64,000 bases of DNA from the sequence record MZ234031.1; one strand, given 5' to 3'. This document shows positions 1 to 64,000 of this stretch, in pieces. The notes under the pieces were generated by a model. It had not been told where the DNA came from. It saw nothing but the letters and a program-made list of their open reading frames with translations, and searched no databases. Within the stretch, counting starts at the first letter, position 1. Each line of letters begins with the position of its first letter. A program made the position numbers and the translations under genes. The DNA comes from Escherichia phage vB_EcoM-CHD94UKE2.

Positions 1-1
1 A

Positions 2-1207
2 ACACTTATTTCAAAACTAGCTGATTCTCCGGAAGACCACAGCTGGTTAGTAAAAGAAACAGAAAAATATGTTCAGCAAAGGGCGATGTTTAATGCTACG
101 TCTAAAATAATCGAAATTCAAACTAATGCTGAGCTTCCTCCGGAAAAACGAAATAAGAAAATGCCAGATGTAGGTGCTATTCCTGACATCATGCGCCAAG
201 CATTATCAATTTCATTTGATAGTTACGTTGGTCATGATTGGATGGATGACTACGAAGCACGCTGGCTATCTTATATGAATAAAGCTCGTAAAGTTCCATT
301 TAAACTCAGAATTCTAAACAAAATTACGAAAGGCGGAGCTGAAACTGGAACACTGAACGTTTTAATGGCTGGCGTTAACGTTGGTAAGTCATTAGGTCTG
401 TGTTCATTGGCAGCAGATTATTTGCAGCTCGGACATAATGTTCTTTACATTTCCATGGAAATGGCAGAAGAAGTCTGTGCTAAGCGTATTGACGCTAACA
501 TGCTTGATGTTTCTCTTGATGACATTGATGATGGGCATATTTCTTACGCTGAGTATAAAGGAAAAATGGAAAAATGGCGTGAGAAATCTACTCTCGGCCG
601 TTTAATCGTTAAACAGTATCCTACTGGTGGAGCAGATGCTAATACATTTCGGTCGCTTTTAAATGAATTAAAGCTCAAGAAGAATTTTGTTCCAACAATC
701 ATTATTGTTGACTATCTAGGTATTTGTAAATCTTGCCGCATTAGAGTTTATTCAGAAAATAGTTACACAACTGTTAAAGCCATCGCAGAAGAATTGCGTG
801 CTCTGGCTGTTGAAACTGAAACTGTTCTTTGGACTGCAGCACAGGTTGGTAAACAAGCTTGGGACTCTTCCGATGTTAACATGAGTGATATCGCAGAATC
901 TGCTGGTCTTCCAGCGACAGCTGATTTTATGCTTGCGGTCATTGAAACCGAGGAGTTAGCAGCTGCTGAACAACAACTCATTAAGCAAATCAAATCACGA
1001 TATGGTGATAAGAATAAATGGAATAAGTTTTTGATGGGTGTTCAAAAAGGAAATCAGAAATGGGTAGAAATTGAACAAGATTCTACTCCAACTGAAGTGA
1101 ACGAAGTAGCAGGTTCACAACAGATTCAGGCTGAACAGAATCGCTATCAAAGAAACGAATCGACTCGAGCTCAGTTAGATGCTTTGGCGAATGAATTAAA
1201 ATTTTAG
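2..1207 (+). CDS. 41: Replicative DNA helicase gp41 (DnaB family), N-terminus cut off by window start
   Basis: Open frame from window edge; Walker A-like AGVNVGKSLGL; C-terminus ...ALANELKF as remembered for T4 gp41; followed by primase gene as in T4. Confidence 0.9.
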   Translation, partial: TLISKLADSPEDHSWLVKETEKYVQQRAMFNATSKIIEIQTNAELPPEKRNKKMPDVGAIPDIMRQALSISFDSYVGHDWMDDYEARWLSYMNKARKVPFKLRILNKITKGGAETGTLNVLMAGVNVGKSLGLCSLAADYLQLGHNVLYISMEMAEEVCAKRIDANMLDVSLDDIDDGHISYAEYKGKMEKWREKSTLGRLIVKQYPTGGADANTFRSLLNELKLKKNFVPTIIIVDYLGICKSCRIRVYSENSYTTVKAIAEELRALAVETETVLWTAAQVGKQAWDSSDVNMSDIAESAGLPATADFMLAVIETEELAAAEQQLIKQIKSRYGDKNKWNKFLMGVQKGNQKWVEIEQDSTPTEVNEVAGSQQIQAEQNRYQRNESTRAQLDALANELKF

Positions 1208-1236
1208 TTTACAAGCTGACAAGACTATGGTATAGT
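1207..1236 (+). promoter_or_regulatory. T4-type early promoter (GTTTAC -35, TATAGT -10)
   Basis: GTTTACAAGCTGACAAGACTATGGTATAGT; -10 bracketed by inverted repeat CAAGACTA/TAGTCTTG. Confidence 0.6.
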
Positions 1237-1265
1237 AGTCTTGTTGGTTAAATGAGGAGATTGTT

Positions 1266-1448
1266 ATGGAATTGGTAAAGGTAGTTTTTATGGGGTGGTT
1301 TAAGAATGAAAGCACGTTTACTAAAGAAACCACAATGATGAAAGATGACGTTCAATGGGCTACTACTCAGTATGCTGAAGTTAATAAAGCATTAGTTAAA
1401 GCTTTCATTGATGACAAGAAAGTATGTGAAGTGGATTGCCGAGGATAA
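1266..1448 (+). CDS. dmd: Dmd-like antitoxin (inhibitor of RnlA/LsoA RNases), 60 aa
   Basis: 60 aa ORF MELVKVVFMGWFKNE... matching remembered T4 Dmd (61.5) size and N-terminus; position next to gene 41. Confidence 0.55.
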   Translation: MELVKVVFMGWFKNESTFTKETTMMKDDVQWATTQYAEVNKALVKAFIDDKKVCEVDCRG

Positions 1449-1449
1449 T

Positions 1450-1707
1450 ATGCATATTGTTTTATTTAAACCTACTCCGTATAACGTCAGGAAAAATACA
1501 CAATTCAAAGCACTTATTGCCGATACGTGGGAATTGGTGTTAGATATTCCAGCAGAAGAAAGTCCTCCATTTGGTCGAGTGGAATTTATTAAGTTTGCTG
1601 TTCGCCCTACGAAGCGGCAGATTCGTCAGTGTAAAAGGTATTTTCGTAAGATCGTTAAGCTAGAGAAACAGTTTGTAACATGTGATTACGCAAAAGTTTT
1701 AAAATAA
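1450..1707 (+). CDS. Small early protein, 85 aa, possibly TifA-like (61.4)
   Basis: ATG at 1450 preceded by GAGGATAA; 85 aa basic protein next to dmd; identification from position and size only. Confidence 0.4.
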   Translation: MHIVLFKPTPYNVRKNTQFKALIADTWELVLDIPAEESPPFGRVEFIKFAVRPTKRQIRQCKRYFRKIVKLEKQFVTCDYAKVLK

Positions 1708-1765
1708 CTGTTTACTTTTATTGGAAATTGAGATACTATAAACATAAACTACTGAGGAGATTATC

Positions 1766-2059
1766 ATGAAAAAATTTATCTTTGCTACAATTTTTGCTTT
1801 AGCTTCTTGTGCTGCTCAGCCTGCTATGGCAGGTTATGATAAAGATTTGTGCGAATGGTCTATGACTGCGGATCAGACTGAGGTTGAAACTCAAATTGAA
1901 GCAGATATTATGAATATCGTTGAGCGTGATCGTCCTGAAATGAAAGCTGAAGTGCAAAAACAGCTTAAGTCTGGTGGTGTAATGCAGTATAATTACGTTC
2001 TGTATTGTGATAAAAACTTTAATAATAAAAATATCATCGCTGAAGTGGTAGGTGAATAA
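1766..2059 (+). CDS. sp: Spackle-like periplasmic protein (superinfection exclusion / lysozyme inhibitor), 97 aa with signal peptide
   Basis: N-terminal signal/lipobox-like MKKFIFATIFALASCAAQPAMA; size 97 aa and location between 41 and 61 as for T4 sp (61.3). Confidence 0.5.
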   Translation: MKKFIFATIFALASCAAQPAMAGYDKDLCEWSMTADQTEVETQIEADIMNIVERDRPEMKAEVQKQLKSGGVMQYNYVLYCDKNFNNKNIIAEVVGE

Positions 2060-2071
2060 TTAGAGGCTAAT

Positions 2072-2236
2072 ATGAAAACGTTTAAAGAATTTATCAAAGA
2101 AGATATGGTCGCTGGAGATTCAGGTGGTAGTCCTGAAAATATCTCTACTGGAACAACGTCAGGCGCTGTAGTAAATAAAGGTCCTGAACAGATTCCTAAA
2201 AAGAAAAAAGAGGAATCTAAAGAAAAAGAAGAGTAA
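2072..2236 (+). CDS. Hypothetical small acidic/lysine-rich protein, 54 aa (below ORF-track threshold)
   Basis: ATG 2072 to TAA 2234-2236, read by hand; stop lies just upstream of gene 61 start. Confidence 0.35.
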   Translation: MKTFKEFIKEDMVAGDSGGSPENISTGTTSGAVVNKGPEQIPKKKKEESKEKEE

Positions 2237-2238
2237 AA

Positions 2239-3267
2239 ATGTCATCAATACCTTGGATTGATAATGAGTTTGCATACCGTGCATTAGCTCATTTACCTAA
2301 ATTCACACAAGTAAATAATAGTTCAACTTTTAAATTACGGTTTAGATGCCCAGTTTGTGGAGATTCAAAAACCGACCAGAATAAAGCCCGTGGATGGTAT
2401 TATGGTGATAATAATGAAGGAAATATTCATTGTTATAACTGTAACTATCATGCACCAATCGGAATATATTTAAAGGAGTTTGAACCTGATTTATATCGTG
2501 AGTATATCTTTGAAATAAGAAAAGAAAAAGGTAAAAGTCGTCCAGTAGAAAAACCTAAAGAACTTCCTAAACAACCTGAGAAGAAAATAATTAAATCTCT
2601 TCCGTCATGTGTTAGATTAGATAAACTGGCGGAAGACCATCCAATTATAAAATATGTAAAAGCTCGTTGTATTCCAAAGGATAAATGGAAATATCTTTGG
2701 TTTACAACCGAATGGCCTAAATTAGTTAATAGCATAGCACCGGGAACATATAAAAAGGAAATTTCTGAGCCTCGTCTTGTTATTCCAATTTATAATGCTA
2801 ATGGAAAAGCTGAGTCTTTTCAAGGACGCGCATTAAAGAAAGATGCTCCTCAAAAATATATCACCATCAAAGCTTATCCTGAAGCAACAAAAATTTATGG
2901 AGTCGAACGAGTTAAAGATGGTGATGTATATGTTCTAGAAGGACCTATAGATTCACTTTTTATTGAAAATGGTATAGCTATTACGGGTGGTCAATTAGAC
3001 CTAGAAGTTGTTCCATTTAAAGATAGACGAGTGTGGGTTTTAGATAATGAACCTCGTCACCCTGACACTATTAAACGAATGACTAAATTAGTTGATGCAG
3101 GAGAAAGGGTTATGTTTTGGGATAAATCTCCCTGGAAATCAAAAGATGTTAATGATATGATTAGAAAGGAAGGTGCAACCACTGAACAAATTATGGAATA
3201 TATGAAAAATAATATTGCCCAGGGGTTAATGGCTAAAATGCGGCTATCTAAATATGCTAAGATTTAA
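2239..3267 (+). CDS. 61: DNA primase gp61
   Basis: 342 aa; N-terminal zinc ribbon CPVCGDS...CYNCNYH; TOPRIM-like core; adjacent to helicase 41. Confidence 0.85.
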   Translation: MSSIPWIDNEFAYRALAHLPKFTQVNNSSTFKLRFRCPVCGDSKTDQNKARGWYYGDNNEGNIHCYNCNYHAPIGIYLKEFEPDLYREYIFEIRKEKGKSRPVEKPKELPKQPEKKIIKSLPSCVRLDKLAEDHPIIKYVKARCIPKDKWKYLWFTTEWPKLVNSIAPGTYKKEISEPRLVIPIYNANGKAESFQGRALKKDAPQKYITIKAYPEATKIYGVERVKDGDVYVLEGPIDSLFIENGIAITGGQLDLEVVPFKDRRVWVLDNEPRHPDTIKRMTKLVDAGERVMFWDKSPWKSKDVNDMIRKEGATTEQIMEYMKNNIAQGLMAKMRLSKYAKI

Positions 3268-3464
3268 ATTAACCCAACTAAAGCAAATGCTAAATCTACG
3301 AATGTATCAAGAGTAACTACTGGAATACTAACGCCATGAGCAATAGCAACTGGCGATAAAACAAAATTCCAAAGTAAAATTCCTATCATAGCAGTAATAG
3401 TAAAAGCTATACGTTTCTTATTACCTTTTATGGCATTAACAAGTGCCATTAATTTTTGTACCAT
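3264..3464 (-). CDS. Small membrane protein, 66 aa, opposite strand to neighbouring early genes
   Basis: Hydrophobic stretches (two predicted TM helices); strong SD AAGGAGG 6 nt upstream of ATG on minus strand; occupies the slot where T4 has dam. Confidence 0.5.
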   Translation of the reverse strand: MVQKLMALVNAIKGNKKRIAFTITAMIGILLWNFVLSPVAIAHGVSIPVVTLDTFVDLAFALVGLI

Positions 3465-3476
3465 ATGTCCTCCTTA

Positions 3477-3501
3477 TTGCTTTATATATTTATTGTATAA
3501 T
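3477..3501 (+). promoter_or_regulatory. Middle promoter candidate (MotA box TTGCTTTA, 11 nt spacer, TATAAT)
   Basis: TTGCTTTATATATTTATTGTATAAT upstream of gene 56. Confidence 0.5.
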
Positions 3502-3537
3502 TAATCTACTAACCCATGAATTGAAAGGAAAAATAAC

Positions 3538-4053
3538 ATGCCACATTTCAACGAATGTAGTCAACTGATCGAAGGCGCTGATAAAGCTCAAAATGAATAT
3601 TGGGATATTCTCGGTGATGAAAAAGACCCGCTGCAGGTAATGCTTGATATGCAGAAATCTTTACAGATTCGTTTAGCAAATGACCGCGAATACTGTTATC
3701 ATCCAGATAAATTAGAAACTGCCGGTGATGTTGTTTCTTGGATGCGTGAACAAAAAGACTGTATTGATGATGAATTCCGCGAACTTCTGACTTCTCTTGG
3801 TGAAATGTCACGTGGTGAAAAAGATGCATCGGCAGTTTGGAAAAAATGGAAAGCACGTTATATTGAAGCGCAAGAAAAACGCATTGATGAAATGTCCCCA
3901 GAAGATCAGCTCGAAATTAAATTTGAGCTTGTGGATATATTTCATTTCGTATTAAATATGTTTGCTGGCCTTGGAATGAATGCGGAAGAAATCTTTAAAC
4001 TTTATTATTTGAAAAATAAACATAATTTTGAACGTCAAGATAATGGGTATTAA
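3538..4053 (+). CDS. 56: dCTPase/dUTPase gp56 (MazG-like nucleotide pyrophosphohydrolase)
   Basis: 171 aa, same length as T4 gp56; all-alpha MazG-like pattern with EFRELL...E acidic motifs. Confidence 0.7.
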   Translation: MPHFNECSQLIEGADKAQNEYWDILGDEKDPLQVMLDMQKSLQIRLANDREYCYHPDKLETAGDVVSWMREQKDCIDDEFRELLTSLGEMSRGEKDASAVWKKWKARYIEAQEKRIDEMSPEDQLEIKFELVDIFHFVLNMFAGLGMNAEEIFKLYYLKNKHNFERQDNGY

Positions 4054-4717
4054 ACAAAAATTTTATAGAACATATATCGTAAAAGTTAGGACGCCGAAAG
4101 GCGTCTTTTGGTACGCTGGGAAACATGAATCATTTATTGTAAATCCATATGATGATAAATATCCGGGGTCAGGCAAAATACTATGGAACATATATCGTAA
4201 GTATGGTTTTAATTATAAAATACGTTGGTCAAAATGCCATGGTTCTAGAGAAAAATCATATGAAGTTGAACGCGAGCTAATATCTGCATTAAAACGTAAA
4301 CACCCAGATACTTGCATTAATATTTCTCCTGGTGGTCAGGGTGGAGAAGGAAGAAAATGGACTGAGCAACAACGATTAGAACATAAACTTAGATTAAACA
4401 ATCCTGAAACAAAAACTCGGATGAAGAATTCACAACGTATAGCCCAAAATAGAGCAGAACGAAAAGCTCGGCAATCTGAAGTAATGAAAAAGTTTTATTC
4501 GAATGGCGGAAATAAAAAGATTTCAGAAGGAACTTCAAGGGCGCAAAGAAAAGCGCCGCATTGGCATGAACCGCTTAAAAGCGAAATACATGAGTTATGG
4601 GTTTCTTTAGGTAAACCAGCAACAGGCCCGGTTGTAAAGGCGCTTAAAGGAAAATATGATGTAACAAGTTCAGCTCTTAAGAATTTAATTTACTTATTCA
4701 GAAAAGAAGATGTATAA
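4043..4717 (+). CDS. segF: GIY-YIG family homing endonuclease, SegF-like
   Basis: ATG 4043 overlaps gene 56 stop; N-terminal GIY-YIG-like FYRTYIVKV...GVFWYAGKH; basic C-terminal DNA-binding tail; sits between 56 and soc where T4 has segF. Confidence 0.55.
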   Translation: MGIKQKFYRTYIVKVRTPKGVFWYAGKHESFIVNPYDDKYPGSGKILWNIYRKYGFNYKIRWSKCHGSREKSYEVERELISALKRKHPDTCINISPGGQGGEGRKWTEQQRLEHKLRLNNPETKTRMKNSQRIAQNRAERKARQSEVMKKFYSNGGNKKISEGTSRAQRKAPHWHEPLKSEIHELWVSLGKPATGPVVKALKGKYDVTSSALKNLIYLFRKEDV

Positions 4718-4720
4718 ATA
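4713..4720 (+). promoter_or_regulatory. Late promoter TATAAATA upstream of soc
   Basis: Exact TATAAATA 31 nt upstream of soc ATG; soc is a late (capsid) gene. Confidence 0.55.
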
Positions 4721-4750
4721 ATCATGTAATTTAAATAAAAGGAGAATTAC

Positions 4751-4996
4751 ATGGCTAGTACTCGCGGTTATGTTAATATTAAAACATTTGAGCAGAAATT
4801 AGATGGAAATAAGAAAATTGAAGGAAAGGAAATTTCTGTAGCTTTCCCTCTTTATTCTGACGTTCACAAAATTTCTGGTGCTCATTACCAGACGTTCCCT
4901 TCAGAAAAAGCAGCATATACTACTGTATATGAAGAAAATCAGCGTACTGAATGGATTGCTGCAAACGAAGATTTGTGGAAAGTAACTGGTGGTTAA
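4751..4996 (+). CDS. soc: Small outer capsid protein Soc
   Basis: 81 aa MASTRGYVNIKTFEQKLDG... matches remembered T4 Soc. Confidence 0.85.
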   Translation: MASTRGYVNIKTFEQKLDGNKKIEGKEISVAFPLYSDVHKISGAHYQTFPSEKAAYTTVYEENQRTEWIAANEDLWKVTGG

Positions 4997-5002
4997 TAAT
5001 TC

Positions 5003-5030
5003 AAGGACTCCTTCGGGAGTCCTTTTTTCA
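5003..5030 (+). terminator. Rho-independent terminator (UUCG-loop hairpin plus T-run)
   Basis: AAGGACTCC-TTCG-GGAGTCCTT followed by TTTTTT; same hairpin recurs at 58632. Confidence 0.75.
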
Positions 5031-5038
5031 TTTAAATG

Positions 5039-5069
5039 GTTTACTTTCCAAAATGAGTATGGTATAATA
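5039..5069 (+). promoter_or_regulatory. T4-type early promoter
   Basis: GTTTAC ... TGGTATAAT. Confidence 0.6.
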
Positions 5070-5094
5070 GAATTATCTTATAGAGGAGAGCGCT

Positions 5095-5301
5095 ATGTTA
5101 AATCGTTGGATTAAACCGAATGAAGATTTAGATATTATCATTTCACGACACGTAATGAAGAAATATGAATTGCAACCATGGTCTACAGAAGTTGTTGTGC
5201 ATTCATTTATGATGTACGCAGATGGTTCTGTTGAATTTAATGCAGAGATTCGATACGATTATGGCGAGAAGCAAGTTGAATTCAAAAGAGGCTTTTTGTA
5301 A
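5095..5301 (+). CDS. Hypothetical early protein, 68 aa
   Basis: ORF with SD AGAGGAGAG upstream. Confidence 0.5.
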   Translation: MLNRWIKPNEDLDIIISRHVMKKYELQPWSTEVVVHSFMMYADGSVEFNAEIRYDYGEKQVEFKRGFL

Positions 5302-5642
5302 TGTTTATCTTTAATTGGTTTAAAAATTTCTTTACGGATTTTTTCTCTACAGTTCCTGGGGAAGGTGTAGTTCCTATTTCAAATGACGACCTTCCTTTAA
5401 CTGTAGTTGAGTATGTTTATATGGGAGATGGAACAGTAGAAGCAGTCACTATGACTTATGAAGAAGCCCAAGAATATTATAAAAATCCTTGGCGCTGGTC
5501 AGTACCTACTACATCATCTAATGCACAGAATACACAGTCTAGTTCTGATTCATATGATACTAATGTTCCTGTTCATGTATGGACGGGCGATTCATGTGGA
5601 AGTTCTTGTGATTCTAGTTGTTCATCTACATCTTGTGATTGA
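5301..5642 (+). CDS. Hypothetical protein with Cys/Ser-rich C-terminal tail, 113 aa
   Basis: ORF; C-terminus [17 protein letters not shown]. Confidence 0.45.
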
Positions 5643-5650
5643 GGAAAATT

Positions 5651-6136
5651 ATGGAAGCAATTTTGTTTGAAATGTCTATCAATAGTATTAGTATGGCGTT
5701 TGTCAAGGATGTTCCAATTACCGTAGCAGTAATGATTGATAAAAGATATGACAATGACATGTATCTAGTAGAAGATTTTATTTCAATGCCAGTTCCAGAA
5801 GATGTTGAAATAAAACTTAAAAAGATCGGAATTATTGAAACTGTACAAAATTCTCCATTTATGGCAATTCAAGCATTTACTAAATCTAACTATATTGATG
5901 TTGCTGAAGCATACTATAATAATAAACCGTTATCCTTCTATTCATATGATTCAATATATGACTGGAAAATTGATAAGGGAAATAAATTTATAATTACGGA
6001 CGAAAGTGCGCTATCATATTTTATTACCTCTTTATGGAATAATTTAAATCCTAATTTGCTAAAAATTCATGAATTTGACGGTGTCCATACTATTGTTTTA
6101 GGTAAAATAAATGAAAGCTCTCAAGAAGATTCTTGA
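5651..6136 (+). CDS. Hypothetical early protein, about 161 aa (soc-mod interval)
   Basis: ATG 5651 after GAGGAAAATT; track ORF begins at TTG 5639. Confidence 0.5.
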
Positions 6137-6314
6137 ATGGTTCAATAGACCAAACTCAATGTACATTGATGATGGTTGGGTTGAACAAGCAAATAAAGAA
6201 ATGCAGAACGAATCAGAAGAATGGATGAAATCAATGATTAGTGCTGAGAAAGAAAAGAAATTAGAACGCTCAGCGCTTAAATTAATGAGAGACATCTATG
6301 GGGATAAATCGTGA
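6111..6314 (+). CDS. Hypothetical protein, 67 aa
   Basis: ATG ORF overlapping the preceding gene end. Confidence 0.4.
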
Positions 6315-6322
6315 ACAAAGAT

Positions 6323-6475
6323 ATGACGTTAGAAGAGGCTAAAGCAAAAGCAAATGAAGCATTGGATTTGCTTCTTAAAATTGGCAGTAAAATGATGGAA
6401 GAAAATGAGAAATATATCCAGGAAAACAAAATTCCTGACGGCCCATTAGTAGGCAAGAGGAAATCACATGATTGA
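6323..6475 (+). CDS. Hypothetical small protein, 50 aa
   Basis: ATG 6323 to TGA 6473-6475, read by hand. Confidence 0.3.
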
Positions 6476-6938
6476 AGTAGCAAAACATTATTCAATAGAA
6501 TTTATGTCTAAAGAAGGTAAATCAGTAAATACACTTGACAAAAAGTGCTCGTTAATTATTCCTTTAGCAGAAAATCCGGATATTTTAATTAAAGATATAA
6601 AAGAAAGAAAATACCCAGAAAATGTTATTCTAATTATAAAGCATACTGAAGATATTTTGCAGAATACTGATTCACCGTTTTCTTCTTCTGAAGCTTTAAC
6701 TATTAAAGGCTATAAAAGAGCTCATGAATATGGTCTTTTTGACCTGTTTGAAGACGATAAAGTTAAATTAGCGAGTCAACCTTCTAAAAGTAAAACATTC
6801 ATTATTGAAGATATTAAAGATATAAATGCATTCGTTAAGATGGTCTGGGCTCATTTTGATGTTGGACTACGCTGGAGAATGTCCGAAGAAGAAAGAAAGA
6901 TTATTGAAGCTAATCGTCAATTTGGTTTTTATCGCTAG
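6468..6938 (+). CDS. Hypothetical early protein, 156 aa
   Basis: ORF with ATGA overlap to upstream ORF. Confidence 0.5.
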
Positions 6939-6946
6939 GAATTAAT

Positions 6947-7129
6947 ATGGATTTATTTGAGATGTTAGAAGATAATCATTCTACGAATATCCAGAATGAT
7001 TCTAGTGATTATAAGAAAGAGTACCGTATAGTATTACAGAATTATGGAATTGAAGCCCCAGATGCTCTTCTAGAAGAACTAGCTTCATACCATCTTGACC
7101 CTCCGCCTTGGGCTCCTTGGGCAAAATAA
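6947..7129 (+). CDS. Hypothetical protein, 60 aa
   Basis: ORF. Confidence 0.4.
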   Translation: MDLFEMLEDNHSTNIQNDSSDYKKEYRIVLQNYGIEAPDALLEELASYHLDPPPWAPWAK

Positions 7130-7140
7130 TTCAAAAAGTT

Positions 7141-7170
7141 GTTTACTTTCCTTTCTAACGATGATATGAT
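7141..7170 (+). promoter_or_regulatory. T4-type early promoter
   Basis: GTTTACTTTCC ... GATATGAT. Confidence 0.5.
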
Positions 7171-7196
7171 AGCTTCTGAAGTATACGGAGGCTATC

Positions 7197-7820
7197 ATGA
7201 TTATTAATCTTGCAGATGTTGAACAGTTATCTATAAAAGCTGAAAGCGTTGATTTTCAATATGATATGTATAAAAAGGTCTGTGAAAAATTTACTGACTT
7301 TGAGCAGTCTGTTCTTTGGCAATGTATGGAAGCTAAAAAGAATGAAGAGCTTCATCGGCAATTGAATAAAATCATTAAAAAGCATTTAACTAAATCGCCT
7401 TATCAGTTATATCGTGGTATATCAAAATCGACAAAAGAACTTATTAAAGATTTACAAGTTGGAGAAGTGTTTTCAACGAACAGGGTAGATTCATTTACTA
7501 CTAGTTTGCATACAGCGTGTTCTTTTTCTTATGCTGAATATTTTACTAAAATAATACTTCGTTTAAAAACTAATAAAGCTTTTAATTATTCTGACCATAT
7601 CAGCGATATTATACTTTCTTCTCCTAATACTGAGTTTAAGTACACGTATGAAGATACTGATGGGCTAGATTCAGAGCGTACTGATAACTTAATGATGATT
7701 GTGCGTGAACAAGAATGGATGATTCCAATTGGAAAGTATAGAATAACTTCTATTTCAAAAGAAAAATTACACGATTCATTTGGAACATTTAAAGTTTATG
7801 ATATTGAGGTAGTTGAATGA
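7197..7820 (+). CDS. modB: ADP-ribosyltransferase ModB
   Basis: 207 aa; R-S-E motif series (LYRG ... FTTSL ... EQEWM); tandem with paralog; order as in T4. Confidence 0.6.
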   Translation: MIINLADVEQLSIKAESVDFQYDMYKKVCEKFTDFEQSVLWQCMEAKKNEELHRQLNKIIKKHLTKSPYQLYRGISKSTKELIKDLQVGEVFSTNRVDSFTTSLHTACSFSYAEYFTKIILRLKTNKAFNYSDHISDIILSSPNTEFKYTYEDTDGLDSERTDNLMMIVREQEWMIPIGKYRITSISKEKLHDSFGTFKVYDIEVVE

Positions 7821-8419
7821 AATACTCAGTAATGCAACTAAAAGATTTTAAAATAAAATCAATGGATGCATCGGTGCGTGCTTCTATTCGTGAAGAATTA
7901 CTTTCTGAAGGGTTTAATTTATCTGAAATTGAACTTTTAATTCATTGTATTACTAATAAGCCAGATGACCATACTTGGTTAAATGAAATAATCAAATCTC
8001 GTTTGGTTCCAAACGATAAACCTCTTTGGAGAGGTGTTCCAGCTGAGACTAAACAAGTATTAAATCAAGGAATTGATATTATTACATTTGATAAAGTCGT
8101 ATCAGCTTCATATGATAAAAATATAGCTCTACATTTTGCTTCCGGTTTAGAGTATAACACACAAGTTATTTTTGAATTCAAAGCTCCTATGGTATTCAAT
8201 TTCCAGGAGTATGCTATAAAAGCTCTGCGCTGTAAAGAATACAATCCAAACTTTAAGTTTCCGGATAGCCATCGTTATCGTAATATGGAATTAGTTTCAG
8301 ATGAACAAGAAGTAATGATACCAGCTGGAAGTGTATTTAGAATTGCAGATAGATATGAGTATAAAAAGTATTCAACATACACTATCTATACTCTTGATTT
8401 TGAAGGATTTAATCTATAA
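7817..8419 (+). CDS. modA: ADP-ribosyltransferase ModA
   Basis: 200 aa; LWRG ... SAS ... EQEVM; paralog of the upstream ORF. Confidence 0.6.
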   Translation: MKYSVMQLKDFKIKSMDASVRASIREELLSEGFNLSEIELLIHCITNKPDDHTWLNEIIKSRLVPNDKPLWRGVPAETKQVLNQGIDIITFDKVVSASYDKNIALHFASGLEYNTQVIFEFKAPMVFNFQEYAIKALRCKEYNPNFKFPDSHRYRNMELVSDEQEVMIPAGSVFRIADRYEYKKYSTYTIYTLDFEGFNL

Positions 8420-8475
8420 TGGAAGGACTTAGATTCATTATACCATGAAATTTTTGAAGCATTTTTCATAAAATT

Positions 8476-8507
8476 GTTTACAAGCCAAGGTAAAAATGTT
8501 ATAGTAT
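8476..8507 (+). promoter_or_regulatory. T4-type early promoter
   Basis: GTTTACAAGCC ... TATAGTATAGT. Confidence 0.5.
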
Positions 8508-8540
8508 AGTAGTCAATCGTCCGTAAGATGTGAGAAAAAT

Positions 8541-9287
8541 ATGAAACTGTCTAATAATCAAATTCGTAAAATTAAACGTCGTTTAGAGCACACTCAGGCA
8601 TCTGCAAAAAGACGTTCTAAAGATTTTAACTTAGACTTCAATTACATTAAGAATATTTTAGATCAAAAAGTTTGTGCCTATTCAGGAGAACCTTTTGATA
8701 ATCGTATTGAAGGAGAGAAATTATCATTAGAACGTTTTGATAATAACATTGGATACATTAAAGGGAATGTTATTGCAGTAAAGAAAAAGTATAATACATT
8801 TCGTTCTGATTATACTTTAGAAGAGTTGATTGAAAAACGGGATTTATTTGCTTTGCGAATTGGTCGTTCATCTGCGAAAAAAGTTCATAAACTAAATTTA
8901 GATGAAAAGAAATGGGCTAAAATCAAAAAGACTTATAATCAAATTAAAGCTATACAGAAAAAGCGTGAAAATCGAATTGAACACATTTCTCAGCTTTCTA
9001 AATCAAAACAGACCTCTGACATTAAGCTAAGAATTATAGCACTTAAAGCTCGTATTGATGGTTCTCGCATAGCAGAAGGCGCTGAAGTTGTTAAACTGAA
9101 CGTTCTTCTTAAAGGCTCGGATTGGAAAATTGTGAAAAAGTTGTCAGAAGCAGAAATGCAATATGATGTGTGTGATAAAATTATTCAAGGTGTAGAGCGG
9201 TATCAAAACTTGTCTTTTATTGATAAACTTAAACTGAAAAGAGGATACCCGCTAAATTGTTCAATTTTTAAACTTATCCGAGGATAA
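8541..9287 (+). CDS. srd: Srd-like protein (sigma-related early protein)
   Basis: 248 aa ORF between modA and dda.1 as in T4; assignment from position and size. Confidence 0.4.
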   Translation: MKLSNNQIRKIKRRLEHTQASAKRRSKDFNLDFNYIKNILDQKVCAYSGEPFDNRIEGEKLSLERFDNNIGYIKGNVIAVKKKYNTFRSDYTLEELIEKRDLFALRIGRSSAKKVHKLNLDEKKWAKIKKTYNQIKAIQKKRENRIEHISQLSKSKQTSDIKLRIIALKARIDGSRIAEGAEVVKLNVLLKGSDWKIVKKLSEAEMQYDVCDKIIQGVERYQNLSFIDKLKLKRGYPLNCSIFKLIRG

Positions 9288-9288
9288 T

Positions 9289-9600
9289 ATGGTTTATGTA
9301 TATGCGATAGTTTACCGAGACAAAGACGGATTTACGGCGCCAGTTCCACTTGATGAACATCGTCCTGCTGTGTTTTTTGAAAGAGAGATTGCTGATAGAG
9401 TTTTTACTACTCTCAAAGACCAATATAAACTAGCTTTAGGTATGGGAATTCCAAGACTAGTTGAGACTCCACGCAAGTTTTGGTTTAATAAAATAGAAGT
9501 TAAACATGTTAAGCCTGATGTAGATACACAAAGATTATATCAACGAATTCTAGATACTGGGCGTATTGTTAGTATTCCAATTGCAGGGACTTTCCGATGA
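9289..9600 (+). CDS. Hypothetical protein Dda.1-like, 103 aa
   Basis: ORF immediately upstream of dda, overlapping it. Confidence 0.45.
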   Translation: MVYVYAIVYRDKDGFTAPVPLDEHRPAVFFEREIADRVFTTLKDQYKLALGMGIPRLVETPRKFWFNKIEVKHVKPDVDTQRLYQRILDTGRIVSIPIAGTFR

Positions 9601-10916
9601 CATTTGATGATTTGACAGAAGGCCAGAAAAATGCCTTTAACATCGTTATGAGGGCTATTAAAGAAAAGAAACATCATGTAACTATTAATGGACCTGCTGG
9701 TACTGGTAAGACTACTCTTACTAAGTTCATCATTGAAGCTTTAATATCTACGGGTGAAACTGGTATTATTTTAGCAGCTCCTACACATGCAGCTAAAAAG
9801 ATTCTTTCAAAACTGTCGGGGAAAGAAGCGAGTACTATTCACAGTATTCTTAAAATTAACCCAGTTACGTATGAAGAAAACGTTCTTTTTGAACAGAAGG
9901 AAGTACCAGATTTAGCTAAATGCAGGGTATTAATCTGCGACGAAGCGTCAATGTATGATAGAAAGCTATTTAAAATTCTGCTTTCAACTATTCCACCTTG
10001 GTGTACTATAATTGGAATAGGTGATAATAAGCAAATTAGACCTGTTGATCCAGGAGAAAATACTGCTTATATCAGTCCATTCTTTACACATAAAGATTTT
10101 TATCAGTGTGAACTCACTGAAGTTAAACGCAGTAATGCTCCTATTATTGATGTAGCTACTGACGTTCGTAACGGTAAGTGGATTTATGATAAAGTTGTTG
10201 ACGGGCATGGAGTACGTGGATTTACTGGTGATACCGCTTTACGCGATTTTATGGTAAATTATTTTTCAATCGTCAAATCTCTAGATGATTTGTTTGAAAA
10301 TCGCGTAATGGCATTTACGAATAAATCTGTTGACAAGTTAAATAGCATTATTCGTAAAAAGATTTTTGAAACTGATAAAGATTTTATTGTCGGTGAAATT
10401 ATTGTAATGCAGGAACCATTAATTAAAACATATAAAATTGATGGAAAGCCTGTGTCAGAAATTATTTTTAATAACGGACAATTAGTTCGTATTATAGAAG
10501 CAGAGTATACATCAACATTTGTTAAAGCTCGTGGTGTTTCTGGAGAATACTTAATTCGTCATTGGGATTTAACAGTAGAAACTTACGGCGATGATGAATA
10601 TTATCGTGAAAAGATTAAAATAATTTCATCTGATGAAGAGCTATATAAGTTTAACCTATTTTTAGGTAAAACAGCAGAAACTTATAAAAACTGGAATAAG
10701 GGTGGAAAAGCTCCATGGAGTGATTTTTGGGATGCTAAATCACAGTTTAGTAAAGTGAAAGCACTTCCTGCATCAACATTCCATAAAGCGCAGGGTATGT
10801 CTGTAGACCGTGCTTTCATCTATACACCTTGTATTCATTATGCAGATGCTGAATTGGCTCAACAACTTCTTTATGTTGGTGTTACCCGTGGTCGTTATGA
10901 CGTATTTTATGTGTGA
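9597..10916 (+). CDS. dda: Dda DNA helicase (SF1B)
   Basis: 439 aa; Walker A GPAGTGKT; matches remembered T4 Dda length. Confidence 0.85.
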   Translation: MTFDDLTEGQKNAFNIVMRAIKEKKHHVTINGPAGTGKTTLTKFIIEALISTGETGIILAAPTHAAKKILSKLSGKEASTIHSILKINPVTYEENVLFEQKEVPDLAKCRVLICDEASMYDRKLFKILLSTIPPWCTIIGIGDNKQIRPVDPGENTAYISPFFTHKDFYQCELTEVKRSNAPIIDVATDVRNGKWIYDKVVDGHGVRGFTGDTALRDFMVNYFSIVKSLDDLFENRVMAFTNKSVDKLNSIIRKKIFETDKDFIVGEIIVMQEPLIKTYKIDGKPVSEIIFNNGQLVRIIEAEYTSTFVKARGVSGEYLIRHWDLTVETYGDDEYYREKIKIISSDEELYKFNLFLGKTAETYKNWNKGGKAPWSDFWDAKSQFSKVKALPASTFHKAQGMSVDRAFIYTPCIHYADAELAQQLLYVGVTRGRYDVFYV

Positions 10917-10922
10917 GGATAT

Positions 10923-11183
10923 ATGATTAACATCAATTCAAAATATTTAAATCGTCTAATAGATTGTATAAGGAAGCATACTAATAAGCAAGATAATCTC
11001 GATGTTATGGTAACAGGAGCTGAGCTCCTTCATAAGCTTTATCTTATAAGTGATACTATATTAGCAATTAAACGAATTGAAAAACAATCATATCACAGTA
11101 ATACAGATACGGTAATTACACTAGATGAAAGTGTCTGTAAATTACTAATTAAATTTGAGGAAGCTATTCGTGGAAATAACTAA
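10923..11183 (+). CDS. Hypothetical small protein, 86 aa
   Basis: ORF. Confidence 0.4.
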   Translation: MININSKYLNRLIDCIRKHTNKQDNLDVMVTGAELLHKLYLISDTILAIKRIEKQSYHSNTDTVITLDESVCKLLIKFEEAIRGNN

Positions 11184-11415
11184 AGACCAGTTTTATCTGC
11201 TTCAAGATAAAGTGAGCGAAATTTATGAAATAGCTTATAGTAAAAATCGTGAAACTGTAAAAATTGAATCTAGTAAGTTGATGCTTCAATTAGAAGAAAT
11301 TGAACGAGATTTAATTGCGTTAGAATTCTTTTGTGGTGAAGTGAAAACTGTCACAATCAGTGATTATGTTTTAGGTGAAATTAGCTATCTTTATAAGGCG
11401 ATTATTAATGATTGA
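11155..11415 (+). CDS. Hypothetical small protein (start uncertain; TTG 11155 or GTG 11170)
   Basis: ORF; C-terminal segment paralogous to next ORF (TISDYVLGEISYLYKAI vs YIQDYTVGQIRDLARKI). Confidence 0.4.
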   Translation: MRKLFVEITKDQFYLLQDKVSEIYEIAYSKNRETVKIESSKLMLQLEEIERDLIALEFFCGEVKTVTISDYVLGEISYLYKAIIND

Positions 11416-11650
11416 ATTAAGTTGGTGTCAGTTTAAATCTCTTATGACAAATGTTAAAGCTGTCATTGAGAAAAATTCTGGTCCTGAAAATATTACTATT
11501 CGCGAAAAAGCTTTAAAGATAATATACAGTCTTGAAGAGATGCAAAAAGATATTGAATCTATGGCAAAATTTATTGATGAACCTATTAATAAAGTTTATA
11601 TTCAAGACTATACTGTAGGCCAAATTCGCGATTTAGCGAGGAAAATTTAA
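11408..11650 (+). CDS. Hypothetical small protein, paralog of preceding ORF
   Basis: ATG 11408 in frame with track ORF 11375..11650. Confidence 0.4.
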   Translation: MIELSWCQFKSLMTNVKAVIEKNSGPENITIREKALKIIYSLEEMQKDIESMAKFIDEPINKVYIQDYTVGQIRDLARKI

Positions 11651-12333
11651 TGTTTGATTTTATTATAGATTTTGAAACAATGGGAAGTGGTGAAAAAGCA
11701 GCTGTTATTGATTTAGCTGTAATTGCTTTTGACCCTAACCCAGAAGTAGTTGAAACATTTGATGAATTAGTTTCACGCGGCATTAAAATCAAATTTGATT
11801 TAAAAAGCCAAAAAGGACATCGTCTTTTTACTAAAAGCACTATCGAATGGTGGAAAAATCAGTCTCCTGAAGCTCGAAAAAATATTGCACCGTCCGATGA
11901 AGATGTAAGCACTATCGACGGTATTGCGAAATTTAATGATTACATCAATGCACATAATATCGATCCTTGGAAATCTCAAGGCTGGTGCCGTGGAATGTCG
12001 TTTGATTTTCCAATTTTAGTCGATCTCATTCGTGATATTCAACGTCTTAATGGTGTTTCTGAGAATGAACTTGACACATTTAAGTTAGAACCATGTAAAT
12101 TCTGGAATCAGCGTGATATTCGTACCAGAATTGAAGCACTTCTGCTTGTTCGTGATATGACCACGTGTCCTCTTCCAAAAGGAACTTTAGATGGATTCGT
12201 TGCGCATGATTCTATTCATGACTGCGCGAAAGACATCCTGATGATGAAGTACGCTTTGCGATATGCTATGGGTCTTGAAGATGCTCCATCAGAGGAAGAT
12301 TGCGATCCTCTATCTCTTCCAACAAAACGATAA
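11650..12333 (+). CDS. dexA: Exonuclease A DexA
   Basis: 227 aa MFDFIIDFETMGSGEKAAVIDLAV... DEDD-type exonuclease N-terminus; same length as T4 DexA. Confidence 0.75.
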   Translation: MFDFIIDFETMGSGEKAAVIDLAVIAFDPNPEVVETFDELVSRGIKIKFDLKSQKGHRLFTKSTIEWWKNQSPEARKNIAPSDEDVSTIDGIAKFNDYINAHNIDPWKSQGWCRGMSFDFPILVDLIRDIQRLNGVSENELDTFKLEPCKFWNQRDIRTRIEALLLVRDMTTCPLPKGTLDGFVAHDSIHDCAKDILMMKYALRYAMGLEDAPSEEDCDPLSLPTKR

Positions 12334-12339
12334 AAAGTT

Positions 12340-12369
12340 GTTTACTTCCTCGGTTAGTTGTGGTATTAT
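12340..12369 (+). promoter_or_regulatory. T4-type early promoter
   Basis: GTTTACTTCC ... TGGTATTAT. Confidence 0.5.
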
Positions 12370-12396
12370 AACACCATAGCTACTGAGGATAATAAA

Positions 12397-12897
12397 ATGA
12401 AAATTTATCGTGTTGAATCATCGTTTAGTATTCTTGATTATGAAGATGCTATAACAATACGTCGAAATCTTTGTGTTCAAATAACGCCGTACAGGAGTAT
12501 AATAGATTCATGGAGCGAAGAGTGGCTATTACACGTAGGTTATGACAGACCTAATTTTATGCATCATAGCGATAATAATAAAAGAATTCCTTTACCACAC
12601 GAAGATAAACTATTAGTTAAAAACGCTAATATAGTAATTAATACTAAGTTCAAGAAAGATTATGTTGGAGTAGAATATCATATTCCAGGATGGTTTATAG
12701 CTCTTTATCATTTTGCTTTCGCTAGCGAATATGATATGATGAGATGGTTCACACGAGAAGAGCGTGAAGAATTAGCTTCGAAAGGATTTTATCTTGCTGT
12801 ATACGAAGTACCAGATGACCAAGTTATCGTTGGCGGGCATCAAGTAATGTTCCGTAAATCCCATGCTGAACTTGTAGATTTTATTGAAATGAGATAA
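12397..12897 (+). CDS. Hypothetical early protein, about 166 aa
   Basis: ATG 12397 with SD GAGGATAA; track ORF starts further upstream. Confidence 0.5.
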   Translation: MKIYRVESSFSILDYEDAITIRRNLCVQITPYRSIIDSWSEEWLLHVGYDRPNFMHHSDNNKRIPLPHEDKLLVKNANIVINTKFKKDYVGVEYHIPGWFIALYHFAFASEYDMMRWFTREEREELASKGFYLAVYEVPDDQVIVGGHQVMFRKSHAELVDFIEMR

Positions 12898-12899
12898 TT

Positions 12900-13445
12900 A
12901 TGAAATTTAATTATAATCCTGAATACACACCGAATCCGGCAGCTAAACTGATTGATTTTGACGTTGTAAGTACTTATGTATGCCCTGTTAAACCACTGGA
13001 AATTAAGGAACCTACTATGACTACCGCTATTGAAATCGGCAAAACCTACAAACTGGTTGAACCTAAAATTAAAACTAATGCCTTGATTTCTGGTCATAAA
13101 ACTCTGACTGATGTTTTTGGCGAAGGCGAATTTATTGTTGAAGAATTTGCCAAAAGTGAGTGGTTTGACAAATCTTACGTCATCCACGGTCGCCGGTTAG
13201 ATAATAACAAAATAAAGAAAAACCTGGTTTATGAAGATGAGTTCATCCTGTTCCAAGAAGTTGAAGAACAAGACCCTACAGACCTGTTGTGTGCTGCTGT
13301 GTCTATCCGTCGTCCTTTTGATAATCCTATCTGTGGTTGGGTAACAGACCAGTGGATTGAAGATGGTGTTGAGCTTCTGAACGTTGTCCATGCAGGAGAT
13401 TTTAGTGTAGTACCTCGTAGTGCGGTGGTAGCTATTTTGAATTAA
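12900..13445 (+). CDS. Hypothetical protein, 181 aa, paralog of next ORF
   Basis: Shares C-terminal block CGWVTDQWIEDGVELLNVV with 13522..14010 (CGYITDQWVEDGVKLYNVV). Confidence 0.5.
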   Translation: MKFNYNPEYTPNPAAKLIDFDVVSTYVCPVKPLEIKEPTMTTAIEIGKTYKLVEPKIKTNALISGHKTLTDVFGEGEFIVEEFAKSEWFDKSYVIHGRRLDNNKIKKNLVYEDEFILFQEVEEQDPTDLLCAAVSIRRPFDNPICGWVTDQWIEDGVELLNVVHAGDFSVVPRSAVVAILN

Positions 13446-13447
13446 TA

Positions 13448-13477
13448 GTTTACAAACTCTTGGGACCAGAGTATAAT
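13448..13477 (+). promoter_or_regulatory. T4-type early promoter with dyad symmetry
   Basis: GTTTACAAACTCTTGGGACCAGAGTATAATGGTCC; GGACC/GGTCC flank the -10. Confidence 0.55.
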
Positions 13478-13521
13478 GGTCCTGTGGAGTATAAAATCTT
13501 TTTAACAAGTGAGAGATAACT

Positions 13522-14010
13522 ATGATTATTAATATTGGTGAAATTGCTCGTGTATCTGATAAATCCCGTTCTAAAGCAGCAGGAAAATTGGTCGAAGTTG
13601 TAAGCATTCAGCTTAAACACGGTGTTAAAGATGAAGATTCTGAAGTAAAAGTACGTATCATTGCTAAAGATGGAATGTCTAAGCCCCAGTTTGGTTATGT
13701 TCGATGGAAATTTCTTGAGCCTGCGTTTTTGAAAGCTGTTCCTGCTAAAGGAATTGAAACGATTGATACTTCGCATGTAGGTGTAGACTTTAAGTGGAAA
13801 CTCGGTCAAGCTATCAAGTTCATTGCTCCTTGTGAATTTAAATTTATCAAAGATGATGGAAAGGCTGTTTATACTCGCGCTATGTGTGGATACATTACCG
13901 ATCAATGGGTAGAAGATGGCGTTAAGTTGTACAACGTGGTATTTTTAGGAACATATAAAGTCATTCCTGAAAGTTGGATTAAACACTACAGCAATGCTCT
14001 CTATGCATAA
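13522..14010 (+). CDS. Hypothetical protein, 162 aa, possibly MotB-like
   Basis: Size and position (dexA to 39 interval) match T4 motB; weak assignment. Confidence 0.45.
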   Translation: MIINIGEIARVSDKSRSKAAGKLVEVVSIQLKHGVKDEDSEVKVRIIAKDGMSKPQFGYVRWKFLEPAFLKAVPAKGIETIDTSHVGVDFKWKLGQAIKFIAPCEFKFIKDDGKAVYTRAMCGYITDQWVEDGVKLYNVVFLGTYKVIPESWIKHYSNALYA

Positions 14011-14040
14011 AGTTTAAAATTTTTTCATAAAACTATATAC

Positions 14041-14083
14041 ATCAGTAGTTGATTATGGTACTATATCAATATCAACTACTGAT
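14041..14083. repeat. Perfect 13 bp inverted repeat with 17 nt spacer
   Basis: ATCAGTAGTTGAT ... ATCAACTACTGAT around TGGTACTAT in a 171 bp intergenic region. Confidence 0.8.
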
Positions 14084-14181
14084 ACAGAAAACAACTTGGA
14101 GAATAAAATGGATAATTCGTTAAAGGTGCGCTGATACTCTTCTGAAACGCATCGCTCCAATGTTCAATTAATGAGGAAATT

Positions 14182-14400
14182 ATGATGAAACGTAAAATTG
14201 TTCAGAATTGCACTAATGATGAATTTGAAGATGTATTATTCGATCCAGATTTGGTAGTAGTTCAAAAGGAACACACTATCAAGTTTACTCACTTGACTTC
14301 GGTTTATGTGTATGAAAAGGTTGGGGATAAACAACCAATTTACGGTGTATTTCGTGAAATCACTGAAGATGGTACAACTTACTGGAAGGAAATTTATTAA
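14182..14400 (+). CDS. Hypothetical small protein, 72 aa (Cef-sized)
   Basis: ORF with SD GAGGAAATT. Confidence 0.45.
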
Positions 14401-14813
14401 TGGCTATTAAATTTGAAGTTAATAAATGGTATCAATTTAAAAATAAACAAGCTCAAGAAAATTTTATTAAAGACCATACTGATAACGGAATCTATGCACG
14501 CCGTTTAGGTATGCATCCTTTTAAAATTTTAGATGTGGATGCTCTTGGGCGTCCTATTAAAATTATGTCATTTGCTGGAAATTTAGTACTATCTTCTGGT
14601 AAAGATATTTTGGATGAAGATTTTATTTGGCTTTCATCGAATGAAGCTGAATTCTTTAATGAAGTTGAAAATCCATACCAGGCAGCTGAAGAGCAGGAAG
14701 AATCTGCACCGATAACTGATCAATCTAAATTCCCTGTAATGAAAGTTACTATTGAAAATGATGAACAGGCATGGTCCTTGTATCAGATGTTGAAAGCTCA
14801 CTTTAAGGAATAA
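14400..14813 (+). CDS. Hypothetical protein, 137 aa (GoF-sized)
   Basis: ORF overlapping previous stop (TAATG). Confidence 0.45.
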
Positions 14814-14815
14814 TT

Positions 14816-14992
14816 ATGCCGCTTTATGATTATAAATGTCAATCAAAAGACTGCGCAAAAGAATACGAAAAAATCAAGAAAATTTCTGAAAGAGATACTG
14901 ATGTATGTCCTGATTGTCATCGGATTGCTATTCGGTTAGTCTCTGCCCCTAAGCATGTGAATGGCGGATTTTACGACTTACTTAAAGGGTAA
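14816..14992 (+). CDS. Zinc-ribbon protein, FmdB-like, 58 aa (below ORF-track threshold)
   Basis: MPLYDYKCQSKDC ... CPDCH: two CxxC pairs with the MPxYxYxC signature of FmdB-type zinc ribbons. Confidence 0.5.
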   Translation: MPLYDYKCQSKDCAKEYEKIKKISERDTDVCPDCHRIAIRLVSAPKHVNGGFYDLLKG

Positions 14993-14994
14993 TT

Positions 14995-15366
14995 ATGTTT
15001 AAAATCGGTAAGAAATATCGCATTCGCGAAGGTGAAGAAAAGAAATATCTATTTTCTGCTATTTATAGGAATGGTTCTATTAATGCTGTAATATCTACAA
15101 GCGAATTTATCGTTGAAGATATGAAAGGTAATAATGTTACAATGATTAGTACAGCATCTGGAAATGACGGAAAAATTCTTCACAGTTTTCAGAGTAATGT
15201 TCTAATTTATGATGAAGAATTTGACTTCTTCGAAGAAGTTCCCGAAGGTTTTGCTTTTGAATGCACTATCACTATGAAATCTGGTGACCCTCTTTCTTTT
15301 ACAGTTAAAGATGAAGGAAGTCGCTTGAGAATTATTAGTCTTCTTCAAGCCATTAAATTTAAGTGA
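14995..15366 (+). CDS. Hypothetical protein, 123 aa
   Basis: ORF. Confidence 0.45.
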   Translation: MFKIGKKYRIREGEEKKYLFSAIYRNGSINAVISTSEFIVEDMKGNNVTMISTASGNDGKILHSFQSNVLIYDEEFDFFEEVPEGFAFECTITMKSGDPLSFTVKDEGSRLRIISLLQAIKFK

Positions 15367-15632
15367 AAATTATGAAATATATTAATCGTTCTATCGCGGC
15401 ATTAGTATTAGCAGTGTCTTTAGTAGGATGTACTGATGCTGATAATGCAACCAAAGTTTTGTCTTCAAGCGGTTTTACTAATATTGAAATCACTGGATAT
15501 AACTGGTTCGGTTGTTCTGAAAATGATTTCCAACATACTGGATTTCGTGCTATTGGACCTACTGGGCAGAAAGTAGAAGGAACAGTATGTTCTGGGCTGT
15601 TCTTTAAGGATTCAACTATTCGTTTTAAATAA
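15363..15632 (+). CDS. Predicted lipoprotein, 89 aa
   Basis: Signal peptide plus lipobox LVGC (MKIMKYINRSIAALVLAVSLVGCTD). Confidence 0.5.
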   Translation: MKIMKYINRSIAALVLAVSLVGCTDADNATKVLSSSGFTNIEITGYNWFGCSENDFQHTGFRAIGPTGQKVEGTVCSGLFFKDSTIRFK

Positions 15633-15656
15633 AAGGCCTTCGGGCCTTTAGCTTTA
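15633..15656 (+). terminator. Hairpin terminator (UUCG loop)
   Basis: AAGGCC-TTCG-GGCCTT followed by T-rich tail; same hairpin at 63433. Confidence 0.6.
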
Positions 15657-15701
15657 TGATTACCGGAGTATAATATTCCCGAAACCAAACGAGGATAAGT
15701 G

Positions 15702-17519
15702 ATGATTAAGAATGAAATTAAAATTCTGAGCGATATTGAACATATCAAAAAGCGTAGCGGCATGTACATTGGCTCTTCTGCTAATGAAATGCATGAGCGC
15801 TTTCTGTTTGGTAAATGGGAAAGTGTTCAGTATGTACCTGGTCTTGTTAAGCTTATTGATGAAATTATCGATAACTCAGTAGATGAAGGTATTCGTACTA
15901 AGTTTAAATTCGCAAATAAAATTAATGTTACTATTAAAAACAATCAAGTAACAGTTGAAGATAACGGTCGTGGTATTCCACAAGCGATGGTTAAAACACC
16001 TACCGGTGAAGAAATTCCTGGTCCAGTTGCTGCATGGACTATTCCAAAAGCGGGTGGTAACTTCGGTGATGATAAAGAACGCGTCACCGGCGGTATGAAT
16101 GGTGTTGGTTCTAGTTTGACAAACATTTTTTCTGTGATGTTTGTCGGTGAAACTGGTGATGGTCAAAATAATATTGTAGTTCGTTGTTCAAATGGCATGG
16201 AAAATAAATCATGGGAAGATATTCCTGGAAAATGGAAAGGAACTCGTGTTACTTTCATTCCAGATTTTATGTCATTTGAAACTAATGAATTATCTCAAGT
16301 TTATCTTGACATTACACTAGATCGTCTCCAGACACTTGCTGTTGTTTATCCTGATATTCAATTTACCTTTAATGGTAAAAAGGTTCAGGGCAATTTTAAG
16401 AAATATGCACGACAGTATGATGAACATGCTATCGTTCAAGAACAAGAAAATTGTTCTATTGCGGTTGGTCGTTCACCCGACGGTTTTCGTCAATTAACAT
16501 ACGTCAATAACATTCATACTAAGAATGGTGGCCATCACATTGACTGTGTTATGGATGATATTTGTGAAGACCTTATTCCACAAATCAAACGCAAGTTCAA
16601 AATTGATGTAACTAAAGCACGCGTTAAAGAATGTTTGACTATCGTTATGTTTGTTCGTGATATGAAAAACATGCGATTTGATTCTCAAACTAAAGAGCGT
16701 TTGACTTCTCCATTTGGTGAAATCCGTAGTCATATTCAGCTTGATGCTAAAAAGATTTCACGTGCTATTTTGAATAATGAAGCAATTCTGATGCCAATTA
16801 TTGAAGCTGCTTTGGCTCGTAAATTGGCGGCAGAAAAAGCAGCAGAAACTAAAGCAGCTAAAAAGGCATCTAAAGCTAAGGTTCATAAACATATCAAAGC
16901 GAATCTTTGTGGTAAAGATGCTGATACTACATTGTTCTTGACTGAGGGTGATTCTGCTATCGGATATCTTATTGATGTTCGTAATAAAGAACTTCATGGT
17001 GGTTATCCATTACGTGGTAAAGTTCTCAACAGTTGGGGTATGTCATATGCTGATATGCTTAAAAACAAAGAACTATTTGATATTTGCGCAATCACTGGAT
17101 TAGTTCTTGGTGAAAAAGCTGAAAACTTGAATTATCATAATATTGCTATTATGACTGATGCTGACCATGATGGTCTAGGAAGCATTTATCCTTCTCTGCT
17201 TGGATTTTTTAGTAATTGGCCAGAACTGTTTGAGCAAGGAAGAATTCGCTTCGTCAAAACTCCTGTAATCATCGCTCAGGTCGGTAAAAAACAAGAATGG
17301 TTTTATACAGTCGCTGAATATGAGAGTGCCAAAGATGCTCTACCTAAACATAGCATCCGTTATATTAAAGGACTTGGCTCTTTGGAAAAATCTGAATATC
17401 GTGAGATGATTCAAAACCCAGTATATGATGTTGTTAAACTTCCTGAGAACTGGAAAGAGCTTTTTGAAATGCTCATGGGAGATAATGCTGACCTTCGTAA
17501 AGAATGGATGAGCCAGTAG
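15702..17519 (+). CDS. 39: DNA topoisomerase II large subunit gp39, uninterrupted (39 plus 60 equivalent)
   Basis: 605 aa from ATG 15702 (track ORF begins at GTG 15699); GyrB-like ATPase N-terminus MIKNEIKILSDIEHIKKRSGMYIGSS; single continuous ORF. Confidence 0.9.
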   Translation: MIKNEIKILSDIEHIKKRSGMYIGSSANEMHERFLFGKWESVQYVPGLVKLIDEIIDNSVDEGIRTKFKFANKINVTIKNNQVTVEDNGRGIPQAMVKTPTGEEIPGPVAAWTIPKAGGNFGDDKERVTGGMNGVGSSLTNIFSVMFVGETGDGQNNIVVRCSNGMENKSWEDIPGKWKGTRVTFIPDFMSFETNELSQVYLDITLDRLQTLAVVYPDIQFTFNGKKVQGNFKKYARQYDEHAIVQEQENCSIAVGRSPDGFRQLTYVNNIHTKNGGHHIDCVMDDICEDLIPQIKRKFKIDVTKARVKECLTIVMFVRDMKNMRFDSQTKERLTSPFGEIRSHIQLDAKKISRAILNNEAILMPIIEAALARKLAAEKAAETKAAKKASKAKVHKHIKANLCGKDADTTLFLTEGDSAIGYLIDVRNKELHGGYPLRGKVLNSWGMSYADMLKNKELFDICAITGLVLGEKAENLNYHNIAIMTDADHDGLGSIYPSLLGFFSNWPELFEQGRIRFVKTPVIIAQVGKKQEWFYTVAEYESAKDALPKHSIRYIKGLGSLEKSEYREMIQNPVYDVVKLPENWKELFEMLMGDNADLRKEWMSQ

Positions 17520-17548
17520 TTTACTTTACCACAAGGATGTGGTATAAT
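17519..17548 (+). promoter_or_regulatory. T4-type early promoter
   Basis: GTTTACTTTACC ... TGGTATAAT. Confidence 0.6.
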
Positions 17549-17573
17549 TAATTGGGCAAATGAGGATATTGAA

Positions 17574-17777
17574 ATGAAATCATATAAAGTAAATTTAGAA
17601 CTTTTTGATAAAGCAGTTCATCGAGAATATAGAATCATTCAACGCTTTTTCGATATGGGAGAAGCTGAAGAGTTTAAAAACCGCTTTAAGGATATTAGAG
17701 ATAAAATTCAATCCGACACCGCAACTAAAGATGAACTACTAGAAGTTGCTGAAGTTATTAAACGCAATATGAATTAA
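17574..17777 (+). CDS. Hypothetical small protein, 67 aa (rIIA.1-like position)
   Basis: ORF with SD GAGGA. Confidence 0.45.
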
Positions 17778-17787
17778 TGAGGAAATT

Positions 17788-19965
17788 ATGATTATCACCA
17801 CTGAAAAAGAAACAATTCTTGGTAATGGTTCTAAATCAAAAGCATTTAGCATCACAGCATCTCCTAAAGTATTTAAAATTCTATCATCTGATTTGTACAC
17901 AAACAAGATTCGCGCAGTAGTCCGTGAATTGATTACCAACATGATTGATGCCCATGCTCTCAATGGAAATCCTGAAAAATTTATCATTCAAGTTCCTGGA
18001 CGTTTAGACCCACGATTTGTTTGTCGAGATTTTGGTCCGGGTATGAGTGATTTTGATATTCAGGGTGATGATAATTCTCCTGGGTTGTATAATTCATACT
18101 TCAGTTCATCTAAAGCTGAATCTAATGACTTTATTGGCGGATTTGGTTTAGGTTCTAAATCTCCGTTTAGTTATACTGATACGTTTAGTATTACTTCGTA
18201 TCATAAAGGTGAAATTCGTGGTTATGTAGCTTACATGGATGGTGATGGCCCACAGATTAAACCTACATTCGTAAAAGAAATGGGTCCAGATGATAAAACT
18301 GGTATTGAAATCGTAGTTCCAGTTGAAGAAAAAGACTTTAGAAACTTTGCTTATGAAGTTTCTTATATCATGCGACCATTCAAAGATTTGGCTATCATTA
18401 ATGGTCTTGACCGCGAAATTGATTATTTTCCGGATTTTGATGATTATTACGGCATAAATCCAGAAAGATACTGGCCTGATCGTGGTGGATTATATGCTAT
18501 CTATGGCGGTATTGTTTATCCTATCGATGGTGTTATTAAAGACCGTAACTGGCTAAGCATTCGTAATGAAGTGAATTACATTAAGTTTCCAATGGGTTCG
18601 CTTGATATTGCTCCATCACGCGAAGCTCTTTCACTAGATGATCGTACTCGTAAAAATATTATTGAACGAGTTAAAGAACTCAGTGAGAAAGCATTTAATG
18701 AAGATGTAAAACGATTTAAAGAATCTACATCTCCTCGTCACACATATCGTGAATTGATGAAGATGGGATATTCTGCTCGAGATTATATGATTAGTAATTC
18801 AGTCAAATTCACGACTAAAAATCTGTCATATAAAAAGATGCAGAGCATGTTTGAACCTGACAATAAGTTATGTAATGCAGGAGTTGTGTATGAAGTAAAT
18901 CTTGATCCTCGACTGAAGCGCATTAAGCAAAGTCATGAAACTTCAGCCGTTGCATCAAGTTATCGTCTGTTTGGTATTAATACAACAAAAATTAATATCG
19001 TTATTGATAATATTAAAAATCGTGTTAATATTGTTCGTGGATTAGCACGAGCGTTAGATGATAGTGAATTTAATAACACTTTGAATATTCATCATAATGA
19101 GCGTCTTCTGTTTATTAATCCAGAAGTAGAATCGCAGATTGATTTGCTTCCTGATATTATGGCGATGTTTGAAAGTGATGAAGTTAACATTCATTATTTG
19201 TCAGAAATTGAAGCTTTAGTTAAAAGCTATATTCCAAAGGTAGTTAAAAGTAAAGCTCCTCGTCCTAAAGCTGCTACAGCATTTAAGTTTGAAATTAAAG
19301 ACGGGCGCTGGGAAAAAGAGGAATTATTTACGCTCACATCAGAAGCAGATGAAATTACTGGGTATGTAGCGTATATGCATCGTTCTGATATTTTCTCTAT
19401 GGATGGTACTACATCTCTTTGTCATCCATCTATGAATATTTTGATTCGTATGGCTAATCTTATTGGCATTAATGAGTTTTATGTTATTCGTCCGCTTTTG
19501 CAGAAAAAGGTAAAAGAACTCGGTCAGTGCCAATGTATTTTTGAAACTCTGCGTGATTTATATGTAGATGCTTTTGATGATGTAGATTATGATAAGTACG
19601 TAGGTTATTCAAGTTCAGCTCAACGATATATTGATAAAATTATCAAGTATCCTGAACTAGATTTTATGATGAAGTACTTCAGTACAGATGAAGTTTCTGA
19701 AGAATATACACGACTCGCTAATATAGTTAGTTCATTGCGCGGTGTATATTTTAATGGTGGAAAAGATACCATCGGTCATGATATCTGGACAGTAACTAAT
19801 CTTTTTGATGTATTATCAAATAATGCTTCAAAAAACAGTGATAAAATGGTTGCTGAGTTTACCAAGAAATTCCGTATTGTTTCCGACTTCATCGGATATC
19901 GCAACTCTTTAAGTGATGATGAAGTTTCCCAAATCGCTAAAACTATGAAGGCCCTTGCGGCCTAA
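17788..19965 (+). CDS. rIIA: rIIA protein (membrane-associated, lysis inhibition / Rex exclusion)
   Basis: 725 aa, same length as T4 rIIA; followed directly by a 312 aa rIIB. Confidence 0.8.
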
Positions 19966-19976
19966 TAAGGAAAATT

Positions 19977-20915
19977 ATGTACAATATTAAATGCCTGACC
20001 AAAAACGAACAAGCTGAAATTGTTAAACTGTATTCAAGTGGTAATTACACCCAGCAGGAATTGGCTGATTGGCAAGGTGTATCGGTTGACACAATCCGTC
20101 GTGTTTTGAAAAATGCTGAAGAAGCAGAACGCTCTAAAGTTACTATTAGCGGTGACATTACAGTTAAAGTTAATAGCGATGCAGTTATTGCTCCAGTTGC
20201 TAAATCTGACATTATTTGGAATGCATCTAAAAAATTCATTTCAATTACTGTTGACGGTGTAACTTATAACGCAACTCCTAATACTCATTCAAACTTCCAG
20301 GAAATTCTTAATCTGCTTGTAGCGGATAAGTTGGAAGAAGCGGCACAAAAAATTAATGTTCGTCGCGCTGTTGAAAAATATATTTCCGGCGATGTTCGAA
20401 TTGAAGGTGGAAGCTTATTCTATCAAAATATTGAATTGCGGTCTGGTTTGGTTGATCGTATTCTTGATTCGATGGAAAAAGGCGAAAACTTTGAATTTTA
20501 TTTTCCGTTCTTGAAAAATCTGCTGGAAAACCCAAGCCAGAAAGCGGTATCTCGACTCTTTGATTTCTTGGTAGCAAACGATATTGAAATTACAGAAGAT
20601 GGTTACTTCTATGCTTGGAAAGTAGTTCGTAGCAATTACTTTGATTGTCACTCAAACACTTTTGATAACAGTCCTGGTAAAGTAGTTAAAATGCCGCGTA
20701 CTCGTGTGAATGACGATGATACGCAAACTTGTTCCCGCGGTTTGCATGTATGTTCTAAATCTTATATTCGTCACTTTGGCAGTTCAACCAGCCGAGTCGT
20801 AAAAGTTAAAGTACATCCGCGTGATGTAGTATCAATTCCGATTGATTACAACGATGCTAAAATGCGTACCTGCCAATACGAAGTAGTTGAAGACGTTACT
20901 GAACAATTTAAATAA
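19977..20915 (+). CDS. rIIB: rIIB protein
   Basis: 312 aa, same length as T4 rIIB; adjacent to rIIA. Confidence 0.8.
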   Translation: MYNIKCLTKNEQAEIVKLYSSGNYTQQELADWQGVSVDTIRRVLKNAEEAERSKVTISGDITVKVNSDAVIAPVAKSDIIWNASKKFISITVDGVTYNATPNTHSNFQEILNLLVADKLEEAAQKINVRRAVEKYISGDVRIEGGSLFYQNIELRSGLVDRILDSMEKGENFEFYFPFLKNLLENPSQKAVSRLFDFLVANDIEITEDGYFYAWKVVRSNYFDCHSNTFDNSPGKVVKMPRTRVNDDDTQTCSRGLHVCSKSYIRHFGSSTSRVVKVKVHPRDVVSIPIDYNDAKMRTCQYEVVEDVTEQFK

Positions 20916-20929
20916 GGGCTTCGGCCCTT
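20914..20929 (+). other. UUCG-loop hairpin right after the rIIB stop (no T-run)
   Basis: AAGGGC-TTCG-GCCCTT. Confidence 0.5.
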
Positions 20930-20943
20930 AACTAAGGAAAATT

Positions 20944-21138
20944 ATGTTAGGTTATCAAGCACGAGTAAAAGAAGAATACGATCAATTAATGCTCAAAATT
21001 AATGCACTTAGCAATTTTTTAGAAAGCACAAAGTTTCTAACGGTTAGTGCAGTTGAGCAAGAATTGCTACTTTCGCAGTTTATCTCAATGAAATCTTACG
21101 CAGATTGTTTAGAAAAAAGAATTGCACAATTCAAATAA
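20944..21138 (+). CDS. Hypothetical small protein, 64 aa
   Basis: ORF with SD AAGGAAA. Confidence 0.4.
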   Translation: MLGYQARVKEEYDQLMLKINALSNFLESTKFLTVSAVEQELLLSQFISMKSYADCLEKRIAQFK

Positions 21139-21141
21139 AAT

Positions 21142-21164
21142 AAGGGCTTCGGCCCTTTTGTTTT
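21142..21164 (+). terminator. Rho-independent terminator
   Basis: AAGGGC-TTCG-GCCCTT then TTTGTTTT. Confidence 0.7.
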
Positions 21165-21201
21165 AAGGGAAATTATGATTCCGACATAAAGGAAAGTTTA
21201 A

Positions 21202-21759
21202 ATGCAGAAAACGAATCCGGGTTTGCAGAGACTATTTCAGATTCCGTCATTTACCCTATCGAACAGTGACTTGACTAGTGAAATGAAGGTCAAAATTGCT
21301 GATACTGCAAGATACTCTTTAAAACAAAACCCGAACCAGGATAAAGCAGAAGTTATCGAAAGATGTCGTATCGCTGTGTACGCAGAGTTTTTTGTGGCAG
21401 ATTGGCTAAGAGGGTATGTTAACAAAGGCCAAGAGGATGTTAATGACCCGTATACATACGCATGGGATGTACTGGCGCATCCAAAATACTGCGGGCTTCG
21501 TGTAGAAGTTAAGACACATCAAACTGACTCACGTTGGATTTCGGTAACAACAGGATGCAGCGGAGAGTATCCATATGGTTCTGGAATAAATCTAGGGCCC
21601 ATTCTAAATCATCAAGTCGCTGACTGTATAATTATATTCAACACTAAAGAAATTCATCCAGGTGTCATCCAGTACACTCCGAAGTTCATCGGTGACAGAG
21701 AAGACCTTCGTAAGGTTGTAAGAAAAAGCAACTACAATGGATGGTATCTTTCCATTTAA
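21202..21759 (+). CDS. denB: Endonuclease IV DenB-like
   Basis: 185 aa, same length as T4 DenB; position next to rIIB; assignment from synteny and size. Confidence 0.5.
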   Translation: MQKTNPGLQRLFQIPSFTLSNSDLTSEMKVKIADTARYSLKQNPNQDKAEVIERCRIAVYAEFFVADWLRGYVNKGQEDVNDPYTYAWDVLAHPKYCGLRVEVKTHQTDSRWISVTTGCSGEYPYGSGINLGPILNHQVADCIIIFNTKEIHPGVIQYTPKFIGDREDLRKVVRKSNYNGWYLSI

Positions 21760-21775
21760 AAATTTTCACAAAACG

Positions 21776-21805
21776 GTTTACATACCACAAGGACTGTGGT
21801 ACTAT
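21776..21805 (+). promoter_or_regulatory. T4-type early promoter
   Basis: GTTTACATACCACAAGGACTGTGGTACTAT; preceded by conserved TTTTCACAAAACG block. Confidence 0.55.
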
Positions 21806-21832
21806 ACAACTATCAGCTACGGAGGAGTAAAA

Positions 21833-22096
21833 ATGAAATTTAAATTTTATTACGCTAAACATAAAATTACCGGTGAATTTATTGCATTTACGACTTCAAC
21901 TACAGATGAAGGAGATATTTTTACTGCAGTATTTTTATCAAAATGGGAATCAGATCAACCTTACTTATCATCACGTGAAGATCTCCAACGATTAGTTAAT
22001 GGAGAATATAATGATTCATGGTCATATTTAGTCCATGATTGTGTTAAAAAGGCAATAAAACAAAAACACTTGGAAATCGTTGAGATTGAACTATGA
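21833..22096 (+). CDS. Hypothetical protein, about 87 aa
   Basis: ATG 21833 after SD GGAGGAG. Confidence 0.45.
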   Translation: MKFKFYYAKHKITGEFIAFTTSTTDEGDIFTAVFLSKWESDQPYLSSREDLQRLVNGEYNDSWSYLVHDCVKKAIKQKHLEIVEIEL

Positions 22097-22179
22097 GTTC
22101 ATTATGGTGGTGTTTCGTTTGGTTAATTAGTATTCCATTAATTTGTTTAACATTTACTTTTGTGATGAGGTTATTATGA
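22093..22179 (+). CDS. Small hydrophobic peptide, 28 aa
   Basis: MSSLWWCFVWLISIPLICLTFTFVMRLL; ATGA overlaps with both neighbours. Confidence 0.35.
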   Translation: MSSLWWCFVWLISIPLICLTFTFVMRLL

Positions 22180-22274
22180 AAATTTTGAATTCTGTGCTTA
22201 TTGCTTGTGCGTGGTGGGTTGCGCAAGTTTCAGCAGTAGTAGTTGGTATTCACATTTATTACGAATATTTTTAA
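22176..22274 (+). CDS. Small hydrophobic peptide, 32 aa
   Basis: MKILNSVLIACAWWVAQVSAVVVGIHIYYEYF; ATGA overlap. Confidence 0.35.
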   Translation: MKILNSVLIACAWWVAQVSAVVVGIHIYYEYF

Positions 22275-22282
22275 AAAAGTTG

Positions 22283-22311
22283 TTTACAAGACTGTTCTTC
22301 CGTGGTATTAT
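22283..22311 (+). promoter_or_regulatory. T4-type early promoter
   Basis: GTTTACAAGACTGTTCTTCCGTGGTATTAT. Confidence 0.5.
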
Positions 22312-22339
22312 TACCCTATCAACTACGGAGGAACAGAAA

Positions 22340-22453
22340 ATGAAAAAGATTGTTAAAGCTATATGGAATGTAGTTATAATACTAATAGTTTTGAGTATAT
22401 TCCCAATCGTTTTAATGATTGATGTATTAAACGCTTACTTTGGATTTATGTGA
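22340..22453 (+). CDS. Small membrane peptide, 37 aa
   Basis: ATG 22340 after GGAGGAACAG; hydrophobic core IWNVVIILIVLSIFPIVLMI. Confidence 0.4.
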   Translation: MKKIVKAIWNVVIILIVLSIFPIVLMIDVLNAYFGFM

Positions 22454-22460
22454 GGAAAAT

Positions 22461-22658
22461 ATGAAGCGTAAACGCAGTGCTTTTACATTTATTGAATGGT
22501 TTTTCGATAATATTTTTCCGGCTTTATTCATTTTCATGCTGATTTTTGCTTTAGGTTCAGTTGTAGTTGGAATCTATTTGATGACAGTAGTCGGAATTGA
22601 TATTCATCAAAATGGTTTAAAATCCGTAGTTGAAACAATTTGGAACGGTGTAAAATGA
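22461..22658 (+). CDS. Small membrane protein, about 65 aa
   Basis: ATG 22461 in frame within track ORF 22440..22658. Confidence 0.4.
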   Translation: MKRKRSAFTFIEWFFDNIFPALFIFMLIFALGSVVVGIYLMTVVGIDIHQNGLKSVVETIWNGVK

Positions 22659-22765
22659 TGAATTTGCTGAGCGGTTGGTTTTATATTCTTATGTTTTACA
22701 TTGGCGCAAATTTTCCATATTGGATGGGATGGTCAACAACTGCGTTTGGATTTTATACTCCTTGA
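22655..22765 (+). CDS. Small hydrophobic peptide, 36 aa
   Basis: MMNLLSGWFYILMFYIGANFPYWMGW...; ATGA overlap. Confidence 0.3.
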   Translation: MMNLLSGWFYILMFYIGANFPYWMGWSTTAFGFYTP

Positions 22766-22773
22766 GGTGAATT

Positions 22774-22989
22774 ATGAAAATCTTTAAAGATGTAAAAGTT
22801 GGTGAAATTTTCTGTTTAGATAACGGTGATCAGTTAATTCGTATTTCACCTCTTAAGAGCACTAGCGAGAAACCGACAGTTAACGCTACTTTAGCAAACA
22901 ATAGTAATGAACGTTTCTGTATTGAAAATGATACTGAAACTTATACCGTAGAAGAGTTTTGGGAATTGAGCGTCGACTGCGACGATTAA
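22774..22989 (+). CDS. Hypothetical protein, 71 aa
   Basis: ORF with SD. Confidence 0.45.
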   Translation: MKIFKDVKVGEIFCLDNGDQLIRISPLKSTSEKPTVNATLANNSNERFCIENDTETYTVEEFWELSVDCDD

Positions 22990-23049
22990 TTTAATGGCCG
23001 TGTGTATTCATGCGGCCTTGGAGTAGAAAATAATTTAGAGGAAATTAAT

Positions 23050-23508
23050 ATGAAATACATGACTGTTACTGATCTGAATAATGCAGGCGCTACCGTTATT
23101 GGTACAATCAAGAACGGTGAATGGTTTTTGGGAGTTCCACATAAAGATATTTTATCTAAACCTGGATTTTACTTTTTAGTAAGTAAATTAGATGGTCGTC
23201 CATTTAGTAATCCATGTGTGTCTGCACGATTTTATGTAGGTAATCAGCGTTCTAAGCAAGGATTTAGTGCGGTTCTAAGTCATATTCGTCAACGTCGGTC
23301 TCAGCTTGCGCGTACTATTGCAAATAACAATGTTCCATACACAGTATTTTATCTGCCTGCTTCTAAGATGAAACCTCTGACTACGGGATTTGGAAAAGGT
23401 CAGTTAGCTTTGGCGTTTATTCGTAATCATCATTCTGAGTATCAAACACTTGAAGAAATGAACCGTATGTTGGCTGATAACTTTAAATTCGTTTTGCAGG
23501 CATATTAA
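23050..23508 (+). CDS. ndd: Nucleoid disruption protein Ndd-like
   Basis: ATG 23050 gives 152 aa (T4 Ndd about 151 aa); located just before stp as in T4. Confidence 0.5.
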
Positions 23509-23588
23509 TGAGTAATTTCCACAACGAACATGTGATGCAGTTCTATCGTAATAATTTTAAAACTAAAGGCGTCTTCGGACGCCAGTGA
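23508..23588 (+). CDS. stp: Stp peptide (activator of host PrrC anticodon nuclease), 26 aa
   Basis: [26 protein letters not shown]; 26 aa as for T4 Stp; start overlaps ndd stop (TAATG). Confidence 0.7.
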
Positions 23589-23595
23589 GGAAAAT

Positions 23596-23754
23596 ATAAA
23601 TATTGCAAAATTATTAGGAGTTATTTCATTTATTTGTTGGATAGTAGCATGTGTTTTAACTATCTGTATTGATGTCAGCAGTGTGTTTTCGCAAGCTTTA
23701 GCTCAGGGTATGTGTGCATATTTAACATTTGTGTTGTTATCTACTAATGATTAA
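23596..23754 (+). CDS. ac: ac-like small membrane protein; no canonical start codon (ATA at the expected start)
   Basis: Hydrophobic frame (N)INIAKLLGVISFICWIVACVLTICIDVSS... opens after TGA 23533-23535 with no ATG/GTG/TTG; SD GAGG 23587-23590 is 5 nt before ATA 23596. Confidence 0.35.
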   Translation: MNIAKLLGVISFICWIVACVLTICIDVSSVFSQALAQGMCAYLTFVLLSTND

Positions 23755-23887
23755 GAAAATCTTGGGCTATTCATTAGCCCTTGCTATTTTATTGATAGCA
23801 TTATATTACGGAATAATGTTCGGATTAATTCAAGTCGTGCTTTTCATTTCTGATGTTATTATGGCACTACATTCACTAGTATGGTAA
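23747..23887 (+). CDS. Small membrane peptide, 46 aa
   Basis: MIKKILGYSLALAILLIALYYGIMFGLIQVVLFISDVIMALHSLVW. Confidence 0.35.
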   Translation: MIKKILGYSLALAILLIALYYGIMFGLIQVVLFISDVIMALHSLVW

Positions 23888-23891
23888 ATTT

Positions 23892-25220
23892 ATGCAACTG
23901 AATAATCGTGATTTAAAAAGTATCATTGATAATGAAGCATTGGCTTATGCTATGTACACGGTTGAAAATCGTGCCATTCCAAATATGATTGACGGATTTA
24001 AGCCAGTTCAACGATTTGTTATTGCTCGAGCTCTTGATTTGGCACGAGGAAATAAAGATAAGTTTCACAAACTCGCTTCTATCGCAGGCGGTGTAGCGGA
24101 CCTTGGATATCATCATGGTGAAAACTCTGCGCAAGACGCAGGTGCTTTGATGGCTAACACTTGGAATAATAACTTTCCTCTGTTAGACGGTCAAGGAAAC
24201 TTTGGTTCTCGTACTGTCCAAAAGGCAGCAGCAAGTCGTTATATTTTTGCTCGTGTAAGTAAAAATTTCTATAACGTATATAAAGATACTGAATATGCTC
24301 CAGTACATCAAGATAAAGAACACATTCCGCCTGCTTTCTATTTGCCTATTATTCCTACTGTTCTTCTTAATGGCGTTTCCGGTATTGCAACTGGTTATGC
24401 AACTTACATTCTTCCTCATAGTGTTTCTTCTGTCAAGAAAGCTGTACTGCAAGCTCTTCAAGGAAAGAAAGTAACTAAACCGAAGGTAGAATTCCCAGAA
24501 TTTCGTGGTGAAGTCGTTGAAATTGATGGGCAATATGAAATTCGTGGAACATATAAGTTTACTTCACGAACTCAAATGCATATCACTGAGATTCCATATA
24601 AGTATGATCGTGAAACTTATGTGAGTAAAATCTTAGACCCGCTTGAAGATAAAGGCTTCATTACATGGGATGATGCTTGTGGTGAGCATGGCTTTGGCTT
24701 CAAAGTTAAATTCCGAAAAGAATACTCTTTGAGCGATAATGAAGAAGAACGCCATGCAAAAATTATGAAAGACTTCGGGTTGATTGAGCGTCGTTCCCAG
24801 AATATTACCGTCATTAATGAGAAAGGAAAGCTGCAAGTTTACGATAATGTAGTTGATTTAATCAAAGACTTCGTTGAAGTTCGTAAAACTTATGTCCAAA
24901 AACGAATTGATAACAAAATCAAAGAAACTGAATCAGCATTTCGTTTAGCTTTTGCCAAGGCACATTTCATTAAGAAAGTAATTTCAGGTGAAATTGTTGT
25001 ACAAGGTAAAACTCGCAAAGAACTGACCGAAGAACTTTCTAAAATTGATATGTATTCTTCTTATGTTGATAAACTAGTTGGAATGAACATTTTTCATATG
25101 ACTTCCGACGAAGCAAAGAAACTTGCTGAAGAAGCTAAAGCCAAAAAAGAAGAAAACGAATATTGGAAAACTACTGATGTAGTTACAGAATACACCAAAG
25201 ATTTAGAGGAAATCAAATGA
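23892..25220 (+). CDS. 52: DNA topoisomerase II medium subunit gp52 (GyrA-like)
   Basis: 442 aa, same length as T4 gp52; GyrA-type N-terminal region. Confidence 0.85.
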   Translation: MQLNNRDLKSIIDNEALAYAMYTVENRAIPNMIDGFKPVQRFVIARALDLARGNKDKFHKLASIAGGVADLGYHHGENSAQDAGALMANTWNNNFPLLDGQGNFGSRTVQKAAASRYIFARVSKNFYNVYKDTEYAPVHQDKEHIPPAFYLPIIPTVLLNGVSGIATGYATYILPHSVSSVKKAVLQALQGKKVTKPKVEFPEFRGEVVEIDGQYEIRGTYKFTSRTQMHITEIPYKYDRETYVSKILDPLEDKGFITWDDACGEHGFGFKVKFRKEYSLSDNEEERHAKIMKDFGLIERRSQNITVINEKGKLQVYDNVVDLIKDFVEVRKTYVQKRIDNKIKETESAFRLAFAKAHFIKKVISGEIVVQGKTRKELTEELSKIDMYSSYVDKLVGMNIFHMTSDEAKKLAEEAKAKKEENEYWKTTDVVTEYTKDLEEIK

Positions 25221-25366
25221 GTCCATTCATTGGTATCACAAGCGCTGCATTAGTATCTGGTGGCATTTTACTGGCGGGTTTAGGTGTTGTTCCTGCCGTA
25301 GCAGGAGGTCTTCTTGCGTTCGGAATTCAACGTGTTATCATGACAGTTATCACAGTCATGCAGTAA
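25217..25366 (+). CDS. Small membrane protein, 49 aa
   Basis: Gly/Ala/Val-rich hydrophobic ORF overlapping the gene 52 stop; read by hand. Confidence 0.35.
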   Translation: MSPFIGITSAALVSGGILLAGLGVVPAVAGGLLAFGIQRVIMTVITVMQ

Positions 25367-25371
25367 TTTTA

Positions 25372-25398
25372 GGGAGAGCCTCGGCTCTCCCTTTTTAT
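25372..25398 (+). terminator. Rho-independent terminator
   Basis: GGGAGAGCC-TC-GGCTCTCCC then TTTTTATTT. Confidence 0.75.
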
Positions 25399-25421
25399 TT
25401 CAAAAATTTTTTCACAAAACG

Positions 25422-25451
25422 GTTTACAACCAAAGCATACTGTGGTACTAT
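25422..25451 (+). promoter_or_regulatory. T4-type early promoter
   Basis: GTTTACAACCAAAGCATACTGTGGTACTAT; preceded by TTTTCACAAAACG block. Confidence 0.55.
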
Positions 25452-25500
25452 ACAACTATCAAATAAATGAACTGAAACAAACAACCCGGAGATACAAAAA

Positions 25501-25728
25501 ATGAAATTTAAAATCGAAAACGAAATCGTTAAAGCTAAAAATGCTCTGACTGCTAACAAACTGGTTGTAGATGGTATTGAATATGATATCTGTGGAGTTC
25601 GTGAAGAAAAACCTGGTGTTCTGACTTTCTTCACAATGATTTTTAAATTTAAAGGTGACACAGAATTCAAACAGTTTGATTTTGCCCATGAAGACGAAAT
25701 CGAAGTTCGTAATCTGAACATTAAGTAA
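25501..25728 (+). CDS. Hypothetical protein, 75 aa
   Basis: ORF; 5' UTR shares TATCAAATAAATGAACTGAAAC with the motA leader. Confidence 0.45.
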   Translation: MKFKIENEIVKAKNALTANKLVVDGIEYDICGVREEKPGVLTFFTMIFKFKGDTEFKQFDFAHEDEIEVRNLNIK

Positions 25729-25767
25729 GTACTTTATTAGAGCTCTTGAAAAAGAGTGCAAAAAAGT

Positions 25768-25796
25768 GTTTACTTCTGCTTTAAACATGATACTAT
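25768..25796 (+). promoter_or_regulatory. T4-type early promoter upstream of motA
   Basis: GTTTACTTCTGCTTTAAACATGATACTAT. Confidence 0.5.
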
Positions 25797-25833
25797 AGAC
25801 CTATCAAATAAATGAACTGAAACGGAGATTAAA

Positions 25834-26469
25834 ATGTCTAAAGTAACTTACATCATCAAAGCTTCTAACGATATTCTGAATGAAAAAACTGCTGCGATTT
25901 TAATTACCATTGCTAAGAAAGATTTCATTACAGCTGCAGAAGTTCGTGAGGTGCATCCAGATTTAGGCAATGCAGTAGTTAATAGTAATATTGGGGTATT
26001 GATTAAAAAAGGCCTGGTGGAGAAATCTGGTGATGGATTAATCATTACTGGTGAAGCTCAGGATATTATTTCAAATGCAGCAACTTTATACGCACAGGAA
26101 AACGCTCCGGAACTGCTGAAAAAACGAGCAACTCGTAAAGCTCGCGAAATTACTTCTGATATGGAAGAAGATAAAGACTTCATGTTAAAACTTTTAGATG
26201 AAAATGGATTTGTTCTTAAAAAGGTTGAAACTTACCGCAGTAACTATCTCGCTATTTTAGAAAAACGCACTCACGGAATTCGTAATTTTGAAATTAACAA
26301 CAATGGAAATATGCGAATTTTTGGATACAAAATGATGGAACATCATATTCAGAAATTTACTGACATCGGAATGTCATGTAAAATCGCTAAAAACGGTAAT
26401 GTGTATCTTGACATTAAACGTTCGGCAGAAAACATTGAAGCTGTAATCACTGTAGCATCTGAACTGTGA
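25834..26469 (+). CDS. motA: Middle-transcription activator MotA
   Basis: 211 aa, same length as T4 MotA; location between 52 and asiA. Confidence 0.7.
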   Translation: MSKVTYIIKASNDILNEKTAAILITIAKKDFITAAEVREVHPDLGNAVVNSNIGVLIKKGLVEKSGDGLIITGEAQDIISNAATLYAQENAPELLKKRATRKAREITSDMEEDKDFMLKLLDENGFVLKKVETYRSNYLAILEKRTHGIRNFEINNNGNMRIFGYKMMEHHIQKFTDIGMSCKIAKNGNVYLDIKRSAENIEAVITVASEL

Positions 26470-26479
26470 GGAATAAATA

Positions 26480-26809
26480 ATGAACAAGTTAGAAATTGTC
26501 AATGAACTTCGTCGTTGTGTAGAACCTACTCAAGAGGGTTGGGACATCTGGTACCATGGAGCTTATCTTGGAACTATCGTAAAGATTAAGACTGGCAAAT
26601 ACATGATTATTCGTGAAAGTAAAGATGCTCCAGTAGGTATTCGCAATAATTTCATGGCAGCTATAAGTTCCTTTATGGATTCAGCTTACGAAATTTACCT
26701 TGCTGATTATAAAGAATTCCATGAATCTCAACCAGTTATTCGCTCAATTGGTGTTAACAAAGCTCAACAGAAAACTTTATGGCAACGTATTAAAGGATGG
26801 TTTAAATGA
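26480..26809 (+). CDS. Hypothetical protein, 109 aa
   Basis: ORF. Confidence 0.45.
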   Translation: MNKLEIVNELRRCVEPTQEGWDIWYHGAYLGTIVKIKTGKYMIIRESKDAPVGIRNNFMAAISSFMDSAYEIYLADYKEFHESQPVIRSIGVNKAQQKTLWQRIKGWFK

Positions 26810-26961
26810 AAACATTTAAAATTGTCGTAGAATTTTATAACGGCGAAGGTGTAGTCCATCTTAAAGCGGCCAACCAGTTTGATGCGGTAAGAGTATATTG
26901 TCAATGCTTTGAAAGTTCTAAACAAGCTATAAAAATTAAAAGTGTTGAGGAAACCAAATGA
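26806..26961 (+). CDS. Hypothetical small protein, 51 aa
   Basis: ATGA-coupled ORF read by hand. Confidence 0.3.
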
Positions 26962-27425
26962 AAACCTTCAAAGAGCGTCTTGAATTATTAGACCTGGCTT
27001 TATTACGTGAAACTCCAGAAAGTCTAGCAGCTAAATTACAGGCCTATGGCGACTACACCGAATATACGGAAGAGGATGTTTTAGAAGAGGTTCCTGAAAT
27101 CTGTTGGCAAGTAGCTCATTGGAACAATAATGAAAAATATCAACGTCGAATTGTGTGTGCAGCCAACCGCTTTAAGTTAAAAGATGGTGGGACTCTGGTT
27201 ATTCCTGGTGCTCGTCATTATTCTAAAGATATGGCTGAAGTTCTTGACCAGGTAAGTGATAAACTTGTATCAGACCATGTTTGTGGTGAAGACCAAGGAT
27301 TTATTGACCAGTATAGCAATTACTGGACACGTGAAGAAGCAATGATTATTGCAACTTACGCTGGACAAGTGCGTATTGAACGTGGTGGTAGTGAAAAAGA
27401 ACTTTACTCTGAGGACCTTTACTAA
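26958..27425 (+). CDS. Hypothetical protein, 155 aa
   Basis: ORF; acidic termini, conserved-looking core CAANRF ... VIPGARH. Confidence 0.45.
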
Positions 27426-27721
27426 TGAATATTAAAAAGTTTCAAATTGATGGAATTAAGAATCAAATCCAGGCGTTGGAATATGCCAATAAAATGATGT
27501 CAACTAATTGGGGAATTTATACAAATGAACCGGCATTTCAGTTCTGTGATATGGAATTCACTAAAAAGCTCGTAGGAAAAGATTATGTATGCCCATTTAG
27601 TTTTCCGGTAAATGGAATGCTAAAACCTGCTTTACGCGATCTTTATATTGCGATGAACGAAGAAATGATAAAAGAATTAAAACGTCAACTGAAGGTGATT
27701 CAATTTGGCCAGGGAAATTAA
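27425..27721 (+). CDS. Hypothetical protein, 98 aa
   Basis: ORF. Confidence 0.45.
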   Translation: MNIKKFQIDGIKNQIQALEYANKMMSTNWGIYTNEPAFQFCDMEFTKKLVGKDYVCPFSFPVNGMLKPALRDLYIAMNEEMIKELKRQLKVIQFGQGN

Positions 27722-27923
27722 TTCAAAATCTGATTATTTTAATTCTCTCAATGATAAAGATAAAAATCTAATACGGCATTTTATTGTTGAGATGGGATAT
27801 ACTGATACACGTGATTTAAGAGAACATATATTTGAATGTGGTGTAGCTAAAAAGTTTTCATTCACATGCAAATGTTTAAGAGAGGTAATTCAGCATTATG
27901 AACAATTTAGTCGCAAAACATAA
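27705..27923 (+). CDS. Hypothetical protein, 72 aa (TTG start per track)
   Basis: ORF; start codon uncertain. Confidence 0.35.
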   Translation: MAREINSKSDYFNSLNDKDKNLIRHFIVEMGYTDTRDLREHIFECGVAKKFSFTCKCLREVIQHYEQFSRKT

Positions 27924-28006
27924 TTTTAATAAAGCTTCTGTCCATAAAGATAAGAAGAAAGCGTTTAAAGAATCTAATCGCAAACAGAAACATAAGGGGA
28001 AGGTCT

Positions 28007-28285
28007 ATGATTATTGATTCTCAATCTGTGGTTCAATATACAATCAAAATTGATATTCTAGAAAAGCTATATAAGTTTCTACCAAATTTATACCACTCAA
28101 TTGTTAATGAATTAGTTGAAGAACTACATCTTGAGAATAATGATTTCTTGATTGGAACTTATAAAGACCTCTCAAAAGCAGGATATTTTTACGTAATTCC
28201 AGCTCCAGGAAAAAGTATTGATGATGTATTAAAAACTATAATGATTTATGTCCATGATTATGAAATTGAAGATTATTTCGAATGA
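28007..28285 (+). CDS. arn: Arn-like anti-restriction protein (McrBC inhibitor)
   Basis: 92 aa acidic protein; size and position upstream of asiA as remembered for T4 Arn. Confidence 0.5.
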   Translation: MIIDSQSVVQYTIKIDILEKLYKFLPNLYHSIVNELVEELHLENNDFLIGTYKDLSKAGYFYVIPAPGKSIDDVLKTIMIYVHDYEIEDYFE

Positions 28286-28434
28286 GTTATAATCTTGAAA
28301 TGGTAATCGAGCATAATGTAGCTCAGGAACGTGAGTCGTTCAAGGAATTCGTAGAAAAAATTTTTGAAGAAAATAACACAGACCAGTTTACAAATCAAAC
28401 GTCTGATGATATTATAACAAAGTCAACTAATTGA
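28282..28434 (+). CDS. Hypothetical small protein, 50 aa
   Basis: ATGA-coupled ORF read by hand. Confidence 0.3.
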   Translation: MSYNLEMVIEHNVAQERESFKEFVEKIFEENNTDQFTNQTSDDIITKSTN

Positions 28435-28447
28435 GTGGTATAAGTTA

Positions 28448-28720
28448 ATGAATAAAAATATTGATACAGTTCGTGAAATTATTACTGTTGCGTCTATTTT
28501 GATTAAATTTTCCAGAGAAGATATTGTTGAGAATCGCGCTAATTTTATTGCATTTCTGAATGAGATTGGAGTAACGCATGAAGGTAGAAAGTTAAATCAG
28601 AATTCATTCCGTAAAATTGTTTCTGAATTAACTCAAGAAGATAAGAAAACCCTCATCGACGAATTCAACGAGGGTTTTGAGGGTGTATATCGATATCTAG
28701 AGATGTATACGAACAAATAA
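28448..28720 (+). CDS. asiA: Anti-sigma70 factor AsiA
   Basis: 90 aa MNKNIDTVREIITVASILIKFSREDIVENRANF... matches remembered T4 AsiA. Confidence 0.85.
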   Translation: MNKNIDTVREIITVASILIKFSREDIVENRANFIAFLNEIGVTHEGRKLNQNSFRKIVSELTQEDKKTLIDEFNEGFEGVYRYLEMYTNK

Positions 28721-29377
28721 TTATTTAGCCCTTCCTAATATTCTGGCCGCCTGAGCACATATTGATTCAAGGCGGTCATTACTTATATGATCATTTCTAT
28801 ACCAGTACATGGTTATTGTTCCAGCATAGATATTATCCAAATTAAAATATGGACAACTGTACATGTAGTTTATTTCGGGAGTAGGCTTTTTAGTTGGTAA
28901 AAAAGCAAATTTTGAGTCGGAATAATAATGACGTCCATTTAAATGAACTGTATATTCATCCATAGTTTTATCAACAGGATATCCTCCAAGTGATTTTTCA
29001 CTTATTGTTGAAGGTAATTTTCCTTCATATGCTATAATATCAACAAAATAGTTTAAGTTTTTAGGGCGGAAAGAATACACCGCACTAAAGTCTGCCTCAG
29101 ATGATATATGAACTATCTGGAGTTGTTCCAGGGCGACAGATTCAAAGCGTGCATTTCTTTCCTTTTCAATAATTTCACTGTATGTTTCATACTTTGATTG
29201 CTTATAGTACTCAAAGAAACTATCTCCCCTATACCAAACAATCGCCATCATAAATAAAAGAATTACGACAGCTACCCGGGAAGCAAGAACTTTCCCGGTA
29301 GCGTTATCTTTGAACAAGCGATCTAGAACACCAAACAGAATACCAGAGGGCGAAAATGATATTCTAGGTGCTGCCAT
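28721..29377 (-). CDS. t: Holin T
   Basis: 218 aa; N-terminal TM (VAVVILLFMMAIVWY) and large C-terminal domain; size matches T4 holin; abuts convergent asiA with zero gap. Confidence 0.85.
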   Translation of the reverse strand: MAAPRISFSPSGILFGVLDRLFKDNATGKVLASRVAVVILLFMMAIVWYRGDSFFEYYKQSKYETYSEIIEKERNARFESVALEQLQIVHISSEADFSAVYSFRPKNLNYFVDIIAYEGKLPSTISEKSLGGYPVDKTMDEYTVHLNGRHYYSDSKFAFLPTKKPTPEINYMYSCPYFNLDNIYAGTITMYWYRNDHISNDRLESICAQAARILGRAK

Positions 29378-29407
29378 AGACCCTCCTTTTAAGGGTATTT
29401 ATTCACA

Positions 29408-30190
29408 TTATACTCTTGGACCATATATTGCTCCAACATTTTGCCATGTTGGAGCGGACCCTATGACAGCATAACCAGCAGCGCCGCCATTATATTCAGA
29501 TCCTTGACCGCGAATATTGCATCTACCTCCCGCGGAACCTACTTCACCACCGTTTCCACCATTATAGATACCATTCACGGATCCTGAGCCAGGTGCAGAA
29601 ATAGTACCGCCAGTCGCGCCTGATTGCATATCAATAGATCCTCCTGGCGCACCAAAAGGACGACCGCCACCACCACCAAAGGTCAATCTCATTTGTGAAA
29701 AAGGAGAATAATATCCGCCGCCGCCACCGCCGCCACCGCCTGCAATAGCTCCGCCATTATTAATTCTTAGTCTCCCACCAATATCGTTTTGAATACAATG
29801 ACCTCCAGCTGAGCCAGGACTATTGCTACCGCCATTACCTCCACGACCATACATCGTTACGCCATGTATATTTAACTGAACATATTCATTTGGTGTATCT
29901 CCGTACATGAAGAATAAAGGAACATCTTTAGAATAAGAAACGATATCACCAACAATATTGAATACAATAGGTGCACCGCCAGCTTCAAAGCATCTATCAC
30001 GGAACCACTGACCATTAAAATTGTGGTTTGCTCCTACAGTATGAATAATTTCTCGTGAGCGACCTGCAAATTGACTCATCCAGCAAGGAACACCCAATCT
30101 TAATTGACCAGCCGCTTGACTCATCCAGCGCTGTCCTGTTTCATTTGCGGCTGAACTTCCAATCCAACCAGGAACACCAACTACTGCCAT
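29408..30190 (-). CDS. 38: Long tail fibre adhesin gp38, T2-type with glycine-rich motifs
   Basis: 260 aa; conserved N-terminus [14 protein letters not shown]...; poly-Gly blocks ([22 protein letters not shown]). Confidence 0.8.
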
Positions 30191-30226
30191 AATTTATACT
30201 CCAAAGGGGGCATTTCCCCCTTGTTG

Positions 30227-33175
30227 TTAGAATTTAAAATATTTACTAATTTTGCGAGCAATTTTAGTAAAGAGAGGCGTTTTCAATTCTTTAATTTCTT
30301 CACTCATTTCCTGAATAGCCTTAATTAAAAGAGCATTCACAGCAGAGTTAGAAATTGTCAGAACATCAGATCCATCAACTTCAACTTTAGATACAGCTTC
30401 CGGTAATTCCTTTTCAAGGTCCTGAGCAATAATACCAACTTCACGTTTAATAACACTACGGTCTTTAATAGACTTAACTTTATCGTAAATATAAACTTTC
30501 AGTCGGCAAACTTTTTCGACTGCTCCATATTCTAATTCTTCTTTATTAATCTTGAGACGGGAGTCAGAACGAATATACACATCGCTAAAGCTACCATTTC
30601 CTGGTGTATAAAAGAATCCATCATGATGGAATTCAAACACAGCTTGTGGGTGTCCAGCATCAGGAGAAGCCTCCGTGGATCCGACACGAATGATTGCTTG
30701 CCCCCACTGTGATGGAATACGACGCATACCAAAGTCAACAGCGGTGCTATATCCTTGATTGGTTATAACGCTTCTTGCTTTAAGAATAGGATAATAACTA
30801 TCTTGACCAACATAACCATGATCAACGAATAATGGAGCTTCTACTCGCCATTGGTTGCCCCAATCACCCGGTTGTCTAGCAATCCATCCAGAACCGTTAA
30901 TGTGTACACGGTCACGGTTAACGTTAACCATTGCGGTATTTTGCGGGTTTAACGCAATCTCACCATTGTTTGTGATATGTACTGCCGCCTGAGAAGCATA
31001 GCTATAAAATGCTAGCGAATTATCAGCACCACCCTTGCCAATATACCAGTTACCAGTCCCGTCTATGTCACCGCGAATATGCAAAGAATTACTAGCAGTT
31101 GTTGATAATACAATAGAATCATTAGGTGCATTGATTGTTAACCGACCTGTCATCGTATCACCGCCTTTACCTAGGCGAGTATTCAAGGCAGCATCTAAAT
31201 TGGTTGCATCGTTGTATTTCTTCCAGATTGAACCAGCAATGTTACCATCAGTGTTCAAGAATGCTGCGCCAGCATAAACTCGGCTTTGTGACATGAATCG
31301 GCCAGACGGCAAGAAACGCCATATAGCTAATTCAGTGGCTGTAGTTCCAGTAGCGGATAAATCACCCTGAGCAACGATACGATATTCTGAACTAGCAATA
31401 TCCATACCAGAAGCCATAGTAATATTTGTTACAGTGTTTTTCTGTTTAACAATTGGCGCAAACTGGTTTTTATTTGAATCGTCAATAGCCTGATATAATG
31501 GCGCAATGGTAGTATTCTGATTTGCGTAAGTATTAGAACCAGAACCGCTAGCAGGGGCTTGAATATATGCTCCTGGAGCAAGTGAAATTTTCTGATTAGC
31601 ACCAAGATTAACAGCAGCAGTGATATTCAGCAATCCCCTAAAGTTTTGTTGAGCAGTCCAAGTGTGTGATCCGTCTTCAAGAACAACACGACGACAAGTA
31701 TTAGTCCTACTTCCTGGATTACCAGCGATACGAACAACGAAATAACGATAGTTCGCCTGAGATACAGTACCGCGCCACACTTGAACAGTTCGACCCGTTC
31801 CGGTATGTTCGCTAGGACCGACAGAAAACATAACCAGGTTTCCATCAATCGTGCCCCAATCCATATTTGCTGGCATATTCTTTATTTTGTTCAAAGGAAC
31901 ACTAAACATACTACCAGGGACAAAATCAAAGGTTTGCCAATCTAACTCCGCTAATTGAGCTTTAATACCACCCATACCCAAAGTAATTGGCAGAGAATAA
32001 GATGTATATACTTCGTTCCATGCACCCCACGCACCACCAGTATATGCACGCTCAAAAATACGATCGCGAGTAGTTGCACCCGTTCCTGCGGTAGTGAAAC
32101 GTTGGAAAATAGCACCGCCAGAAGCACGCTGTTTAACTTCCAGCAAACCAACAATAACAGTCGGCAAACCTTCACCTGTAGGACAGTTAATAACGGCATC
32201 AGTGCCTAAAATATTATATAACCCGGGAGTTTTAAAATCATTCAGATCTCCATCATAGAAAGTCGCTGGTGTGCCATGACCAACCTGCTTCCATTCCTCC
32301 CACTTAGGTGCACTAGCATCCCATGCAGCAGCGAGACAACGAGTATAAACCATACCCATGCGGGTAGTATAACGCTGAGTTCTCGTGTATAAACCACCTT
32401 CAAATATTTCTAAAAATCCTTGTGCGGCTGATCCTTCTTCTGGATAATGGCGATCAAATGATGCGATTGCGCTTGAACTGTTTCGCCATAAGCCACAATG
32501 TTCTAATTTTCCCAAGCTATCAAGGTCAATCGTTTGTGAAAGTGGACGAGTTGACGCTTGAACATTACGCCACACACCCCATGGACCATCGACGCCATTC
32601 CATTTAGCAGATAAGGAACGAATATAGACGTTACCAGATCTTACAGTATAACGCTGAGTGCCAGCAAATTGGCCGGCCACAAACACTTCTAGTACACCTA
32701 CGGCATTTTCTTCTGGGAATTTATTTGCTGGTTGCGCATTTGTTGAAGTAGATTTCGACCAAACACCAAGATATTCTTCAATGGGCCCATACGTATCTAA
32801 ATTAGCATCAGTAGGTAATTCGCCATTATTTTTTATAAATGTTGTGCTATTGACATTTATGTCAGATGGAGTTAAGGTAATGTCCTTTGACCCATCAAAA
32901 GATATACCATTAATTTTCCTAGGTGTTTGCAATTTAGTAGCTGTGCTAGAATTTCCAATTAAAGTTCCAGTTATATTTTCTGTAACCTCTAAAGACCCAT
33001 TTATAGTTCCTCCATATTTTAAACCTAATTCTATAACACTACCTGAGTCATCTTTTGTGAAAATTGTTTTATCTTTTAAGTTTATAGCCAATTCACCTTC
33101 GGCTAATACTGAAGCAGCAGGACGTTGACCTGCAGTTTTGCTTCTTTTAAATTGTATTTGTTTTAAAGTAGCCAT
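30227..33175 (-). CDS. 37: Long tail fibre distal subunit gp37 with C-terminal intramolecular chaperone (peptidase S74-like) domain
   Basis: 982 aa; T-even gp37 N-terminus [13 protein letters not shown]...; C-terminal [20 protein letters not shown] ... [15 protein letters not shown] ... [17 protein letters not shown]. Confidence 0.85.
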
Positions 33176-33183
33176 AAGTCCTC

Positions 33184-33834
33184 TTAATAATAGCCGAAAT
33201 CTTGAACAGAATCCTTAATTACGATTTGGTCAAATCGTGGAACGTGTGAAGGTTGAGATGCAGGATTCTGTGAAAAAAGGTTTGGCGCAGTTAAATTTCC
33301 TGTCATAGTGTCTCCAGAGCGTAATACCCTAGAGTTTGCATTTGCTGTAACAGTATTTATTGCTCCATCAACATAATCTTTGCGAGTAACATCAGATGCT
33401 GCGGAAGGAGTAGATGTAACAGTTACCGATGGAGCCGTTACAGCCCTGGTAAATGTTGTCAAACCTTCTGGCGTAATAGTAATTTGTCCAGTAGTGATTT
33501 CACTACCTGCAGGTCTAAAACTAATACCACCGGAAGAGCCGCCAACTACAAGAGTATTACCAGTGCCGCCACCAGAACGAATTCGGATAGGGGTTTCATT
33601 ATTACTTAATTGAAGATAACTATTTACCCCGTAATTAATAGTAATTGGACCGGCGTAAGTACCACCATTAGCTTTAGAAACGAAATCGTTATCAGCTGCC
33701 TGCGGTTTATTATATTCTGAATATATTTTAAATGATTTGTAGAGTACATCGTCACCGGCTGAATTCAATGGAAAATTTCCTTGATGCCAAATGACAGATC
33801 CACCCACAGTTGAACCTACTTTTAAATCAGCCAT
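33184..33834 (-). CDS. 36: Long tail fibre subunit gp36
   Basis: 216 aa ORF between 35 and 37; T4 order and size. Confidence 0.7.
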
Positions 33835-33857
33835 TATATGCCCCTTTATTTTAATAT

Positions 33858-33865
33858 TATTTATA
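33858..33865 (-). promoter_or_regulatory. Late promoter TATAAATA upstream of gene 36
   Basis: Plus-strand TATTTATA = TATAAATA on minus strand, 24 nt upstream of gene 36 ATG. Confidence 0.6.
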
Positions 33866-33873
33866 AAGAAAAA

Positions 33874-33891
33874 GGGAACCCGAAGGCTCCC
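33874..33891 (-). other. Intercistronic UUCG hairpin after gene 35
   Basis: Minus strand GGGAGCC-UUCG-GGUUCCC (one G-U pair) directly after gene 35 stop. Confidence 0.55.
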
Positions 33892-33896
33892 TCAGT

Positions 33897-35012
33897 TTAA
33901 ACTTCTCTAAATTCCTGTCCAAACACTTTGCCAGTTTTAGAAGAGGCTTGTGTAGGAAGTACCATTATATCTGGAGGTGAAGCCGATTCACAGACATAAT
34001 TAACGCGAATACCGTTGACGCCAAATTCGGCAGGTTTTGAAATGCCGCCATTTCTTGATACTTCAGAAAAACTTAAATTTCTCATGCCGCCTTGACCTGC
34101 TTGAGCAGTTCTTTGTGCATATATCGTAAATCCTACGGCGTTTTCTGGAACAACTACATAGTCTTCTTTTAATTCCCAAGACCCAGCTTGCCCAGTAAAC
34201 TCAGCTTGGGTCGAGGAAATATATCCATTTGATGCATCATAAAAACGAATGGATATGTTTGTAGTTCCAAGATCAAGTAAATCAGCATCAGCATATAACT
34301 GTGCTTTAAGATAAAGAACATCACCGGGAATTAAATTATAGTCAGAAAGTTTACTTATAGCAGCTGAAGTTGGCAATCGCGCAATTTCGTTATTAGTTCC
34401 ACCAACTGCTGACATGAATTGCTCTACACTTTCATAAGTTCTTTTTGGAAATCCTGTCGCTCCGACGTCTTCTAAACTATCAAATACAACATCTAAAATA
34501 GTTTGATAATCATCTGTGCTTTTTCTATTACTTAGTTTAACATGCTCTAATGCAATAGCTCTTTTAGAAGAAGTATAAAAAGCAGCATATGATACGTCAA
34601 ATCTTGACAATACTGAATCTGATGGAAAAACTGAAGTTCCTGCTCCCCTTAACCAAGATACCACTTCAGGAGGAAAATTAACCTTTCCGCTAGTTAATAT
34701 AGCAACAAGTCTATTGTTTGACAAAGAATTCATGAAACTGACAAAAGCGGCAGATGTTGTATTGTTTGAAGCAGAAAAAGCATATGACTTGCTATCAACT
34801 AATGCTCCCGTAGAAGGGTCAAAAACTCTTAAATGAAGACCTGCACTAAATGTTTGATTTCCAACGGGATTATCCTGAAATTTAACATATGGCCCCGCAG
34901 TAGAAAGCGGGCAAGAACCCGCTATGCTTATTTTGTATCTTACTGAATTACTTTCCGATAAAAATGGCGTTTGGACGTATCCTTGTCCAAACTCTGCCAT
35001 AAATTTTTCCAT
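33897..35012 (-). CDS. 35: Long tail fibre hinge protein gp35
   Basis: 371 aa; T4 gp35 is 372 aa; position between 34 and 36. Confidence 0.7.
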   Translation of the reverse strand: MEKFMAEFGQGYVQTPFLSESNSVRYKISIAGSCPLSTAGPYVKFQDNPVGNQTFSAGLHLRVFDPSTGALVDSKSYAFSASNNTTSAAFVSFMNSLSNNRLVAILTSGKVNFPPEVVSWLRGAGTSVFPSDSVLSRFDVSYAAFYTSSKRAIALEHVKLSNRKSTDDYQTILDVVFDSLEDVGATGFPKRTYESVEQFMSAVGGTNNEIARLPTSAAISKLSDYNLIPGDVLYLKAQLYADADLLDLGTTNISIRFYDASNGYISSTQAEFTGQAGSWELKEDYVVVPENAVGFTIYAQRTAQAGQGGMRNLSFSEVSRNGGISKPAEFGVNGIRVNYVCESASPPDIMVLPTQASSKTGKVFGQEFREV

Positions 35013-35020
35013 AATACCTC

Positions 35021-38000
35021 TTATTCAACCCATTCAAATTTAACAGTTTTATTCACTGGGTCAGGAATAATGCGAACATTACCAATTCGTAAGAAATCAC
35101 GAATAGTAAGATTACCTATTATTCCATTATCAGATGGGATTGCTCCTATATCCGAAGGTTGAGGAGGGTTACCTCCATCAAATACCTGAACAAAACTTGA
35201 CCAAGAATTTTTAGTTTTCTGCCATGTACGCGTCCAGCGAGTGGTACGTGCTTCTGGAGTCGTTGGATAAGTAATCCAATCTTGGTAAAGCGAATCAAGT
35301 GTGTTACCAAACTGAGTCAATGTACCAGGAGATTTAACTTCTTCGCCACGTTCTAAGTATGGAAGTCCAGTCACTTCATTAGTTTTTTCAACCATTTTAA
35401 AATAACCTGGGAACTGATTATAAGTGGCTGAATCGTTAATATCAATTGACCAGAATCCTACAGTATCAGATGTTGGAGCGCGGGTGTATAAATCAGATGT
35501 TTTAGTGCCCTGAGAACGAATTCTCGAGTTAACAGTTAAACCACCTGAATTTATAGTAGCACCTTTGGCAATGATTAAGCTTTCACCAATCGTTACTTGG
35601 CCAGATGCATTATTAATAGCTAAAGGACGTAATCCATTAAATCCACCAGTCTGATCACCCGATGCAGTAAGCATAAAATTCGTTACTGATCCATCATTGC
35701 GAACAATGAAACCATAATTTCCGTTAATAGCACGGAAAGCATTTGCGCTTCGAGAAATAATTTCACCAGTTGCAGTGACTGAATTACCAAATGTTGCTAC
35801 ACCATTTGCATTCAATGTTCCTGAAGCATTAACATTTATCGGTGTTACTGTACCGTTGATATTAAATGTTATATTTCCAGCTTTATTACGCTGAGAATAA
35901 AAATGACTAGACGTTTCATCACTAACTTCAAATACGGTAGAACGTGTTGTGTCTGATTCCCCGCTAAATTGATTTCCCCACACTCTGACTGTCATCGTTT
36001 GAGCCGGGTTTGTTCCAGTTTGAGGTCCTTTCTCAAAAATCAGACGAGTTGCCGTTCCAGTATTAGAAATAGTTAATGTACTATTTGCTGAAACTGATCC
36101 ACCGAATGTAGCAGTACTAGATGATACAAGAGGGGCACCCAGATTCGTTTGTTGGGTTAAGGTTAGTGAACCATTAACTGTTTGTGCAATGTCCCTACGA
36201 ATGAACTGGAGCGAATCTAGACCATCTAATAAATTACTATCTACAGCTTTTGCTTTTAATGGCAAATAATTTGCTAATACGCGATTTAATTCATATGGTG
36301 ATACTGCATAACCATTTTTCTCATATGATTCTAATGGCTGTGTTGAACCTACCGTATCATTACCAACAAACGTTAATGAACCAGAAGAAGTTTTAACAAA
36401 CCCTCTTATCAGAGTAGTTGCTGCCCAAGTTGGTTCACTCTGCACAATCCATTTTAAATTTTTTGGAGATACAGCAGTATTTGCTGACGTTCCAGTCACA
36501 GTTTCAGACTGAGTTGCAACTTTAATAACACCTTCTTGCGATTCGGTAGATTTAGTACCTAAAAGCTTTTTAGGAGTTATTAAAACATTATCTAATGTTC
36601 CTGCAGCAGCTTCAACTTGTGTAGCTACACGAAGTGTACCACGCTGTGTCTCATTTGCTTCAAGAATATTAAGGGTATAATGGTCCCAGAGAGTTCCTGA
36701 TTCAACTAATCCAGATAGAGCAACAACAGAAGTACGATCAGTACTATTAAATCTGGTTTTAATTTTTAATGGTGTAGAGATACGAGTATCGTCGACGCCT
36801 GCGTCGAATTCAACTTGCGTAGCAATTTCAGCTATACCACTTAAACTTTCAGTTGCTCTACGGTCATTTAAAGTTTTAGGAGTGACTGCGCGAGTATAAT
36901 CAGTTCCTGTATTAACTTCGCTTTGCGTAGCAATTTCAATTAAACCAATTCTTCCATCAGTTGATGTCTTTTTATGTAACGTTTCTGGTGTTACAACCGC
37001 ATTTGCCCATCCTTCTTGGCTTTGTCCAGCAATTACTTCACTTTCAACTGCTAAAATTACTGCGCCTTGTTGCGTTGGAGTAGCTTTATACTGATCCAAA
37101 GCTTTAGGTGAAACAACTAAATTATTAGTGTTTTTATTATAAACATTCGTACCATTTAATTCACGACTAGAAGCTGGAGTAGCTCCTGCGGTAGATACAA
37201 AAGTTACAATACCAGATAATGATTCAGAACCTTGACGAGCTTGAAGCTTTTTAGGAGTGATGATTGTAGTATCATCAGTACCTGTATTAGTTTCCTGCTG
37301 CGTAGCAATTTCAGCGACACCTCTACGAGTTTCTGTAGCAGTTCTTTCATTCAGCTTTTTAGGAGTGATGATAAGGTCATCTGCAAAAGAGAATGTGGTG
37401 TTCTGATTTACTTGAGCAGTAGTTGCTATTCTTGCAATACCTCTGCGAGTTTCAGTAGCAGTACGATTAGCTAACGTTTCTGGAGTAATTGCCAATTCTT
37501 TTTGCGGAGAATTTTCTAAATCAGCATTTGCTTGAGCTTGTGTAGCTAAAGCAATTACGCCTAATCTTGCTCTAGTAGAAGCATTTAAAGAGTCTACTCT
37601 TTCTACAGTTGGAACGTTTTGCTGTACAACCCAGTATTTTCCATCAGAATCTTCTATATAAGCAAGTTGTAAAACTGGAACATAATTAGTTTCACCGTTA
37701 AAAACTAATTCTTGAACTGTTACCCATTCAGCTTCAGGCGGATATTCTGAACGTTTTGGGAATTGCAGCAATTGAACTGAAGAAGCAATTTTATCTTCAC
37801 CAGCAGCTTTGATTTTAACTGTTTGTCCTTTTCTCATGTAATTCATGGAAATTTTAACAGTATCACCAACAGAAATATCAGTCGGAAGCTGAAGTTCAAT
37901 TGTTTGGGTTGTTCCATTATTCGCGCCAAATACCATGACTTCTTCATTTGGACGAATATTTGAATTAGTTGTTATAATGCGTAAACGTGCTTTACTATCC

Positions 38001-38890
38001 CCGTCAAACAATCTCCACAATTTCTCATTATCGTCAAACATCAAGAAACCGTCAATCGATGTACGGCCTTCAATGGAATGAGTTCCAACTTCTTGTACTG
38101 AAGTCGTTTCATCGTATGTAGTAACAATTGTATGATAAAGTGGATTCAGTTTATCTAAATCAACGAAATTAATAATATCGCCATGATTAGCAAATCTCGG
38201 AAGTTTAACATTAATTGGTGCAGCAGAAGTAAATCTACGTACGATAAAATCATTAGATTGTGCTTGATACGCAGTCGATGGAGTAACAATCGCAGCTTCT
38301 CTGCTATAATCAGCAACATACATTTGCCACAAACGATTATTAAAAATGAATATCATCTGTGACTTTGGATGAGTCATTAAAACTGAACGTACTTGTTCAC
38401 CTCTAAAATTGACAATACTCTGATTTGAAGAATTTATTTTAACCTGATTTATGCCAGGTTTTCCACCGATATCTTGAATTATTACGGTTTCTCCATCAAG
38501 CGGAGAAGGTGGTAAAGTAAACTCAATGTCATTGCCAACTGATGTATCTACTGAAATTGCTTCTCCGGATTTTAATTGATATGGTCCAGATGATACAGTT
38601 GTATATACAGCATCAGTACGTAATGCTTTCCAACGAATTCTATTAAAATTTCCAGCAGGTTTTGGAATATTATCCGTTGCTGCCCAAAAACGATTATTAT
38701 AAATGATTACAAAATCTTTTAAATATCCACGAGTTGGATCATATTGCTGAACTGTGTTTTCTTGAATTAAGTAATCAACGTTAACACCGTCAGTTCCTAC
38801 GGTACGATCAGCTAAAGCTACGTTGATTATTTTATCGCCACCTGCGTCCAGACCATCTTCTGCTCTGAACTTTCTTTTAATCTCGGCCAT
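35021..38890 (-). CDS. 34: Long tail fibre proximal subunit gp34
   Basis: 1289 aa, identical length to T4 gp34; repetitive beta-rich sequence. Confidence 0.85.
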   Translation of the reverse strand: MAEIKRKFRAEDGLDAGGDKIINVALADRTVGTDGVNVDYLIQENTVQQYDPTRGYLKDFVIIYNNRFWAATDNIPKPAGNFNRIRWKALRTDAVYTTVSSGPYQLKSGEAISVDTSVGNDIEFTLPPSPLDGETVIIQDIGGKPGINQVKINSSNQSIVNFRGEQVRSVLMTHPKSQMIFIFNNRLWQMYVADYSREAAIVTPSTAYQAQSNDFIVRRFTSAAPINVKLPRFANHGDIINFVDLDKLNPLYHTIVTTYDETTSVQEVGTHSIEGRTSIDGFLMFDDNEKLWRLFDGDSKARLRIITTNSNIRPNEEVMVFGANNGTTQTIELQLPTDISVGDTVKISMNYMRKGQTVKIKAAGEDKIASSVQLLQFPKRSEYPPEAEWVTVQELVFNGETNYVPVLQLAYIEDSDGKYWVVQQNVPTVERVDSLNASTRARLGVIALATQAQANADLENSPQKELAITPETLANRTATETRRGIARIATTAQVNQNTTFSFADDLIITPKKLNERTATETRRGVAEIATQQETNTGTDDTTIITPKKLQARQGSESLSGIVTFVSTAGATPASSRELNGTNVYNKNTNNLVVSPKALDQYKATPTQQGAVILAVESEVIAGQSQEGWANAVVTPETLHKKTSTDGRIGLIEIATQSEVNTGTDYTRAVTPKTLNDRRATESLSGIAEIATQVEFDAGVDDTRISTPLKIKTRFNSTDRTSVVALSGLVESGTLWDHYTLNILEANETQRGTLRVATQVEAAAGTLDNVLITPKKLLGTKSTESQEGVIKVATQSETVTGTSANTAVSPKNLKWIVQSEPTWAATTLIRGFVKTSSGSLTFVGNDTVGSTQPLESYEKNGYAVSPYELNRVLANYLPLKAKAVDSNLLDGLDSLQFIRRDIAQTVNGSLTLTQQTNLGAPLVSSSTATFGGSVSANSTLTISNTGTATRLIFEKGPQTGTNPAQTMTVRVWGNQFSGESDTTRSTVFEVSDETSSHFYSQRNKAGNITFNINGTVTPINVNASGTLNANGVATFGNSVTATGEIISRSANAFRAINGNYGFIVRNDGSVTNFMLTASGDQTGGFNGLRPLAINNASGQVTIGESLIIAKGATINSGGLTVNSRIRSQGTKTSDLYTRAPTSDTVGFWSIDINDSATYNQFPGYFKMVEKTNEVTGLPYLERGEEVKSPGTLTQFGNTLDSLYQDWITYPTTPEARTTRWTRTWQKTKNSWSSFVQVFDGGNPPQPSDIGAIPSDNGIIGNLTIRDFLRIGNVRIIPDPVNKTVKFEWVE

Positions 38891-38924
38891 TCTCCCGGGC
38901 TCCTATTGTGTTTTCAATAATAAG

Positions 38925-38932
38925 TATTTATA
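38925..38932 (-). promoter_or_regulatory. Late promoter TATAAATA upstream of gene 34
   Basis: Minus-strand TATAAATA about 35 nt upstream of gene 34 ATG. Confidence 0.6.
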
Positions 38933-38935
38933 CCT

Positions 38936-38965
38936 GTTTACTTTAAGATTTAGATAGTATATAAT
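38936..38965 (+). promoter_or_regulatory. T4-type early promoter for rnh (divergent from gene 34 late promoter)
   Basis: GTTTACTTTAAGATTTAGATAGTATATAAT. Confidence 0.5.
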
Positions 38966-38994
38966 AGAAATCTCACTAATTGAACGAGGTTCAT

Positions 38995-39912
38995 ATGGAT
39001 TTAGAAATGATGCTGGATGAAGATTACAAAGAAGGAATTTGCTTTATTGACTTTAGTCAAATTGCTCTTTCAACTGCTCTGGTAAACTTCCCAGATAAAG
39101 AAAAAATTAATTTATCGATGGTTCGTCATTTGATATTGAACTCAATTAAGTTTAATGTCAAAAAAGCAAAAACGCTTGGATACACTAAAATTGTGCTGTG
39201 TATTGATAACGCGAAATCTGGATACTGGCGTCGTGATTTTGCTTACTATTACAAGAAAAACCGTGGAAAAGCACGAGAAGAATCTACTTGGGACTGGGAA
39301 GGTTATTTTGAATCCAGTCATAAAGTTATAGATGAATTGAAAGCTTATATGCCATACATTGTTATGGATATTGATAAGTATGAAGCAGATGACCACATTG
39401 CTGTTCTTGTTAAAAAGTTCTCTTTAGAAGGACATAAGATTTTAATCATTTCATCGGACGGTGACTTTACACAGCTTCACAAATATCCAAATGTTAAGCA
39501 ATGGTCACCGATGCATAAGAAATGGGTTAAAATTAAAAGCGGTTCTGCTGAAATTGACTGTATGACTAAAATCCTTAAAGGCGACAAAAAGGATAACGTT
39601 GCTTCAGTTAAAGTACGATCTGACTTTTGGTTTACCAGAGTTGAAGGTGAACGAACCCCTTCAATGAAAACTTCAATCGTTGAAGCTATTGCTAATGACC
39701 GTGAGCAAGCTAAGGTGCTTCTCACAGAATCTGAATATAATCGTTATAAAGAAAATTTAGTTCTAATTGATTTTGATTATATTCCTGATAATATTGCTTC
39801 AAACATTGTGAATTACTATAATTCATATAAATTACCACCGCGTGGCAAAATTTATTCATATTTTGTAAAAGCGGGTCTTTCTAAATTAACTAATAGCATT
39901 AATGAATTTTGA
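38995..39912 (+). CDS. rnh: RNase H (5'-3' exonuclease, FEN family)
   Basis: 305 aa from ATG 38995, MDLEMMLDEDYKEGICFIDFSQIALSTAL... matches remembered T4 Rnh. Confidence 0.85.
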   Translation: MDLEMMLDEDYKEGICFIDFSQIALSTALVNFPDKEKINLSMVRHLILNSIKFNVKKAKTLGYTKIVLCIDNAKSGYWRRDFAYYYKKNRGKAREESTWDWEGYFESSHKVIDELKAYMPYIVMDIDKYEADDHIAVLVKKFSLEGHKILIISSDGDFTQLHKYPNVKQWSPMHKKWVKIKSGSAEIDCMTKILKGDKKDNVASVKVRSDFWFTRVEGERTPSMKTSIVEAIANDREQAKVLLTESEYNRYKENLVLIDFDYIPDNIASNIVNYYNSYKLPPRGKIYSYFVKAGLSKLTNSINEF

Positions 39913-39920
39913 GGTGAATA

Positions 39921-40190
39921 ATGGCTAAAAAAGAAATGGTTGAATTTGATGAAGCTATCCACGGCGAAGACTTGGCTAAATTTATTAAAGAAGCATCTGA
40001 TCATAAACTGAAAATTTCTGGTTATAATGAATTGATTAAAGATATTCGAATTCGTGCCAAAGATGAACTTGGCGTTGATGGTAAGATGTTTAATCGTCTA
40101 TTAGCTTTGTATCATAAAGATAATCGTGATGTGTTTGAAGCTGAAACTGAAGAGGTAGTTGAACTTTATGACACAGTTTTCTCTAAATGA
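39921..40190 (+). CDS. dsbA: dsDNA-binding protein DsbA (late transcription enhancer)
   Basis: 89 aa; T4 order rnh-dsbA-33-59. Confidence 0.6.
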   Translation: MAKKEMVEFDEAIHGEDLAKFIKEASDHKLKISGYNELIKDIRIRAKDELGVDGKMFNRLLALYHKDNRDVFEAETEEVVELYDTVFSK

Positions 40191-40506
40191 TATTCGCCCG
40201 GTCGATGAGACCGGTCTTTCAGAAAAAGAACTTTCAATCAAGAAAGAAAAGGATGAAATAGCAAAGCTTCTTGATCGTCAAGAAAATGGATTTATTATTG
40301 AAAAAATGGTAGAAGAGTTTGGAATGAGTTATCTTGAAGCTACAACAGCATTCTTGGAAGAAAATTCTATTCCTGAAACTCAATTTGCTAAATTTATTCC
40401 TTCTGGTATAATTGAAAAAATTCAGTCAGAAGCTATTGACGAAAATCTTTTACGTCCTTCTGTTGTTCGTTGTGAAAAAACTAATACATTAGATTTTCTA
40501 CTATGA
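40168..40506 (+). CDS. 33: Late transcription co-activator gp33
   Basis: ATG 40168 gives 112 aa MTQFSLNDIRPVDETG..., T4 gp33 size. Confidence 0.65.
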   Translation: MTQFSLNDIRPVDETGLSEKELSIKKEKDEIAKLLDRQENGFIIEKMVEEFGMSYLEATTAFLEENSIPETQFAKFIPSGIIEKIQSEAIDENLLRPSVVRCEKTNTLDFLL

Positions 40507-41156
40507 TTAAACTCCGCATGCCTGCTGGTGGTGAAAGATACATTGATGGTAAATCAGTTTATAAATTATACTTAATGATAAAACAGCATATGAATGGAAA
40601 GTATGATGTAATTAAGTATAATTGGTGCATGCGGGTGTCTGATGCCGCTTATCAAAAGCGAAGGGATAAGTATTTTTTCCAGAAGTTATCAGAAAAATAT
40701 AAATTAAAGGAACTTGCTTTAATTTTTATAAGTAATTTGGTTGCTAACCAAGATGCTTGGATTGGTGACATCTCTGACGCTGATGCACTTGTGTTTTATC
40801 GTGAATATATCGGACGCTTAAAACAAATTAAATTTAAGTTTGAAGAAGATATTCGCAACATTTATTATTTTAGTAAAAAAGTTGAAGTTTCTGCTTTTAA
40901 AGAAATCTTTGAGTATAATCCAAAGGTTCAATCAAGTTATATTTTTAAACTTCTGCAATCGAACATAATTTCGTTTGAGACGTTTATCTTGCTTGATTCG
41001 TTTTTAAATATAATTGATAAACACGATGAACAGACTGATAATTTAGTCTGGAATAATTATTCTATAAAGTTAAAGGCTTATAGAAAAATTTTAAATATTG
41101 ATTCACAGAAAGCTAAAAATGTTTTCATTGAAACTGTGAAATCTTGCAAGTATTGA
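40503..41156 (+). CDS. 59: Helicase loader gp59
   Basis: 217 aa, same length as T4 gp59; upstream of gene 32. Confidence 0.8.
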   Translation: MIKLRMPAGGERYIDGKSVYKLYLMIKQHMNGKYDVIKYNWCMRVSDAAYQKRRDKYFFQKLSEKYKLKELALIFISNLVANQDAWIGDISDADALVFYREYIGRLKQIKFKFEEDIRNIYYFSKKVEVSAFKEIFEYNPKVQSSYIFKLLQSNIISFETFILLDSFLNIIDKHDEQTDNLVWNNYSIKLKAYRKILNIDSQKAKNVFIETVKSCKY

Positions 41157-41157
41157 T

Positions 41158-41790
41158 ATGAATATAGTATATTGGTTTACATTTGAAGACCGTGTCAAAA
41201 ATAAGACTCCGCCATACTACTATATCGGTAGTAAATTAAATTGCTCATTTGAGAACGGAATAATATATGACTCTTCCGGAAAGGAATACTGGAGCTCATG
41301 TAAACAAAAAAGATTTTTGAATGCGCTAATGCTTCAAAAACCGAGCGTTAAAATAATTCAAATTGATGATGACTTGGATGTTATTGAAGCAGAACGAAAA
41401 TACCAACTTGAAGTAAATGCCAGAGATAATCCAGACTATTTTAATCTGGTATATGCTGGTGGTGGATTTGGTGTGAGTGGTGAAACTCATCCAGCCAAAG
41501 ACTCGGAAGTTAGAGAGCATATGAGATTGGCTAATTATATGAACCGTGACGATTTTAGACCTTGGAAAACATCACGAGCTAATATAGAGTCTTGGAAATT
41601 ATCTCATATTGCTTACGAGAATTATGTGTTATTATTATCCTCTAATCTGTACGGTAAAACTCCTGGATGGCGAAGAGTTAAAGGTAATATAAATATAACT
41701 GATACAACTGCTAAATCGATGGTAAAGTATTTCAACTCAGGTTGGATACCTCTCGAAGACCCAGAGTATTGCGAATTATGCCAGCTATGA
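41158..41790 (+). CDS. segG: GIY-YIG homing endonuclease, SegG-like
   Basis: 210 aa; N-terminal GIY-YIG-like YWFTF...YYYIGSKLN; inserted between 59 and 32 where T4 has segG. Confidence 0.5.
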   Translation: MNIVYWFTFEDRVKNKTPPYYYIGSKLNCSFENGIIYDSSGKEYWSSCKQKRFLNALMLQKPSVKIIQIDDDLDVIEAERKYQLEVNARDNPDYFNLVYAGGGFGVSGETHPAKDSEVREHMRLANYMNRDDFRPWKTSRANIESWKLSHIAYENYVLLLSSNLYGKTPGWRRVKGNINITDTTAKSMVKYFNSGWIPLEDPEYCELCQL

Positions 41791-41844
41791 GGTAAAGTGT
41801 CATAGCACCAACTGTTAATTAAATTAAATTAAAAAGGAAATAAA
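41775..41844 (+). promoter_or_regulatory. Gene 32 translational operator (pseudoknot plus A/U-rich unstructured leader)
   Basis: GAGGTAAAGTGTCATAGCACCAACTGTTAATTAAATTAAATTAAAAAGGAAATAAAATG, as remembered for the T4 gene 32 autoregulatory leader. Confidence 0.7.
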
Positions 41845-42750
41845 ATGTTTAAACGTAAATCTACTGCTGAACTTGCTGCACAAATGGCTAAACTGAATGG
41901 CAATAAAGGTTTTTCTTCTGAAGATAAAGGCGAGTGGAAACTGAAACTCGATAATGCGGGTAACGGTCAAGCAGTAATTCGTTTTCTTCCGTCTAAAAAT
42001 GATGAACAAGCACCATTCGCAATTCTTGTAAATCACGGTTTCAAGAAAAATGGTAAATGGTATATTGAAACATGTTCATCTACCCATGGTGATTACGATT
42101 CTTGCCCAGTATGTCAGTACATCAGTAAAAATGATCTGTACAACACTGACAATAAAGAGTACAGTCTTGTTAAACGTAAAACTTCTTACTGGGCTAATAT
42201 TCTTGTAGTAAAAGACCCAGCTGCTCCAGAAAACGAAGGTAAAGTATTTAAATACCGTTTCGGTAAGAAAATCTGGGATAAAATTAATGCAATGATTGCA
42301 GTTGATGTTGAAATGGGTGAAACTCCGGTTGATGTAACTTGTCCGTGGGAAGGTGCTAACTTTGTACTGAAAGTTAAACAGGTTTCTGGATTTAGTAACT
42401 ACGATGAATCTAAATTCCTGAATCAATCTGCGATTCCAAACATTGACGATGAATCTTTCCAGAAAGAACTGTTCGAACAAATGGTTGACCTTTCTGAAAT
42501 GACTTCTAAAGATAAATTCAAATCGTTTGAAGAACTGAGCACTAAGTTCAGTCAAGTTATGGGAACTGCTGCTATGGGTGGTGCCGCAGCAACTGCCGCT
42601 AAGAAAGCTGATAAAGTTGCTGATGATTTGGATGCATTCAATGTTGATGACTTCAATGCAAAAACTGAAGATGATTTTATGAGCTCAAGCTCTGGCAGTT
42701 CATCTAGTGTTGATGACACGGACCTGGATGACCTTTTGAATGACCTTTAA
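41845..42750 (+). CDS. 32: ssDNA-binding protein gp32
   Basis: 301 aa [47 protein letters not shown]...; zinc site [14 protein letters not shown]; acidic C-terminal tail. Confidence 0.95.
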
Positions 42751-42772
42751 TAGATTATATTACTAATTAATT

Positions 42773-42798
42773 GGGGACCTCTAGGGTCCCCTTTTTTA
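42773..42798 (+). terminator. Rho-independent terminator after gene 32
   Basis: GGGGACC-TCTA-GGGTCCCC then TTTTTTATTT. Confidence 0.75.
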
Positions 42799-42822
42799 TT
42801 TCAAAAATTTTTTCACAAAACG

Positions 42823-42852
42823 GTTTACATCCTTGTCCTTCCATGGTACTAT
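42823..42852 (+). promoter_or_regulatory. T4-type early promoter
   Basis: GTTTACATCCTTGTCCTTCCATGGTACTAT; preceded by TTTTCACAAAACG block. Confidence 0.55.
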
Positions 42853-42895
42853 ACAACTATCGGCAATACTGCTGATGATTAAAGAGGAAAATAAT

Positions 42896-43123
42896 ATGGC
42901 TAAAGTTGATATTGACATCGTTGATTTTGAATATATCGAAGAAATTATTCGTAATCGTTATCCTGAACTTAGTATCACAAGCGTGCAAGATTCTAAGTTT
43001 TGGAGTATTCAAATCGTTATTGAAGGTCCTCTTGAAGACCTCACCCGCTTTATGGCTAATGAATATTGTGATGGTATGGATTCTGAAGACGCAGAATTTT
43101 ACATGGGATTGATTGAACAATAA
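42896..43123 (+). CDS. Hypothetical acidic protein, 75 aa
   Basis: ATG 42896 after AAAGAGGAAAAT. Confidence 0.45.
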
Positions 43124-43167
43124 TTATCAAGGGGCTATTACAGCCCCGTTAAAATGAGGAAAACATA

Positions 43168-43533
43168 ATGTATATCGGTAAAAAGTATGAACTTGTTCCA
43201 AGACTTATTGATACATTTATTAATTATCGCCCACGTTCTAATTCAGCAATAGTTAAAATTATTCAAGAAAATGGCGGATGGTTTGAAGTTAAAGAAGCTT
43301 TCTTTGTTGATGGATTTAGAGTAATAAAACACATTGAATGCGCAAATGGAAAGCATTTTTACTTTAACGTTTGTGAAGACGAATTTCATTGTTTTCGTGA
43401 GTATAAAGAACCGACTTCTGAAGAAGATGAAGTCAAAGACAAAGTTTCTGGCGTAACAAAAATTCACTGCATTGTTGACGAAAACAATGTAGATGAAATC
43501 ATTGAACTTTTGCGAAAAACTTTCAAAAAGTAG
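43168..43533 (+). CDS. Hypothetical protein, 121 aa
   Basis: ORF with SD GAGGAAAAC. Confidence 0.45.
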   Translation: MYIGKKYELVPRLIDTFINYRPRSNSAIVKIIQENGGWFEVKEAFFVDGFRVIKHIECANGKHFYFNVCEDEFHCFREYKEPTSEEDEVKDKVSGVTKIHCIVDENNVDEIIELLRKTFKK

Positions 43534-43562
43534 TTTACAGAAGGGTAGTAGTGTGATACTAT
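43533..43562 (+). promoter_or_regulatory. T4-type early promoter
   Basis: GTTTACAGAAGGGTAGTAGTGTGATACTAT. Confidence 0.5.
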
Positions 43563-43592
43563 TACCCTATCAAAACTAATGGAGAAAAGAAA

Positions 43593-43661
43593 ATGTTCGC
43601 ACCTTATATTATGGCAGCAGTTATGTTGGTCTGTTTATATCTTTTGATTAAAGCTTGCTAA
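43593..43661 (+). CDS. Small hydrophobic peptide, 22 aa
   Basis: MFAPYIMAAVMLVCLYLLIKAC after SD GGAGAAAAG; read by hand. Confidence 0.3.
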   Translation: MFAPYIMAAVMLVCLYLLIKAC

Positions 43662-43671
43662 GGAGAATAAA

Positions 43672-43914
43672 ATGAGATTACAACGCCAGAGCATCAAAGA
43701 TTCAGAAGTTAGAGGTAAATGGTATTTTAATATCATCGGTAAAGATTCTGAACTTGTTGAAAAAGCTGAACACCTTTTACGTGGCATGGGATGGGAAGAT
43801 GAATGTGATGGGTGTCCGCTTTATGAAGACGGTGAAAGCGCAGGATTTTGGATTTATCACTCTGACGTCGATCAGTTTAAAGCTGATTGGAAAATTGTGA
43901 AAAAGTCTGTTTAA
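43672..43914 (+). CDS. Hypothetical protein, 80 aa
   Basis: ORF with SD AAGGAGAAT. Confidence 0.45.
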   Translation: MRLQRQSIKDSEVRGKWYFNIIGKDSELVEKAEHLLRGMGWEDECDGCPLYEDGESAGFWIYHSDVDQFKADWKIVKKSV

Positions 43915-43924
43915 GGAAAATAAT

Positions 43925-44754
<830 letters not shown>

Positions 44755-44774
44755 AATAACACGTGGCGGAAAAT

Positions 44775-45122
44775 ATGAATTTTAATTATTACCCTATTCT
44801 ATTAGAAAAAGACACGAAACAGCCAAAGTGGCAGGGTCCTCAGTTTATTAAAGGTGTCTATCAATTAGTAGTTCCTAAAGACAAGATTTATAGCAGTTGT
44901 TTCACTGAATCCGCTTGCAGTATTTTCGGTAATAGTTCTCTGTATTGGAATTTTGACATAAAGCTGGATAGAAATATCGATATTTGGTTGAAAGCTATGG
45001 ATATTGGTAATATCACGTTTGATGAGAATAATTATCATATTATTGGTCGCTTTTCCAAACGCGGTAAAGAATTATATTTCACGCCTGAAATTGAGAGAAA
45101 ATTTGATGCTAAACCGTATTGA
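44775..45122 (+). CDS. Hypothetical protein, about 115 aa
   Basis: ATG 44775 in frame within track ORF starting at GTG 44763. Confidence 0.45.
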   Translation: MNFNYYPILLEKDTKQPKWQGPQFIKGVYQLVVPKDKIYSSCFTESACSIFGNSSLYWNFDIKLDRNIDIWLKAMDIGNITFDENNYHIIGRFSKRGKELYFTPEIERKFDAKPY

Positions 45123-45167
45123 TTATTTAGCTTCATAAAATGTATTATAATTTATATAAGGTACTAA

Positions 45168-46028
45168 ATGAAACAATACCAAGATTTAATTAAAGACATT
45201 TTTGAAAATGGCTATGAAACCGATGACCGAACAGGCACAGGAACAATTGCTTTGTTCGGTACTAAATTACGTTGGGATTTAACTAAAGGTTTTCCTGCGG
45301 TAACAACTAAGAAGCATGCATGGAATGCATGCATTGCTGAGCTTCTATGGTTTATTTCCGGTTCTACCAATGTTAATGATTTACGTCTTCGCACACATGG
45401 TAGTCTTATTCAAGGTAAAACTATTTGGGACGATAACTATGAAAACCAGGCTAAAGACCTAGGATATCATAGTGGTGAACTTGGTCCTATATACGGTAAA
45501 CAATGGCGTGATTTCGGCGGCGTGGATCAATTAGTTGAAACTATTGATCGTATTAAAAAATTACCAACTGATCGACGTCAAATCGTTTCAGCATGGAATC
45601 CAGCTGAAATCAATCAAATGGCATTACCACCCTGTCATATGTTCTATCAGTTTAATGTGCGTAATGGTTATTTGGATTTGCAGTGGTATCAACGATCAGT
45701 AGATGTTTTCTTGGGCTTGCCATTCAACATTGCCTCGTACGCTGCCTTGACGCATATTGTGGCTAAGATGTGTAATCTTATCCCAGGAGATTTGATATTT
45801 TCCGGTGGTAATACTCACATCTATATGAATCATACTGAGCAATGTAAAGAAATTTTACGTCGTGAGCCTAAAGAACTGTGTGAACTTAAAATTGATTGGC
45901 CTATAGAGTTTGGAAATTGTGACACCGAAACGCAGCTTTACTGGTTAACTGAATACATGAAACCGAAAGATTTTATCCTTGAAAATTATGAATCGCATCC
46001 AGCAATTAAAGGGAAAATGGCAATATGA
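45168..46028 (+). CDS. td: Thymidylate synthase, intron-less
   Basis: 286 aa continuous ORF; active-site PPCH motif ([11 protein letters not shown]); T4 TS length. Confidence 0.9.
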
Positions 46029-46288
46029 TTTTACGATTTAAAGATACTTCTGGCGTTGTTCTTTTTACACTTCCTAACCCAAGCGAGTTAGAAGTTCCAG
46101 GACCAGAACAGCCTATTACCATTTATGGTAAAAAATACTATACTCATAAAATGACTCGTGAGTATTTTGATAATAAAATTTCCACAGTTAAAACTTCTTC
46201 TGACTGTTACTACGATATTACTGTTTTAACGGAAAAACAATATGACGAATTATTCCAGCGTGGGCCGTCTATGCCGGGTAGTGAATAA
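46025..46288 (+). CDS. Hypothetical protein, 87 aa
   Basis: ORF overlapping td stop. Confidence 0.45.
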
Positions 46289-46568
46289 ATACAAATCCGA
46301 CTTTGATGTTAATATTCACCGCGGTACATTTTGGGGAAATTACGTCGGTAAAGATGCTGGCAGCCGGGAGGCTGCCATTGAATTATTCAAAAAAGATTTT
46401 ATACGTCGAATTAAATCTGGAGAAATAACTAAAGCACATTTAGAGCCTTTACGTGGAATGAGGCTAGGATGCACATGTAAACCAAAGCCGTGTCATGGTG
46501 ATATAATAGCTCATATAGTTAACCGATTGTTTAAAGACGATTTTCAAGTTGAGGACTTATGCAATTAA
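46242..46568 (+). CDS. Hypothetical protein with Cys/His cluster (DUF4326-like), 108 aa
   Basis: [12 protein letters not shown] motif; ORF between td and nrdA. Confidence 0.45.
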
Positions 46569-48823
46569 TTAATGTTATCAAAAGTAGTGGTGTTTCTCAG
46601 AGCTTTGACCCGCAAAAAATTATTAAAGTTTTATCTTGGGCAGCTGAAGGAACATCAGTAGATCCTTATGAATTATATGAAAATATTAAATCTTATCTCC
46701 GTGATGGAATGACAACTAATGATATTCAGACTATTGTCATTAAGGCTGCTGCGAATTCTATTTCGGTTGAAGAGCCTGATTATCAATATGTAGCTGCACG
46801 TTGTTTAATGTTTGCTCTTCGTAAGCATGTTTATGGACAGTATGAACCACGTTCATTTATTGACCATATTTCTTACTGTGTAAATGAAGGTAAATACGAC
46901 CCTGAATTATTGTCAAAATATTCAGCAGAAGAAATTACATTTTTAGAATCAAAAATTAAGCACGAGCGGGATATGGAATTTACTTATTCCGGGGCGATGC
47001 AATTAAAAGAAAAATATCTTGTTAAAGATAAAACCACTGGTCAAATTTATGAAACTCCACAGTTTGCATTTATGACTATTGGAATGGCACTGCATCAAGA
47101 TGAACCTGTTGATAGATTAAAACATGTTATCCGTTTTTATGAAGCAGTATCTACTCGACAGATTTCATTGCCAACTCCTATTATGGCTGGTTGTCGTACT
47201 CCGACTCGACAGTTTAGTTCATGCGTTGTTATTGAGGCAGGTGATTCGCTGAAGTCTATCAATAAAGCTTCTGCTTCAATTGTTGAATATATTTCTAAAC
47301 GCGCTGGAATTGGAATTAACGTAGGTATGATTCGTGCTGAAGGTTCTAAGATTGGCATGGGTGAAGTACGCCATACTGGTGTTATTCCTTTTTGGAAACA
47401 TTTTCAGACTGCAGTTAAATCATGTTCACAGGGTGGAATTCGTGGCGGCGCTGCTACTGCTTATTATCCTATTTGGCATTTGGAAGTTGAAAATCTTCTC
47501 GTTTTGAAAAATAACAAAGGCGTAGAAGAAAACCGCATTCGTCACATGGATTATGGTGTTCAGCTGAATGATCTAATGATGGAACGATTCGGAAAGAACG
47601 ATTACATTACTTTGTTCAGTCCACATGAAATGGGTGGCGAGCTTTATTATTCTTATTTTAAAGATCAAGACCGTTTCCGTGAATTATACGAAGCAGCAGA
47701 AAAAGACCCTAATATTCGTAAAAAGCGTATTAAAGCCCGTGAACTATTTGAATTGCTCATGACTGAACGTTCAGGAACAGCAAGGATTTATGTGCAGTTC
47801 ATTGATAATACGAATAACTATACTCCGTTTATTCGTGAAAAGGCACCTATTCGTCAGAGTAACTTGTGCTGTGAAATTGCTATTCCAACAAATGATGTGA
47901 ATAGCCCTGATGCTGAAATTGGATTGTGTACTCTTTCTGCATTCGTATTAGATAATTTTGACTGGCAAGACCAAGATAAAATTAATGAATTGGCAGAAGT
48001 TCAAGTTCGTGCTCTTGATAATCTTTTGGATTATCAAGGATATCCAGTTCCTGAAGCAGAAAAAGCTAAAAAGCGTCGTAACCTCGGTGTAGGTGTTACC
48101 AACTATGCAGCTTGGCTGGCAAGTAACTTTGCTTCTTATGAAGATGCTAACGATTTAACACATGAACTATTTGAGAGATTACAGTATGGACTCATTAAAG
48201 CATCCATTAAGCTCGCCAAAGAAAAAGGACCTTGCGAATATTATTCAGACACTCGTTGGTCTCGAGGCGAATTACCTATCGACTGGTACAATAAAAAGAT
48301 TGACCAAATCGCAGCTCCAAAATACGTTTGTGACTGGTCGTCGCTGCGGGAAGACCTTAAGCTCTTTGGCATCCGTAATAGCACATTATCAGCACTTATG
48401 CCATGTGAGTCATCTTCCCAAGTTTCTAACAGTACAAACGGTATCGAGCCTCCACGTGGACCAGTCTCTGTTAAAGAATCAAAAGAGGGCTCCTTTAATC
48501 AAGTCGTGCCCAATATTGAGCATAACATAGACCTTTACGACTATACATGGAAATTAGCTAAGAAAGGTAATAAACCTTATCTTACGCAGGTAGCTATTAT
48601 GCTGAAATGGGTTTGTCAATCAGCTTCGGCGAATACATACTATGACCCCCAAATCTTCCCTAAAGGCAAGGTTCCAATGTCAATAATGATTGATGACCTT
48701 TTGTATTTTTGGTATTTTGGCGGAAAAAATTTCTATTATCATAATACCCGCGATGGTTCTGGTACTGATGATTATGAAATAGAAACTCCAAAAGCTGAAG
48801 AGTGTTCATCCTGTAAATTATGA
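46559..48823 (+). CDS. nrdA: Ribonucleotide reductase large subunit (class Ia)
   Basis: 754 aa, same as T4 NrdA; SNLCCEIA active-site motif visible. Confidence 0.9.
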   Translation: MQLINVIKSSGVSQSFDPQKIIKVLSWAAEGTSVDPYELYENIKSYLRDGMTTNDIQTIVIKAAANSISVEEPDYQYVAARCLMFALRKHVYGQYEPRSFIDHISYCVNEGKYDPELLSKYSAEEITFLESKIKHERDMEFTYSGAMQLKEKYLVKDKTTGQIYETPQFAFMTIGMALHQDEPVDRLKHVIRFYEAVSTRQISLPTPIMAGCRTPTRQFSSCVVIEAGDSLKSINKASASIVEYISKRAGIGINVGMIRAEGSKIGMGEVRHTGVIPFWKHFQTAVKSCSQGGIRGGAATAYYPIWHLEVENLLVLKNNKGVEENRIRHMDYGVQLNDLMMERFGKNDYITLFSPHEMGGELYYSYFKDQDRFRELYEAAEKDPNIRKKRIKARELFELLMTERSGTARIYVQFIDNTNNYTPFIREKAPIRQSNLCCEIAIPTNDVNSPDAEIGLCTLSAFVLDNFDWQDQDKINELAEVQVRALDNLLDYQGYPVPEAEKAKKRRNLGVGVTNYAAWLASNFASYEDANDLTHELFERLQYGLIKASIKLAKEKGPCEYYSDTRWSRGELPIDWYNKKIDQIAAPKYVCDWSSLREDLKLFGIRNSTLSALMPCESSSQVSNSTNGIEPPRGPVSVKESKEGSFNQVVPNIEHNIDLYDYTWKLAKKGNKPYLTQVAIMLKWVCQSASANTYYDPQIFPKGKVPMSIMIDDLLYFWYFGGKNFYYHNTRDGSGTDDYEIETPKAEECSSCKL

Positions 48824-48874
48824 TATAATTTGACTCATGGACGAGTCACCAACTATTAACTAAGCGGAAAATTT

Positions 48875-50044
48875 ATGAGCACAGTTTTTAATACAAATCC
48901 AGTTGATGTTTTAAAAGAACCTATGTTCTTCGGTTCAGGTCTTGGTATTGCGCGTTATGATATTCAACGCCATAAAGTTTTTGAAGATTTGACTGAAAAG
49001 CAATTATCATTTTTCTGGCGTCCTGAAGAAGTAAACTTGATGATGGATGCTGCACAATTTAATAAACTTCCTCAGTATCAACAGAATATTTTTACTAATA
49101 ACCTGAAGTATCAATCACTTTTGGATAGCATTCAGGGTCGCGCGCCATCTGCTGTACTTATGTCATTAATTTCAGACCCAAGCCTTGATACATGGGTTGC
49201 TACGTGGACTTTTAGTGAAACTATTCACAGCCGTTCATATACACATATCATGCGAAATCTTTATACTGATCCATCGAAGGTGTTTGATGAGATTGTATTA
49301 GATGAAGCTATTATGAAACGTGCTGAGTCCATTGGGCGATATTACGATGATGTCTTGGTTAAAACCCGTGAATGGGAAAACGCTAAAGAAGAATACGAAG
49401 GAATTTTGTCTGAAGGTTGGCGCAAAGATGAACTTGGTAAAGTCGTTGAATACGCCAAACGAGAGCTAATGAAATCTCTTTACCTCTGTTTGCACGTTAT
49501 TAATGCCTTAGAAGCTATTCGTTTTTATGTATCTTTCGCATGTACCTTTAACTTCCACAAGAATATGGAAATCATGGAAGGTAATGCCAAGATTATGAAG
49601 TTCATTGCACGTGATGAACAGCTTCACCTTAAAGGCACCCAATATATTATTCGTCAGCTTCAATCCGGTACTGATGGTGATGAATGGGTTAAAATTGCTC
49701 AAGAGTGTGAACAAGAAGCAGTTGATATTTTCATGGAAGTTAACCGCCAAGAAAAAGATTGGGCAGTTCATTTATTTAAAGATGGCGATGTTCCTGGATT
49801 AAATACAAATAGCATGTGGAGCTTTATTGATTACTTAACTGTATCTCGTATGAAACAGTGCGGTCTTCCATGCCCAATTACCGATGCTCCGGTTAAACAT
49901 CCATATCCTTGGATTCGTGAATATCTTAATTCTGATAATGTTCAATCCGCGCCACAAGAAGTAGAACTGTCATCTTACCTTGTTGCACAGATTGATAATG
50001 ATGTTGATGATAAAGTTATGATGAGTTTTAAAAAATACTTTTAA
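48875..50044 (+). CDS. nrdB: Ribonucleotide reductase small subunit, intron-less
   Basis: 389 aa continuous ORF (T4 nrdB is split by an intron); ferritin-like di-iron fold. Confidence 0.9.
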   Translation: MSTVFNTNPVDVLKEPMFFGSGLGIARYDIQRHKVFEDLTEKQLSFFWRPEEVNLMMDAAQFNKLPQYQQNIFTNNLKYQSLLDSIQGRAPSAVLMSLISDPSLDTWVATWTFSETIHSRSYTHIMRNLYTDPSKVFDEIVLDEAIMKRAESIGRYYDDVLVKTREWENAKEEYEGILSEGWRKDELGKVVEYAKRELMKSLYLCLHVINALEAIRFYVSFACTFNFHKNMEIMEGNAKIMKFIARDEQLHLKGTQYIIRQLQSGTDGDEWVKIAQECEQEAVDIFMEVNRQEKDWAVHLFKDGDVPGLNTNSMWSFIDYLTVSRMKQCGLPCPITDAPVKHPYPWIREYLNSDNVQSAPQEVELSSYLVAQIDNDVDDKVMMSFKKYF

Positions 50045-50048
50045 GGAG

Positions 50049-50068
50049 TGGGCCGCAAGGCCCATTTT
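50049..50068 (+). terminator. Hairpin (GNRA loop) plus T-run between nrdB and denA; may also pull SD and ATG together
   Basis: TGGGCC-GCAA-GGCCCA then TTTT; SD-like AAGGAG at 50043-50048. Confidence 0.55.
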
Positions 50069-50071
50069 ATT

Positions 50072-51659
<1,588 letters not shown>

Positions 51660-51662
51660 GCT

Positions 51663-51692
51663 GTTTACAAGTCCCTCGTGTTGTGTTATAGT
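51663..51692 (+). promoter_or_regulatory. T4-type early promoter
   Basis: GTTTACAAGTCCCTCGTGTTGTGTTATAGT. Confidence 0.5.
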
Positions 51693-51720
51693 AGTCTTAC
51701 TGACATAACATGAGGACTTT

Positions 51721-52227
51721 ATGATGGATTTACAACTTATTACTACTGAAATGGTCGTTGAAGCATACGGTGATACTACAGATGGGATTTCTGTATTCAA
51801 AGGAAATCGTCGAGTTGGATATATCACCGATCTTAAGAAAGATTTAGCTAAGCAAGTCAAGCGGAAAACGACCATTAAAGAATATCGAAATCGTCGTCTT
51901 GAGCAAGCCCGTGATATGCTTCCTGATGCGGTTGAGGAGATGAAAGTCTTTTTAGAAAATCAGCTTGCGAAATATGATTGTGATGTGTTCATTAATCAGA
52001 CTCAACCTAATGTTCATATTAACAACTGTAAATGCTATATCATCGTTAATCCTTTAACGGGAAAACACCGCCTTGGGATTAGTAATCCAAATCGTAGTGC
52101 ATCAGATATGGCAGAAGATGTTGCGGCATGCTTTAAAATTTCTAAATCTCCGGCGGAACATCATATTTTAATTAACGGTCTTTCTCAAGACGATATTATA
52201 GAGGTTATTAAAACTTTATGCAATTAA
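51721..52227 (+). CDS. alc: Alc-like protein (blocks transcription of cytosine-containing DNA)
   Basis: 168 aa; size and position (after gene 63, before pseT cluster) match T4 alc. Confidence 0.45.
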   Translation: MMDLQLITTEMVVEAYGDTTDGISVFKGNRRVGYITDLKKDLAKQVKRKTTIKEYRNRRLEQARDMLPDAVEEMKVFLENQLAKYDCDVFINQTQPNVHINNCKCYIIVNPLTGKHRLGISNPNRSASDMAEDVAACFKISKSPAEHHILINGLSQDDIIEVIKTLCN

Positions 52228-52571
52228 GTAATACGACAACAGGTTTGCTATTAATTGTAATTGCATTGGGCGGAACTTCTTTAATTTTAAAAAATAAAAT
52301 TGAAAGATTAGAAACGTCTGTTGTAGAAATTACAAAAACGGCCAATGAAAACGCTTTAGCATTAAACAATTTGCGAATTCAGTATAATTATATTGATGCG
52401 ATGAATAATAAAAATCGTGAGGCAATTGCTGCTATTGAGCGTGAAAATGAAAAACTGCGCAAAGACGCAAAGAAGGCGGATGTGGTGGCTCATAAGCCAG
52501 GATTGGTTGAAAAACAAATCAACAACTCCTTCAACAAGTTCGCAGAAGACATCCAGGACCTTTCTAAATGA
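52218..52571 (+). CDS. i-spanin candidate (Rz-like; N-terminal TM plus coiled coil), pseT.3-like
   Basis: N-terminal TM GLLLIVIALGGTSLIL then charged helical region; immediately followed by a lipoprotein ORF. Confidence 0.5.
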   Translation: MQLSNTTTGLLLIVIALGGTSLILKNKIERLETSVVEITKTANENALALNNLRIQYNYIDAMNNKNREAIAAIERENEKLRKDAKKADVVAHKPGLVEKQINNSFNKFAEDIQDLSK

Positions 52572-52867
52572 TTAAACTATCAGCAGTAATATTATCTATT
52601 GGTCTTCTAGTTGGTTGTTCGACAAAGCCTCTAGAAGTAAAGAAAGAAACAGTTCATCCTAATTGGCCTGTACAAATAAAGTCATATGATGAAGCTAAAC
52701 TATCTTGGCAAGTTAAAGTTATTGATGGTAAAGCTTGGGTCGGTATGCCATTTGAAGATTCCCAGGAATTTCGTATTTGGCTTAATGATGTAAAACGATA
52801 TGTACATGACCAAAAAACTATGATATGTTATTATCGTCAAGAGCTAAAAGAGGATAAATGCAAATGA
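52568..52867 (+). CDS. o-spanin candidate (Rz1-like outer-membrane lipoprotein), pseT.2-like
   Basis: Signal peptide with lipobox LLVGCS; 99 aa; C-terminal Cys. Confidence 0.5.
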   Translation: MIKLSAVILSIGLLVGCSTKPLEVKKETVHPNWPVQIKSYDEAKLSWQVKVIDGKAWVGMPFEDSQEFRIWLNDVKRYVHDQKTMICYYRQELKEDKCK

Positions 52868-53088
52868 TTTCATGGCATCAATTTGAACATCTCAAAGGAT
52901 TGATTTATGAATCCGAGATGGCTGCAATGATTTATGGACGCCAGATTCAACGGTTAGAATCTTTACCTCCAACTAATGATGTTTTATTAGCTCAATCTCG
53001 GGCTAATCTTAAAAATGAATACCAAAATAAGTGGGGTAAAGCATCTAAAGACCTGCATGATTATATTCAATCATTGGTTGAGAAATAA
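52858..53088 (+). CDS. Hypothetical protein, 76 aa
   Basis: ORF. Confidence 0.4.
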   Translation: MQMISWHQFEHLKGLIYESEMAAMIYGRQIQRLESLPPTNDVLLAQSRANLKNEYQNKWGKASKDLHDYIQSLVEK

Positions 53089-53091
53089 TAA

Positions 53092-54316
<1,225 letters not shown>

Positions 54317-54317
<1 letters not shown>

Positions 54318-54514
54318 TGGCGTGGCATCATGAAACTTGGTCTATTGTTATTGTAAATAGTGGTTTAGTTGGTACTAGTAATGGGCAATTTTGTGTATTC
54401 ACTAGTGAAATCAGAGCTTGGGAGGAATGCCTTAAATTAAGAGAAAAGAATCCTGATATTGAACTAACAGTAAAGAAAACTAAACTGCCTTTACCATGGA
54501 AAACTTATGAATAA
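54317..54514 (+). CDS. Hypothetical protein, 65 aa
   Basis: ORF. Confidence 0.4.
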
Positions 54515-54707
54515 TATAGAAAAGATTTATCGTCTTTGTGATAAAATTGAAAAAGAAAAGAAATATCTATTTTGTTTATGGCCTATTGTTGACGGAAGAG
54601 TAGGCCTAGATGTTCTTGATTATGAAACAGAAGACAAAGTAGATGGTTCAACTTTTGATAACGCTTTGGATGTTATTGATTGGCTCGAAGAAAATTATGT
54701 GAGGTAA
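54507..54707 (+). CDS. Hypothetical acidic protein, 66 aa
   Basis: ORF. Confidence 0.4.
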   Translation: MNNIEKIYRLCDKIEKEKKYLFCLWPIVDGRVGLDVLDYETEDKVDGSTFDNALDVIDWLEENYVR

Positions 54708-54709
54708 AT

Positions 54710-54985
54710 ATGTTTCCGACTTACTCTAAAATCGTAGAAGTAGTGTTTAGCCAAATTATCGCTAATAACATGTTTGAAAAGCTTGATAATGCAGCTGAAC
54801 TTCGAATCCACGCTCAAGTGACTCATGTATTGAATACTTTGCTTCCAGATCAGGTGGATTCTGTTGCCATCACGTTGTATCCAGGTTCAGCGCATATCAT
54901 TGTTGTATTCGGTCTTGATGCTGAGCTAGTCATCAAAGGCGATATTCGCTTTGAATCACAGACATCAGAATTCAAAGCAATTTAA
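54710..54985 (+). CDS. Hypothetical protein, about 91 aa
   Basis: ATG 54710 in frame within track ORF 54680..54985. Confidence 0.4.
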   Translation: MFPTYSKIVEVVFSQIIANNMFEKLDNAAELRIHAQVTHVLNTLLPDQVDSVAITLYPGSAHIIVVFGLDAELVIKGDIRFESQTSEFKAI

Positions 54986-54987
54986 TA

Positions 54988-55017
54988 GTTTACTTTACGG
55001 TAGAGTTGTGATATTAT
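54988..55017 (+). promoter_or_regulatory. T4-type early promoter
   Basis: GTTTACTTTACGGTAGAGTTGTGATATTAT. Confidence 0.5.
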
Positions 55018-55047
55018 AGCTCTACCAAAACAAATGAGGAAATTGAA

Positions 55048-55575
55048 ATGAGCGAATGGTTTGAAGAAGATAAGGTTTATCGCTTTAAAGCTGGATATAA
55101 AGATATTTTTAATGAAACTTGCGGGGCTAATAAACGAATTGCCCAGTTTATTGGGGAAAATTCATTTAAAGTAAAAATAGATCCTGCGAAAAATGTTATT
55201 AGCATTAAACGCGAAATTGATGATTGTTGGTATAAAGCTGTTGATGTAATGGGCGAATCTTATAAAGTTAGCCCGTTATTTTCAATTGCTTATATGTTAG
55301 AATATTCTTTTTTCGAAGAAGTTCAAAAAGATGATTCTGTCAGTAAATTTGAAATTAAAACTGATAAAGAAATTAAGTGGAAAGTAGTAGGTATTACTGG
55401 TTGTATGTTTTATATCTATGCTCAAACTGATACGAAGGAAGAAGCTAAAAAGAAAGCTCTAGAATATCTTGAAGAGTATGAAGAAGGCCCGGTAATGATT
55501 ACTCAAGATGCTGAATTAGTTTCTGTCAAATTAGTTAAAAACGTTGAAAGTAAGGAGCTGGGATCAACATGCTAA
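55048..55575 (+). CDS. Hypothetical protein, 175 aa
   Basis: ORF with SD GAGGAAATT. Confidence 0.5.
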   Translation: MSEWFEEDKVYRFKAGYKDIFNETCGANKRIAQFIGENSFKVKIDPAKNVISIKREIDDCWYKAVDVMGESYKVSPLFSIAYMLEYSFFEEVQKDDSVSKFEIKTDKEIKWKVVGITGCMFYIYAQTDTKEEAKKKALEYLEEYEEGPVMITQDAELVSVKLVKNVESKELGSTC

Positions 55576-55805
55576 GTGAAAAACCAATTACTGTTAAAGA
55601 ATTCCAAGAAAAAGTTAAACTATTTGCGCAGGAATTGGTAAATAAGGTTTCTGAACGATTTCCTGAAACATCGGTTCGTGTTATTACCGAAACTCCTCGT
55701 TCAGTATTAGTAATTGTGAATCCAGGTGATGGCGATCAAATATCGCATCTTAAACTGGATTTTGATGGATTAGTTGAAGCACAAAGGGTGTATGGCGTAC
55801 TATGA
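55569..55805 (+). CDS. Hypothetical protein, 78 aa
   Basis: ORF. Confidence 0.4.
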   Translation: MLSEKPITVKEFQEKVKLFAQELVNKVSERFPETSVRVITETPRSVLVIVNPGDGDQISHLKLDFDGLVEAQRVYGVL

Positions 55806-56140
55806 TGAATTTAACTGATATAATTGATAATTGTCTTGAAAATGATACTGGTGATCATAGAGCGCTTGACTCTGAAACAGCAAAGTTCATTAGAATAACT
55901 TTAATGAATGATACTCTGGTGAATAGTATTCATCCTTCTGTGTATGATGCTATTATTGTGACGAAGTATCCAGTTGAGCTTCACAAAAAGATGACTGGTG
56001 CAGTTTTTATTGATAAGAAAAACCGCTTTAAAGATGGGCAGAATATAATTAGTTCTGTTATTAAAAGTATAACTAAACTTCGTCACGAAATTTATCGTGT
56101 TGAAACTGCTAAATCTGCTTATCTGGTGATTATGAAATGA
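55802..56140 (+). CDS. Hypothetical protein, 112 aa
   Basis: ORF. Confidence 0.45.
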   Translation: MMNLTDIIDNCLENDTGDHRALDSETAKFIRITLMNDTLVNSIHPSVYDAIIVTKYPVELHKKMTGAVFIDKKNRFKDGQNIISSVIKSITKLRHEIYRVETAKSAYLVIMK

Positions 56141-56718
56141 AAGCGAGTACAGTACTTCAAATTGCATATTTAGTATCGCAGGAATCAAAATGTTGCTCCT
56201 GGAAGGTAGGAGCAGTAATTGAAAAGAATGGACGTATTATTTCTACTGGGTATAATGGTTCACCCGCAGGGGGTGTGAACTGTTGTGATTATGCTGCTGA
56301 GCAAGGTTGGTTGTTGAATAAGCCTAAACATACTATCATTCAAGGTCATAAGCCTGAATGCGTATCATTTGGTTCAACTGATCGTTTTGTTTTGGCGAAA
56401 GAACATCGTAGTGCTCACTCGGAATGGTCATCTAAAAATGAAATTCATGCTGAACTAAATGCAATTTTGTTTGCTGCACGAAATGGTTCTTCTATTGAAG
56501 GTGCTACTATGTATGTAACACTTTCTCCTTGCCCAGATTGCGCAAAAGCGATAGCTCAATCTGGTATTAAAAAGCTGGTTTATTGTGAAACATACGACAA
56601 AAATAAACCTGGTTGGGATGATATTCTGCGAAATGCAGGTATTGAAGTGTTTAATGTTCCTAAGAAAAACTTGAATAAGTTAAACTGGGAAAATATCAAC
56701 GAATTCTGCGGTGAATAA
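56137..56718 (+). CDS. cd: dCMP deaminase
   Basis: 193 aa; zinc-binding HAELNAI and PCPDCA motifs visible. Confidence 0.85.
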   Translation: MKASTVLQIAYLVSQESKCCSWKVGAVIEKNGRIISTGYNGSPAGGVNCCDYAAEQGWLLNKPKHTIIQGHKPECVSFGSTDRFVLAKEHRSAHSEWSSKNEIHAELNAILFAARNGSSIEGATMYVTLSPCPDCAKAIAQSGIKKLVYCETYDKNKPGWDDILRNAGIEVFNVPKKNLNKLNWENINEFCGE

Positions 56719-56954
56719 TGAAATTTCGTTTGGTAAAGCTCACAGCAATTAGTTCTTATTCTAACGAGAACATCTCATTTGCTGTAGAGTATAAGAAATA
56801 TTTTTTCTCTAAATGGAAACAGTATTATAAGACAAATTGGGTTTGTATTGATAAACCATATAGTTGGAAATCTGATTTAGAAAAATGCCAAAAATTACTT
56901 TCCACCCTTAAAGAACGTGGAACAACTCATATTAAAACTGTGATAGGTAAATAA
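56718..56954 (+). CDS. Hypothetical protein, 78 aa
   Basis: ORF. Confidence 0.4.
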   Translation: MKFRLVKLTAISSYSNENISFAVEYKKYFFSKWKQYYKTNWVCIDKPYSWKSDLEKCQKLLSTLKERGTTHIKTVIGK

Positions 56955-57263
56955 ATGAAACTAACAACTGAGCAGAAAGTAGCAATTCGTGAAATTTTGA
57001 AAACTAAATTGTCCATGGGTGTTTCAAACGTAGTTTTTGAAAAGTCTGATGGTACTATTCGTACTATGAAAGGTACTCGTGATGCAGACTTTATGCCAAC
57101 CATGCAAACCGGTAAATTGACTGAATCTACTCGGAAAGAATCTACGGATATGATTCCAGTATTTGATGTTGAGCTCGGTGCATGGCGAGGTTTTTCTATT
57201 GACAAATTGATTTCTGTTAATGGTATGAAAGTTGAGCATTTGCTTCAATTTATTGGTAAATAA
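56955..57263 (+). CDS. Hypothetical protein, 102 aa
   Basis: ORF. Confidence 0.45.
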   Translation: MKLTTEQKVAIREILKTKLSMGVSNVVFEKSDGTIRTMKGTRDADFMPTMQTGKLTESTRKESTDMIPVFDVELGAWRGFSIDKLISVNGMKVEHLLQFIGK

Positions 57264-57319
57264 ATGCTTTAAGAATTATTTGTTATTATTAACTCATCTG
57301 TTAACAAAAAGGAAAAACG

Positions 57320-57655
57320 ATGTCTGAAGTACAACAGCTACCAATTCGTGCTGTCGGTGAATATGTTATTTTAGTTTCTGAACCTGCACAAGCCGGTGAT
57401 GAAGAAGTTACAGAATCAGGACTTATTATCGGTAAACGTGTTCAAGGTGAAGTTCCTGAACTGTGTGTAATTCACTCTGTCGGTCCTGATGTTCCTGAAG
57501 GTTTCTGCGAAGTTGGTGATTTGACTTCTCTCCCAGTTGGTCAAATTCGAAATGTTCCGCATCCTTTTGTAGCTCTGGGTCTTAAGCAGCCAAAAGAAAT
57601 TAAACAAAAATTTGTTACCTGTCACTATAAAGCTATTCCGTGTCTTTATAAGTGA
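57320..57655 (+). CDS. 31: Co-chaperonin gp31 (GroES-like)
   Basis: 111 aa [22 protein letters not shown]... matches remembered T4 gp31. Confidence 0.8.
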
Positions 57656-57663
57656 TATAAATA
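57656..57663 (+). promoter_or_regulatory. Late promoter candidate TATAAATA after the gene 31 stop
   Basis: Exact TATAAATA about 140 nt upstream of rIII. Confidence 0.35.
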
Positions 57664-57802
57664 ATAATATGAATTGGGTGTCGGAATAATAAGTTAACCG
57701 AACAATTCTATGTGGTAGTCTACAACTGAGAGATCTGTCGAAAGAAGATGAAATTCAGAAGAACGTGACTACCGAGTTTTAATCTCTAACGAGAATTTTT
57801 AA

Positions 57803-58051
57803 ATGATTAAACAATTACAACACGCTCTTGAACTGCAACGAAACGCATGGAATAATGGTCACGAAAACTATGGCGCATCTATTGATGTTGAAGCCGAAGC
57901 TCTTGAAATCCTGCGTTATTTCAAACATCTGAATCCTGCTCAAACTGCATTAGCTGCTGAGCTTCAGGAAAAAGATGAACTTAAATATGCTAAGCCTTTG
58001 GCTTCTGCTGCACGAAAAGCAGTTCGTCACTTTGTGGTAACACTGAAGTAA
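57803..58051 (+). CDS. rIII: rIII lysis-inhibition accessory protein
   Basis: 82 aa MIKQLQHALELQRNAWNNGHENYG...; T4 RIII size and position after gene 31. Confidence 0.7.
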   Translation: MIKQLQHALELQRNAWNNGHENYGASIDVEAEALEILRYFKHLNPAQTALAAELQEKDELKYAKPLASAARKAVRHFVVTLK

Positions 58052-58409
58052 TTTACTGGAGATTCACTGCCTTAGTGTGAGCTAAAATCGAGGAGCCGTC
58101 GAACTGTCTGATTAATGATTTGCGAATCATTATAGTTTTAAGACCCCGGCAGTTTTACGGTGTACCTCTTGAATGTTATTCTTATAGCGGCAAGTGCATG
58201 CTACCCCGAGGTGATGGCCAATCGGGAGTACGCCTCAAGGCCTATATATATCCATCAGTATATATCTTATCCTCGAGAAATCGAACCCGGAACCTTTAAG
58301 CTAACGGTGTGCAACAGATAAGAGCTATAAGGTATGATGACGGGTTTATGGTTATCCTGGTCGTTAAATATCCAAAAACCTATGTTCCCCTTGAGGGCTT
58401 GCGCAGGCA
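58052..58409. other. 358 bp ORF-free, comparatively G+C-rich region with hairpins; candidate structured ncRNA or gene remnant
   Basis: No ORF of 60 aa or more on either strand; hairpin TAATGATT-TGCG-AATCATTA near 58113-58136; tRNA T-arm-like GGTTCCGGGTTCGATTTC on minus strand. Confidence 0.4.
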
Positions 58410-58451
58410 ATGCCAATAAGTCCTGCATTTTCATTTAAAAGAGAATTTATA

Positions 58452-58628
58452 ATGGCAAAACAAGCTAAAGCAAAGAAAGCAGTTGAAAAGAAAGTTGGTG
58501 ATTCTAAACGCGCTGGCTACAAGCGTGGGTCGAACTCTCGTATCAATCAAACTGTTGAGAAGATCATGCGCCGAGCACGTGCGGTTCTTCGAGATGATGC
58601 TTCTCGTTTTGGTAAGCAGAAAGCATAA
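58452..58628 (+). CDS. Small basic protein, 58 aa
   Basis: ATG 58452 (MAKQAKAKKAVEKKVGDSKRAGYKRGSNSR...); track ORF starts upstream at 58410. Confidence 0.4.
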   Translation: MAKQAKAKKAVEKKVGDSKRAGYKRGSNSRINQTVEKIMRRARAVLRDDASRFGKQKA

Positions 58629-58631
58629 GTT

Positions 58632-58660
58632 GAGGACTCCTTCGGGAGTCCTTTTTTATT
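58632..58660 (+). terminator. Rho-independent terminator (same hairpin as after soc)
   Basis: AGGACTCC-TTCG-GGAGTCCT then TTTTTTATTTT. Confidence 0.75.
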
Positions 58661-58680
58661 TTCCAAAGATTGCATAAAGT

Positions 58681-58713
58681 TGTTTACAGTATGGTTCCTT
58701 TGTGATAGTATTA
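58681..58713 (+). promoter_or_regulatory. T4-type early promoter
   Basis: GTTTACAGTATGGTTCCTTTGTGATAGTATTAT. Confidence 0.5.
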
Positions 58714-58738
58714 TCTTACACAAACAAAGGAGAATAAA

Positions 58739-59071
58739 ATGAAAACGATTAATCTGAACGCTACAGTTAAAACTAAATGCTTCAATGGTAAATATGATGA
58801 AACTATGTGGTTCTTAATGGCAGTTGAAGGTGATATCATTGAAGTAGAAACAACAGAAGGTATGGGAACAGATTTCACCTTTACAATTCAAGTTCATAAT
58901 TTCTTTACTGGTTGGATTTATGAATTGAATACAGTAATCGTTGGAAAAATTGAACAAAATGAATTAGGTGAATGGTATTATGTTACAGCTCGCCAACGTG
59001 CCGAACGCTTAATTGAGAAGATGAAAAAAGTTGGTAAACTTGACATGCAGCATTGGAAAGTAGTAAAATAA
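58739..59071 (+). CDS. Hypothetical protein, 110 aa
   Basis: ORF with SD AAGGAGAAT. Confidence 0.45.
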   Translation: MKTINLNATVKTKCFNGKYDETMWFLMAVEGDIIEVETTEGMGTDFTFTIQVHNFFTGWIYELNTVIVGKIEQNELGEWYYVTARQRAERLIEKMKKVGKLDMQHWKVVK

Positions 59072-59073
59072 TT

Positions 59074-59103
59074 GTTTACTTTGGTACAGGATATGATATT
59101 ATA
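59074..59103 (+). promoter_or_regulatory. T4-type early promoter with dyad symmetry
   Basis: GTTTACTTTGGTACAGGATATGATATTATATACCTGTACC; 8 bp inverted repeat GGTACAGG/CCTGTACC brackets the -10. Confidence 0.55.
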
Positions 59104-59138
59104 TACCTGTACCGCAATTAAACATCTTGGAGAATAAA

Positions 59139-59504
59139 ATGAACTACATCAACTTTGAACGTAAATATGTTTCTAATGGTATTGCAGGTTCTATTGATAC
59201 TATTTGCCTTTGGAAACATCAAAATGGATCAGTATGCGAAATTGAGCAGTATATGACTCCTAATTACGTTTATATGCGATTTGAAAACGGTATCACGGTT
59301 TCAATCACGATGGAAGGTTCCAACTTTAAAATCGCTCTGGATGATGATTTCCGTGAACGCGATTTAGGGACTCATCCTTGCTGGAATGGCGTTAATCGCA
59401 AGCTTTTGGTTAAAACTTGGATTCGTCATATTCTGAGTAACAGAGCTAAACCTGAGCATCTTGAAGCAATCTTTGATGTAGTTCTTAACGAATTTGATAT
59501 TTAA
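59139..59504 (+). CDS. Hypothetical protein, about 121 aa
   Basis: ATG 59139 after GGAGAATAAA. Confidence 0.45.
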   Translation: MNYINFERKYVSNGIAGSIDTICLWKHQNGSVCEIEQYMTPNYVYMRFENGITVSITMEGSNFKIALDDDFRERDLGTHPCWNGVNRKLLVKTWIRHILSNRAKPEHLEAIFDVVLNEFDI

Positions 59505-59544
59505 AATAAATGAGGGGCTTTGGCCCCTTACTGAGGAAAATGTT

Positions 59545-59832
59545 ATGTTTATGACTACTTATTTTGATACCCGTAAAAACTTCTGCGAAGTAGTTTTCTC
59601 AAAGGCGCCTAAAGACCTTCCTGCACATTTGCAACCTACCAGTGAATCGATTAAAAACTACGTTAATGTAGTCTGCCCTTTAGAGTTCCGTACTGTAAAT
59701 GGGCGCGATACTTTAGCTATCACTAAACTCAATCGCGAAATTGACATTGACCCTTCAATTGCGCGTGAAATTAACATTTCTGATATTGGCGGCGGTAATG
59801 TTAAATCGCACGGTTTTCAGATGAGGTTTTAA
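59545..59832 (+). CDS. Hypothetical protein, about 95 aa
   Basis: ATG 59545 after GAGGAAAATG; upstream UUUG-loop hairpin 59513-59528. Confidence 0.45.
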   Translation: MFMTTYFDTRKNFCEVVFSKAPKDLPAHLQPTSESIKNYVNVVCPLEFRTVNGRDTLAITKLNREIDIDPSIAREINISDIGGGNVKSHGFQMRF

Positions 59833-60029
59833 TGAAATTCTTTTTAGGTCAAACCGTTGAATTAAAGGGAGTTGGTATACCTGGATTAATTTCTAAGGTT
59901 TTACCTCCATTTAAATGGAGTGGTATTCAAATAAAAGAGGCTTATATTGTTTCCTGGGTAGATGGAAATGAAGACCTTCGTATGGGTGATGAATTATCTC
60001 CTATCTACGGATTAAAGGAAATAGTATGA
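59832..60029 (+). CDS. Hypothetical protein, 65 aa
   Basis: ORF. Confidence 0.4.
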   Translation: MKFFLGQTVELKGVGIPGLISKVLPPFKWSGIQIKEAYIVSWVDGNEDLRMGDELSPIYGLKEIV

Positions 60030-60232
60030 ATATAATTAATAAGATTTTTGGAATTCAGTACATTAAGGTCACATATAAAGTAACAGATAAAAATCCGTAT
60101 ACTGATGAACATGAAGAACCGCAAGTTGAGTCTATTATATTAGAAAAGGACCCTAACTGGCCAGTTGAATTTCGTCTTCCTTGCTATGGTCATTGGGCTG
60201 ATGTTGAAATTATAAGCATTGAAAATGTCTGA
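60026..60232 (+). CDS. Hypothetical protein, 68 aa
   Basis: ORF. Confidence 0.4.
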   Translation: MNIINKIFGIQYIKVTYKVTDKNPYTDEHEEPQVESIILEKDPNWPVEFRLPCYGHWADVEIISIENV

Positions 60233-60683
60233 GTTAGAGATTAGAAGCAATTTTAGGTGGCCATCATGTGCATTAAGTAATTTCGCCCATTGGCCTTTCG
60301 TTATGGATGGCATTCAATTTGGAGGTCTTGAAGGATTCCTCCAAGGATGCAAAGTGAAAAATGTTGAACAACAACGTCGTATATTTGGGTTATCCGGGCT
60401 TGCCGCCCAACAAGCTGGAAGGTCTTATGCAAGAGCTCAGGACCGTGGGACCCTCTTCTGGCTTGGAGTTCCATTTTCAAGATACTCCCCGGCGTGGAAA
60501 GAATTATACACAAATGCATATTTTGAAGCAGCGATCCAAAACAAGGGCTTCCGTGATGCATTACAAGCCTCGAAAGGAAAAGTTTTGAAGCACAGCATGG
60601 CTAGTGGTCTAACAAAAGATGATACAATACTAACCGAAGCTGAATTTATTGATGTGTTAAACCTATTAAGAGACTCTCTATGA
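60225..60683 (+). CDS. NADAR-like (YbiA/DUF1768-like) domain protein, about 152 aa
   Basis: Motif LSNFAHWPFVMDGIQFGGLEGFLQGCK resembles NADAR core (SNF..WP...DG..F...E.F.Q..K); visibly higher G+C than flanks. Confidence 0.45.
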   Translation: MSELEIRSNFRWPSCALSNFAHWPFVMDGIQFGGLEGFLQGCKVKNVEQQRRIFGLSGLAAQQAGRSYARAQDRGTLFWLGVPFSRYSPAWKELYTNAYFEAAIQNKGFRDALQASKGKVLKHSMASGLTKDDTILTEAEFIDVLNLLRDSL

Positions 60684-61519
60684 AGCCTACTATTTTAACT
60701 GATATTGATGGAGTGTGTTTAAGCTGGCAATCAGGCCTTCCTTATTTTGCTCAGAAATATAATCTTCCGTTGGAACATATTTTAAAAATGATCCAAGATG
60801 AAAAATTTATTTCTCCTGGTAAACTTTTTAATTGTGATGAAGAACTTGGTGTCAAGTTAATTGAAAAATACAATCGTTCAGATTTTATTCGTTACTTGTC
60901 TCCATATAAAGATGCTCTGTGTGTAATTAACAAATTAAAAGAAGATTATAATTTTGTAGCTGTTACAGCGCTGGGTGATTCTATTGACGCTCTGCTGAAT
61001 CGTCAATTTAATTTGAATGCTCTTTTTCCTGGTGCCTTCTCAGAAGTACTGATGTGTGGTCATGATTCTTCAAAAGAAGAGTTGTTCAAAAAGGCAAAAG
61101 AGAAATATAACGTAATTTGTTATATTGACGATCTCGCTCACCACTGCGATCACGCGAGTGAAATATTAAGTGTTCCTGTTTATTGGATGGCTCGAGGGGA
61201 ACGTGACAGTATTCCAAAAACTGCTCAGCGAGTTTATACATGGAACGATGTAGAGAATAAGCTTTTTTCACCAAAGGAAAATAAAGAAAGTTTTGATAGT
61301 GAAAAAACTATAAAAGATGTAATTGAAAAGATGATTAAAAACGATTCTTTTCGTTGGAACACTACCTGGAGAACTCCTGGATTTAATCCTTATAATCATC
61401 TATATCATCCATATCAGACACATCCGTTTCAGACATGGAACTATATTAAACCCGGCGGTATAGAGTATTTGTATAATAGACCTACTTGTGGTGATAATAT
61501 TTTCCAAGGAGCATTCTAA
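60680..61519 (+). CDS. HAD-superfamily hydrolase-like protein, 279 aa
   Basis: N-terminal DxDG motif (LTDIDGVCL) and downstream YIDD acid motif; precedes DNA ligase. Confidence 0.45.
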   Translation: MKPTILTDIDGVCLSWQSGLPYFAQKYNLPLEHILKMIQDEKFISPGKLFNCDEELGVKLIEKYNRSDFIRYLSPYKDALCVINKLKEDYNFVAVTALGDSIDALLNRQFNLNALFPGAFSEVLMCGHDSSKEELFKKAKEKYNVICYIDDLAHHCDHASEILSVPVYWMARGERDSIPKTAQRVYTWNDVENKLFSPKENKESFDSEKTIKDVIEKMIKNDSFRWNTTWRTPGFNPYNHLYHPYQTHPFQTWNYIKPGGIEYLYNRPTCGDNIFQGAF

Positions 61520-61788
61520 TGTTTGTTGTTCACACTATTTATGAAAATGAAGGTAATACTACACGTGATTACGGTCACGTAAATCAATTTTTTAGATGCA
61601 ATCCAGAATTCCGAGCTCAAAAAGACGAACGAATTTTTAAAAAATGCGTAGAGCAAGGTTTCATTTATATCAAGCACTGGATGCAAGGAAATAAAGTTAG
61701 AACCACATATCATAAGTCTTTGACTGAGCTTAATGATGAATTGATTTATAATAGAGCTGTAAACCAAACTCTGAAGGATGAACAATGA
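61519..61788 (+). CDS. Hypothetical protein, 89 aa
   Basis: ORF. Confidence 0.4.
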   Translation: MFVVHTIYENEGNTTRDYGHVNQFFRCNPEFRAQKDERIFKKCVEQGFIYIKHWMQGNKVRTTYHKSLTELNDELIYNRAVNQTLKDEQ

Positions 61789-63248
61789 TTCTTAAAATTC
61801 TGAACGAAATAGCATCTATTGGTTCAACTAAGCAGAAGCAAGCAATTCTTGAAAAGAATAAAGATAATGAATTGCTTAAACGAGTATATCGTCTGACTTA
61901 TTCTCGTGGGTTACAGTATTATATCAAGAAATGGCCTAAACCTGGTATTGCTACCCAGAGTTTTGGAATGTTGACTCTTACCGATATGCTTGACTTCATT
62001 GAATTCACGTTAGCTACTCGGAAATTGACTGGAAATGCGGCAATTGAGGAATTAACTGGATATATCACCGATGGTAAAAAAGATGATGTTGAAGTTTTGC
62101 GTCGAGTGATGATGCGAGACCTTGAATGTGGTGCTTCAGTATCTATTGCAAACAAAGTTTGGCCAGGTTTAATTCCTGAACAACCTCAAATGCTTGCAAG
62201 TTCTTATGATGAAAAAGGCATTAATAAGAATATCAAGTTTCCAGCCTTTGCGCAGTTAAAAGCAGATGGAGCTCGGTGTTTTGCTGAAGTCCGAGGCGAT
62301 GAATTAGATGATGTTCGTCTTTTATCACGAGCTGGTAATGAATATCTAGGATTAGATCTTCTTAAGGAAGAGTTAATCAAAATGACTGCAGAAGCTCGCC
62401 AGATTCATCCAGAAGGTGTGTTAATTGATGGCGAATTGGTATACCATGAGCAAGTTGAAAAGGAGCCAGAAGGCCTAGATTTTCTTTTTGATGCTTATCC
62501 TGAAATTAGTAAAGCTAAAGAATTCGCCGAAGTAGCTGAATCACGTACTGCATCTAATGGCATCGCCAATAAATCTTTAAAGGGAACCATTTCTGAAAAA
62601 GAAGCTCAATGCATGAAGTTTCAGGTCTGGGATTATGTCCCGTTGGTAGAAATATACGGTCTTCCTGCATTTCGTTTGAAATATGATGTACGTTTTTCTA
62701 AACTAGAACAAATGACATCAGGTTATGATAAAGTAATTTTAATTGAAAACCAGGTAGTAAATAACCTAGATGAAGCTAAGGTAATTTATAAAAAGTATAT
62801 TGACCAAGGTCTTGAAGGTATTATTCTCAAAAATACCGATGGATTGTGGGAAAATGCTCGTTCAAAAAATCTCTATAAATTTAAAGAAGTAATTGATGTT
62901 GATTTAAAAATTGTAGGAATTTATCCTCACCGTAAAGACCCTACTAAAGCGGGTGGATTTATTCTTGAATCAGAGTGTGGAAAAATTAAGGTAAATGCTG
63001 GTTCAGGCTTAAAAGATAAAGCCGGTGTAAAATCGCATGAACTTGACCGTACTCGCATTATGGAAAACCAAAATTATTATATTGGAAAAATTCTAGAGTG
63101 CGAATGCAACGGTTGGTTAAAATCTGATGGCCGCACTGATTACGTTAAATTATTTCTTCCGATTGCGATTCGTTTACGTGAAGATAAAACTAAAGCTAAT
63201 ACATTCGAGGATGTATTTGGTGATTTTCATGAGGTAACTGGTTTATGA
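61785..63248 (+). CDS. 30: ATP-dependent DNA ligase gp30
   Basis: 487 aa MILKILNEIASIGSTKQKQAILEKNKDNELLKRVYRLTYSRGLQYYIKKWPKPG...; adenylation motif KADGAR. Confidence 0.9.
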   Translation: MILKILNEIASIGSTKQKQAILEKNKDNELLKRVYRLTYSRGLQYYIKKWPKPGIATQSFGMLTLTDMLDFIEFTLATRKLTGNAAIEELTGYITDGKKDDVEVLRRVMMRDLECGASVSIANKVWPGLIPEQPQMLASSYDEKGINKNIKFPAFAQLKADGARCFAEVRGDELDDVRLLSRAGNEYLGLDLLKEELIKMTAEARQIHPEGVLIDGELVYHEQVEKEPEGLDFLFDAYPEISKAKEFAEVAESRTASNGIANKSLKGTISEKEAQCMKFQVWDYVPLVEIYGLPAFRLKYDVRFSKLEQMTSGYDKVILIENQVVNNLDEAKVIYKKYIDQGLEGIILKNTDGLWENARSKNLYKFKEVIDVDLKIVGIYPHRKDPTKAGGFILESECGKIKVNAGSGLKDKAGVKSHELDRTRIMENQNYYIGKILECECNGWLKSDGRTDYVKLFLPIAIRLREDKTKANTFEDVFGDFHEVTGL

Positions 63249-63433
63249 AAGCTTACTTAGAAACAATTGTCATTGCTCAAAAAGAAGGTGGAGATGTTTC
63301 TACTTCTGTATCACAAGTCATTCTCGAATTTGTAGATGCATACGCTTATAATAAATTTACAGAAACATTTGATGCCTATGAAAAAGGACCAAAGTTTGAA
63401 ATATATCGTACTCTCTTACCACTAGATTACTAA
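63245..63433 (+). CDS. Hypothetical protein, 62 aa
   Basis: ORF. Confidence 0.4.
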   Translation: MKAYLETIVIAQKEGGDVSTSVSQVILEFVDAYAYNKFTETFDAYEKGPKFEIYRTLLPLDY

Positions 63434-63456
63434 AGGCCTTCGGGCCTTTAATTTTA
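63433..63456 (+). terminator. Hairpin terminator (UUCG loop)
   Basis: AAGGCC-TTCG-GGCCTT then TAATTTT. Confidence 0.6.
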
Positions 63457-63482
63457 TAAATAGAATAAACACTAGAGAGGCT

Positions 63483-64000
63483 ATGATGGAACTTATTACA
63501 GAATTATTTGACGAAGATACTACTCTTCCGATTACAAACTTAAATCCAAAGAAGAAAATACCGCAAATTTTTTCAGTTCATGTTGATGATGCAATTGAAC
63601 AACCAGGCTTTCGTTTATGTACCTATACATCTGGAGGTGATACTAATCGCGATTTAAAAATGGGCGATAAAATGATGCATATTGTTCCTTTTACATTAAC
63701 CGCTAAAGGTTCAATTGCTAAATTAAAAGGTCTTGGTCCAAGCCCAATTAATTATATCAATTCAGTTTTTACTGTTGCAATGCAAACAATGCGTCAGTAT
63801 AAAATTGATGCTTGTATGCTTCGTATTCTTAAGTCTAAAACCGCTGGTCAAGCTCGACAAATTCAAGTTATTGCTGATAGACTTATCCGTAGTCGTTCAG
63901 GTGGCAGATACGTCCTTCTTAAGGAACTCTGGGATTATGATAAAAAGTATGCATATATTCTTATACATCGCAAAAATGTATCACTAGAAGACATTCCAGG
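63483..64000 (+). CDS. alt: Alt ADP-ribosyltransferase (packaged, modifies host RNA polymerase), 5' part only
   Basis: ATG 63483 after AGAGAGG; frame stays open to window end (MMELITELFDEDTTLPITNLNPKKKIPQIF...); position after ligase as in T4. Confidence 0.6.
   Translation, partial: MMELITELFDEDTTLPITNLNPKKKIPQIFSVHVDDAIEQPGFRLCTYTSGGDTNRDLKMGDKMMHIVPFTLTAKGSIAKLKGLGPSPINYINSVFTVAMQTMRQYKIDACMLRILKSKTAGQARQIQVIADRLIRSRSGGRYVLLKELWDYDKKYAYILIHRKNVSLEDIP

Follow-up and report, generated by a model that had tools for sequence, protein, structure and literature searches.

Small membrane proteins of several described systems invite comparison with the gene considered here. T4 already has an essential holin. 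Imm and Sp are small envelope proteins of the same group of phages; imm and sp are early T4 genes, and exclusion in T4 is set up within minutes by early genes. Viroporin-type mini-proteins (influenza M2, HIV Vpu) are 60–100 aa in length and combine an amphipathic helix with a single membrane helix that carries conserved polar or aromatic residues. The closest described family by sequence is phrog_2024, an uncharacterised T-even family with the members RB69ORF029w, VR7ORF033w, RB32ORF030w, S16 gp16.1 and Mineola_027. The 66-aa open reading frame (ORF) described below is a member of this family with the same length, slot and strand, and differs from it in nothing. It is already catalogued as a hypothetical protein in hundreds of genomes, including the record of an identical phage. 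Added here are a late-promoter assignment with an internal control, a delineation of the family with its subtypes and invariant motif, the correction of two proposed membrane spans to one and of a claim concerning dam, and the finding that the gene is missing from the reference annotations of T4 and JS98.

The DNA analysed (64 kb of Escherichia phage vB_EcoM-CHD94UKE2, referred to as the window) carries the ORF on the minus strand at 3264–3464 (protein MVQKLMALVNAIKGNKKRIAFTITAMIGILLWNFVLSPVAIAHGVSIPVVTLDTFVDLAFALVGLI), and the ORF list bore out the preliminary description in this respect. The region is 100% identical to vB_EcoM-G3F7, a T4-like Escherichia phage of the genus Tequatrovirus. On the plus strand the gene order is gene 41 (partial), dmd/61.4-like ORFs and sp, 61, 56, a SegF-like ORF and soc; apart from the 66-aa ORF, all long ORFs in 1–7000 are on the plus strand, in agreement with an early region described as almost entirely plus-stranded. 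Gene 61 (DNA primase, 2239–3267, plus strand) is the convergent neighbour, as had been noted, and its stop codon shares 4 nt, a TTAA palindrome, with that of the ORF. The divergent neighbour is gene 56 (dCTPase, 3538–4053, plus strand), followed by the SegF-like ORF (4028–4717, plus strand) and soc (4751–4996, plus strand). The strong Shine-Dalgarno sequence AAGGAGG attributed to the ORF was found at 3469–3475 (minus strand), 4 nt before the ATG. Strong sites of this kind (AAGGAGG, AGGAGG or AAGGAG) were present at 12 of 12 ORF loci examined.

Signals of both neighbouring genes overlap the 5' end of the ORF or its upstream region. A MotA-type middle promoter of gene 56 lies at 3475–3501 on the plus strand and consists of the MotA box TATTGCTTTA (3475–3484), an 11-nt spacer and TATAAT (3496–3501), which confirms the earlier placement of the ORF opposite this promoter. 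The annotation of the Yersinia phage fPS-2 lists a 'Predicted middle promoter' for gene 56 that matches the site seen in the window. The late-promoter box of the ORF, described below, sits in the 11-nt spacer of this divergent promoter. For transcripts of gene 61, a terminator-like hairpin ATGGCATTAACAAGTGCCAT with a T-run was located at 3430–3459 (plus strand) by a terminator scan and the fPS-2 annotation; the hairpin itself (3430–3449, followed by the T-run) falls inside codons 2–12 of the ORF. A clear hairpin and T-run were seen at Tequatrovirus-type loci, and a similar hairpin may occur in one further lineage (Logan lineage L016). The terminator was considered as the cause of the conservation and ruled out, since outside Tequatrovirus the clear hairpin is largely lacking, and the protein spans genera.

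For distribution analysis, the 66-aa protein was searched with tblastn, and 692 phage records matched, with at least 80% of the length covered in 685 of them. The ORF was found at 80% identity or more in 502 records and gp61 at 95% identity or more in 501; essentially every Tequatrovirus appears to carry the ORF. Homologs in the same slot and on the same strand were identified in Mosigvirus (RB69ORF029w), Gaprivervirus (VR7ORF033w, UPEC01), Dhakavirus (JS98, where the gene is unannotated), Gelderlandvirus (S16 gp16.1), Jiaodavirus (Mineola_027) and two metagenomic lineages (L014 and L016). Six genera (Tequatro-, Mosig-, Gapriver-, Dhaka-, Gelderland- and Jiaodavirus) therefore keep both slot and orientation, that is, the gene lies on the opposite strand, abuts the 3' end of gene 61 and is located upstream of gene 56. 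Three subtypes were distinguished: A in Tequatrovirus, Mosigvirus and Gaprivervirus, B in Dhakavirus, some Klebsiella phages and as a second copy in Gaprivervirus, and C in Jiaodavirus, Gelderlandvirus and Citrobacter phages. The family, which is restricted to Tevenvirinae, was not present at this locus in Krischvirus JSE, Pseudotevenvirus RB43 and Karamvirus KaAlpha; its absence there shows that the T4-type life cycle as such can do without it.

Profile and fold searches returned this family and no named one. The phrog_2024 HMM matched residues 2–66 at profile positions 1–65 of 65 (E = 2.4e-30). Of the homology searches envisaged earlier, this single match was the outcome, with no named family in Pfam, NCBIfam, PADLOC or PDB; for the first three, A-type, B-type and two further members were used as queries. 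A narrow profile built from the first alignment gave six matches among 1.84 billion representatives, all of them family members, and a wider profile (A2) gave 117 clusters (90% identity clustering), all from T4-like phages and all unnamed, with a homolog length of 62–69 aa throughout. Source names were all 'hypothetical' except for evidently spurious 'Holin' and 'DNA packaging ATPase' labels. In PDB, the sequence profile search returned nothing below E = 0.08 and the fold search no match. In BFVD, the fold search recovered a direct ortholog under the unsupported automatic name 'Holin' and, besides it, two 63-aa proteins that are probably distant relatives, one of them encoded by Enterobacter phage CIP9. 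Run against a six-frame translation of the window, sp included, the family profile detected no paralog, so that the protein is unrelated to Sp. In the literature, RB69ORF029w was not mentioned, the locus was absent from the HIDEN-SEQ transposon paper on T4 (bioRxiv 10.1101/2025.11.20.689424), and no link between the phiR1-RT toxicity screen and this family was established. A dRNA-seq study of T4 reports 150 phage start sites, 22 of them antisense (bioRxiv 10.1101/2024.04.04.588121).

The test for selection was performed on a codon alignment of nine sequences. In between-genus comparisons pS was 0.56–0.87 (saturated) versus a pN of 0.23–0.39, and inside lineages dN/dS was 0.1–0.3. Among 66 columns for each codon position, 46, 26 and 61 were variable at positions 1, 2 and 3, respectively. 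Despite the synonymous saturation, 45–70% amino-acid identity is kept between genera. The preliminary description had left open whether this was a small membrane-protein gene or a chance antisense ORF; together, the 692 records and the codon pattern show it to be a genuine protein-coding gene conserved in Tevenvirinae and evidently under purifying selection.

The T4 late promoter is an 8-bp box, TATAAATA, situated roughly one turn of the helix before the transcription start; late transcripts depend on gp55, gp33 and gp45 and appear once DNA replication has begun. Such a box, close to the Shine-Dalgarno sequence as is typical of the T4 late class, is found for the ORF as the one-mismatch variant AATAAATA with A at -13 (3494–3487, minus strand), 22 nt before the ATG. 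Among T4 late promoters this A is the most frequent deviation, present at 9 of 50 listed sites (PMC2988020); G or C at this position, as in T4 and Gaprivervirus, is rarer. In 8 of 10 lineages an NATAAATA box precedes the ATG by 12–22 nt. AATAAATA is used in the window and fPS-2, F31 and L016 (22 nt to the ATG each) and in RB69 and JS98 (21 nt each), whereas T4 has GATAAATA at 21 nt and CATAAATA is present in Gaprivervirus (16 nt) and Mineola (12 nt). The remaining two are S16, with ATTAAATA (two mismatches) at 14 nt, and L014, with no box at the usual distance and TTTAAATA at 48 nt. The box persists although the flanking DNA is wholly different between the versions adjacent to dam and those adjacent to gene 56.

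As an internal control, all NATAAATA sites on both strands of the 64-kb window were inspected for a Shine-Dalgarno sequence, an ATG and an ORF of at least 40 aa 8–45 nt downstream. Of 17 sites, four had this arrangement: those of soc (PF16855), gene 36 (PF03903), holin t (PF11031) and the 66-aa ORF. No sigma-70-like promoter was found on the strand of the ORF within 2900–3900. Early and middle transcription in T4 uses only the strand opposite to that of the ORF (PMC2988020). Expression of the ORF is thus probably late and gp55-dependent, with a predicted transcription start near 3481 in the window (approximately 17,722 on the plus strand of T4) and a predicted 17-nt leader.

Two readings in which the peptide is not the main product have to be weighed against these data. 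A chance antisense ORF, whose DNA is kept only because it contains the terminator of gene 61 and the promoter of gene 56, would agree with the overlap of the terminator-like hairpin and the middle promoter with the 5' end. Such a reading does not accommodate amino-acid identity kept between genera with saturated synonymous sites, a frame that is intact in 685 of the 692 records, the predominance of third-position variation or a terminator that is not conserved outside Tequatrovirus; it is extremely improbable and in effect refuted by the codon-level test. Alternatively, the product could mainly be a late antisense RNA directed against the 3' end or 3' UTR of gene 61, with a secondary role for the peptide. 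The ORF is fully complementary to the tail of approximately 190 nt of the gene 61 transcript up to the terminator at 3430–3459, certain sites in T4 are transcribed from both strands, at different times (PMC2988020), and no terminator-like site was found on the minus strand within approximately 2 kb downstream of the ORF. The late RNA should therefore run antisense into gene 61. Codon-specific conservation, the kept frame and length and a strong Shine-Dalgarno sequence in every lineage argue for selection on the protein, and the clear gene 61 hairpin is largely Tequatrovirus-confined while the protein is conserved across genera. An RNA as the main product is thus very unlikely, and the antisense extension into the 3' end of gene 61 would be a by-product or secondary effect.

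The gene is also present in T4, at 17738–17938 on the plus strand with 92% identity, between dam and gene 61, so that the T4 order is 61, 66-aa ORF, dam, 56. Both T4 records (AF158101.6 and NC_000866.4) are without an annotation of it, and the exact T4 protein was found only in raw assemblies, being absent from the NCBI and UniProt protein sets. No ribosome-profiling or small-ORF study of T4 was found in the literature; for a re-search of T4 proteomics or ribosome-profiling data the protein sequence is MVQKLMALVNAIKGNKKRIAFTISTMVGILLWNFILSPVAIAHGVNIPVVTLDTFVDLAFALVGLI. The ORF had been proposed to occupy the position at which T4 carries dam. This was corrected: T4 and two other dam-bearing relatives (L004 and L008) have both genes, and the window is simply without dam, which was found nowhere in it. 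As T4 has both, the ORF is no replacement for dam. The interval that varies extends from the start of the ORF to gene 56 and holds, depending on the phage, nothing, dam, a homing endonuclease or a paralog.

For topology, AlphaFold models were calculated from an 8-sequence alignment (pLDDT 76) and a 39-sequence alignment (pLDDT 81). Both contain helices at residues 2–12, 16–42 and 52–63 and a loop at 43–51. Estimated by simple, approximate sums on the Hessa 2005 scale, the insertion energy of the first hydrophobic segment was about -2.4 to +2.4 kcal/mol in A-type lineages, and that of the C-terminal segment +5 to +9 kcal/mol (A and C types) or +11.8 kcal/mol (B copy). In A- and C-type lineages the N-terminus has a net charge of +4/+5 and the C-terminus one of -2. 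The preliminary description had given the protein two transmembrane segments. One membrane helix (16–42) stood up to the topology analysis and the second span did not, given the unfavourable insertion energy of the C-terminal hydrophobic stretch, its two conserved acidic residues and a modelled helix of just 11–12 residues. The protein is thus probably a single-span (approximately 16–42) inner-membrane protein of N-in/C-out orientation, with the C-terminal helix predicted to be periplasmic or interfacial.

Conservation is unevenly distributed over this predicted structure. The half of the membrane helix nearer the N-terminus and the cytoplasm (codons 17–26, 3387–3416, minus strand; AlphaFold and column entropy) is variable, and hydrophobicity alone is conserved in it. 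The invariant core W32-N33-x4-P38-x-A40-x3-G44-x3-P48 was delimited by weighted column entropy in alignments A2 and A3 (codons 32–48, 3321–3371, minus strand). Among 39 sequences, W32, N33, P38 and G44 are invariant, and A40, P48, G64 and D/E at position 53 nearly so. The remainder is a short amphipathic C-terminal helix (codons 49–66, 3267–3320, minus strand), assigned from the modelled helix 52–63, the insertion energy and the charge of -2. The business end of the protein thus appears to be the outer-leaflet half of the helix together with the juxtamembrane loop at its periplasmic end.

A mid-membrane Asn and a small-xxx-small motif (AxxxG) are classical drivers of helix-helix association. 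With both present in the core, self-association or binding of a membrane or periplasmic partner is the most likely activity, and because expression would be late, a late envelope event is the most probable arena. In the scheme that we favour, gp55-directed RNA polymerase would transcribe the ORF late only, from AATAAATA, and translation from the strong Shine-Dalgarno sequence would yield a single-pass inner-membrane protein. Its basic N-terminal amphipathic helix (net +5) would remain in the cytoplasm, residues from approximately 16 to 42 would cross the membrane, and the short acidic C-terminal helix would lie at the periplasmic face. The conserved W-N-x4-P-x-A-x3-G-x3-P and the acidic residue that follows would span the half of the helix that lies in the outer leaflet and extend into the juxtamembrane loop. 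Candidate events are tuning of holin T or of lysis inhibition, or another conditioning of the inner membrane before lysis. We consider a late-expressed, single-pass protein of this kind, self-associating or partner-binding and acting in a late envelope event such as holin T or lysis-inhibition tuning, somewhat better than an even chance; the lysis or envelope role itself is speculative.

Comparison with lysis proteins gives likenesses on several points. Holin T (PF11031) has, like the ORF, a late promoter of the AATAAATA variant in this window, and the predicted protein resembles holin T, and small holins and antiholins, in being small and in having a single membrane helix, with a basic N-terminus in the cytoplasm and the C-terminus outside. 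Polar Asn and AxxxG in the helix suggest oligomerisation, as in holins. In contrast, no sequence or fold similarity to holins was found (Pfam, NCBIfam, PHROG, PDB), and the large periplasmic domain of holin T is lacking. As to charge, the cytoplasmic N-terminus that precedes the single membrane helix is basic (+5), and a charged C-terminal tail is absent. The ORF has no endolysin or spanin neighbour; it lies outside any lysis cassette, between primase and dCTPase, and holin t is approximately 25 kb away at 28721–29377. No finding, physical or genetic, connects the protein with holin T, RI, RIII or the spanins. A more specific version, in which a W-N/AxxxG oligomer would form a small channel or dock on the membrane or periplasmic portion of holin T or the antiholin RI as a missing component of lysis timing or inhibition in the best-studied lytic phage, is improbable; under this version, absence from the T4 reference annotation is suggested as the reason that the gene stayed hidden. 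With viroporin-type proteins the architecture alone is alike, with no homology.

Other roles proposed for a small membrane protein at this locus act against secondary phages or against the host. The preliminary description had pointed to immunity and superinfection exclusion, and an Imm- or Sp-like factor that blocks, at the inner membrane, the DNA entry of secondary phages or the action of their lysozyme would fit a small inner-membrane protein with a periplasm-facing conserved part, encoded in the variable region that also holds sp, approximately 1.2 kb away, and belonging to an accessory family that is missing from some T4-like genera. Imm and Sp differ from the ORF product in strand and predicted topology, and no similarity was found to Imm, Spackle or any PADLOC, Pfam or NCBIfam model. 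The promoter is of the late type on a strand that is not used early (PMC2988020), and the early signals, sigma-70 or MotA sites on the counter-clockwise strand, are not those of the ORF. The predicted late expression weakens the idea of early immunity or exclusion; the proposal was not supported and is decidedly unlikely. A late exclusion or envelope function, although conceivable, is not specifically indicated here. A late host-interaction or anti-defence factor, acting against a membrane abortive-infection effector or a host membrane protein, is improbable to a slightly lesser degree. It would be consistent with the late timing deduced from the box, with the accessory nature of the gene and its place in a hyperplastic region where dam, homing endonucleases and duplicated paralogs have also accumulated, and with a split into three subtypes (A, B and C) that share a small invariant core. 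No known anti-defence protein is homologous, and near-universal presence in Tequatrovirus with low amino-acid divergence resembles a housekeeping accessory gene more than an arms-race gene.

Lytic phage biology has T4 as its reference organism, and work in proteomics as well as CRISPRi and transposon screens draws on the T4 gene list. Studies that do so cannot see a gene absent from AF158101 and NC_000866. Annotating it is cheap, and with a length of 200 bp, no overlap and an apparently non-essential nature it is experimentally easy. If the product is a dispensable accessory protein, the outcome would merely be a small annotation correction. At a guess, a late protein at the periplasmic face could bear on how lysis timing and lysis inhibition are set.

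The late-promoter box predicted for the 66-aa ORF (window 3487-3494, minus strand) falls wholly within the gene 56 middle promoter on the plus strand, in the 11 nt that separate its MotA box from its -10 element. One 27-bp stretch (window 3475-3501) is common to these two predicted promoter classes, which are arranged back to back, and the same layout of late box and gene 56 middle promoter was found in RB69. The late-promoter variant present at the ORF, AATAAATA, also precedes the holin gene t of the window (28721-29377), with the box at 29396-29403 on the minus strand, 18 nt before the ATG. At the end of gene 61 transcripts, a terminator-like hairpin followed by a T-run (window 3430-3459, plus strand) falls inside codons 2-12 of the opposite-strand ORF. 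The same sequence is in dual use, as terminator-like element of gene 61 and as coding sequence of the ORF. A clear hairpin was seen in Tequatrovirus-type loci, and a possible similar one in L016 (L-numbers denote loci cut from other phage records, with local coordinates).

In the model phage T4, a homolog with 92% identity to the window ORF was located on the plus strand of AF158101.6 (17738-17938, corresponding to L002 2501-2701). This copy lacks annotation in both reference records, AF158101.6 and NC_000866.4 (L020), which show a blank stretch of approximately 310 bp from dam to gene 61. The exact T4 protein was absent from NCBI and UniProt, and raw assemblies were its sole occurrence. The JS98 reference genome (NC_010105.1) likewise contains an unannotated 66-aa homolog of the B-type subtype (L021 2526-2726, minus strand), preceded by AATAAATA 21 nt upstream; the record shows no feature in the 290 bp that separate gene 61 from gene 56.

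Gapriverviruses carry two tandem copies, one A-type and one B-type, 8 nt apart (L012 2495-2692 and 2701-2901 in UPEC01). In the corresponding region of VR7 (L011 2584-2970), the B copy is apparently part of a 128-aa ORF, through fusion or a frameshift. Both UPEC01 and Klebsiella phage SAKp28 have the B copy labelled "DNA packaging ATPase", a clearly spurious name. The UniProt name "Holin" for P0025, the ortholog from Escherichia phage vB_EcoM_OE5505, has no visible support; this protein lacks three residues, through an in-frame deletion, in the half of the membrane helix that is variable. The ECCR664 homolog (OL631257.1, L013 ~2440-2650) is broken by loss of one A from an A-run (ggcaataaaagaaaactg versus ggcaataaaaagaaaactg in RB69), which is probably an assembly error; the record comprises 134 kb with few annotations.

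Downstream, a 229-aa plus-strand ORF (window 4028-4717) overlaps the end of gene 56 in the position of T4 segF, which encodes a GIY-YIG homing endonuclease. No Pfam match was obtained for the ORF at E<=0.001. No dam was found anywhere in the 64-kb window; the phage thus retains the 229-aa ORF while being devoid of dam.

Between genes 61 and 56 of Karamvirus KaAlpha, the opposite-strand gene is replaced by a 94-aa ORF on the same strand as its neighbours (L022 2529-2813, plus strand), RB43 (L025) has unrelated same-strand ORFs, and in Krischvirus JSE (L026) gene 61 is directly joined to gene 56. Since Enterobacter phage CIP9 encodes a 63-aa protein similar in fold to the 66-aa protein, at 29% identity, the family may exist elsewhere in genomes such as these.

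What the first reader, a model, noticed from the sequence alone, without database searches (positions are those of the whole stretch)
23596..23754. ac-like membrane ORF lacks a canonical start codon (ATA where ATG is expected)
The hydrophobic frame ...NIAKLLGVISFICWIVACVLTICIDVSS... opens after a stop at 23533-23535 and contains no ATG, GTG or TTG before the hydrophobic core. A good SD (GAGG at 23587-23590) sits 5 nt before ATA at 23596. Either this is a start-codon point mutation (an ac-null, acriflavine-resistant genotype as selected in laboratory T-even stocks), rare ATA initiation, or a sequencing error.
Basis: partly seen in the sequence, partly recalled or inferred. Interest (0 to 1): 0.5.

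Follow-up and report, generated by a model that had tools for sequence, protein, structure and literature searches.

The report
Start-codon mutation in phage ac gene
A T4-like wastewater coliphage carries a single G-to-A change that turns the ATG start of its small, dispensable membrane gene ac into ATA. This very probably silences the gene, an ordinary loss-of-function allele whose only unusual feature is that the same base change spells a perfect T4 late-promoter box.

Summary
The Ac reading frame (23596-23754) begins with ATA, 5 nt after GAGG. It has an in-frame TGA upstream (23533-35) and no ATG, GTG or TTG before GTG at 23683.

It is a derived point mutation, not a family trait. T4, the 99.8%-identical phage WilhelmHis, 427 INPHARED records, all 11 true ac loci found in IMG/VR and metagenomes, and 9 of 10 places encoding the identical Ndd protein have ATG.

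ATA occurs only in one lineage from Loose et al. 2021. The window looks like the wastewater ancestor CHD94UKE2. G3F7 and G3F10 are descendants. PM123 is a lab-bred recombinant that acquired ATA through a crossover inside ac. Sequencing error is therefore unlikely.

AUA initiates at about 0.02-3% of AUG in E. coli, so Ac is probably nearly absent. The predicted phenotype is acriflavine resistance; this was not tested. No acridine selection or laboratory T-even stock is involved.

Two other natural phages (SP21535, Sf25) have lost the ac start by deletion, so ac loss recurs.

New point: the mutation converts TATGAATA into TATAAATA (23595-23602), the exact T4 late-promoter consensus. This could add late transcription of 52.1 and gene 52.

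Interest is low: a new allele of a known kind.

The parts
23050..23508 (+). ndd (nucleoid disruption protein, 152 aa). Its stop overlaps the stp start (TAATG).
   Evidence: Annotated in G3F7, G3F10 and WilhelmHis. The exact protein is found on 22 contigs.
23508..23588 (+). stp (26 aa, PrrC anticodon-nuclease activator). Its TGA stop at 23586-88 overlaps the ac Shine-Dalgarno sequence and ends 7 nt before the ac start position.
   Evidence: ORF list. Pfam PF08133 E = 4e-20. T4 annotation.
23533..23535 (+). In-frame TGA that closes the ac frame upstream.
23568..23583 (+). GGCGUC-UUCG-GACGCC tetraloop hairpin in the 3' end of stp, just upstream of the ac SD. The SD and the start are left unpaired.
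   Evidence: RNA fold centroid. The terminator scan picked up the same stem on the opposite strand.
23587..23590 (+). Shine-Dalgarno GAGG of ac, identical in the ATG-bearing relatives.
   Evidence: Annotated as an RBS in phage U115.
23596..23598 (+). Mutated ac initiation codon: ATA here, ATG in relatives. The derived base is A at 23598.
23596..23754 (+). ac reading frame (52 codons plus TAA), otherwise intact and identical to the WilhelmHis ac.
23595..23602 (+). TATAAATA, the exact T4 late-promoter (gp55) box, created by the same G>A change (wild type TATGAATA). The sequence downstream is AT-rich. The predicted start of late transcription, near 23608-23611, is my estimate.
   Evidence: Consensus definition from PMC2988020. 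Promoter activity was not tested.
23683..23685 (+). First canonical in-frame start (GTG) downstream. It would encode only the C-terminal 23 residues and has no SD.
23747..23887 (+). 52.1 (46 aa, DUF7396 membrane protein). Its ATG overlaps the end of ac (ATGATTAA) and no SD precedes it, so its translation is probably coupled to that of ac.
   Evidence: T4 and WilhelmHis annotation. Pfam PF24129 E = 5e-22. Sequence. The coupling is inferred.
23892..25220 (+). Gene 52 (topoisomerase II medium subunit, 442 aa), the next gene downstream.

Best explanation
The window carries a real, recently derived G>A transition at 23598. It changes the initiation codon of the conserved, non-essential early gene ac from ATG to ATA. 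The Shine-Dalgarno sequence, the spacing and the whole coding sequence are untouched.

AUA is a near-cognate codon that E. coli ribosomes reject almost completely. Ac synthesis is therefore expected to fall to a few percent of normal or less, which makes this a null or strongly hypomorphic ac allele.

Ac is a 51-52-residue two-helix membrane protein. It makes T-even-infected cells accumulate acridines, and a recent proposal is that it does so by blocking AcrAB-TolC efflux. The predicted phenotype of this allele is therefore acriflavine resistance, with no cost in ordinary culture.

The 52.1 start overlaps the ac stop and has no SD of its own, so 52.1 translation may also drop.

The allele arose once, in the lineage of a wastewater phage most probably identical to CHD94UKE2 of Loose et al. 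2021. It was inherited clonally by G3F7 and G3F10. It entered the lab-bred recombinant PM123 through a crossover inside ac.

Shown: the mutation, its polarity, its rarity, its single origin and its reality. Inferred: loss of Ac protein, the drug phenotype, and polarity on 52.1.
For: Sequence facts:
- ATA, the SD, the upstream stop and the absence of any alternative start are read directly.
- ATG at the homologous codon in T4, WilhelmHis and U115.
- ATG in 5 of 5 IMG/VR contigs and 6 of 6 true ac metagenome contigs.
- ATG in 9 of 10 places encoding the identical Ndd; the tenth is PM123.
- In INPHARED, 427 records have ATG and 3 have ATA.

Polarity of the change: WilhelmHis is 99.81% identical over 31 kb. 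It differs at only 4 positions in 20000-28000, and one of them is 23598.

Single origin: PM123 matches the window against its other parents CHD16UKE1 and G3G7 at every informative site from 22625 to 23598. It switches parent between 23605 and 23674, inside ac.

The allele predates the breeding: the window has gp38 Q166, like WilhelmHis. G3F7, G3F10 and PM123 have R166, the change that the paper says arose during breeding on a CHD94UKE2-derived gp38.

The gene is normally under constraint:
- 459 of 462 records give a full-length Ac match.
- In 9 sampled alleles, 8 of 11 variable sites leave the protein unchanged. The only amino-acid changes are I13V, A27V and M1I.

The gene is dispensable: T4 ac deletion and point mutants grow normally and are acriflavine-resistant (bioRxiv 10.1101/2025.06.30.662393).

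Independent natural losses exist. SP21535 has a 12-bp deletion that removes the start codon. Sf25 has a 134-bp deletion that removes the 3' end of stp and the first ~32 codons of ac.

Strength of AUA as a start: 1-2%, 0.1-3% and 0.02-3% of AUG in three reporter systems (bioRxiv 10.1101/063800).
Against: - No expression or phenotype data exist for these phages.
- The SD and spacing are optimal, and the stp stop lies only 7 nt upstream. Termination-reinitiation could therefore raise use of AUA, or of the AUU at codon 3, above reporter values.
- It is unknown how little Ac is enough for function.
- The identification of the window with CHD94UKE2 is indirect, because MZ234031 is not in the searchable collection.
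- All ATA genomes come from one laboratory, so a mutation acquired during early laboratory propagation cannot be told apart from one present in the wastewater.
Confidence: 0.8

Rival explanations
1. Leaky but sufficient initiation. AUA at 23596, or AUU at 23602, is used at a low level, helped by the strong SD and by ribosomes terminating on stp 7 nt upstream. Enough Ac is made for the gene to remain functional, giving a hypomorph with a wild-type phenotype.
For: - The SD GAGG and the 5-nt spacing are intact, and the start region is unstructured after the UUCG hairpin.
- AUA gives measurable initiation in E. coli.
- The coding sequence shows no secondary decay.
Against: - AUA yields only 0.02-3% of AUG.
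- No other of about 440 ac genes examined uses a non-ATG start, so the family shows no tolerance of weak starts.
- The lack of decay is uninformative, because the allele is very young: there are 4 differences in 8 kb from WilhelmHis.
Confidence: 0.12
2. Sequencing or assembly artefact: the true base is G.
For: All ATA records come from one laboratory and one pipeline, Illumina with SPAdes. The site lies in an A/T-rich stretch.
Against: - The same base appears in three separately deposited genomes besides the window.
- One of them is PM123, where it sits on a recombinant haplotype with a different downstream ac sequence.
- Sister phages from the same pipeline (CHD16UKE1, G3G7, PM105, PM108, G3F6) read ATG or are annotated with an intact ac gene.
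- The site is not a homopolymer, and the change is a simple transition.
Confidence: 0.03
3. Adaptive change. The mutation was selected, either because losing Ac is advantageous on efflux-proficient, multidrug-resistant ST131 hosts or in drug- and dye-laden wastewater or urine, or because the new TATAAATA box gives useful late transcription of 52.1 and gene 52.
For: - Three independent natural lesions remove the ac start: this SNP, the 12-bp deletion in SP21535 and the 134-bp deletion in Sf25.
- The SNP creates the exact late-promoter consensus. In this window, 4 of the 8 other copies lie 24-35 nt upstream of the late genes soc, 36, 34 and alt.
- PM123, the most virulent bred phage, retained the ATA segment from the minor parent.
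Against: - Only 1 of the 6 bred phages named in the paper carries ATA.
- ac-disrupted records make up about 1% of the total, as expected for neutral loss of a dispensable gene.
- One start-codon hit among 59 differences from WilhelmHis is not statistically remarkable.
- TATAAATA occurs at chance frequency in the window, 9 against 9.6 expected.
- No fitness data exist.
Confidence: 0.08

Closest known systems
Classical ac (T4) / pr (T2) acridine-resistant mutants of T-even phages
   Same: The same gene is affected, and the lesion is expected to abolish the 51-52-aa Ac protein. The gene is non-essential, so the phage is fully viable. Literature: Silver 1960s; Rappaport et al. 1974; Arvizu Santamaria et al. 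2025.
   Different: Those mutants were selected on acridine plates in laboratory stocks. This allele sits in a wastewater-derived therapeutic-candidate lineage with no known acridine exposure. It is a start-codon change rather than a coding or deletion lesion. Its phenotype has not been tested.
Natural ac lesions in Shigella phages SP21535 (PQ615101) and Sf25 (MF327009)
   Same: These are environmental Tequatrovirus isolates that have lost the ac initiation region while keeping 52.1 and gene 52 intact. In both records nothing is annotated at the ac position.
   Different: They carry deletions (12 bp and 134 bp; the latter also truncates stp), not a point mutation. They are irreversible and do not create a TATAAATA box.
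Genes that genuinely use near-cognate AUN starts, for example E. coli infC (AUU). This example is from my own knowledge.
   Same: A near-cognate AUN codon sits behind a good SD.
   Different: In those genes the unusual start is conserved across homologues and serves autoregulation. Here it is a private allele against about 440 ATG homologues.
T4 late promoters (gp55/gp33/gp45-dependent TATAAATA box)
   Same: The match to the 8-bp consensus is exact and the downstream segment is AT-rich. No -35 element is needed (PMC2988020).
   Different: The box lies inside an early gene, is absent from all relatives (TATGAATA), and is not followed by a late gene. Activity is untested.

Membership tests
T4 Ac protein family (phrog_2501; Pfam Phage_T4_Ac PF26944) | Full-length sequence similarity to Ac | tested here: met
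   With M restored, phrog_2501 E = 2.7e-24 over residues 1-51 of 52. tblastn finds 462 phage records, 451 of them at 90% identity or more. Identical ATG-bearing alleles are labelled PF26944 in precomputed hits. The local Pfam copy gave no hit.
T4 Ac protein family (phrog_2501; Pfam Phage_T4_Ac PF26944) | Conserved position ndd - stp - ac - 52.1 - 52 on the early strand | tested here: met
   Same order and overlaps as in T4 NC_000866 and WilhelmHis.
T4 Ac protein family (phrog_2501; Pfam Phage_T4_Ac PF26944) | Small protein with two hydrophobic helices | tested here: met
   An 11-residue Kyte-Doolittle window shows a strong hydrophobic stretch over residues ~3-25 and a second, weaker one over ~38-48. 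This agrees with the ESMfold two-helix model reported in bioRxiv 10.1101/2025.06.30.662393.
T4 Ac protein family (phrog_2501; Pfam Phage_T4_Ac PF26944) | Translatable gene: canonical start codon behind the SD | tested here: not met
   ATA at 23596. No ATG, GTG or TTG between the upstream stop and codon 30.
T4 Ac protein family (phrog_2501; Pfam Phage_T4_Ac PF26944) | Confers acridine sensitivity on the infected cell | not testable with these tools
   Needs plating on acriflavine.
ac-minus (acridine-resistant) loss-of-function alleles | A lesion in ac that prevents synthesis of functional Ac | tested here: inconclusive
   Loss of the start codon is shown. The expected reduction of 30-fold to several-thousand-fold rests on reporter data for AUA, not on a measurement at this locus.
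ac-minus (acridine-resistant) loss-of-function alleles | Acriflavine-resistant plaque formation | not testable with these tools
   No phenotype is reported for CHD94UKE2, G3F7, G3F10 or PM123 in the passages of PMC8614997 that I read.
Genes with a conserved non-AUG (AUN) initiation codon | The unusual start codon is shared by homologues | tested here: not met
   427 ATG records against 3 ATA records. ATG in T4, in the IMG/VR and metagenome contigs, and in the contigs with identical Ndd.
T4 late promoter | 8-bp TATAAATA box with an AT-rich segment downstream and no -35 requirement | tested here: met
   Exact match at 23595-23602, followed by ttgcaaaattatta. Definition taken from PMC2988020.
T4 late promoter | gp55-dependent RNA 5' end about one helical turn downstream of the box; late timing | not testable with these tools
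   Needs 5' end mapping in late infection.
T4 late promoter | Conserved in relatives and placed upstream of a late gene | tested here: not met
   Relatives have TATGAATA. The downstream genes (52.1, 52) lie in the early-gene block on the strand of the neighbouring early genes. That they are early or middle genes is from my own knowledge of T4.

The most novel reading that the evidence does not exclude
The single G>A change acts in two ways. It silences the early membrane gene ac. By turning TATGAATA into the perfect gp55 box TATAAATA, it also creates a new late promoter that drives late-phase transcription of 52.1 and the topoisomerase gene 52. The combination, or the loss of a putative AcrAB-TolC inhibitor on multidrug-resistant ST131 hosts, was favoured during isolation or breeding. 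This would explain why the most virulent bred phage, PM123, kept this short segment from its minor parent.
Probability: 0.1. Interest if true: 0.45.

Novelty: new member of a known kind. Interest (0 to 1): 0.2.

Why it matters
The main value is practical.

- **Annotation.** The deposited relatives G3F7, G3F10 and PM123 have no ac or stp gene call, and their 52.1 is extended to a spurious TTG start. Anyone comparing gene content would read this as gene absence rather than a one-base knockout.
- **A ready-made test pair.** These phages are phage-therapy candidates. If Ac blocks AcrAB-TolC efflux, as recently proposed, an ac-silent phage would not sensitise infected multidrug-resistant hosts to efflux substrates. 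WilhelmHis (ATG) and this lineage (ATA) differ at only 4 positions across the 8 kb around ac and are 99.8% identical over 31 kb. They form a natural, though not isogenic, pair for testing what Ac does.
- **Dispensability.** Together with SP21535 and Sf25, the allele shows that ac loss recurs at about 1% among sequenced Tequatroviruses. This is consistent with dispensability despite strong sequence conservation.
- **A cheap promoter experiment.** The coincidental creation of a consensus late promoter offers a simple test of whether any TATAAATA is sufficient for late transcription in vivo.

Tried and rejected
- **Metagenome 'ATC' variants.** Three of nine metagenome matches to the degenerate pattern had ATC at the variable base. 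Translation showed they are unrelated genes that match by chance (for example ...LSEENINIQLITTSE...), so I discarded them.
- **Apparent 'T' in 101117BS1.** This phage seemed to have T at 23598 in the SNP table. Reading the sequence showed an alignment artefact caused by an extra ac paralogue; its true ac starts with ATG.
- **CHD94UKE2 (MZ234031).** The record could not be fetched, and the paper's supplements do not mention G3F7 or G3F10. I therefore inferred the window's identity from the gp38 Q166 state.
- **Looking for further ac-less relatives.** Two look-ups of the TTG-extended 52.1 product found nothing on record.
- **Pfam.** The local copy has no hit for Ac. PHROGs and the precomputed PF26944 labels were used instead.
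- **RNA genes.** Rfam at gathering thresholds and ARAGORN found nothing in the 64-kb window. No RNA element explains the locus.
- **stp-ac fusion.** I considered a fusion by frameshift or readthrough. ac is in the +1 frame relative to stp, and nothing resembling a recoding signal is evident in the sequence I read (no dedicated search was run). I rejected this as unsupported.
- **Enrichment of TATAAATA.** There is none: 9 copies against 9.6 expected. Only the placement of the other copies is informative.

Full report
**1. What is in the sequence**

The region is the ndd - stp - ac - 52.1 - 52 block of a T4-like phage (genus Tequatrovirus), all on the + strand.
- ndd ends at 23508.
- stp (26 aa) runs 23508-23588.
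- The Ac frame runs 23596-23754.
- 52.1 starts at the ATG at 23747, overlapping the end of ac.
- Gene 52 runs 23892-25220.

- ATA is at 23596-98.
- GAGG is at 23587-90, 5 nt upstream.
- An in-frame TGA is at 23533-35.
- None of the 20 codons in between is ATG, GTG or TTG.
- The first canonical in-frame start is GTG at 23683. It would give only the last 23 residues.

With Met restored, the product matches phrog_2501 from end to end (E = 2.7e-24). It differs from T4 Ac at the start codon (ATA for ATG), at A27V and by one extra Thr near the C-terminus. A simple hydropathy scan shows two hydrophobic segments.

**2. ATA is a derived private allele, not the normal start of ac**

T4 (NC_000866), WilhelmHis and U115 read ...CAGTGAGGAAAATATGAATAT... 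at the homologous site.

I used 55-nt queries with the variable base at position 28. With this design every 28-nt megablast seed must contain that base.
- The ATA version hits exactly 3 of 50,697 phage records: G3F7, G3F10 and PM123.
- The ATG version hits 427 records.

Other collections agree.
- All 5 IMG/VR contigs have ATG.
- All 6 genuine ac contigs from metagenomes have ATG.
- The three apparent ATC variants are unrelated genes.
- Among 10 distinct places that encode exactly the same Ndd protein, six of them metagenome assemblies, 9 have ATG. The tenth is PM123.

WilhelmHis, a Rhine isolate from the BASEL collection, is 99.81% identical to the window over 31 kb. It differs at only four positions between 20000 and 28000, and one of these is 23598. 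The ancestral base is therefore G, and the change is a G>A transition.

**3. Where the allele comes from, and why it is not an error**

The window is 100% identical to G3F7 and G3F10 over its first 25 kb. It is not byte-identical to either over its full length.
- It lacks G3F7's 28-bp deletion in gp38 (29605-29632).
- It has T at 29694 where both have C.

Position 29694 is the second base of gp38 codon 166.
- The window and WilhelmHis have CAA (Gln).
- G3F7, G3F10 and PM123 have CGA (Arg).

These accessions belong to Loose et al. 2021 (PMC8614997). That study isolated wastewater phages on ST131 uropathogenic E. coli. A cocktail of CHD16UKE1, G3G7, CHD94UKE2 and 101117BS1 was then 'bred' for 20 rounds. 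[quoted passage not shown]

The window therefore has the ancestral state. It is most simply CHD94UKE2 itself (MZ234031, not in the searchable collection) or a genome identical to it here. G3F7 and G3F10 are post-breeding descendants.

A site-by-site comparison shows how PM123 acquired ATA.
- PM123 matches the window, and not CHD16UKE1 or G3G7, at every informative site from 22625 to 23598.
- It switches to the CHD16UKE1/G3G7 type between 23605 and 23674, inside ac. This gives ATA plus Ala27.
- It returns to the window type from about 25381. This fits the paper's statement that CDS 118-123 are identical to CHD94UKE2.

So ATA arose once, was already in the ancestor stock, and moved into PM123 by recombination. 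The same base was thus read in three separately deposited genomes besides the window, one of them a recombinant. Sister phages from the same pipeline read ATG or carry an annotated intact ac gene. A sequencing artefact is very unlikely.

I cannot distinguish a mutation present in the wastewater virion from one fixed during the first laboratory amplifications.

**4. What it most likely does**

*Established from the literature*
- ac is non-essential.
- T4 deletion, insertion and point mutants plate at about 10^10 PFU/ml on acriflavine, against about 10^6 for wild type.
- Expressing Ac in E. coli sensitises the cells to acriflavine and ampicillin.
- The authors propose that Ac blocks AcrAB-TolC efflux (bioRxiv 10.1101/2025.06.30.662393; echoed in PMC13250531).
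- In E. coli, AUA initiates at 1-2%, 0.1-3% or 0.02-3% of AUG, depending on the reporter (bioRxiv 10.1101/063800).

*Inference*

Ac synthesis in this phage is reduced by at least ~30-fold and possibly by three orders of magnitude or more. The phage should behave as ac-minus, that is, acriflavine-resistant.

*Caveats*
- The SD and spacing are ideal, and a UUCG-tetraloop hairpin (23568-83) leaves them single-stranded.
- The stp stop codon lies 7 nt upstream, so reinitiating ribosomes might use AUA, or the AUU at codon 3, somewhat better than de novo initiation would. This reinitiation point rests on my own knowledge.

*Possible effect on 52.1*

52.1 has no SD (tgttatctactaATG) and overlaps the ac stop. 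Its translation is probably coupled to ac and may also fall. This is an inference.

**5. Is ac loss unusual?**

The gene is strongly conserved.
- 459 of 462 records give a full-length tblastn match.
- In the nine 52-codon alleles I sampled, 8 of 11 variable sites leave the protein unchanged. The only amino-acid changes are I13V, A27V and this M1I.

Two of the lowest-ranked rows in the sampled listing turned out to be independent natural lesions of the same region.
- Shigella phage SP21535 (wastewater, China) has a 12-bp deletion. It removes ATATGAATATTG, which includes the start codon.
- Shigella phage Sf25 (Red Cedar River) has a 134-bp deletion. It removes the 3' end of stp and the first ~32 codons of ac.

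Loss of ac therefore recurs at roughly 1% of sequenced Tequatroviruses. This is what one expects for a dispensable gene, and it needs no special selection. One start-codon hit among the 59 differences between the window and WilhelmHis is not statistically remarkable.

**6.

The G>A change converts TATGAATA into TATAAATA at 23595-23602 on the + strand.

TATAAATA is the T4 late-promoter box. It is an 8-bp element about one helical turn upstream of the start site, with an AT-rich segment downstream and no -35 element. It is matched perfectly at 32 of the 50 listed T4 late promoters (PMC2988020).

The window holds nine copies, which is the chance expectation of 9.6. Their placement is informative.
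- Four lie 24-35 nt upstream of the late genes soc (4713 +), 36 (33858 -), 34 (38925 -) and alt (63455 +).
- Two lie 140-150 nt upstream of rIII and gene 32.
- Two are antisense inside genes.
- The ninth is the ac site.

The downstream sequence here (ttgcaaaattatta) is AT-rich. The mutation may therefore also create a late promoter firing at about 23608-23611 into the truncated ac, 52.1 and gene 52. Whether it is active, and whether that matters, is untested. I treat it as the most novel reading not excluded, with probability about 0.1 that it is both functional and selected.

**7. Comparison with known things, and verdict**

This is the known gene ac carrying a new allele of a known class, the ac-minus loss-of-function mutants. 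It differs from the classical mutants in four ways.
- Its origin: wastewater and phage-therapy breeding, with no acridine step in the passages of the source paper I read.
- Its lesion type: loss of the start codon.
- Its phenotype has not been tested.
- It coincidentally spells a late-promoter box.

It is not a case of conserved non-AUG initiation.

The practical consequence is an annotation gap. In the three GenBank records, ac and stp are not called, and 52.1 is extended to a spurious TTG at 23729.

Interest is low (0.2).

Noticed in passing
window 29408-30190 (- strand; gp38 adhesin), positions 29605-29632 and 29694: The window differs from G3F10 only at 29694. There gp38 codon 166 is CAA (Gln) in the window and CGA (Arg) in G3F10, G3F7 and PM123. 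G3F7 additionally has a 28-bp deletion (29605-29632) that splits gp38 into two CDSs. Q166R is the mutation that Loose et al. report as arising during breeding. The window therefore looks like the unbred ancestor, probably CHD94UKE2.
   Followed up: yes
window 20514 (rIIB, 19977-20915 +): A G>A change gives rIIB E180K. It is private to the window among six compared phages: PM123, CHD16UKE1, G3G7, 101117BS1 and WilhelmHis all have G. I did not assess whether it affects the rII (rapid-lysis) phenotype.
   Followed up: partly
L023 (Escherichia phage 101117BS1, MZ234018) 10639-11217: This relative carries an extra 57-aa hydrophobic ORF between ndd and stp. It also has a second, divergent ac paralogue (MKFVHGIAFFCWFFLCIGTVITGETSVFLQASAQGVLAILSLFAYIGSKNS) immediately upstream of the canonical ac. 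Both paralogues have ATG starts and SDs.
   Followed up: partly
L026 (Shigella phage SP21535) and L027 (Shigella phage Sf25), aligned to window 23560-23690: These are independent natural deletions of the ac start. SP21535 has lost 12 bp. Sf25 has lost 134 bp, which also truncates stp. 52.1 and gene 52 are intact in both, and neither record annotates a gene at the ac position.
   Followed up: yes
window 23568-23583, 63433-63448, and about 33866-33890 (- strand): C(UUCG)G-type tetraloop hairpins recur at gene boundaries. One lies in the 3' end of stp, just before the ac SD. Two more lie immediately upstream of the TATAAATA boxes of alt and gene 36, where they look like terminators of the preceding unit.
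   Followed up: partly
window 6323-7129 (+): In the G3F7 and G3F10 records, three small ORFs next to the ModA/ModB ADP-ribosyltransferase genes are named 'molybdenum ABC transporter, periplasmic molybdenum-binding protein ModA'. This is almost certainly a gene-name collision in automated annotation, not a real transporter.
   Followed up: no
window 12729 (ORF 12358-12897 +): Relative to the window, WilhelmHis has a 5-bp insertion here. It splits an ORF that is intact in the window and in PM123 into two overlapping CDSs (bas35_0122 and bas35_0123).
   Followed up: partly
window 23729-23887 (+): In the ATA-bearing records, the gene caller extends 52.1 to a TTG at 23729 (52 aa) and omits stp and ac. 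In ATG-bearing relatives, 52.1 is called from the ATG at 23747 (46 aa), as in T4.
   Followed up: yes
window 15060-15067 (-) and 51116-51123 (-): Two exact TATAAATA boxes lie antisense inside early genes (a hypothetical ORF at 14995-15366, and RNA ligase). They could drive late antisense transcripts, or they could be silent chance matches.
   Followed up: no

Follow-up and report, generated by a model that had tools for sequence, protein, structure and literature searches.

The window analysed here, that is, the whole 64,000-nt stretch of DNA, comes from a Tequatrovirus (T4-type phage) and, over the 1.1 kb that was compared, matches Escherichia phage vB_EcoM-G3F7 with 100% identity. Around the locus of interest, the plus strand carries cd, 31.2, 31.1, 31 and rIII, followed by a gap and then by 30.9 and 30.8 (Table 1). 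Gene 30.9 starts at 58452 according to the 177-nt coding sequence annotated in relatives, and not at the in-frame ATG at 58410, so that the true non-coding gap extends from 58052 to 58451. Its product shows ~93% amino acid identity over the 44 residues aligned with Klebsiella-phage-like metagenome copies. A predicted intrinsic terminator and an early-promoter-like site lie downstream of 30.9, and no terminator-like site was found within 58052-58451. The interval 58052-58409 had initially been singled out as the largest ORF-free stretch of the window, structured and G+C-richer. As claimed, no ORF of at least 60 aa overlaps it on either strand; by this same 60-aa rule, however, it ranks second, behind the 383 bp of 23509-23891. 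An annotated 159-nt CDS lies partly within the latter interval. The G+C enrichment was borne out, with values of 0.42 for the gap and 0.46 for the RNA module described below, compared to 0.357 for the whole window.

When aligned to T4 and other phages, the gap proved to be a mosaic of three modules. Module A follows rIII and is also found in T4; LF82-1 lacks it and ECO07P2 has lost part of it. Module C, which forms the leader of 30.9, hardly varies among the seven aligned Escherichia phages, carriers and non-carriers of the RNA alike, and in JS98 becomes more divergent toward the 3' end. The slot that separates modules A and C occurs in three states, being occupied by an RNA module of ~155 bp (this window, JS98 and others), by an unrelated cassette of ~48 nt (G157lw, PTE-Eco05, PECP20 and LF82-1), or by nothing at all (T4 and ECO07P2). 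Compared to T4, the indel is sharp, with the closing stem of the RNA (P1) at its borders. The description of the region as structured applies to this central module but not to its flanks, since modules A (z = -1.5) and C (z = +0.3) fold no better than shuffled sequence and were rejected as structured RNAs. The hairpin TAATGATT-TGCG-AATCATTA reported in the original prediction is present at 58113-58132, within module A and outside the structured RNA, and the GGCC segments are found at 58216-58219 and 58239-58242.

Table 1. Features of the rIII-30.9 locus, with positions in the window
Feature	Position	Strand	Details
rIII, lysis inhibition accessory protein	57803..58051	+	ORF list; phrog_1457, E = 5e-44; relatives' annotation
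Module A, non-coding, also in T4	58052..58176	+	contains hairpin 58113-58132 and small motif 58059-58085
rIII-30.9 RNA	58180..58332	+	~150 nt, including window-specific extension of closing stem
P1, closing stem	58180-58188 (UCUUAUAGC) with 58324-58332 (GCUAUAAGG)	+
Long arm P2-PF-PA	58189..58242	+	terminal loop of 12 nt
P2	58189-58191 with 58240-58242	+	U-G variants as sole support
Internal loop between P2 and PF			AAGUGCAU / CUCAAG
PF	58200-58204 with 58228-58233	+	C58231 bulged
PA	58205-58209 with 58222-58226	+
Kissing helix K	58212-58217 with 58252-58257	+	UGAUGG (PA loop) with CCAUCA (PC loop)
PC hairpin	58245-58250 with 58259-58264	+	4/6 pairs covary
PD domain	58265..58323	+	PD = 58265-58271 (UCUUAUC) with 58317-58323 (GAUAAGA); encloses PE and P8
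PE hairpin	58273-58276 with 58281-58284	+	UCGA-GAAA-UCGA; 3/4 pairs covary
Least-variable 32-nt block	58285..58316	+	ACCCGGAACCUUUAAGCUAACGGUGUGCAACA; holds hairpin P8 and junction strand GCAACA
P8 hairpin	58285-58289 with 58305-58310	+
Module C, leader of 30.9	58333..58451	+	alignment of 8 phages
Gene 30.9	58452..58628	+	58 aa, very basic; 177-nt CDS in relatives' annotation
Predicted intrinsic terminator	58632..58653	+	after 30.9
Early-promoter-like site	58683-58711		3' of the terminator that follows 30.9

The helices of the central module were derived from 23 distinct copies, after which a covariance model, R1, was built and run over rIII-anchored and pattern-fetched loci. In the window, R1 returned one strong match (58184-58329, 174.9 bits) and one chance-level match elsewhere. 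It also picked up more divergent members of the family, namely, those of Serratia phages, Erwinia phage Cronus and Escherichia phage EcS1 (~70% identity and 105 bits for EcS1). Relatives were aligned in search of compensatory base changes, a check proposed together with the original prediction. Across 27 distinct copies, in an alignment that was fitted to the covariance model and hence leans toward the structure, 99.4% of 1213 cells were standard pairs, and compensatory changes on both sides were found for 24 of the 45 pairs, compared to 7.4 ± 1.8 in column shuffles (0/500). Sliding the partners by one to three columns as a control left two to four compensated pairs instead of 24. A plain MAFFT alignment agreed with these results (16/37 pairs versus 4.7 ± 1.2 in shuffles, 0/500), and RNAalifold, run independently, returned the same nested helices. 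On this comparative evidence, the interval 58180-58332 almost certainly represents a real and new structured RNA of the plus strand, hereafter the rIII-30.9 RNA. Its 24 compensated pairs and covarying tertiary contact are in the range usual for validated riboswitch and ribozyme classes. The earlier suggestion of a small stable RNA was thus on the right track insofar as covariation strongly supports a structured RNA, but this RNA is limited to 58180-58332 of the plus strand and does not rest on the features that had been cited for it.

The assignment to the plus strand follows from the U-G pairs, which the minus strand would turn into A-C mismatches, and is also indicated by the GNRA loops and by the direction of the flanking genes, all neighbouring genes being on the plus strand. 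At least one stop codon was present in each of the six frames in every copy (26 distinct copies), and the indels that distinguish copies of the module have lengths that are not multiples of three. These comparisons indicate that the conserved entity is a structure at the RNA level, or at least a single-strand structure of the plus strand, and is not a gene or a pseudogene.

P1, the P2-PF-PA arm, PC and PD form a four-stem junction. In most copies it is free of unpaired bases, while that of the window copy contains two additional bases. In the core of P1 (58185-58188 with 58324-58327), three of the four pairs covary, giving rise to the versions UAGC/GCUA, AAAC/GUUU, CAGC/GCUG and ACAC/GUGU. Covariation was also found for 6/10 pairs of PF and PA combined, PA alone occurring as CCCGA/UCGGG, CCCAA/UUGGG, CCUGA/UCAGG, CUCUA/UAGAG and CGGAU/AUCCG. 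The loops of PA and PC are joined by the kissing helix K, for which four versions of six Watson-Crick pairs each were observed (CGAUGG/CCAUCG, UGAUGG/CCAUCA, CUAUGG/CCAUAG and CAAUGA/UCAUUG). Half of these six pairs covary, and the Y-R pair of K co-changes even between copies with identical flanks and PC sequence. The PC stem itself is represented by UAUAUA, UAUACA/UGUAUA, UAUGCA/UGCAUA, UAUUCA/UGAAUA, UAUAUG/CAUAUA and UACACA/UGUGUA. Four of the seven PD pairs covary, as exemplified by CUUUAUC/GAUAGAG in phage PKM.Lu.22.1. Within the PD domain, PE occurs as UCGA/UCGA, CUGA/UCAG, CCGA/UCGG, CCA/UGG and CAGA/UCUG, and its loop is of the GNRA type in most copies, the loops seen being GAAA, GUAA, UAAA, UAAU and UAAUA.

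Directly downstream of PE, the 32-nt block that holds P8 is the least variable part of the RNA, with changes at only three loop positions among 23 distinct copies; the EcS1 copy has an enlarged loop in this block. The closing pair of P8 is A-U in every copy except that of Erwinia phage Cronus, where it is U-A, and this exchange constitutes the covariation support for P8. A systematic scan of the unpaired columns for further long-range helices or pseudoknots returned a single 3-bp candidate with no covariation support. A possible tetraloop-receptor-like motif, CCUUUAAG / UAUGG, was also considered.

We next turn to the distribution of the module, which was found in ~412 of ~990 phage records matching the locus; among rIII-anchored loci, 25 of 40 had no copy. 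Carriers span many genera of the Tevenvirinae, including Tequatrovirus, Dhakavirus (JS98 and JS10), Jiaodavirus and Kanagawavirus (Edwardsiella phages PEi20 and PEi26 and Kosakonia phage 305), with further T4-type copies in other Klebsiella phages and in phages of Enterobacter, Citrobacter, Serratia (Muldoon and PS2), Erwinia (Cronus) and Escherichia (EcS1). Their hosts include Escherichia, Klebsiella, Enterobacter, Citrobacter, Serratia, Erwinia, Edwardsiella and Yersinia. The position between rIII and 30.9 is common to all T4-type copies that were examined, every metagenomic one included. Between the window and the Klebsiella or Edwardsiella phages, identity amounts to 92-94% for the core of the module and 88-89% over its full length, while in the same comparisons rIII reaches 71-75% and gene 31 66% and the flanks are unalignable. 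Conservation above that of the neighbouring genes indicates that the module is under selection as an RNA.

Outside of phages, searches of bacterial, archaeal and plasmid sequences returned no copy. Two exact scans of representative bacterial and archaeal GTDB genomes, using 20- and 21-mers from the invariant block, gave no match, and blastn detected no copy in any complete E. coli genome or in plasmids, the latter yielding just two 30-nt chance matches. A bacterial or plasmid origin was rejected on these grounds. Exact-pattern scans of IMG/VR and metagenomes, followed by R1 on ~190 fetched loci, added T4-type copies only, and the sole copy outside this group came from blastn against a phage collection.

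This copy resides in PKM.Lu.22.1, a 7-11-like phage of the Grimontviridae with a 76-kb genome, and is 83% identical to that of the window, with all helices kept via compensatory changes. At the nucleotide level, the 64-kb window and the PKM.Lu.22.1 genome show no other similarity, and tblastn (E up to 10) found no homologue of rIII or 30.9 in that phage. A sister phage that is 98% identical, PKM.Hi.22.6, lacks exactly these ~150 bp, as does phage 7-11. The insert is a clean indel bounded by P1 (AAACAGC...GCUGUUU). Upstream of it, an SSB-like gene ends with its stop codon; downstream, a pre-existing intrinsic terminator precedes an ECF sigma factor gene, this terminator being ~40 nt after P1 and ~25 nt before the gene. 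No target-site duplication was found at either indel, whether compared to T4 or to PKM.Hi.22.6. As judged from these comparisons, the RNA is an optional accessory that is gained or lost as a discrete unit, its independence from context being supported by two indel comparisons and one copy outside of T4-type phages. Since the module sits before unrelated, pre-existing downstream sequences in two phage families, its function would be self-contained. Furthermore, T4 does well without it, so that any function would be dispensable or host-dependent.

To place the rIII-30.9 RNA among known RNAs, the 4227 models of Rfam 15 were searched. With lax filters and E values of up to 10 admitted, the window module gave no match, nor did the remainder of the gap at such E values, and no match reached the gathering threshold in the whole window; in the EcS1 and PKM.Lu.22.1 copies, the only matches were sub-threshold and chance or terminator-driven. 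A tmRNA was rejected, ARAGORN and Rfam being negative on the window copy and on two divergent copies, and so was an intrinsic terminator (a G+C-rich hairpin with a T run after it), as no terminator-like site was found within the gap. In GenBank records, the locus is either unannotated or bears "hypothetical protein" CDSs or a "terminator"; the one annotated in phage SA21RB corresponds to the PF/PA hairpin and has no T run.

Purine and lysine riboswitches are multi-stem junction aptamers with a loop-loop contact. As they are generally described, they share with the rIII-30.9 RNA a variable P1, arms held by a kissing helix, near-invariant junction and loop bases and a leader position. Unlike them, the rIII-30.9 RNA is a free-standing cassette with no Rfam match, no co-travelling expression platform and no related downstream genes. 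The GOLLD, ROOL, manA and wcaG motifs of Rfam are orphan structured RNAs found in or near phages and, by common description, are likewise phage-borne and conserved with a complex fold supported by covariation. The rIII-30.9 RNA is much smaller than GOLLD and ROOL and differs from all four by its lack of a match in Rfam 15 and, so far, by being confined to one fixed locus in lytic phages of Enterobacterales. T4 itself produces two small stable RNAs, species 1 and 2 (rnaC and rnaD), which are cut from longer transcripts and encoded in the tRNA cluster. These are also small non-coding RNAs of T-even phages, but the rIII-30.9 RNA is absent from T4 and located elsewhere in the genome. With tRNAs and tRNA-like elements, the rIII-30.9 RNA shares nothing beyond a short minus-strand string that contains TTCGA, and it has neither a cloverleaf nor T-stem pairing. 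The PeSLs of T4-type phages, which consist of an early promoter and a simple terminator stem-loop (PMC4122927), resemble it in being small intergenic non-coding modules of variable regions that undergo insertion, deletion or replacement between close relatives. However, the rIII-30.9 RNA has eight helices and a tertiary contact, and a PeSL cassette was rejected because the module contains no promoter-like or terminator-like site. A PeSL-like terminator and promoter are located separately, at ~58630-58715. The rIII-30.9 RNA therefore combines an aptamer-like architecture with a PeSL-like genomic behaviour and is a member of neither group.

The literature was equally silent. Six 16-17-nt strings from the invariant blocks occurred in no paper of the searched literature, keyword searches returned nothing on this RNA, and the follow-up paper on PeSLs (PMC4122927) mentions neither rIII nor 30.9. 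The RNA may figure, with no assigned function, among the 10,006 candidate viral structured RNAs of a bulk catalogue (PMC10690425). The rIII-30.9 RNA is thus apparently an undescribed and previously uncatalogued RNA family of ~145-150 nt.

In T4-type phages, the RNA is probably made within the rIII-to-30.9 message, given that its neighbours are on the plus strand, that no terminator-like site separates rIII from the module and that the spacing is short in some genera. The distance from the rIII stop codon to the module is ~10 nt in phages of the Citrobacter and Enterobacter types, and the PKM.Lu.22.1 copy likewise lies ~10 nt after a stop codon. In T4-type phages, the search for a dedicated promoter of the module yielded nothing convincing. 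A promoter-like match upstream of the PKM.Lu.22.1 copy was rejected, such matches occurring at chance frequency and this one being mostly present in the sister phage without the module as well.

How such an RNA might act can be narrowed down by confronting its fold with its genomic contexts. A riboswitch-like cis-regulator, i.e. a leader aptamer controlling 30.9, or the ECF sigma factor gene of PKM.Lu.22.1, via termination or ribosome access, would agree with a conserved aptamer-type fold that is backed by covariation and displays a sequence-variable P1, near-invariant junction and loop bases and side-by-side arms locked by a kissing loop. It would also suit a module that always lies 5' of a gene in constant orientation, with an intrinsic terminator between module and gene in PKM.Lu.22.1 and a hairpin then a U-rich run ahead of the 30.9 ribosome-binding site in T4-type phages. 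However, this downstream leader or terminator is unchanged in module-free phages (T4 and ECO07P2; PKM.Hi.22.6 and 7-11), and no dedicated expression platform therefore arrived with the module. Moreover, inspection revealed no conserved alternative pairing of the P1 3' strand with downstream sequence, the downstream genes of the two contexts are unrelated, and no Rfam riboswitch family matched, even at E up to 10, which together leave a riboswitch possible but unlikely. Control by the very basic gp30.9 itself, in the autogenous manner of ribosomal-protein leaders, would explain why the module is always 5' of 30.9 in T4-type phages and would fit a small, basic and unusually conserved protein; it is nonetheless highly improbable, as PKM.Lu.22.1 carries the RNA but no 30.9 homologue, and 30.9 in turn occurs without the RNA in T4 and many relatives. 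The original prediction had also allowed for the region being just the long 5' UTR of the downstream gene, which is too weak a description, since T4 has the same UTR without the module and the module occurs alone in an unrelated phage. We also considered a cis-acting processing or stability element, either a self-cleaving ribozyme separating cistrons or a nuclease-resistant fold that protects the message upstream of it (that of rIII or, in PKM.Lu.22.1, of the SSB-like gene). Such an element would function in any context, matching the cassette-like gain and loss, and the position of the module right after a stop codon (~10 nt in some phages) is well suited to it; its loops may be conserved for the tertiary fold alone, and a multi-stem junction with docked arms is also the build of several small ribozymes. 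This explanation is doubtful, as the 3' end in PKM.Lu.22.1 is already protected by a terminator hairpin and a 32-nt near-invariant block across many genera exceeds the usual need of nuclease blocking, while no known ribozyme class matched in Rfam and no cleavage site can be proposed.

The remaining explanations dispense with a functional RNA. For a DNA-level element, such as a selfish miniature mobile element, a recombination site or an origin with incidental hairpins, speak the variable presence of the module, its sharp borders and its ends, which form an inverted repeat (P1); the first paper on PeSLs reportedly describes the region as a recognized hot spot where T4-type phages shuffle modules. 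Yet this terminal repeat is conserved in pairing and not in sequence, and it covaries, which argues for selection on the folded single strand. The G-U pairs suit one strand only, the copies seen number one per genome and share a single orientation, and 24 compensated pairs cannot be incidental, so that we regard an element of this kind as very unlikely. A miniature transposable element in particular was rejected on the covarying terminal pairing, the lack of duplication at either indel and the single strong R1 match in the window. Finally, we considered that the region might be a pseudogene or a remnant of a tRNA or intron, options named along with the original prediction, for which the G+C-rich composition and a T-arm-like string, GGTTCCGGGTTCGATTTC, on the minus strand would speak. 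This TTCGA-containing string turned out to be the reverse complement of 58277-58294, i.e. of the loop and 3' half of PE and the 5' half of P8, and the CCGGG and TCTCG that flank TTCGATT on the minus strand cannot pair as a T arm would require; the structure itself lies on the opposite strand. ARAGORN found 0 genes in the whole window, no Rfam tRNA model matched at E up to 10, and no Rfam intron model matched either, the module being intergenic with rIII and 30.9 intact on either side. Six-frame stops in every copy also speak against a pseudogene, and conservation of the module exceeds that of the neighbouring genes, the opposite of decay. The whole group of decayed elements can be considered refuted, with a negligible residual probability.

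Taken together, these results favour a stand-alone module acting by its own fold, most likely by binding a small molecule or a conserved factor of the host or the phage, a reading to which we assign a probability of roughly 0.5 on the available sequence comparisons. The module may act while still inside the mRNA, or once trimmed out as a stable RNA that could serve, for example, as a decoy or sponge. Its cassette-like gain and loss in two phage families points to such a self-contained RNA module rather than to a wired-in riboswitch, and a switch wired to the downstream gene would be the less likely arrangement. More tentatively, and with the odds clearly against it, the rIII-30.9 RNA could define a new functional class, namely, a horizontally exchanged and purely fold-acting RNA of lytic enterobacterial phages, maybe a binder of small molecules or nucleotide signals (an RNA sponge), an anti-defence or host-factor decoy, or a new ribozyme class.

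Whatever its activity, the rIII-30.9 RNA has moved between unrelated phage families and went unannotated in T4-type phages, although these are among the best-studied viruses. It provides a well-defined orphan RNA for study, and covariance model R1 can be used to correct the annotation of several hundred phage genomes. Importantly, its presence in close relatives of T4 and its absence from T4 itself make clean genetics possible, through deletion in a carrier or addition to T4. Accessory, mobile and strongly conserved elements of phages often turn out to have a role in host takeover or counter-defence, and an RNA-only element serving such a purpose would, if true, be new.

The structured plus-strand RNA encoded at 58180-58332, between rIII and gene 30.9, is referred to here as the RNA module. 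In GenBank records of relatives (e.g., MZ234035, OL960580, and several Klebsiella phages), automatic annotation covers the module with CDSs labeled "hypothetical protein" or with a "terminator" of the rho-independent type, and these calls are probably wrong. Within the window, the covariance model of the module, R1, also returned a weak match at 51964-52116 (14.2 bits, E = 0.43), which looks like a chance match. An ORF-free stretch longer than the one after rIII (58052-58409) lies elsewhere in the window (see table), and a 159-nt CDS annotated in an identical GenBank record overlaps part of it, indicating that this stretch is not truly non-coding.

The site occupied by the RNA module holds different content in some other phages. 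In G157lw, PTE-Eco05, PECP20, and LF82-1, it contains a cassette of about 48 nt, starting TACTATCAYGCGTCAGAAAARGGTTATCTGT and unrelated to the module. Folding of the 3′ half of this cassette together with the adjacent module C sequence (the gene 30.9 leader) was not above that of shuffles.

Downstream, gene 30.9 (58452-58628) encodes a very basic product of 58 aa, for which Pfam and PHROG scans gave no match. Its conservation across genera is far above that of its neighbors, with about 93% amino-acid identity (44 aligned residues) versus 70-76% for RIII. The gene is followed by a strong intrinsic terminator and an early-promoter-like site, which together (58630-58715) have the shape of a PeSL-type promoter-terminator cassette; such cassettes have reportedly been found in T4-type phages. 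A sub-threshold Rfam match to Atu_C8 at 58584-58667 corresponds to this terminator alone.

Features of the window and of compared phage loci (L-numbers)
Feature	Position	Context
ORF-free stretch (no ORF of at least 60 aa), 383 bp	23509-23891	Flanked by ndd and gene 39 topoisomerase subunit
~27-nt motif, GGAGATTCACTGCCTTAGTGTGAGCT	58059-58085	Immediately 3′ of rIII stop codon
~27-nt motif, Grimontviridae	L020 1651-1680; also L196, L197	Between SSB-like and ECF sigma genes (same intergenic region in all three)
~48-nt cassette	L058, L059, L060, L062; slot matching 58177-58333	Exact site of RNA module here
Strong intrinsic terminator	58632-58653	5′ of early-promoter-like site
Early-promoter-like site	58683-58711	3′ of terminator

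A short motif of about 27 nt follows rIII, and its version in PTE-Eco05 reads AGGTGATTCGCTACCTTAGTGCGGCT. A near-identical motif is found in 7-11-like Grimontviridae, an unrelated phage family, where it sits in the intergenic stretch that separates the SSB-like gene from the ECF sigma gene, directly upstream of the terminator. The post-rIII motif is a second short, non-coding element common to T4-type phages and Grimontviridae.

Follow-up and report, generated by a model that had tools for sequence, protein, structure and literature searches.

The G+C-rich open reading frame between genes 30.4 and 30.2 of Escherichia phage vB_EcoM-CHD94UKE2 is adfN, encoding a predicted stand-alone phage NADAR

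What does a short, comparatively G+C-rich open reading frame (ORF) in a T4-like phage genome encode, and is it a newcomer there? The question was raised by a preliminary description of a 64,000-nt stretch of Escherichia phage vB_EcoM-CHD94UKE2 (MZ234031.1; hereafter the window), which proposed that the ORF specifies a NADAR-like protein linked to the reversal of ADP-ribosylation, that it may counter DarT-type defence, and that its base composition reflects horizontal acquisition.

The ORF, initiated by ATG and 152 codons long, is a real gene (Table 1). An in-frame TTG lies upstream at position 60219, where the ORF listing starts; the T4 annotation of gene 30.3 uses the ATG. The window protein is equal in length to T4 gp30.3 and identical to it at 150 of 152 positions (99%), differing only by Q22H and I125M, and the alignment with the T4 gene contains no frameshift. 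As judged from this alignment, the ORF is T4 gene 30.3, that is, adfN. The gene is not new, having already been characterised and published as AdfN. Escherichia phage vB_EcoM-G3F7 carries the 2-kb stretch around it at 100% identity, and DNA-level matches to this stretch occur in 652 phage records. Gene 30.3 itself is present in 1,510 records of T4-like phages across the Straboviridae, whose hosts include Escherichia, Klebsiella, Aeromonas, Acinetobacter, Vibrio, and others. Among the matches listed, nearly all of the approximately 65 records bear the name "hypothetical protein"; a 100%-identical protein in phage Shinka is annotated as "NADAR domain containing protein". The gene can now be labelled adfN (phage NADAR, anti-DarTG1 DNA ADP-ribosylglycohydrolase) in place of "hypothetical protein", a change that matters little beyond annotation.

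Table 1. Coordinates of adfN, its landmarks, and other features of the window
Feature	Position	Strand	Description
adfN (T4 gene 30.3)	60225..60683	+	152-aa stand-alone phage NADAR; putative guanine-ADP-ribose DNA glycohydrolase (activity from T4 protein)
ATGTCTGA overlap	60225..60232	+	adfN start inside the end of gene 30.4 (60026..60232)
E36 codon GAA	60330..60332	+	predicted catalytic glutamate; invariant in the 67-sequence alignment
K43 codon AAA	60351..60353	+	predicted ADP-ribose-contacting lysine; column at least 90% conserved
ORF 30.3'	60361..60588	+	+1 frame inside adfN, 75 aa; T4 annotation "internal translation in a different reading frame"
H123 codon CAC	60591..60593	+	last beta-strand; marks the phage NADAR subfamily; invariant in 67 sequences
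C-terminal alpha-helix, residues 138-152	60636..60680	+	intact; helix predicted at residues 138-151 in the AlphaFold2 model
ATGA overlap	60680..60683	+	between the adfN stop and the gene 30.2 start
Gene 30.2	60680..61519	+	279 aa; starts MKPTILTDIDGV, HAD-type DxDGV phosphatase-like motif
modB	7197..7820		PHROG match, T4 annotation
modA	7817..8419		PHROG match, T4 annotation
alt, first 171 codons	63486 to window end		PHROG match, T4 annotation
Terminator-like hairpins and sigma-70-like site	58632..58653, 59040..59069, 63431..63450	+	promoter/terminator scan

Reversal of guanine ADP-ribosylation by NADARs was reported by Schuller et al. (2023; PMC11543638), together with the presence in phage NADARs of a His at the position occupied by Glu in YbiA and by Asp in DarG1. 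The gp30.3 proteins were named phage NADARs in a study in Toxins (2024; PMC11125620), in which the T4 protein hydrolysed guanine-ADP-ribose, not thymidine-ADP-ribose, in vitro; it also acted on guanine-ADP-ribose produced by the transferase ScARP, which is not related to DarT1, and gave uninfected cells no protection from DarT1. The methods section of that study lists the T4 NADAR construct as "gp30.3; residues 1-208"; T4 gene 30.3 encodes 152 aa, and T4 gp61.2 (AdfA), at 208 aa, matches the range given, a typographical error or tags being possible.

Johannesman et al. (Nat Commun 2025; PMC11825919) mapped resistance to DarTG1 to gene 30.3, which was renamed adfN. Its deletion made T4 and T2 sensitive to DarTG1, and ectopic adfN expression rescued RB69, a DarTG1-sensitive phage whose own copy is frameshifted with loss of the C-terminal helix; activity was likewise reduced in truncated T4 AdfN (PMC11825919). 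AdfN is both required and enough for T-even phages to resist DarTG1 (PMC11825919; PMC11125620). The purified T4 protein strips ADP-ribose off DarT1-modified DNA, losing activity with E36A and being impaired by K43A (PMC11825919). It does not counter DarTG2, and it is fully effective only in T-even infection, helping non-T-even phages weakly, possibly because AdfN needs another T-even protein (PMC11825919).

Is the window protein itself a NADAR? In an hmmscan search (E ≤ 1), its sole Pfam match was PF08010 (Phage_30_3), at 233.6 bits (cut-off 36; E=7.4e-70) over the full profile (1-138). The Pfam NADAR family, PF08719, to which the preliminary description looked for confirmation, did not match the protein alone, a phmmer search of PDB sequences returned nothing significant (one chance match at E=0.6), and an NCBIfam search with gp30.3 gave no match. 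Membership is thus carried by the family profile and the fold. A database search yielded 104 homologues, several of which are labelled YbiA/DUF1768 by a source, and a family alignment of 67 sequences was used for column conservation, for a profile, and as input to AlphaFold2. The profile matches E. coli YbiA (2b3w; E=0.0048) over SNFA...E..FQ..K, and PF08719 is matched by 24 of the 67 family members (best E=1.5e-7), so that the expected Pfam assignment holds for part of the family and not for the window protein on its own.

The AlphaFold2 model (pLDDT 93.1, pTM 0.88) contains six helices of at least five residues, one shorter helix of four (14-17), and small strands, in the arrangement typical of the YbiA fold, in which small beta-sheets flank an alpha-helical core. 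The comparison with YbiA that had been suggested was also positive: the top three Foldseek matches in the PDB were YbiA, a Phytophthora nicotianae NADAR with ADP-ribose bound, and a G. lovleyi NADAR, and these three structures were the only significant ones, with noise below. The predicted NADAR core begins at about residue 3 of 152, and the protein consists of the core domain only. On profile and predicted structure, then, NADAR membership holds via family profile, fold, and catalytic residues, and not by a direct PF08719 match; both the proposed fold and its association with reversal of ADP-ribosylation agree with the literature on T4 AdfN (PMC11825919; PMC11125620).

The NADAR-like motif from which the proposal had started is indeed present. 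Residues 17-43 read LSNFAHWPFVMDGIQFGGLEGFLQGCK, comprising that motif and E-x-F-x-Q-x2-K. The catalytic Glu and Lys of the NADAR motif E-x2-[FL]-Q-x2-K both occur in the window protein, as E36 and K43; in the family profile match, the former pairs with the Glu of SEHYFQAQKF in YbiA and the latter with the YbiA Lys. Columns invariant across the 67 sequences are S18, N19, F20, E36, G37, F38, Q40, H123, T134, and T137, and H123 falls within a strand (120-123) predicted in the AlphaFold2 model. The columns of Q22H and I125M are both variable in the family alignment, and the two substitutions are expected to leave function unchanged.

The same columns bear on the idea that the protein is a YbiA-type housekeeping N-glycosidase, which would detoxify reactive intermediates of the riboflavin pathway and have no role in defence. 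The Glu of the last strand that defines the YbiA subfamily is replaced here by an invariant His, and both the genetics and the biochemistry of T4 AdfN indicate DNA de-ADP-ribosylation and an anti-DarTG1 role. Such a housekeeping function is therefore scarcely credible.

The reading that we hold to be very probable is that the ORF is adfN and specifies a minimal stand-alone NADAR-fold enzyme that clears DarT1-made guanine-ADP-ribose from phage DNA. According to this model, adfN would be expressed as part of the 30.x block, which lies upstream of the DNA ligase gene. Upon infection of a cell with DarTG1, the DarT1 toxin would put ADP-ribose on phage guanine bases, blocking replication; AdfN would then use E36, K43, and H123, placed around its ADP-ribose pocket, to hydrolyse the guanine-ADP-ribose bond, and the phage DNA, freed of ADP-ribose, would be cleared for replication. 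AdfN would in this way act like an orphan DarG1 copy, an antitoxin that does not bind the toxin.

The present analysis contributes to this model the identity with T4 AdfN, the NADAR fold, the conserved catalytic residues, the intact C-terminal helix, and the T4 synteny. For enzymatic activity and the anti-DarTG1 phenotype we rely on publications about the 99%-identical T4 protein; both would extend to the window protein by analogy. By the same analogy, a counter to DarT-type defence is to be expected for DarTG1, where guanine is ADP-ribosylated, and not for DarTG2. A motif-level reading of raw sequence had in this instance recovered a function experimentally established only by 2023-2025.

Might AdfN have a wider job than opposing DarT1? 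Guanine-ADP-ribose could come from pierisin/ScARP-like or YarT-like toxins or from undiscovered defences, and ADP-ribosylated RNA could be the target, a possibility raised by Johannesman et al. themselves (PMC11825919). The activity of the T4 NADAR on the ScARP product is in line with this suggestion, as are family reviews according to which all NADAR classes also remove guanine-ADP-ribose from RNA. So too are the retention of gene 30.3 in so many T4-like phages infecting many genera and its conservation relative to Gaprivervirus RZ, where gp30.3 is 86% identical and most neighbours are less so (43-69% for 30.4, 30.2, 30.1, and ligase). Against it, DarTG1 sensitivity is the only in vivo phenotype reported, and a wider job would extend the main explanation rather than replace it. 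We regard it as unlikely, if worth keeping in mind.

The surroundings of adfN are those of T4. Genes follow the order of the T4 reference (30.8, 30.7, 30.6, 30.5, 30.4, 30.3, 30.2, 30.1, 30, alt.1, alt), and all proteins of this block are 97-99% identical to their T4 counterparts; the surrounding ORFs match the Pfam families of T4 gp30.8, gp30.7, and gp30.1, after which comes a 487-aa DNA ligase. The overlap at its 5' end suggests that adfN may be translationally coupled to gene 30.4. A promoter and terminator scan, in which site counts were no higher than in shuffled sequence, placed strong terminator-like hairpins after a 72-aa ORF (58410..58628) and after alt.1, and its best sigma-70-like site (TTGACA-18-TAAAAT, 11/12 matches) just upstream of 30.7. 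These positions would suggest one unit running from 30.7 via adfN and ligase to alt.1.

As for the downstream neighbour, a polynucleotide-kinase PHROG is the best labelled match of gp30.2, though a weak one (E=0.003), and the protein is named "putative phosphatase" in one public record; searches returned no Pfam match, no PDB sequence match, and a single NCBIfam match at chance level (E=0.092, well short of the cut-off). Whether co-location ties 30.3 functionally to 30.2 was considered, and the link was rejected: of 80 related loci, just 20 have the two genes less than 3 kb apart, reflecting lineage synteny.

The preliminary description had counted three ADP-ribosyltransferases in this phage, and modB, modA, and the start of alt are all found in the window, with alt about 2.8 kb downstream of adfN in the same orientation. 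This setting invites the thought, hinted at in the preliminary description, that Alt, ModA, and ModB of the phage itself make the modifications that AdfN reverses or adjusts. However, the T4 annotation assigns these transferases host protein targets (RNA polymerase alpha, S1, and EF-Tu), whereas the NADARs tested act on guanine-ADP-ribose, not thymidine-ADP-ribose. The proximity to alt, moreover, is conserved T4 synteny, and 30.3 of most distant relatives does not lie near ligase or alt. A role in self-modification is hence extremely unlikely.

A second anti-DarT factor of T4, adfA (gene 61.2, 208 aa), was not found in the 64-kb window by tblastn with T4 gp61.2. Its slot is empty, sp (1766..2059) being followed directly by 61.1 (2072..2236). 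With adfA absent, no anti-DarT factor other than adfN is recognisable in the window, and a phage without adfA would offer a clean background for studying AdfN alone.

Two further ORFs overlap adfN, as had been pointed out: an 86-aa frame on the minus strand (60301..60561) and the plus-strand frame known from T4 as 30.3'. Are they genes? Against synonymous-codon shuffles of the same protein, the lengths of the two ORFs are unremarkable (P approximately 0.03-0.28 per frame, without correction for multiple tests). In the same comparison, the stop-free run of the 30.3' frame gave P values of approximately 0.10-0.28 and the longest minus-strand frames approximately 0.02-0.12, both uncorrected. The 30.3' frame is mostly open in 13 distinct close relatives (78-98% nucleotide identity) and closed in distant ones; its ATG is lost in two relatives, and in a third a stop follows after 14 codons. 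Its translation is 66% identical to that of RZ, compared with 87% for adfN over the same bases. In view of the shuffle-like lengths and of a 30.3' that is broken or startless in some relatives, the overlapping ORFs were rejected as extra genes, with low certainty, and 30.3' is probably a by-product, not a gene. The explanation given in the preliminary description, that stops are fewer in G+C-richer sequence, is adequate.

These neighbours and the internal frame are also where the putative T-even helper of AdfN could be sought, the candidates being gp30.2, translationally coupled to adfN, gp30.4, and the 30.3' ORF. The loose association of 30.2 with 30.3 and the disruption of 30.3' in some close relatives both argue against a helper encoded beside or inside adfN, and we consider this very unlikely.

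How, then, did the patch come to be G+C-rich? The richness itself, correctly noted at the outset, is clear: adfN has 42.5% G+C, compared with 35.7% for the window, a value within the highest 4% of all 459-nt windows and the second highest among 100 greedily chosen genes of the window (z=2.2). Its GC3 is 0.34 (mean 0.25; rank 5 of 100). The preliminary description took this as a sign of horizontal acquisition, in which case the gene would be a recently acquired foreign gene (a moron) rather than an old T-even resident. Codon usage lends this some colour. Relative to expectation from the protein sequence, GC3 is raised (0.342 versus 0.265; z=2.35, rank 7 of 100), and, with composition allowed for, the synonymous codon choice of adfN is the third most atypical of the 100 genes (z=-4.6). 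The rare G/C-ending codons GGG, AGG, CTC, and CCG cluster at about 60370..60470.

The protein sequence itself nevertheless predicts most of the excess. When the protein was held fixed and its synonymous codons were redrawn according to codon usage in the window, the expected G+C was 41.0 ± 1.2%, compared with the 42.5% observed (P=0.12), and adfN ranks fourth of 100 genes in its fraction of Gly, Ala, Arg, and Pro. Most of the excess, approximately three quarters, is therefore due to amino-acid composition. Thus, of the proposed G+C and codon signals, the atypical codon choice stands, and the G+C excess is largely accounted for.

Comparison among phages points the same way. Across 79 IMG/VR loci, the gene rises and falls in G+C with its flanks (r=0.94), exceeding them by only 2 points on average, and a proxy for synonymous differences from RZ puts adfN at 0.37, inside the 0.26-0.52 of its neighbours. 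Together with the high conservation of the protein, this argues for vertical inheritance within the Tevenvirinae, with strong purifying selection. Given the 1,510 records and the neighbour-like synonymous divergence, any acquisition must be ancient rather than recent. Recent horizontal transfer was accordingly rejected on protein-conditioned G+C, the G+C of the 79 loci, and synonymous divergence; a moron is highly improbable, and G+C richness is weak ground for inferring acquisition. The residual codon oddity could be a remnant of foreign origin, a consequence of low expression, or a constraint from the overlapping frame, and it fits an old foreign origin, not a recent one. The published phylogeny, for its part, suggests capture of adfN from a DarG1-like source (PMC11825919).

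Elsewhere in the window, the strongest GC3 excess over expectation and the most atypical codon choice belong to 21202..21759 (+) and 25459..25788 (-), with z=4.4 and 4.6, respectively, for GC3. The former, to judge from its size and its position after rIIB, is probably denB; the latter may not be a real gene.

Among known systems, the closest is T4 gp30.3/AdfN ("phage NADAR", PF08010), with which the window protein shares genomic position, length, E36, K43, and H123, the intact C-terminal helix, and 150 of 152 residues; the two phages differ in that T4 additionally carries adfA. DarG1, the NADAR antitoxin of DarTG1 systems (for example, the Geobacter/Trichlorobacter lovleyi NADAR, PDB 8bat), is encoded adjacent to darT1. 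By contrast, adfN in the window is an orphan flanked by T4 genes 30.4 and 30.2 with no adjacent darT1, and its product lacks the N-terminal extension and has His123 where DarG1 has a catalytic Asp. According to the literature, AdfN also differs from DarG1 in being unable to neutralise DarT1 in uninfected cells.

Also related are E. coli YbiA (PDB 2b3w) and the P. nicotianae NADAR (PDB 8bau) of Pfam PF08719, at approximately 17-20% identity with AdfN. YbiA and the P. nicotianae NADAR have a Glu in the last strand, where AdfN has His, and the link of YbiA is with riboflavin metabolism rather than with counter-defence in phages. AdfA (T4 gp61.2), finally, counters DarTG1 as AdfN does but is unrelated to it; as reported in the literature, its active allele binds DarT1 without reversing the modification.
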